Of a stretch of DNA of 64,000 bases, positions 1 to 64,000 are shown piece after piece. Position numbers and translations under genes: made by a program. The notes beneath the pieces were generated by a model, which worked only from the letters and a program-made list of their open reading frames with translations, did no database searches and was not told where the DNA came from. Position 1 is the stretch's first letter. The number at the start of each line of letters is the position of its first letter. The DNA is taken from the NCBI GenBank assembly GCA_023213395.1, contig CM041465.1:188301741-188365740 (forward strand), given 5' to 3'. Source of the stretch: Cycas panzhihuaensis. Lineage: Eukaryota > Plantae > Cycadophyta.

Positions 1-222
1 GAACACTAGTGGGGTTTCCTTACCTTCCCCAATGTCCAAATGCAGAAAGAACCAAAGGAAAAAAGAAAGAATTGCTTAAAATAAAGTTTAAAAATAATGT
101 AATAATAACAAGAGAGGTATGCATACCTTCTGTTAAGACATTTAGTTGCTCTGAAAAAGGGCAAAACTTATACAACAAATGGTTTACCCTTTCCTAAGGG
201 GCACTAGACATGCATGTAAGCG

Positions 223-261
<39 letters not shown>

Positions 262-2222
262 ACATATATATATGCTTATCGAAATGGAAAAAAAAAAGGG
301 AAATGATCTTATGCAAATATTCCTTGAATAAGCACCATATGCAATGTTAGTTTTACTTATTATACAAACAAAGTGTTCTAATGATTATGGGAAAGAGGGG
401 TAAAAGGAAGGAAGAAGGGTAGCCTTGAAATGGTGAACCATCAAAATGATATGTCTCCACGTACCCAAGAACTCAAGCAAGTAGATCAAGATAGAAGCCA
501 AGTTTCTCTAATGGTAAAAGAGCAACAAACTTTGTATACAAAAAAGTTGCAAAAGTTATAACTTTTGCAAGATTTACAAAAGCAAGACTAAAATGGTGTA
601 GATATCGAGGAGCTACTGCTAAAAACCAGATTTTGTGGAACTATGAAGGCTAGTTGTAGGTGTAGCAAGGTGTTGTCAATACTACAACCAATAAGGTTCC
701 CTACCCCAAGGATTTTCGGGTGGACAAGGGAGGTATTGGGAGAGAAAAAAGAGCAAAGAGTAGGGGGTTACCCTTGAGGAGATGGAAAAAGGGTATAGAA
801 CCCTGCCTAAAACTCCTTTCTCTCTTTGTTGGACTCTTTTCTCTCCACCTCTTTAAGTGGACACGAGGGAAACCTTAAGGTGCAAGGATATAAGCCAGAG
901 AAAGAGAAGGGTTGCCTTCCAATATAGACATATAAGAGGTAGTTTCATACAACAAACTAAAAAGTAAGTAAGAAAACTCTTATGTTTAAGAAATAGGATA
1001 ATGTGCAGGCCTGATACTTGGTAACAATAGATCTGAGGTAGATCTACCTCATGTGGTGGTTGGGAGGGAGGTTTCCCTCGGAAGATTGGCGAAGAACCCC
1101 TGTAATGGCACAAGGAGATAGCATAACCTATAAACAAACTTGATGCTTGTGCCTTAATGGAGTGCTTGTAGAGAAGATCTGTCCTAAAGCTCACTGCTGC
1201 ATACTTGTAACTCAGGGTTTTACCCTAAGGAAGAAGATGGTAGGAGTGGAGGATATGTATAGTAGGAGAAAACCTTCGTTTTATAAAATTTTCTTAGAGA
1301 TGAGGAGGAATGAGGTAAATTTTGGGTTTTTAAACCCAACCCTAGCCCAATGGGTGATTAGGGCTCACCCTGTGTAGGAAACAACCTAGTGCTATGTATC
1401 AATTTTACATTTAATGCCAAATTGGCTGTGGCCAGACAAAAAAATAAATTTGAATAGTCGCACCATGGTAAACTTTGTGGTACCGCAAAGTTTGTAGGAG
1501 TACTACAAAATTTGTAGTGGTGCACTCAAAACTAGGAGAAAATAAAAAGAGGAGCCCAAAAGACTCCCCAAAAAGGGGGGGCCCTAGACCTTGAAAGGGC
1601 AAACTAATGTATTGTTGAGGTGTAAAGGGGGTTTTAGGACCTAGAGGGACCATGATGAACAAGAAAAAGGTGGCAACAAGGCCTAAAAGAGAGACAAGTG
1701 GTGAACAAGGGTGACAACCTGGCCTAAACGGGTTGTTATGGGTTACATCATACTAAGGAGTGGTAAAGGATGGGCTAAGGAAGCCAAGAATGCTTGGAGA
1801 CGTTGTGGAGATATGGCAGAGGGTCATAAGATGCCATGTAATACATATCCTAAGTTGTCGTAGGCTAGAATATTATATGTAAACATGGATATGCAGGCAA
1901 TACAAATACAATGATCATGTAATCAATCAATTAACATGTAATGTGTATCTATAGACAATCCAATAGCATCCTGAAGCCAATGAAAGTGAGGATAGATGCA
2001 TACCTATACTTACCTGAGGTGAGTTGTCTATGTCCATTCCCAGTAGCCAAGAAACATGAGCAAAAACAAAGCCTTATAGCTTAAGATATCATAAAAAAGA
2101 TGAAGGGTGCTCCATAAAAAACTAAAAATAGGAGGCTATCCCCTTTCACTGGCTGGCTGTTGGTCATGTAGTGCCTCCATATGACTAGGGGCTGAGGCAT
2201 AAGGGGGCTGAGTGGATCTAAA
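1..2222. mobile_element. Partial large LTR-like sequence (Athila/Tat-type Gypsy, decayed), truncated by the window start
   Basis: Non-coding and relatively GC-rich. Positions 10-31 (GGGG..CCTTACCTTCCCCA then A-rich) match 63841-63861 in the young LTR-like sequence at the window end. Palindromic TTTG(C/T)GGTAC(C/T)(G/A)CAAA motifs at 1471-1509. Right boundary approximate. Confidence 0.4.
224..272. repeat. (CA)n/(TA)n microsatellite
   Basis: Directly visible dinucleotide run. Confidence 0.95.
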
Positions 2223-2794
2223 AAGGTTATGCAATATAGTTAAATTCAAATTTGAATTTGTAAAAAATATTAGCCCTTTTCAACTAAATTTGAAATCAGT
2301 TAACATTATAATATTTGTAAATATTAAAAACTAATCATAATCTAAAAGATTAGGGTTTTGAATATATTTTTTTGTGAGGTTTATAGGAGTAACCACCATT
2401 GAATTCTATCTCTATATCACCATCAATCTTTTATATCACCATCGATCTTATATTGTGGGTTATTTGACACTTTCTAGAGCTATTTTGATGTAGAATTTTC
2501 AATTTAAAGTTCAAAGTTTCCGTTAAATCTTCATCTTACTTCATTTTTTTAGCTTCTTTAAGCACATACATACAATTCTTGAGATTCCATGATATTTGTT
2601 GATGTAATATACCCCAAATAGGGAGGATAACATGTACCAAGGTGTTATTTTTGGCTCTAAATAACCCATTATGAGCTTCATTGTATGAGAGATAGTTATG
2701 TATGTTATACTTGAGTCACATCTATCTTTCAAAGTCATGTATTAATTTTTATTACTGGTTTTTTGGCCCATTGAGGCATATTTGAAGCCATAGA

Positions 2795-3160
2795 GCCTAT
2801 TATTTTCACCAAACCTCTATTCAAGATAAATTTGATAAATTTAGGTATTATATCAATGTTAAAACTAATGATATAAATATTAAGGGGGAGTGTCAGATTA
2901 TTGTTCACATGTAGATGAAATAAAGTATATGAGTCATAGGAGTTACAAAGTCCTAAATGGACTTGTGACACGTGTTAGGGTAGTTACAAATTCATTTGTT
3001 GACTATTACTGATCTTGCTTGTATATTCATTTGTATTGTACTATGTGTTATTGAATTCAATAAATGGGTACTTAATAAATGTTGATTACTATGATGGTAG
3101 ACCAATTCAGCCTGATATCTATCTTCTGATGTGTTGATATTTGGTTTCATATTTCAATCA
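2795..3160 (+). mobile_element. Ty1/Copia 3' end fragment (RNase H terminus, PPT, 3' LTR)
   Basis: Reads IIFTKPL (Copia ADIFTKPL-type RNase H end), then PPT TAAGGGGGAG 2881-2890 followed immediately by TGTCAG at 2891. LTR end near 3160 (..AATCA) is approximate. Confidence 0.65.
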
Positions 3161-3599
3161 TAAATTTACAAGCTATACATTTTTTAAAATAAAATTAATT
3201 CAATTAAAGTTGGGATCTTTACAAAAAGTTTACCATGAATAGTTATGAAAACTCTTTGCTCTATTTATTCAATTGAACATATAAATTAAATAACCCACCC
3301 TTTTATAAATTTGCCTTATAAATCATTATGTCATTAAAAGATTTGATTTTTTTTAGCAAGCAATTTTAATGTATTTTCCTTCTTATTATTCGTTAAATAT
3401 TAAAAGATTTATGTCTTATCTTCAACAACTACTTTTTCTTCAATCATTGATTTATCCATTGATAAATTATAATTAATATATTCTAAAAAACTTCTTGATA
3501 CATATTATCATGAAACTAATGTTAATCCTCTAAAGGAAATTGGTTAGTTATTTTGGCTATGAAATTAATATAATTTACTAGTCAATTTTCTCACTAATT

Positions 3600-5200
3600 C
3601 TCAACTTTTATAGTGGAAATCTTATTCATTTTTATTAGATTAAACCAAGATTCATGTAGGCAATAGAACTAAATGTTGGGTTATTTGGGGTCCATCTTCC
3701 TAAATTTTACTAAATCATGGGTTAGGTTAATCTGCACATTTATCAGTAATGAATTATTTAATGTAGGGATCAAGGCAACTAATGACTATGGTCGACCAAT
3801 CCATATAATATCCTTAATTAACATTTATTAAGACTTAACCATTATTTATTTCTTAATGGATTTATCATTCTACCATGCATGTTACATAGAGCTAATCTTC
3901 ATTTTTATTTATTAATAAGTAATCTCAATAAACCAATGATGGAGCACTCAAGGCTTAAAAAATCATTATGATTAATATAACACTTATCATATATAAATTA
4001 CAATTTTACTACCAAATCTATACTCTAATTTAGTATAATATTACTTTCATTAATACAATACTAAATTGGAGAGCATTTTTAACCTCTTGTAACCCAACTA
4101 GTTGATTTACCAACTCTTTAGAAACTCTATCCTTAGTCAACCCTTTTCGGTTTAGAACTATCCACAAAATCATCTAAAAAAGAATGAGAATTGATCTCCT
4201 TCTCCTTCTCAAAGACCTATTCATAGAGAGAATGAATTTGGAAATTTTGGGATATCAATCTCAATTGCTACTGTGTTCCAATGGTGATAAGTTGGTTATT
4301 CCTAATAAGTTCACATTTATGTTAAGATAATCCAGTAGTGACATCCCAATGATCATGAGTGTCTATCATTCTCTTTCCTTGATTACTAGAATTCGATCTT
4401 CATATTTTAGTATTCCTTTCTTTCCTTAACATTTTCATTTATAAACATACGAGGTTAGTTGTTGCATAACTAATTTATTTTTATAAATCGAGTTTACATT
4501 AACTTGTTAGCTTATGTTGACTGAGAAATAAAACCAACTTATAATTGAACATTAAAATGCTAATTTATGAAAGGATTATCAATGTAGATTTACAAAGTGA
4601 ATAATAAGTCATCTTATAAAATGACTTTTTATTTTCTTAGCCAACAATACCAACATATTACTAAATGACCACCATTCTTAAAATATCATGCTTGAAAATA
4701 ATTTACTAGCAAAAGAAGGCTAACAGGTTTTATCCCTTTAAAACCCATGTTAGAGGAGTTTATAACTACAAAATATCAATCTCTTCCATAACCTTTTTAA
4801 TTTGATTTATTCACATGAATAAAATATACCTAAGTAGAAGAATAATAACAATTACACCAAGAGATGTGATCGCTTTAAATAGAAAGTTTGGTTAAGTAGA
4901 GAATCTACATCACAATTTGTATTTCTTCCAAGGGATGTTCTGAACCATTCCACACAAATTTCTTATATAGAAACATAATGGAACATATTCACTTACCATC
5001 CATAAAACCTAATTCAAATAATTTATGACTAGACATAAGGAACCATATACACTCTTTTGCATATTAACATCAAAAAATAGAAATTAGGCTACAATAATTG
5101 CAATAATCATAGTGAAACATAAATTCATATAAATATTTATAAATACTAGAAACCAAATCATGTTTAGCTAGGAATTCATTAAATTCTATAGTGTTAACTA
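3600..5200 (-). mobile_element. Highly decayed L1-type LINE ORF2 3' region (tentative)
   Basis: Minus-strand YKKFVWNGS (~4942-4968; FLWxG-like) and MILWIVLNRKGLTKDRVSK (~4117-4173; zf-RVT-like), about 270 codons apart as expected for plant L1 ORF2. Boundaries not defined. Confidence 0.4.
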
Positions 5201-6213
5201 GTTTTTGGCTCCCCTAAAGTGTTAAAAGTATAAGTTATAATGTTAATTTTGTGATGCTAACTTTGTAATGTTAAGTTATAATTAATGCATGTTTTACCAT
5301 TAAGCATTGTACATTTTATTAAACATTGTACAATTATTTTAAAATTGTTTTCTAATATTTTTCTTTCCTTTTGTGTATATCCACATGCATAGGAGATGTG
5401 TGTGTTCATCCCTTTAAATTGAGAAATGATCTCTTCTTGTGTTTTTCTCACCTTGTATATTTGTGATCTTAAAAAGTATTAATGAATACAAGCTTTTTTT
5501 CCTATATTATTCTCATTATTTTGTTTTGGTTATGTCTTCATATTATCTTTGATATGATATAAGAGCTATTGGAGACTTGGAAAAAGGTGAATGTAGGTGA
5601 AGGGAGGAAGAAGTAATAACTACTAGGCTAAGGAAGAAGTTAAAGATTAGCCATTATCTTGAGATGATTCATTTCATAAAAGAAAAAGATAAAAAAATAG
5701 CACTCTATTGAATGGAAATTTTCTCCTTGATCCCATCTCTGTCTTCAATGTTTTCTAATTTATTTTCTTTGTATAATGAGTAAAAATCATTCTTATAATA
5801 TTTATAAATAATTTATAGATAATTTTAAACTTAAAAACTACTTGAATCTGTCTAAGTTTGCTTAGAATCTCTCTATTGGGCTCCAATGCTACTTGTTAGA
5901 AAATGAGTAAAAAACAAGCTTTTTTGAAATGGTTTTTTTCAACTAAATAATAAAATCTCCTTAAGGGATCAACAATCTACCATGCAGTAGTTTTGGGGTT
6001 ACTTCATAGTGTTTGGGCATGCTCCTTGGCCACTAAATGCCAATGTATGGCGGCTACCCAATGGAACATTCTAAACTTTCAATCTAACATTTTTTATTTC
6101 CACTATTTTATAACCTAAAGTCTTCAATTTTATTTTAATTAGTATATTGTAAGAAAATTTTATTGCTTAAGTGAAGAATTTAATCAACTTTAGTTTTTTA
6201 ATTTTTTAATTTT

Positions 6214-9200
6214 TATAAAGAACATTGAAAACATATATGTATTTCGAATTATACGATCTTGATCATACACAACAAGTAATAATATAATATTTACGTGGGA
6301 AACCTTTTTAGGAAAAAACCCATAATAAAATATTATTAGATCATATTAATAACTGTTGGATGATTTTATAATGGATTTTGGGATTATTTATAATCCCATA
6401 AACAATACATCTAACCCCATTGGTTGTGAACCTCTGTAATTTTCGTACCTTTTGGCTTAATAATAACTAAACCACATTTAACATTAATTAAGTGGCTTTA
6501 GCACTTAAGTACCATCCTAATATCCCCCCTTAATGTAAATGTAGGGATTTAATTTGTAGTTTGAAACTATCACTAACAAAGGTTGAAATTATCTTTATTC
6601 ATACATTTCCCCTCAAGAATAACTTCTTTGAGTCTTAATCTAGTACAAATCTTAGTGAATTGATCTTCAGTAAGTGCTTTTGTAAACGCGTATGCAAGCT
6701 ACTTCTCACTTAGGCAATAGACATCCTACAACTTTCTTACTTTGATTTATTAATGTATGTAGTGGTGTTAAATTTCAATATGCTTTATATGTGTGTGAAA
6801 CTCTAGATTCTTTGATAGACGAATAATATAGACTGAAATAATCAGGGTGTCACAAGATATTCCAAGGACATCTAAAAGTCTTTGAAAGACAGTATGGTAC
6901 CAACTGTGAGCCCCTGATACTCTACCTCTATAAAAGATAAAGCCACTATTTACTACTTTTTCGATTGCCACAACATAAATCTATTGCTAATACCAAACAC
7001 ATATCTAGCAATGGATTTTTGATTATTAGAGTCTTCTCCCTAATTTATATTAGTGTAGCCATGTAGCTTTACATTTCTTTCACGAAGGTACTCTAGACTA
7101 AGATTAAGAGTTCCCTTCAAATATCTTAGAATTCACTTTGCTATAACCTAATATAGCTCATGTGGATTTTGCATATAATAAGATACTAGCTTGATAATAA
7201 AAATAATATATAGCCTAGTATGAGCAAGATAGATGGGACTCCCTACTAATTATCCTTGCAATGTTGCATCTATAATATGCTTATCTATATCTTTAGTGAG
7301 TTTTGTGCCGTTAGCACATGGTGTGGAAATAAGTTTAGAATCCTTCATTATAAACCTCACAAGTAAGTTCTTTATGTACTTTATTTGTGATACCATGCTG
7401 TGATCCTCCATCTATTGTACTTCGATTCTCAAGAAGTAATTCAACATACTTAAGTCTATCATATTAAAAATTTTCTATAGGTTGGATTTAACATGTATAA
7501 TCACCTTATGATAATTACTTGTCAAGATGAAATCATCAACGTACAACATAATTATTATAGTCGTATTTACAATCCTCTTAATATAGATTATGATCTAACT
7601 CTATAGTTATAAATTCATCTTCCTTTAGCTTTACATCGATCTTTACATACCATGCCCTTGGTGCATGCTTTAGACCATAGAGTGATCTCTTTAACCAAAA
7701 TATAAACTCTTCTTATCTTTTCTTGGTGAACCTTAAGAGATTATACCATATAAAATTTATCTTTTAAGTCTCCATTAAGAAATGTGAACTTTATATCTAT
7801 CTGATGTAACTCTTATCTATATCTACCTATAACTAAAAGGATAAACTAGACCATCGTTATTTTTTAGACTGGTGTAAATGTCTCTTCATAATCAATCCCT
7901 TCCTTTTGTTTGAATCTCAACGTAACAAGTTGAGCTTTATGTTTTCCCATCTCATCGTTAGAGTAGAACCTTATTTTATATACCTACTTACATCCAACAA
8001 GATTTTTCTTTGGAGGTAATGGGACTAAATCCTATGTTTTTTTCTTCATAAGAGAACCATATTCTTCCTCCATCGTAACTCTCTACTTAGGATTCTCCTT
8101 TACTTTAGTATAAGAATCAAAGTCATGGGAGTCTATGGTATTAACAATTAGAGCTTGATTGGCATGTTGACTCATTGTATATCATCCTTCTGTTAGATCT
8201 TGCAATGTCACACCCTACTCTTCAATAATCTTTTTAGCCCATCCAAGCATTAAGACATTCGATGTCTCATATACCTCTTCTTATAATGACTCTTCATTAT
8301 CTGTATTACTTAGTCCATCTTCCCTTTATTCTATAGGTTCTTTAGTTGGTTGAATTGGGTTCACATTCTTAAAAGTTAACTCCTGCAAAATTGAACCTAA
8401 TAAAAATGATAATAATGGTGGATAAAAGACTTCTTCAGATGGTTATCATTTAATATGATATATTAATGACTCAGTAAACTCTATATCCTGACTAACAAGA
8501 AGTTTCATTTTAATTGGATCTCATAATTTATAATCTTTTCTTGTATCACTGTACCCCACAAGGATACACTTCTCACTCTTGTGTTCCAACTTATTTTATT
8601 TTTCTTTTGGGATATATGCATATGCTATGTATCTAAAAACTTTTAAATGGTGAAAAACAAGCTTTCAATTGGTCCATTTTTCTTTATGGGTTATGTCAAA
8701 AACTACTAGAGTCTGCACTTGGTTCAAAATATACACTACAATTTCAATAGTTTTTACTCAAAACATGAATGGTAATTTTTTTGCATGTAGCATGTATTTT
8801 ACCATCTCCATCGTGGTATAATTTTTTCTTTTAATGACACTATTTTACTGTGGCATATACATGACTATAAATTCTTGTCTTATACCATGCTTCAGACAGA
8901 ACTAATTAAAGGTATTATTATTGTATTCTTTTCCATTATTACTCCTCAATTTTTTTTTTTTTTTTTTATCATTTTCATTTTCAACCTATACTTTCCATTT
9001 ATGAAAGCGATTAAATACTTCAGACTTATTCTTAAAAATGTACATCTAAGATTTTCTAGTATAATCATCTATAAACACTAAGGCATATCAAGCTTATAAT
9101 ATTAAAGGGTTGGATAATAGCCCCATCATATCTGAATATACTAGCTCCAACTTCTCCTTGGCTCTCTAGGAATAGTCCTAAGTGAAAGGACATTTATGAT

Positions 9201-12200
9201 GCTTTTCATATATACCCTTCATAAATACCGATTGAACACGAAACATTTGGTAGACTTTGTGCCATATTTAATTTGTTCATTAATAACATGTATTTGAAGT
9301 CAAGGTGACCTGGACATTCATGCCACAACTTACTTATATCATTTGCACCAACAACAAAGGCACATGATTTATTTTACTTTTGAAACTTCTCAAACACCCA
9401 TAAGTCATCTTTAACCTTCCCAATAATGATGATAGAAAGTTTTACTTTAGATCCTTAATTAAGCATCTATCTTTATAAAATGCAATCTTCATACCTTGTT
9501 TACATATTTCTTGAGTAGATAAAAGAGTTTTGAATATATTAAGGGCATAATATACCTTATCAAAGTGACCACCTACAATTGAGGATATTCCAATGCCTTT
9601 TATAGGAATTAATCTTGTATATCTAAGAATGATATTTTTATCATTGGTCATAGAATCCCATGCCATAAAGTTCTCCTTACAGAAAGAGATGTGCCTCTAC
9701 CCACCAGAGTCAAGGATTTAAGAGTTCTTATATTTGACTGATATAGTAGGTAAGATCAAGACCTCTATGTAATGAACAATAATTCTCTTTCCTTTATCAT
9801 CTTGGCTTGCTTTTTGTTGGTCTCTCCTTTTAAACTAATATTTTTTTTCCTTATGGCCTTCTCTTTTGTAGTAATTACACTTTCCTATAAATTTCTTTTT
9901 CTTCTTCTCTTGAGATATTTCTCTGGGCTTCTATGGATTCTTTCCTCTCTGATCACCATTCTTCATTTGCATCTTCATGACTAAGGCTTGATTGGACTCT
10001 AAAATTTTGAGTATGCCATAATATTTTAGCTTGGCAACTTTTACTAGGAAGAGATTTTTTAGTATTTTCAAATATCTCACTTTCTATAATGTCATCTTTG
10101 GCTTAGATAGTTTGAAAGGTACTAAAGACGGTAGTTTTAATGCAATTATTGCAAATAATAGCTCTTTGTCAACTAAACCTGGCTTAATCTCTTCTAGTTG
10201 CTTGTTCTTCAAATTTGTTATTTTATTTAGGTAGGCACCTATGCTGTTTTTATCTTTAATAGCAATATTTAATAGCTCCATCATTAATGCAACCTGATGA
10301 TTTGATTTCTTTTATTTAAAAATCTCATTTAATTTTGCCTAGATTTCATGTAACATTTTAAGGTTATGTATAAGTGCTCTCTAATTTAGAGCTAATAATA
10401 ACTTCAACAACCCTACAATAGTGAATAGCCTCTCCTCAAGCTTTTCTTTCTCCTTTTTATTTACAAGAATAGAAGAAGCCTTCTCTTTTGTAATTTTCCA
10501 TAATTGATTCACCATTAAGACAAGATCTATATTTGCCTTCTATTCACTAAAGTTATTATCATTAAAATTTAATTATAGCAATTTCTCCATTATGTATATG
10601 GCATAAAAATGAGCTAATGACAATTAATAATCTTTAGATAGAAGAAGAAAGTAAACTAGAACCTCTTACACATAGCCATACCTAAATTTAACATGTTTGA
10701 GCAATGATCCATAACCTTTGTTTGCCAAATATTATCGTCTCAATAGTTAGATTTAGCAACATGTGTGCTCCACACACTTCAATATTGTTTTATTATGGAC
10801 TTAAGGATATGTGTACTATACCCAATAATATCCAGATACTAAAAATTCCTTACAAGATAATAATTTTATAGCAAGAATATAGACAAGCTATATATATCAG
10901 CCTTTAGAAGAGAAGTCTTAAAATTTCATATAACATAAAACCACTAAATTTCACTTAAAAATGATGAAATTGATCTAAAAAACATCAAACATATAGTATG
11001 CAATTATATATTCCTTTTTTAAAAAACTTCTAAGATAAAATATTCCTCATAAAAGGGGTGATTACTTATATAATCATGTATGCCTTTTTTATTACTCCAT
11101 GTGCCTTTTGATAAATATAAAAAGGTAGAAATAAAATATATAAATTATATATTAAGGTCTTAACCTTAATACAAAGTATTAACTCATCTTCAAATATATT
11201 TAGTGGTGCTAATATAATATGAGTGACTTCCACAAGATGATGACTATATTTACGAGTAAGTATGACCCTCGTACAGTTCCAACGAGCTCTCACCTTACTT
11301 ACGAGCCTATTATGGCTAGAAGAGGGATGCACATTCTTCATTCATATATCAACACACATAAATCCAACCTATTACAAGTATGTGACTGCTTAAATAAGTG
11401 GGGATAACATCTCCAAGATGTTTGTTGATATAAAACTAGACCAACACCCTCTATAGTTATCAAAATGAGTTCTACAATCTTCAAACACTGCCCAACATCC
11501 TAGTATAAGCAAAAAACTTCCTTAATTGGATTCAATCATACATACACATAGTGTCTAATCCTTTTTGATGACTCAATATTAGATTTGACACCTAATTATG
11601 TCAAATGTCCTCTAAATAGTGCCTAATGTACTCAAATCATACCCAACGTAACCTAACACTATTAGATCACCTTCAAATTGAGCCCAACTGGTCTATGGTG
11701 TGCCCAATACACCTAACCAACTTTGAATAGCTCCAACATAAGCCAACATGATCTGATGTATGCCCAATATTGATTTTTGGCCTAAAATAGTAAGAAAATC
11801 TTATTGATAGGTGAAATCCACCTTCTCAATCACTATTGCACCATTATGTCACTCTATTGGTTGTTGGAGAGGATTAAAATCATTAGAACAAGGCTCTACC
11901 AATGTTAATAGGCAACCTTTGATCTTATCATGTTTGCTCAACCTTGCTTTATCAATGTACTCCATTCAACTCTAATACCATATAAAGAAAAATAAAAACA
12001 TGCATGTATTTTAAACTATAGGATCTTAATTTTACATAATATGCAATAATAAAGAGCACATGTACATAGTACACAATATTTACATGGAAAACCCTTTCAA
12101 AAAAAGACCCACCATAGAAGATCATTGGATCACGTTGATAATCACTGGATGCTTTTACGATGGAATTTGAGATTATTTATAATCTTCCAAATAATACGTC

Positions 12201-12290
12201 CAACCCCATTGGCTGTAACCCTCCATAATATTTGCACCTTTTGGCTTAACAATAACTAAACCACATTTAATAGTAATTGCCATGTTAATA
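6214..12290 (-). mobile_element. Copia-A: full-length decayed Ty1/Copia LTR retrotransposon
   Basis: Homologous LTRs 6214-6522 and 11981-12290 (strongly diverged, with indels), PPT rc TCCCCCCTTAA 6523-6533, PBS rc CTCTAATACCA 11970-11980, near-TSD ATTTT/TTTTT, domain order gag-PR-INT-RT-RH on the minus strand. Confidence 0.9.
6620..10590 (-). pseudogene. gag-pol: Copia-A gag-pol pseudogene
   Basis: MEKLL*LNFNDNNFSE*K gag start, *ILDSGG protease (~9700-9720), integrase ~8480-9200, RT ~7000-8100, RNase H FHTHIKHIEI and LAYAFTKAL; many stops and frameshifts. Confidence 0.88.
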
Positions 12291-12897
12291 TTTTTAGGTC
12301 CATTCAAGATCATTCTCAAGTTAGCCCTTGATCATATGAAAAAAAAAAGAGGAGTTAGAGGTATTATTTCAATATTGAAGCTCTGATTTTAATTCCATAA
12401 AATGCTCATTTACATATTTTTTCATGTCCTATTTATTTATATTGGTTGTACGAGAAAATTCTAAGTGTAAAATTAGTTTTTACCTATTTTTATACCTTTT
12501 TTAAAGGGTTTTTAACCTTATTTTAGAGTGTGGAAACTTGCATGGTGATACTAAAAGATCATAGTAGTATCATTAATAAAGCATTAGCTTTTTGTGGTAT
12601 TGAAAGGCCATTCTAAACCTTCTTTGGCATTCTTTTTATGGTTTGCATGTATCTTTTTATATTTTTTTTTATATGTTGCTTAGTTTAATTACTTTATTTC
12701 ATTTTATTTTTGAAGCATTGTTTATTTAATTATGTTTGGCATATATATGTATCTCTGTTAATTAGTTAGCATCCATTTATTTATCTTATTTACTTTATTT
12801 TATCATTACAAGTAATTGCACTTTATTTTTTAAGTCAAATTTTAAACACTTTCATTGGTTTTGTTCATAGTTATTTTTTAGATCAATTATTGATAAG

Positions 12898-13889
12898 ATG
12901 GCATTAGATAGGTTAGATCCATTCAAAAAATTTAAAGGGTAGGTTGATCACATTTATTATAAATAAGAGTCAAGTGTTATTCCAGAATCTAATGATGTCC
13001 TAGATGTGGTAAATAGAACTTCTACTATACTTACACCTCCCTTAAATTAGGCCTTTTGGAAAGGGATAATGCTATAATAGAAAAAACTAATAACTATCAA
13101 CATTTATGATAATTAATTATTACATATTAGAGGTATAGAGGCAACTAAGGAATAATAGAAGAAGTTTAGATAGTTATATGATAGATAGAGTATAAGTAAG
13201 TTGTTAGAAATGAACAGAGAATTCCATTCACTTAAGTTACATTTATATGGCTCAAATATAAAACATATAGATAGACTTAAGGAGCTGAGATTGTTACTAA
13301 ATAGCCACAATTATAATGTCCATGAAGAAGAGATAGTGGAAACCTTCCTAAATTGCTTGCATGATGATCTTAAGAACTTTAAGACTATGATCACTTTGTT
13401 TAAGGATAAAAAGACTTTAATTGTATACAAGTTGTAAGAATATTTATTTAATGAGGTTGAAGAACCTTAAGGATTTAACATTGGTGAAAGAGCTTTTATA
13501 TCTAGGATGAGAGGTAGAGGTAGGCCTTACCATATGCTAGTAAGAAACTTAGGAAATAGAAATGAGAGAAGTTCTTACTATAATTATTGTAAACTAGGCT
13601 ATTTAATAACTAAGGATTGTACATATAGAGAAGAAATTAACAATCAAACTTTGAACTTTAAAGGATTTCAATTTAGAGGAAGCAATTAGATGTCTAGAGG
13701 ACATTAAAGAAATATAAGATCTAGAGGAAACTTGAGAGGAATAGGAGGAAGATGGCAAAATAATGTAGTAGAAATTAATGAAATGGAAGAAGAAGCCACA
13801 TAATTCTTTATGGTATCAATAGATAAATCTAAGGAATTTGGTATGTAGATAGTGGTTATTCTAAGTATATGACTCCTAACTTAAGAATA
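12898..13889 (+). pseudogene. gag: Copia-B gag and protease start
   Basis: UBN2-like gag (ORF 13201-13437), decayed zinc knuckle YNYCKLGYLITKDC, protease IWYVDSGYSKYMT at ~13836-13874. Confidence 0.85.
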
Positions 13890-16800
13890 TGTAAATGTAG
13901 TAGACCATGCATCAAGTACCACCTTCATAACTAGTTTTGTATATCAACATGTAGAAGTAGAAAGAACAAAAGAGAGTTTACACAGTAAAACTCATTTGAA
14001 TTAAAAAACCCCTTAATGAGGTGACTTAATTCTTTGTTTAAACCATATGATGATCAAGTACAAGAAATGGGAGAATTTATATAAGCGACATGCATCCATT
14101 CAAAAGTTTCTTGTCTTTTGATATCTCCCACTAATTATTCAAACTAGTGCTTAATCCTAGTTTAATGACTAATTGCTAAGATTAACTAGGGGTTGCAAGC
14201 AATGCAAGAAGTCCACCCCCTCACCACCTCCCTATCCCCCCACCTCTTTGAGATGATTTACCCTTAAAGAATGGGAAAGTAAGGGAGCTTGTGGAAGATG
14301 TCCTCATTTTCCTAGGTAGAATCATTGGGTAGAAGTGAATGCAATTAATTAGGTACTCCCTTATTATCCTTCATCACAAGTGTTTGGTGCCACTATCACA
14401 GATTGCTTTTGAGTTTAGAATAAGTTGGATTTGTTCATTGAGTATAAGTAACTCTGTTTAAGGCACAACCTAGGATCTAATTTTGGGTTTGAGATTAGAG
14501 GCATAAAAAACATTATAAATTCAAGCACCTGGCATTTCCAGAGCATAAGCAATAGAACCAACCCATTACAAAACTTGAAATGGCCTATAGAATTGAGGAG
14601 TAAGATTTTATTTTTGGAGGTCTTAAGTGATGACTACTTATAAGGTTATAAACAAATAAAGACCCAATCACCAACATTAAATTCTCTTTTAAAATAGTGG
14701 TTATCAACTTGTTGCTTCATATGGTTTTAAACCAACTAGATGTTATCTTTAAGAGCTTGAAGAATGTCTGACATTTACTTTTGGATTTGTTTGGCTATTA
14801 GTGCTTTGGTTATTTTTTGGAAGAAGGAATTGATATCTAGTATTGGATAACCAGAAAGTGCCTAGAAGGAGGACATCTTGATTATTGAATACTATGAAGT
14901 GTTGTGCCAATACTTGACCAAATGTACCCATTATACCCATTGGGATTGTTTGTCTCATACAAAGCAATATAAATATCTTTCAAGATATTTATTAATAACT
15001 TTAGTTTCACCATCTATTTATGGATGGCAAGCTGTACTCATATACAATTCAGTGTCTACCAATTGAAACAATTCAGACCAAAATTTACTTGTGAACTTTG
15101 GGTCTTGATCATTGACAATTATTTGAGGGAACCCATGGAGATGATGCAATGACTTTGTGAAAAAGTTGGCAACTTGAGGTGCAGATGTTGTACTATATAG
15201 TGGAATAAAATGTGTATATTTTGTTAGGTAATCTACAACAACCAAAATAACATCTTTACTTATAGATTTAGGTAGCCTCGCAATAAAATCCATACCAATA
15301 TCTATCCACTTATGATTTAGGATTGGTGATGATTAAAGTAGACCAGGTAGTTTTATTATTTCTGCCTTTTATCTTTGGAAAATACCACAAGATGCAATGA
15401 AGTGTTGAATATCAATTTTTTGCCCTATTTAGTAAAATGATCTTCTTATGTGGTCATAGATTTTGTAAAAACCAAAATATCCAAAGGATGGAATGATATG
15501 TCCTTTCTTAAGGATGGTACTTTTTAGTATCAAAAGGTTATGATAGGTAGATTTAGTCTTTGTATAACAATGTATGTCCATGCAGTGACTAACTTGATGG
15601 AGCTTTTCCCTGGTGGCAACCTTATATCCTAGCTTTGGTTCTAGGGTCACTATCATATTTAGAATGCAATTGATCAATCCAAACAAGAAGTGCTATGGAA
15701 ATAACATTGCTTGATTATGCTTTATATTTCTTAGATAAGATATTAGCCTCCATGTTATCTTTTCCCTTCTTATTTATGATGTCAAAATTAAAATCTTAAA
15801 CTTTTGAGAGCTATATTTGTTGTAATTTAGATAAGGCATACTATTGAAGGAGGTACTTAAGGATGTGATGGTCATTATGCACTATGAATTTACTATCAAA
15901 GAGGTATTGATGCCATTTTTCCAAGACATGGAGAATAACTAATAATTCTTTGTTATAAATTGAGTAAGACTACTCTTAAAGATTTTTTTTTTTGCTTTTA
16001 AATGCTATGGGTTGTTTGTCTTACATGAGAATGGCACTAATGTAATATCTAGATGTATCATAATGTAGTTCAAATGGTTTGGTAAAATTAAGTATTGCTA
16101 ATGCAGGGGTGGAAGTAATTGCTACTTTTAGGTGTGAAAGGCTTATTCAACCACTTCTAATTAATGAAAGTCATTCATCTTACAAAGATTAGTAAGTGGG
16201 GTAATAATGATGAGTAGTGCTAAATATATCACCTATAAAGACTAGTAAGTCCCAAAAATCCTCAAAGAGTAGTGGCTAAGGTAGGTGTTGGATAATATAA
16301 GATGGCTTGAATTTTATTGGGGCCTATATGGACACCATGCATGGAAATAATATGACCTAAATATCTTAGTTTTTTTTGGCCAAAATGGCACATGTCTTGC
16401 TTAGGGAACAACTTATTTTAACTCAAGGTTCCTTATACCTTATCTATTGGATTGAGATATTATTGCTAATATTTGTTATAGACTAAAATGTCTTAAAAAA
16501 AACCATGGTAAACTTATGAAAAAAGGGAGTCAATACTTTATTCATTGTGGCCTAGAACATTGTTGGGGGATTCGTGAAGTCAAAAGATATGAATTTAAAT
16601 TTATATAGTCCTTCATAAGTTTTGAAAGTTATTTTTGTATAATTGATTATTTTGATAGGGATTTGATAATACTAAGATTACGATCAAATTTTTAAACAGA
16701 ATGTTGCACTATGAAGTTTGTCAATGAAATCATCCATTCTTGGAATAGGATATTTTTTAAATTGTGATTGAATTTAGTGTCTAATAATTAACATAAAGAT

Positions 16801-16897
16801 GGAAGGACCTATTTTTTAATAAACCAAAATAACCAAAGTTATATAATGCCTTTTATTATAGGTGATAGACCTAAGTTATAGAAGGTTGTTGGTAAGT

Positions 16898-16943
16898 CAT
16901 TTGATCTTTGTCCTTTATCTCATTTGATCTTTGTCCTTTATCT
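16898..16943. repeat. Perfect 23-bp tandem duplication
   Basis: CATTTGATCTTTGTCCTTTATCT x2. Confidence 0.95.
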
Positions 16944-17064
16944 ATGGCTATGCCTATAGGGGCAAACTAAAACAAGACTTTGTTCTAGTTTAATCTTAAT
17001 AATATGTTGCATATTACGATTAGGTAGGAGTCCAGTTGGAAAAGGTTGGAAAATTGGTTCATGT

Positions 17065-17497
17065 TATTACAGGAGGTTTTTGAGGTTATGAGTTTTGTCT
17101 AGTTTGAGATGTTCCTTTGGAATCTATGCCTCCATGGAGAAAATATGGATGATGCATCCTGCATGCCCTTTATAGATTAATTTATCTATTTTTGATGTGG
17201 ATATGACTTTAGGATTTAGTGTAAAGATTCCAAAGACCTAATGTAGTCTTCCATCCCAATGGAACTAAATAAAGTTTTGATCATGGTTTAGTGCATAAGT
17301 CCCTAGCTTCTTCAGCCATTTGACTCCTAGTATAATATCCAAAGTTTTGATAGGAAAATCATAATAGCTAGTGTAAAAGGAGAGGGTGTTAATTTAGAGT
17401 TCTGAATTAGGGAGTTCCCTATCACAACTAATTTTTCTTTCACATGGTACTTTAATATAGAAGATTTTGGACCTATCAATAAATATACCTAAGTAAA
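17065..17497 (+). repeat. 433-bp direct repeat, copy 1 (left flank of the 17498-20851 element)
   Basis: Collinear with 20852-21284; the offset is 3787 at both ends. Confidence 0.95.
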
Positions 17498-20400
17498 TGT
17501 AGCGAGCCAAAAATAATACAATAGATAGAAGCTCTTTTCAATAATGAATATGTATTCAAAGCAGCTCACAACATTTCATAGCAATAAATTTCATATGTCA
17601 CAATAGATAATTATAATAGTACAACCTCATAAATAGAGATAATAGTAGCATATGTGAATAATAATAAATAATATGAATAGAATGATAACACCTGATAAAA
17701 TATCTAGCAGCTTGATCAACCCTCTTCGATGTGAGAGTGACCCTCCAAATAGGCACTAGGCCCTAATTGCATGAGGCCATTATCCCTTCATAATAGAAAA
17801 TCTCCAAGATGATTTTAAAATGAGGGAGGCTCTATATTTATAGCCTTCAAACCCAACTTCTTACTTTTCCCTCCAAAAAATTGACTTCATAATAAAATAA
17901 ACTAAAATAAAATAAAATAAAATAAAATAAAATAAATAATTCTTCTTTTAATTCTTTTCTAAAACCTAACTTCATCATATTAAGTGAAACTGACTTCTTC
18001 AATATTTTGGGAATGCTATAATTCCCCTCCCTTTAAAATGATACTTCACCCTTGAAGTATCAAAAATTTCTTATAGCTTGATCTAATCTTTCAACCACCA
18101 CCTATTATATCCTGTAGGTCATAAAGATTTGGCTAGATCTCGTGTCTTTTATGGGGCTTTGCTATCAAGTATCTTGAATTTATCGATGTTTATTCTTAGG
18201 ACTAGGTAGATGCTATGTCTTATTCTGAATCAAAAGGATCTTAAGACCTATGAGGTACCTCAGATGACTTGTCCTAGTCTTGCCTTGCATTTGCATATTT
18301 TATTTCTAAATGGGATGGATTTTGGGAAAAGATGTAAAGACTTTGGGAAAAGAATTGACCGTGAGGGTCATGGATAGATGATTTCCTATTATGAAAAAAT
18401 ATAAAGGAAGAATTGTGAACTGTGATCAAGCATAACTTTGAAGGTATAGAAAGAAAGGATAAATTTTGGAATATGTCTTGGATGGAGATAAAAGTTTGTG
18501 TAAGTTTTGTTGGACCACAACACTTTTTAGAAGAGAAGGATAGATGGGAAATTGGTGATAGATGTTCTTTATGAAAAAAATGATTTAATAGGTTGTTAGG
18601 AATGGTATTTAGACAAAAGGAAAGATTTAATAGAAAAAAATAATATTAATGATATGAAATTGAAGGGGTTTGGGAAAAGTCAAATAGGGTTTTGTAAGGG
18701 GTAATACTAAGAGATGAAACCTGATGAATAGATTGAAATTGTAACATATCCCATTGAGAAAGTCCTATAGAGGGTGAAGGAGTAGGTGAGTATAGAGATG
18801 AACCAGGGTTATAGAGGGAATTAGAATTTGAACTACAAAAAAACTAAAGTTAAGGGGATTAAGAGCATGGCTAACCATGGGTTGAGGAGAAAATGGCTTT
18901 TGTATTACTATTGAACTAAGGAAAGAGAGAGGACATATAAAACTACTAAACAAAATATACATGTGTAATGTAGGAAACGAGCTTTGCATGAAATTTATTG
19001 AGAAAAATATGCTTGTTCTTCATTGTCTTCATACTACTCCTATGTAACTTCACTTTGGATTTCCTCTCTAATATTGAAATGAGACTCTTTTATTACTTGT
19101 GCCTGCTTCGAGTTTTCTATGTCATCATATTATTTTCTCTATGATATATCTTGTTCTAGCTCTTGAAAAATCTCTAAGATTTCTTCATTAACAATGTCTT
19201 CTTCTTGTCCTTCCTCATCTACTTGAATCTCACCCTGCTTATATTTCTTAAAAGCTATGGTGGCCACCTCTGAAAACTAGTACCATAGAAAAGGTTATTT
19301 AGCCCAGTTAATGAACCACTCATAAGCTCGTCCATTCAATATCATTCCTAATAATGACCCATATTCTTCCATTTCTGTATTAGACGTAAACTCATAGTCT
19401 TCTATCCATTTTTTTTGTCTTCATAATCCTCTAAATTAAAAAAGTCTATCTCCATTTTTCCTCAATAAAGGCTACACTTAGATGATTAAAATCTATGTTC
19501 TCTATCTATTAAAACTATTACATATGACCACTTGTATCAAACATCTTTGCATAAATTTTTCCTTAAATTCCTACATTAATTCTTAGCCCGTAAAGATTCC
19601 TCTGGGCACACTTCATTCTATTTTTTTTTGCTTCATTGTGTGGGAAAGACTCTACGTGCCTATCACTATTTGGCACTTGTAAATAACACACTCTACCATC
19701 AAAACTGTGGTCTTGAGATTCCTCCAAATGGAATCGCCCCTTCTAGAAATCGATAATGGCTTCTAGATTCTTTGGTTAGGCACTGACATTCTCACTTTCA
19801 TAGCTGGATTACGATTGTCTCTTACCTTCTCTCGACTGCCAGATGACATGTGATTACCCCAATATTTAGAAGTGTGTGTTTGACCCTTTTTGTCATTGGT
19901 GTCTGTTCGTGTAATCATCAAACTTTACACAAATCTGTCATTACATTTATTGATTTTTTAAAAAATGATGGCATACCCTTACCTACTAATATCACTACTC
20001 TATGGATGCCTGCTTATATGCTATGGTGGATATGTTTGTGATCTATGTTATTGACCTCTTTGTAACTATGATGGGTGCACGATATTTGATTTTGTATATG
20101 GTGTTAGTTGCTCCTCTTAATCCTCGATGGATGTTTTCTATATTCTCTTCCTTAAAGGCTTAGAGTTGACTAGCTCTTGCTAGCGACATCCTGGATTCCA
20201 CTTGTATAAAATATGCATATTTCTCCACAAAGATGTGATGAATGCTCTTCCACTAGTAATGTACACTATGATTTTCTAAGATAGATTTAGTAAGATGACT
20301 TAGCTCTAATTTTCTTATTCAATCCTACTTTCACTTCTCACGTGGCTCTGATATCAATTGTAGTAGGCCAAAAATAGTTCAACAAATGGAAGCTCTTTCT

Positions 20401-20851
20401 AATAATAAATATGTATTCAAAATAGCTCACAACATTTCGTAGCAATAAATTTCATATGTCATAGTAGATAATTGTAGCAGTACAACCTCATAAATAGAGA
20501 TAATAGTAGCATATGTGAATAATAATAAATAATATAAACAGAATGATAGTACTTGATAAAATATCTAATGGTTTGATGAACCCTCTTTAAGGTGAGAGTG
20601 ACCCTCCAAATAAGCACAAGGCCCTAATGGCGTGAGGCCGTTATCCCTTCACAATAGAAAATCTCCAAGATGATTTCAAAATGAGGGAGGCTCTATATTT
20701 ATAGCCTTCAAACCCAACTTCTTACTTTTCCCTCCAAAAAATTGACTTTATAATAAAATAAAATAAATAATTCTTCTTTTAATTCTTTTCTAAAAATTGA
20801 CTTTATCATATTAAGTAAAATTGACATCTTCAATATTTTAGGAATGCTACA
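17498..20851 (-). mobile_element. Non-autonomous Gypsy-type LTR element with gag-like relic and no pol (TR-GAG-like)
   Basis: LTRs 17498-18020 and 20359-20851 (TGTAG..CTA(C/T)A, ~90% identical by eye), PBS rc GCTCTGATATCA 20345-20356, PPT rc ATTCCCCTCCCTTT 18021-18034, 2.3-kb interior with gag-like patches. Confidence 0.85.
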
Positions 20852-21284
20852 TATTATAAGAGGTTTTTAAGGTCATGAGTTTGGTCTGGTTTAAGATGTT
20901 CTTTTAGAGTCTATGCCTCCATGGAGAAAAGATGGACGATGCATCCTACATGCCCTTTATGGATCAATTTATCCATTTTTGATGTGGATATGACTTTAGA
21001 ATTTATTGTAAAGATTCCAAAGAACTGATGTAGTCTTCCATATTAATGGAATTGAATAAAGTTTTGATCATGGTTTAGTATAGAAGTCCCTAGCTTCCTA
21101 AGCCATTTAACTCCTAGTATAATATCCAAAATTTTCATGGGAAAAGTATAATAACTAGTGTAAAAGGAGAGGGTATCAATCTAGAGTTCTAAATTAGGGA
21201 GTTCCTTATCCCAACTAATTTTTATTTCATATGGTACTGTAATACAAAATATTTTTGACCTATCAATAAATATACCTAAGTAAA
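20852..21284 (+). repeat. 433-bp direct repeat, copy 2 (right flank)
   Basis: 16 mismatches in the first ~126 bp versus 17065 onward (hand count), mostly transitions. Confidence 0.95.
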
Positions 21285-22639
21285 TGGCTATCTACACCCA
21301 TTAAACCCTATATACAATAATTTATACATCGAGGAAAGGCCATGACACTACAAGCCCCCTATTGTGTGATGAAGTAATCCTCGCTTGATTTAGTATAGTC
21401 CTCCATGGGACCCTTATTTCCCCTATATGATTTGTCACTACTCCATCAAGACCATCTATCTAGAGCCATTATTGAATGCATGGATACCCATAAAGAAGGG
21501 ATACTCCCGTCTGTATAAAAAATTTCCATCTGTAAGGATGTCTACGCCCTACATCATATTATGTAGTTACGACCTACCTCTATCGAGCTAAATCGACTTG
21601 CAGTGTGTCATCCTTCATATTGACAATGCATGACACCCTCTACATTTATGCATGCCTCTTGAAAAGCTTAATCACTGTGTGCAGGTGAAGCTTGATCTAC
21701 AAGTAATGTCTCTCGGCTAACTATTAATCCCCTTGTGCCAATGATTATGCCCTTTGTATGTCCTTACTCACTGTGAATACATTATGTAACTTGCCTAAGC
21801 TCATTAATTCAAGTGTGAGGTGAAAATTCAAAGAATTCAAAGAGATCTCATTGATTTTATAGTGAATTTATTACCCCTATTATGTGATTAATGCCTTTAT
21901 GTCTTCATATTTTCTAACATTAGAGTATATTTTTCTTATAAAGTTTTTATTTAATTTAATTAGATTGGAATCTTATTTGAGGTCTATAAGCCCCTTATTT
22001 GCTAGCAATCAATCATATACAACCTTAATGTGACTAGGGAATACACTACATAAGGGTCTAAAAGCCCACTCCAATTTAGCTTGTCACTCGTAAGGAGGTC
22101 TTTGTACTATTTTTGCAATATCTTCTCAATTAGGTATTCATTTATTAAATTGTCTAAACCATTGGAATCCTAACTTAGAGCTCTACATATTGGACTAATA
22201 TTTAGTTGATTTTAGGTATATTTTAAGCTATCTAAATCCCCTTATTTTACCTCTTATTATTTATTCATTTAAAGCTATTTTTTCATCAATTAAAGGTTTT
22301 AAATATACTTTAAAATGGGATATTATAGCTACTAGCATTTCTTCATCGCTTAAGAAGTATTTTTTACTCATTTTCTAAGCTAACATATGTGATGATTTAT
22401 GGTTGTAGGTTCTCTTCTTATGTGAGGAAGGTTACTTTTCACCTTTTAGAAATGACCACTTCCTAATTGAGCACTCTAAACCCTTTCTTTTGTATTTTTT
22501 GCTACTTTTGTTTATTCATGTCTCTTATTTTTAATAATTAAAATTCACTATTATTGTCTTTATATAAGACCACATTAAAAAGGAATTTTAATTGCTATTA
22601 AAAACTCTTGAATTGAATTGCTAGACTACTAATCCTATA

Positions 22640-23020
22640 AGGGGAAGAATTAGGACCCCTGAAGTTAATCACTCCTACACACATAAGTTGTATTTACCTA
22701 GATAAGTAAGCTAGGGAATAACTTGATATGAAGTATACTAAGTGATGGATTGAGGTGTTAAAACCTCCCTTTGGTGTTTAGAGACTAGGCTAGGCTTGCA
22801 AGGGGTAAGTGCCTTGGTTGTAGTCCTTTGCTAGATCCATCACTTAGTATAAATCTGGTGTAGGTGGGCAAATAGTATCAGGGGGGGTAGCCAGCCTTGT
22901 ATACTTATGTATCGAGATATATTGAGTATAACTTACTCATATATCAATGTATATAGAGTCCTTAAACTGCCATCTATGGGTAGGTTCCCCTAGACAGAAT
23001 AACAACCAAGGGCTTCCTTA
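22640..23020 (+). promoter_or_regulatory. Putative structured cis-acting RNA domain in the Copia-C leader
   Basis: Perfect 17-bp inverted repeat 22734-22750/22835-22851 plus several hairpins, ending ~60 nt before gag; homologous domain at 44163-44545. Confidence 0.6.
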
Positions 23021-23076
23021 GAGACATTGAAACTTTAGAACTCTACCTTAATAGCTTATTAGGCAGAGAATACATA

Positions 23077-24340
23077 ATAGTAGCTCAAATATTAATTTCA
23101 AATACAATTAAACTATTAGGAATTGATAATTTTTTGGCTTAGAAGAAATAAGTCAAATACCTCTTAATCATAGATGATTTTTAGGCTTGCGTATCTAGAG
23201 ACATACCCAAGCCTATCCTATATATGATCTAAACAACCCAAATAATGTGATCCCTCTAGACCTTATTACCCTTACTACCTTAAGAGCTAAAGATAATGTA
23301 GTTCTATTTTTCATTTACTTAGCTATGGACGATAATATGGACCAAAACATTGAAATGATAAATACCTCTCATAAAGCTTAGAATATTATATGTTCCTTCT
23401 CTGAGTAGAAGGATGACTCTAGAGTGATTATGCTAAAAGCACACTTATATGCTATAGCTTTTATTGGTTCTATCCCCTCATATATGACCAAAGTCAAGTC
23501 TATTAGGAACTAACTTAATACTCTTGGAGCTTGTCCTTCTAACTATGACCTTTTTGTCTGTGTCATAAATGTCCTTCCCTTTATATGCAATAGTTTATCT
23601 TTTATCTATCCAATGAATTTTCCACTGTAGGCTTCAATACCTTAGAAGGACAATTGTTAAAGGAAGAAGGCATCCTGAGCTATCAAGGAGCAACATACTC
23701 TTCTAACTTTGTTCCTACATTTGTATCTAAGAATGGTAAGATAAATTAGTCTCAATAGCAACCTCTTACCCAATAGTTTAGTTCAATGAATTTAAACCAA
23801 CCACCACAACAAATAAGAAACCAATAGGAGAGATAGAATGTTACCTACTTATATTGTGGAAAACCTAGGCATGTGATTATAGAATGCAGAAAAAGAAAAT
23901 CTGATCTACAACTTGTATAAAATGCAACTAGATAATAAGGAGGCCCATATCAATAATATAATAGAGGTTGTAGTTATGGTAATAAATAACAACAAAATAA
24001 TCAACCTAAGAATCATAATTAGGAAAATGATAGGAATTTCTAACAAGGAGGCCATGTGGCTAATTCCAAAGTTGATTCCCAGTACCTGTTCTTTGATGCA
24101 CTCTCTTCTCATCATGTTAATAATTCTTGGTTAATAGATTTTAGTGTTACACATCACATGACAGGCACTAAAGAGCTCCTGAAAGACATCACACCTACTT
24201 AGGCATATATAGTTACACTTGGTGATGATATTATATATGATGTGGCTAAGGCTAGGAAAGCTCCTATAGCCCTAAAAAATTTAAATATTCATCATCATAT
24301 AAGCAATGCCCTTTATGTGCTTGGTACAAATTAGAACCTA

Positions 24341-24381
<41 letters not shown>

Positions 24382-26526
24382 AGTTAGATTGATAAGCAAA
24401 ACTTTGAAGTACTCTTTAGCCATGGAACATGCACTATTTTTAACCAATGAGCTAGTCAAGTAGTAGTAACAGGACATGAAGATAATGGACTCTATAAACT
24501 CAGTGGTGTCTTACTTTATACTACACATAATTAGAGCTTATGTGCCACAATGCAATCTAAGCAAGTAGATAAGGGTACGCAAATTATTACAAAAGACCCA
24601 CCTATTGATATGTAGGAAGAATCCTCTCACAATCATGAGTAGCCTACTCAAAAGTGTACTAAGGAGTAAATATGACATCAATGCCTCAGTCATCTAAATA
24701 TACATAGTCTTAATATCATGTTTAGACTTTAAATGTACATGAGTTACTAAGGATCAAATAGAATAAATATTTCTTTAAAGCTTGTATTATTGGCAAATGA
24801 CACAAGGATCCTTTTTAATCTAAGAAAGTTTGGCGTGTAATTGAACCATTGGGATTGGTTAACTTAGAAATTTGTGGATCTATGTCAATTCCTTCACTCA
24901 ATGGTAGTTTGTACTTTATCACTTTTACTGATCATTATTCTCAAAATGTTTGGGTTTATTTTCTAAAGAATAAGTTTGAAGCCTTTGACAAATTTAGGAA
25001 CTTCAAAGTTAAAGTGGAAAATGAATCCTATGTAATAATCAAGATCTTTTATATAGATAATGGGGGTAAATACACATCAAATCAATTCACTATAATTTGT
25101 AAAGAACATGGCATTAAATACCAATTATCAACTCCTTGAACTCCTCAATAAAATAAACTTGCTGAATGTATAAATCAAATATTGGTGAACAAGGCTAAAG
25201 TAATGGTCAAATCTATAAACCTTGATAATACATTTTGGGTTGAAGCTATTCATACTACTACATACCTGACAAATAAGATCTCAACTTTAGTAGTCAGAAA
25301 TATAACATCTAAAGAGGCTTAGTTAGGATAAAAGCCTAGTATCTCACACCTTAGAATATGTGGATGTACTGCCTATAAGTTCATTGCAAAAGAAAATAGA
25401 AAGAAAATTGATGATAAAAGCTTGAAGTATATTTTTATAAGCTACACACCTAGGTATAAAGCTTATAAGGTGTATGACCTTGTTAGAAGATAGGCATACT
25501 CATCTTTAGATGTTATATTTTCCAAAGATAATCAAACTTGGATCAATCTCAACTATAATTTTTGATAGATGATGGTATTACTATTTCAGAAGCTCCTCTT
25601 ACACAAATTATGGATCCTTCTGTTCCTTCAACTTTATATACTCAAAGTTTATCATTTGCTCCTGATGCATCTCTATCTACTTCTATAACAACCTCTACAT
25701 TTCCATGTCCATCTTTAGATAACATTCATGTTAAAGCTAAAAGTATTAAGAAACCTCTTAAGTGGTATTTGCAGGCTATGAAAGATGCACCATCACCTCT
25801 TGTAATACTAAAAAGACAATCAAAGTTAAGGAATATAACAAAATTTGCCTTAATGGCACAAGTTCTCAATGCTCTCGAGCCTTCCACCTTTGAGGAGGTA
25901 GTCAAAGACTAAACATGGTAAGTGACTATAGATGAAGAAATGTATTCCATCCAAAAAAATGATACTTAGGAGCTTACTGAGTTCCCTCTTGGAAAGAAGC
26001 CAATTGATTGTCATTGGCTTTATAAAACTTAGTATCATGCTGATAGCTCTATTGAAAGACATAAAGTACATCTTATTGTAAAAGGTTTTAAATAATAAGA
26101 AGGTATTAACTATGATAAGTCCTTCATAGATGTTGTTAACATGATAATATTTTTGCCTAGTTATGCCACTAATAACTCAATTCAAATGGCTTATCTACTA
26201 GATGAATATAAATAGTGCTTTTCTCAATGGAGACCTCTTTGAAGAAGTTTACTTGAGAAAACCTCTTATCTATATTGTTCTTGGAAAAGAACATTTAGTT
26301 TGTAAGCTCAATAAAGCTTTATATGGACTCAAGCAGATACCTTATGTATGGTGTGCAAAGATTGTTGCTTTTTTCCTCAAGCATGGACTGAATCATTCAT
26401 CCTTTGATCTTGATTTATACATTTAGGTTTACAATAATCTAATCACCATTGTTTTTCTTCATGTTGATAATTTATCAATCATTAGAAATGATGATAAAGG
26501 GATTGTTCAAAATAGGGATCAAAATT
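23077..26526 (+). pseudogene. gag-pol: Copia-C gag-pol pseudogene
   Basis: Start decayed to ATA; zinc knuckle YCGKPRHVIIEC, protease SWLIDFSVTHHMTG, integrase ORF 24849-25139, RT NSAFLNGDL..KALYGLKQ and HVDNL (YVDD). Confidence 0.9.
24344..24379. repeat. (CT)n microsatellite expanded inside Copia-C pol
   Basis: Visible run at the NLLS motif; absent from the homologous site in Copia-D. Confidence 0.95.
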
Positions 26527-26781
26527 GCTCTAATACCATGTTAAAATAATGGATGTAATAATGATGAACTCATACATATGTACACATAGTGAATTAATCA
26601 AACATAACTATCAAACATCAAATATATAAAGTAAGCACCATAAGGTGGACACCAATATGTATACGTAGAAAACCCATTATGGGAAAAACCATAAGAGAAG
26701 GTGAAGTTAGGACTCTGCTTATGATCATAAGGTTTGCATGTCCAACTCTTTAACCTTTCTCTTTAAATTCTCAAGTGGTGA

Positions 26782-26970
<189 letters not shown>

Positions 26971-27194
26971 GTAAAAATCACCTCATGAGTAGCCTATCAA
27001 ATATAATGAGCCATTACATCATCCAATAAAGAGATAACATGGATACATGTGTATCTCACATATCTTGAAGTAGCTGAATGGTGAGAAGTGTATGTGTATA
27101 ATAAACCCACACTAAACATTATGTTTTAATAGCCCCCTATAATACTTGATGTCCTTGAATCTTGATATGAAGTCTTCAAGTCTTCATCTTCTAT

Positions 27195-27420
27195 ACTAGA
27201 ACTTGTAACCTGTAATGGTATCCTATATCATGTAATTGTATCATGTATCTAATATCACCTATAACTTGTAAATAACTTGTAACTGTATCTTATATCCTAT
27301 ATATAGTATCATCTGTAACTTGTAAAAAACTTGTAACTATAATTATATTTGTATCCTATTTATAACCTATAACTATATGCTTATATCTATTAAGCATTAA
27401 CCTATATAAAACCTACATAT
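27195..27420. repeat. Degenerate short tandem repeats upstream of the PPT of element F
   Basis: Recurring ACTTGTAA / CTGTAA / GTATC words. Confidence 0.6.
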
Positions 27421-60000: not shown

Positions 60001-61650
60001 CTCAATAAGGACATATGACCAGATGAGGTAGGCAAAATTGGCACTAGAAGTGCCCATAGAGCAAGGATGTAGGAATCATTATATACTAAGCTTGAACCAG
60101 TAGAAATGCACCTTACTCTTAATGAAGAGCCCTTAACGTACCAAGAAGCTATAAAGCATGCAGCTTGGAGAAATGCCATGAACGAAGAGTACCAATCTCT
60201 TATCAAGAACAGTACATGGGAGCTCGTTGATCTACCACTTAGTAGAAAGGTAGTTCAAAATAAATGGGTGTTAAAAAATAAATATAGATTAGATGGCACC
60301 CTTGAAAAATATAAGGCGAGGTTAGTAGCTAAAGGATTTATACAAAGGGAAGGCATAGACTACACTGAAGTCTTTGCACCTACAACCAAGTGGCCTACAA
60401 TTATAACTCTTGTGGCCTTGGATGCTCAACAGGGTTAGAAAATCGACCAACTCGATATTAAGACCACGTTTCTCAATGGAGATCTTGAAGAAGAAATTTA
60501 CATGGCTTAGCCAGAAGGATATGAGATTGAAGGTCAAGAGCATAAGGTTTGCAGGCTCAGAAAGTCCTTATATGGCCTTAAACAAGCCCCTCGCGCTTGG
60601 TTTGCCAAGTTGTCTAAAAGGATGAGGTAACTTGGATACGAGGTTTGTGACTATCAAGATATTGATGCAATATTTTTCATCAAGTACCATAAAGATAAAG
60701 TCACTTATCTCACAATCTTTATGGATGATATGCTAGTAATGGGTAATAGTGAACAGGCAATAGGCCAGCTGAAAAAGGACCTTGGCAAAACGTTCGTATT
60801 GTCTGACCTCGGTGTGATGAAATATTACTTGGGAATTGAAGTAATACAAAAGAATGGAAAAAATTTCCTCTCCCAAGAAAAATACATCAACGATCTTCTA
60901 ACCAAGTTTCAGTTAGAAGATGCTCGACCAATGATGTTACCTATGGATCCTAACACTAAACTCTCAGCTGAAGGTGACACTAGGGAGGCAAATGCAACAC
61001 TCTATAGGAAACTTGTAGGTAGTCTCATCTACACTACCAATACAAGGCCAGATATTATACACTCTATCAGTATTCTTGCTCATTACATGACAAATCCTAA
61101 GCAGAATCATTGGCAAGCAGCAGTGTGAGTGTTGAGATACCTTAAGACCACCGACAAATATGGTCTGTTGTATGAACTTGATTCAGACTTTAAGCTTTTT
61201 GCATACACAGAATCAGACTTTACAGGAGATAAAGATACAGGAAGACCTATGTCTGGGTATGTAACCTTTCTTGGAATAGCACCAATATCATGGAGATCCA
61301 GACGATAGAAGATAGTTGTAGATTCAACTAGCGAAGCTGAATACATTACTACTTCTGAGACCAGTAAAGAGGTGATATGGCTGAGAAAATGATTGGAAAT
61401 ATTGAATATCACCCAAACAAGTCCTATGAGTTTTCATGTGGATAATCAATCAGCAATCTGCATGGCAAAAAATCCTATATTTCATGATTATACCAAACAC
61501 ATAAGTGTGAAAGTCCACAGGATTAGGGAACCTATTCATGATGGCATAATTCAATTAGGTTACTGCCCCATAGCATATCAAGTTGCTGATATCTTCACCA
61601 AACCACTACAAAGGGTGAAGTTTGAATAGTTCTGAAGGTAGCTCAGCCTT
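57088..61650 (+). pseudogene. gag-pol: Copia-E gag-pol pseudogene
   Basis: gag, zinc knuckle CDQCNRKGHLAKDC, protease WIMDTGATQYMT, GAG-pre-integrase LWHAHMGH, integrase, RT KYKARLVAKGF..MDDML, RNase H VADIFTKPL; scattered stops. Confidence 0.95.
59670..59685 (+). other. Candidate central polypurine tract
   Basis: TTA(G)11AT just after integrase, resembling the 3' PPT TTAA(G)7AT. Confidence 0.55.
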
Positions 61651-61698
61651 AGGGTCTCTATCTTCGATTTATCAAAGAAGATAGCAACAGGATCATCA

Positions 61699-61855
61699 TA
61701 CTCTATTCTCTTCGTGAAAACCCCTTGTAGGTACGGAAGAATAAGAGTAAGTCTCTGCTCTATCCTCTTTTTGAAAACCCCATGTGGGTACAGAAGGATA
61801 AGAGTTGTACTTGTTTTAAAAAATTAGAACCTGTGAAAACCCAAAAGGGCATAGG
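61699..61855 (+). repeat. Three tandem GAAA-bulged hairpin repeats between pol and the PPT of Copia-E
   Basis: Consensus YYYGT-GAAA-ACCC-N4-5-GGGT-ACRRR at 61699-61749, 61757-61805 and 61830-61855. Confidence 0.8.
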
Positions 61856-62430
61856 GGATGACCAAACAGTATATGGAGACTTAGTAGATTAAGCTGGACA
61901 TTTAAGCTACTTGGCTATCAGGCTACATCGAAGATCCACCTTAGCTATTTTGATTTATAAAAGGGGCTATAGATCTTAGAAAGTTCGTGGGTTTTTATTC
62001 CCCATGAGGGTTTTCCCACAAAAGTGTCATTTAGAATTTCATTATAATAATGAGGCTCAAATAAAGACCTCATAGAATAGATTTTTTGAAAATGACCTTC
62101 CACCATTAAGGGGGGGATTGAAAGAGGTTAATGTATCGAGGTCATTTATGTAGATTAATTATATGACCTTAGGATATATTATTAGCATTAGTCTCTTAAT
62201 GAAATATACTTTATGTGCATTTAGATATAATTTCAGGTTCATGTCATTAGGCAAGAAAATCCTAACCCTAATGCTCACCCTTAATAATAAAAGGAGAAAT
62301 CTCGAGAAGGGAGTCATTATTTATTCTCACCTCTAAGCTTGCTCTCATATATTGTTTCATCTTCTTTTTCATTCTCCATTGTCATTGTGTGCATGTGAAT
62401 GATTTATCTCCAAGATCCATCATTCCTTCA

Positions 62431-63073
62431 TAGACAACATCAATAGAAGCATACATAGATAAATTTTAGGCATTACAAAATCAAGTCTCTCAACAACTTA
62501 ATTGTTAATATCTTACTAATATTTATATTTTAAGACTAAAAAAGAATATTCAGATGTGTCTAAAAGTTAGTACCTTGTATACCTTGAAAGATATTATCTC
62601 TATAATAAGAGCAATCAAAGTAGAGTTTATCAAAGAACACTCATCTACCTTTAGGAAAAACTCTTCACAGTACCAATGTCCTTGTCATTTAGTTAGCAAC
62701 ATCAACACCCTTGATTGGAAAAAGTGTAATGCTTAATAGTAGATCCTTCTACCAAATCAATTCATGTTCTATTAGCAAAAGTTAATCGTTGACTAAAGGA
62801 TAGCCTTTGTATCAAGTTCTTAGAAAGATGGTCCCTTGGTCATGCAAAGGTATGTAAAGTAAGGTGCATGGATTTTACTATTGACCTTAAAATTTAAGAA
62901 GATTTTAAAGTCAAAGTCAAATTTAAACTTGATGATGAACTTGCCCAAGAATCTTCCTCACTTTATCACTAGATTGAAGTCTTCTTATTAGTCATCTCTT
63001 CCACATCTTGCCAAGATCCACTTTATATGAAAGACACCCTTCAAAGAACACCTATACTAATATTGATCGTTGG
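62431..63073 (+). pseudogene. gag: Gypsy-3 gag-protease relic, part 2
   Basis: Continues part 1 across the TAGAC TSD: TSIEAYIDKF*AL, LCIKFLERWSLGH..C, PILILIVG (LIDSG site), then interrupted. Confidence 0.75.
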
Positions 63074-64000
63074 TGTGGACGCGCGTCTATGGGATAGCTA
63101 CCTAACTAAATAGGTGTGGTGAGAGTGGATGATGATATGATCGAGGGAGAGACCTATAAGTAAAGTAATTACCACGCAGGGCGTCCCGTGCGCTGGAGCG
63201 TGAGTTCGGGACCTGCAATGGAATGTGGCTACCAAAGAGTGATCCTCCACCACTTCAAACAAAGGGTGAAGAGGCGTAGGGTTAACCTGGGTTGACCTAA
63301 GGGAAGGATCCTCCCACCCTTGGATGGCCGGAAGGGAAAGAGGAGGATCCTTTAACGGTTTCCCTAAAGCGATGGGAAACGAAGAAGGATAGGCAAGCAA
63401 CTGGCCTATAGACGGGGTCACTTTGGTTATCCGGCGAAGCGAAGAACCAAATGAAGGCAAAGGAGACGCTCCAAGAAAATAGATCAAGGGTATACCTAAG
63501 CAAGCTAACTGGGCAACATGAGTAACACGGAGGGTAAGAAGCTTGCACGGCTAAGACAGAGAAGAAAGGTGAAAAGGAGTGGTTCCTATGATCTTTTCCT
63601 ATGGGTAGCAAAGATGCATGTAATAAAACAAATAAAGCATAACCAAAAAAGTAAAGTCAAGTTTTCCTTTTATTTTCCAATGTGTTAATTACTAAGAAGG
63701 AATTCAAAAGGAAAGAGTGGTAGGGTGGAGTGAGGCGTGCACCTGGACCGAGGGCGTACGTGATGAGGGCCTTCTCGAGGGGCACCAAACTACTCCACGA
63801 GGTGCGTCGGATACGAAGTGTCGTGGCGGATTTAGAAGGAGGGGCTCCCTTACCTTCCCCAGAAAAATACTAAATACAATGCCAAGGAAAGAAAGGAACT
63901 AAATACTAGTGACTAAAGCGGTATGAAAGTACAATATGCGTAGGAGTACTTACTGGCAACTGAACAAGCGGAAAATACCTTTTGCGCTCTTCAAGCACCT
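63074..64000. mobile_element. Young CpG-rich large LTR-like insertion, truncated by the window end
   Basis: Abrupt compositional shift at TGTGGACGCGCGTC, cutting the Gypsy-3 protease motif; shares a motif with positions 10-31. Confidence 0.6.

What the first reader, a model, noticed from the sequence alone, without database searches (positions are those of the whole stretch)
22640..23020. Large multi-helix RNA domain immediately upstream of gag in Copia-C (IRES, packaging or ribozyme candidate)
Seen: a ~380-nt GC-richer island ending ~60 nt before gag. Closing pair AGGGGAA 22640-22646 / TTCCCCT 22985-22991; hairpin AAGTTG..CCTAG/CTAGG..TAACTT 22685-22724; perfect 17-bp helix TATACTAAGTGATGGAT 22734-22750 / 22835-22851 enclosing GAGGT/ACCTC and GACTA..AGGC/GCCT..TAGTC hairpins; possible pseudoknot CCCTTTG 22767-22773 with loop CAAGGGG 22799-22805; helix TAGGTGGGCA 22861-22870 / TGCCATCTA 22968-22976; hairpin GATATATTGAGTA/TACTCATATATC 22916-22945. 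Inference: the long AUG-rich leader is poorly suited to scanning, so a folded element next to the start codon suggests an internal ribosome entry site or a dimerisation/packaging signal. I do not recognise it as a known RNA family.
Basis: partly seen in the sequence, partly recalled or inferred. Interest (0 to 1): 0.78.

Follow-up and report, generated by a model that had tools for sequence, protein, structure and literature searches.

The report
Conserved folded RNA before retrotransposon gag
A high-copy family of plant jumping genes keeps a 390-base non-coding stretch just before its first gene as well conserved as its protein genes; it is predicted to fold into several hairpins, matches no catalogued RNA family, and likely is the signal by which the element's RNA is recognised and packaged, a role that is untested.

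Summary
Every named helix is present. The 129-nt core folds at z=-5.6 and ranks second of 430 windows. A diverged second copy of the same Ty1/copia family carries the homologous domain before gag. The domain is as conserved as gag and integrase (65% against 63-66%). Its inner helices mostly survive in copy 2, and one hairpin shows two double transversions in a hand-shifted alignment. Over 2,000 contigs in each of three runs lie on it. The 7-bp closing pair, the 22861/22976 helix and the pseudoknot are not supported. The leader is not AUG-rich and has a candidate intron acceptor at 22408 in both copies. Rfam and ribozyme tests are negative. Best reading: a family-specific, Psi-like Gag-binding packaging/dimerisation domain (0.45); an IRES or translation enhancer is second (0.25). 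No function was tested. Only two full copies were available, and most double changes are of the deamination type.

The parts
22636..23030 (+). Conserved structured leader domain (copy C)
   Evidence: 64.7% identity and 0.142 transversions per site to copy 2, equal to the coding DNA; fold z=-3.4; population contigs
22640..22660 (+). Local hairpin AGGGG/CCCCT with an 11-nt loop, in the 22623-22664 block that has the highest leader depth in the laid runs
   Evidence: 5 of 5 pairs kept in copy 2; local fold in both copies; depth table; only 0.07 pairing probability in the whole-domain ensemble
22685..22724 (+). Irregular hairpin whose sequence diverges (42% identity) while the fold stays
   Evidence: pairing probability 0.8-1.0; copy 2 hairpin 44207-44250; 6 of 6 outer pairs with two double transversions after a 1-nt hand shift of the 5' arm; the unshifted alignment keeps 1 of 6
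22734..22851 (+). Core: 17-bp helix closing a multi-way junction with the GAGGT hairpin (22752-22767) and the GACTA/TAGTC arm (22783-22825) with a G-rich loop
   Evidence: z=-5.6; 25 of 30 pairs kept in copy 2, 4 double changes, all transitions; 0.085 transversions per site, below the coding DNA (p=0.03)
22873..22903 (+). Hairpin pairing a G-run with a pyrimidine run
   Evidence: local folds of both copies; 0.17 pairing probability in the whole-domain ensemble
22916..22945 (+). GATATAT/ATATATC hairpin
   Evidence: 7 of 7 outer pairs kept in copy 2, one double change; the inner GAGTA stem keeps 3 of 5
22974..23026 (+). Conserved 3' block: small hairpin around the TAGGTTC loop, an A-rich linker and AGGGCTTCCT
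   Evidence: block of 80% or more identity 22977-23005; depth peak 22959-23042; sequences of both copies
23077..23079 (+). Position of the gag start; the start codon is lost in this decayed copy
   Evidence: aligned with the ATG of copy 2 at 44616; gag homology by tblastn from 23253
22098..22408 (+). Candidate leader intron: acceptor 22408 with a branch-point-like motif 29 nt upstream; donor uncertain
   Evidence: 25% GC and 45% T in both copies; the aligned donor is consensus-like only in copy 2 (43630)
44161..44556 (+). Homologous domain in the second copia copy (5' LTR ~42230-42626, tRNA-Met-type primer site 42627-42638, gag ATG 44616, 3' LTR ~47790-48186)
   Evidence: fold z=-2.08 on plus and -0.89 on minus; Pfam PF14223 for its gag
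23077..26520 (+). Decayed copia gag-pol of copy C (many stops, at least one frameshift), cut at ~26520 by another insertion
   Evidence: (rve, RVT_2)

Best explanation
The stretch is a conserved non-coding domain in the long leader of a plant Ty1/copia family, predicted to fold into a row of hairpins around one multi-way junction, and it likely is the family's Psi-like signal that Gag binds to dimerise and package the genomic RNA. Shown: position just before gag, conservation at the level of the coding DNA, presence in many copies, retention of the inner helices in a diverged copy, and absence from the window's other two copia families. Inferred: that it acts as RNA on the plus strand; that the zinc knuckle of Gag binds the G-rich loops (22794-22810, 22880-22887, 22981-22987) held out by the helices; and that Gag is translated from a leader shortened by splicing at 22408 rather than by internal entry.
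For: Transversions per site are 0.142 in the domain and 0.085 in the core, against 0.21-0.25 in the upstream leader (p=0.0004 and 0.0002) and 0.16-0.17 in gag and integrase. 48 of 57 pairs are kept in copy 2 without the poorly aligned hairpin (permutation null 44.7, p=0.027; 6 double changes against 2.3, p=0.007). All 7 common population variants in the bodies of the well-supported helices keep a pair (outer 22685 stem 2, 17-bp helix 3, GAGGT 1, GATATA 1), six of them as G-U on the plus strand. The first ~550 nt behind the primer site are not homologous between the copies (43%, alignment noise), so the packaging signal that every LTR element needs (established knowledge) is unlikely to lie there, and this domain is the best-conserved stretch of the leader. 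Precedent: RSV's 82-nt O3 stem with three minor stem-loops is a sufficient packaging signal in the leader and is present in both spliced and unspliced RNA (PMC5035971, passages read). A ~380-nt 5' region with a pseudoknot is needed in cis by Ty1 and holds its main Gag-binding site (PMC6844567, passages read).
Against: No binding, packaging or expression data. Only two full-length copies could be compared. I dropped the 22685 hairpin after seeing its poor alignment, and chose the 3-bp GGC register after seeing copy 2. All 6 double changes are transitions, which methyl-C decay can mimic. Across all helices only 9 of 16 population variants keep a pair (null 7.3, p=0.03), and variants are not depleted in helices (16 of 28 variants; 140 of 352 positions). 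No palindrome of 6 nt or more is shared as a clear dimerisation loop: the 8-nt palindrome at 44176 is absent from copy C. A second perfect 18-bp inverted repeat in this copy's integrase shows that perfect helices can be copy-specific. A 2-kb leader ending in a stable fold is still hard to scan.
Confidence: 0.45

Rival explanations
1. The domain is an internal ribosome entry site or cap-independent translation enhancer for gag, possibly overlapping the packaging signal, letting the element tolerate a long and variable leader.
For: It ends 45-85 nt before the gag start and is followed by a conserved A-rich linker. The leader of copy 2 is 1.98 kb with 27 AUGs, and its first part varies between copies. 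IRES activity is reported for LINE-1, Drosophila gypsy and VL30 leaders (PMC10974842, passages read).
Against: AUGs are below expectation, and downstream of the candidate acceptor only 1 of 8 is shared, which fits scanning. A candidate intron acceptor is conserved. The translated RNA of the plant copia BARE1 is capped (PMC3735527, passages read). The pseudoknot is unsupported.
Confidence: 0.25
2. The domain controls RNA fate: it hides or exposes splice acceptors, or promotes export and stability of unspliced RNA.
For: Two AG|GT sites conserved in both copies (22863, 22983) lie in or beside predicted helices, a donor-like G|GT is conserved at 22431, and the DNA between is T-rich.
Against: Neither site has a branch-point-like motif in either copy, and their upstream T content is only 0.35-0.40. 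The helix over 22863 has near-zero probability in copy C. No RNA data.
Confidence: 0.12
3. The domain is an anciently captured host non-coding RNA or a DNA-level element (promoter module, cruciform) kept for a reason other than an RNA signal of the element.
For: The minus strand folds as well in copy C. Earlier unchecked notes describe captured host fragments and an antisense promoter-like block in copia leaders of this genome.
Against: No Rfam family reaches its gathering score in either copy; no tRNA. G-U-type variants favour the plus-strand RNA, and copy 2 folds better on plus. The position relative to gag is fixed.
Confidence: 0.1
4. The fold is a by-product of methyl-C decay and of copy-specific perfection of inverted repeats in an otherwise ordinary leader.
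For: CG is depleted to 0.07 of expectation. The double changes are transitions. There is a second perfect inverted repeat in coding DNA. The core of copy 2 folds no better than shuffles (z=-0.93).
Against: Transversion-level conservation equal to the coding DNA cannot come from decay; a hairpin is kept at 42% identity with double transversions; the helices sit in register in both copies (sliding controls 33-48% against 92%).
Confidence: 0.05
5. The domain is a self-cleaving ribozyme.
For: A weak Rfam match of copy 2 to the hairpin ribozyme (14.8 bits, gathering score 65, E=3.4).
Against: That match lacks part of the model and is absent from copy C. No exact hammerhead core motif on either strand. 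Cleavage between the primer site and gag would separate them, destroying the template (inference).
Confidence: 0.03

Closest known systems
Rous sarcoma virus minimal packaging signal (O3 stem with three minor stem-loops; PMC5035971, passages read)
   Same: A long stem closing several minor stem-loops in the leader before gag; present in spliced and unspliced RNA, as this domain would be if splicing ends at 22408.
   Different: Retrovirus, 82 nt, close to the primer site. Here the core is 118 nt within a 390-nt domain about 1.5 kb from the primer site. No sequence or model match was found or tested directly, and Gag binding is untested.
Yeast Ty1 5' domain with pseudoknot and PAL palindromes (PMC6844567, passages read)
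   Same: Ty1/copia superfamily; a structured cis-acting region of about 380 nt near the start of gag.
   Different: The Ty1 region is at the 5' end, includes the primer site and runs into gag. This domain is wholly non-coding and far from the primer site, with no conserved palindrome or supported pseudoknot.
Barley BARE1/BARE2 leader (PMC3735527, passages read)
   Same: Plant copia with an untranslated leader; the paper mentions conserved dimerisation and packaging signals and separate RNA pools for translation and packaging.
   Different: The BARE1 intron described there is spliced out to favour a Gag-only RNA, and the passages read describe no such fold. I could not compare sequences.
IRES-bearing leaders of Drosophila gypsy, VL30 and LINE-1 (as cited in PMC10974842, passages read)
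   Same: A long retroelement leader with a domain next to the first ORF.
   Different: Animal gypsy-type, retroviral-type or non-LTR elements. No copia or plant case appeared in my searches. The AUG load here is low.

Membership tests
Psi-like packaging/dimerisation signal of LTR retroelements | Lies in the 5' leader between the primer site and gag (or early gag) | tested here: met
   copy 2: primer site 42627-42638, domain 44161-44556, gag ATG 44616
Psi-like packaging/dimerisation signal of LTR retroelements | Conserved stem-loop structure within the family | tested here: met
   moderate statistics, two full copies only
Psi-like packaging/dimerisation signal of LTR retroelements | Conserved self-complementary (palindromic) dimerisation loop | tested here: inconclusive
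   no shared palindrome of 6 nt or more in a loop; both copies are decayed
Psi-like packaging/dimerisation signal of LTR retroelements | Binds Gag/nucleocapsid and confers packaging | not testable with these tools
   needs bench work
IRES / cap-independent translation element | Long leader loaded with conserved upstream AUGs | tested here: not met
   long, but AUGs are below expectation and 3 of 16 are shared
IRES / cap-independent translation element | Match to a catalogued IRES or translation-enhancer model | tested here: not met
   no such Rfam family at E up to 10 in either copy
IRES / cap-independent translation element | Drives initiation without a cap | not testable with these tools
   needs reporters
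Small self-cleaving ribozymes (hammerhead, hairpin, HDV-like, twister, pistol, hatchet) | Catalytic core and fold of a known class | tested here: not met
   Rfam scans gave only a chance-level hairpin match in copy 2; no exact hammerhead core; decay lowers sensitivity
Ty1/copia superfamily (host element) | Order gag, integrase, reverse transcriptase, with copia-type Pfam domains, LTRs and a tRNA-Met primer site | tested here: met
   PF14223, PF00665, PF07727; order; LTRs and primer site seen for copy 2 only
A named plant copia lineage (such as Gymco I-IV of PMC6317226) | Placement in RT/RH/INT trees | not tested
   no named reference proteins came back

The most novel reading that the evidence does not exclude
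This is the first defined RNA fold of a plant copia leader that both packages the genome and serves as an internal ribosome entry site, switching through a pseudoknot between 22768-22774 and the G-rich loop 22796-22802. It would free the leader upstream to carry captured host RNA fragments without loss of Gag translation.
Probability: 0.15. Interest if true: 0.75.

Novelty: new variant of a known kind. Interest (0 to 1): 0.47.

Why it matters
LTR retrotransposons fill large plant genomes, yet my literature searches turned up no structurally defined packaging signal or IRES for a plant copia element (open-access library only). A compact domain conserved at coding level, with thousands of natural variants, is a ready target for covariation analysis, probing and Gag-binding assays. 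It would also mark which non-autonomous or gene-carrying elements of this family can still be packaged.

Tried and rejected
1) The stretch TAGTATCAG at 22874 as a primer site, which would put the domain in the LTR: rejected, because copy 2 has its primer site 1.5 kb upstream and lacks this motif. 2) A hidden ORF: the plus frames have 16 stops each in copy C and 11-19 in copy 2; the minus frames have 6-25, and no frame is open in both. 3) An internal TATA at 22561: not conserved in copy 2. 4) Ribosome shunting: no conserved short ORF ending before the fold, and the closing helix is unstable. 5) Homologues elsewhere: pattern scans of viral and metagenome contigs found 0; a gag query in metagenome contigs found 0 of 132 candidates; the genome-contig scan gave 6 irrelevant 18-residue bacterial matches; alignment queries were not accepted as too variable; no whole genome is held. 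6) A covariance model of the core finds only its two training copies in the window, the next hit being the core's own reverse strand and then microsatellites. The leaders of the two other copia elements show no 250-nt window below z=-2.2 upstream of gag. 7) Expression: no RNA holder listed; the RAD-seq run gave 0 reads. Neither is evidence. 8) Lineage naming: two protein searches were empty, one gave five unnamed or uninformative hits, the closest gag relatives are unnamed fragments, and the Atlas gave only generic copia gag clusters. 9) A weak U6 match (E=0.47) and miRNA-like matches are treated as chance. 10) One search does not list a variant at 22767 that one search shows at about 90%, and lists nothing within about 35 nt of its ends; I could not resolve this, so the variant test uses only (28 of its 40 shown rows fall in 22640-22991; 258 further rows were not shown).

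Full report
Setting. The window is AT-rich (30% GC) DNA made of nested, decayed LTR retrotransposons and long TA microsatellites. The element in question (copy C) has a broken copia gag-pol from 23077 to about 26520, with integrase and reverse-transcriptase Pfam hits in copia order. Its gag relatives are plant copia clusters. An earlier, unchecked note calls the host a gymnosperm, likely a cycad; I did not test this. No whole genome is held.

The observation. The stretch 22630-23020 folds at -122 kcal/mol, z=-3.42. The core 22728-22856 folds at z=-5.64 and ranks second of 430 windows of 130 nt, on a grid aligned to it. The 17-bp helix, the GAGGT hairpin and the 22685-22724 hairpin have pairing probabilities of 0.8-1.0. 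The reverse strand folds equally well (z=-3.87). A second perfect inverted repeat of 18 bp lies in the same copy's integrase, so perfection by itself is weak evidence.

A second copy. Self-comparison found a diverged element of the same family at about 42230-48190, with LTRs, a primer site at 42627, a 1.98-kb leader and a gag ATG at 44616. The domain aligns at 44161-44556. Identity and transversions per site between the copies are: first leader segment 43% and 0.30 (not homologous), middle leader 52-61% and 0.21-0.25, domain 65% and 0.14, core 70% and 0.085, gag 63% and 0.16, integrase core 66% and 0.17. The domain differs from the upstream leader (p=0.0004) and not from coding DNA (p=0.42); the core is more conserved than coding DNA (p=0.03). 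This is the strongest result: a non-coding stretch under purifying selection. No reading frame is open in both copies.

Is the fold conserved? On a sequence-only alignment, copy 2 keeps 50 of 68 pairs (permutation null 47.5, p=0.16). Without the 22685 hairpin, where identity is 42%, it keeps 48 of 57 (null 44.7, p=0.027) with 6 double changes (null 2.3, p=0.007). That exclusion and the 3-bp GGC register were chosen after seeing the data, one pair of the TAGGT helix was left out by a register slip, and all six double changes are transitions, which cytosine decay can mimic. The 17-bp helix alone keeps 12 of 17 (p=0.48). In the core, 25 of 30 pairs hold in copy 2, and sliding the partners drops pairing from 92% to 33-48%. 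The 22685 hairpin is present in copy 2 as its own strong hairpin. Shifting its 5' arm by one base, which raises local identity from 2 to 4 of 6, gives 6 of 6 pairs with two double transversions. The core of copy 2 alone folds no better than shuffles (z=-0.93); its whole domain gives z=-2.08 on plus and -0.89 on minus. A shifted register, 22768-22774 with 22796-22802, has 5 of 7 pairs in each copy, and the variants listed at 22796, 22797, 22798, 22799 and 22801 are compatible with it. This is a lead only.

The family. Eleven of 24 listed runs, under six organism labels, hold part of the stretch. Three DNA runs laid 2,226, 2,344 and 2,864 contigs on 22560-23160, and a RAD-seq run laid 0. Four runs laid 335, 422, 455 and 38 contigs on the core. 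Depth peaks fall at 22623-22685, 22770-22853, 22938-23042 and the start of gag; the tool warns that such depth is not a copy number. Those that break pairs are the two in the closing pair, two at helix ends, two in registers peculiar to this copy and one in the short GAGTA stem. The seven in the bodies of the well-supported helices all keep a pair, six as G-U, which favours the plus-strand RNA. Variants are not phased, so this is not covariation. A model of the core finds no further copy in the window, and two unrelated copia leaders lack a comparable fold, so the domain is family-specific as far as tested.

The leader. It is long but not AUG-rich: 16 observed against 22.5 expected in copy C and 27 against 34.7 in copy 2, with 3 shared and none shared inside the domain. 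Of 13 YAG sites conserved in both copies, only 22408/43936 has a branch-point-like motif at 29-30 nt in both and the highest T content. With criteria that I set after seeing this site, 3 of 1,397 plus-strand YAG sites in the window pass, all in these two leaders, and 0 of 1,507 on the minus strand. The donor is uncertain: it is consensus-like at 43630 in copy 2 but not at the aligned 22098. If splicing ends at 22408, the domain stays in both spliced and unspliced RNA and only one shared AUG lies downstream. No RNA evidence was available.

What it does. Every LTR element needs a cis signal for Gag to select and dimerise its RNA (established knowledge; PMC6844567, passages read), whereas internal entry is optional, and the translated RNA of BARE1 is capped (PMC3735527, passages read). 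The DNA right behind the primer site is not conserved here, in line with an earlier unchecked note on captured fragments (I confirmed only the lack of homology). The best-conserved leader stretch is this domain. Its core, a long stem closing minor stem-loops with G-rich single strands, resembles in outline the RSV O3 packaging signal (PMC5035971, passages read); this is a resemblance, not a tested homology. I therefore put a Psi-like role at 0.45, an IRES or enhancer at 0.25, control of splicing or export at 0.12, a captured RNA or DNA element at 0.10, a decay artefact at 0.05 and a ribozyme at 0.03. That retroviral nucleocapsid proteins prefer unpaired guanines is recalled, not from a call.

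Known or new. Four Rfam scans gave nothing near a gathering score. Ten literature searches of the open-access library listed no description of such a fold in a plant copia leader; subscription journals are largely missing, and I read no supplements. For PMC6317226 and PMC10974842 I read passages only. Structured leaders are a known kind of feature in LTR elements, so this is a new variant with an uncatalogued fold, of moderate interest until covariation or function is shown.

Noticed in passing
window 25298-25315 / 25503-25520: Perfect 18-bp inverted repeat inside the integrase coding DNA of copy C, the longest in the unmasked window; not in register in copy 2 by eye.
   Followed up: partly
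window 53278-53312 and 41181-41213: Hairpin present in both LTRs of another element, with the lowest fold z in the window scan.
   Followed up: partly
window 17065-17499 / 20852-21286: A 435-bp direct repeat (88.5%) flanks a minus-strand LTR element (LTRs about 17500-18018 and 20356-20849) in place of a short target-site duplication. Copy C's own 5' LTR and primer site were not found.
   Followed up: no
window 22476 and 43998: The motif CTAAACCCT, telo-box-like (label recalled), occurs only twice on the plus strand of the window, at the aligned position in both leaders, about 70 nt after the candidate acceptor.
   Followed up: partly
   Followed up: no
window 43909-43995 (minus): Weak U6 snRNA match (E=0.47) over the candidate acceptor of copy 2; treated as chance.
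   Followed up: no
window 21300-21830 and 42660-43200: GC-richer segments at the start of the two leaders that are not homologous to each other; possibly captured host fragments.
   Followed up: partly
window 55162-57100 and 11980-10400: Two other copia elements also have long leaders (roughly 1.5-1.9 kb), without this domain.
   Followed up: partly
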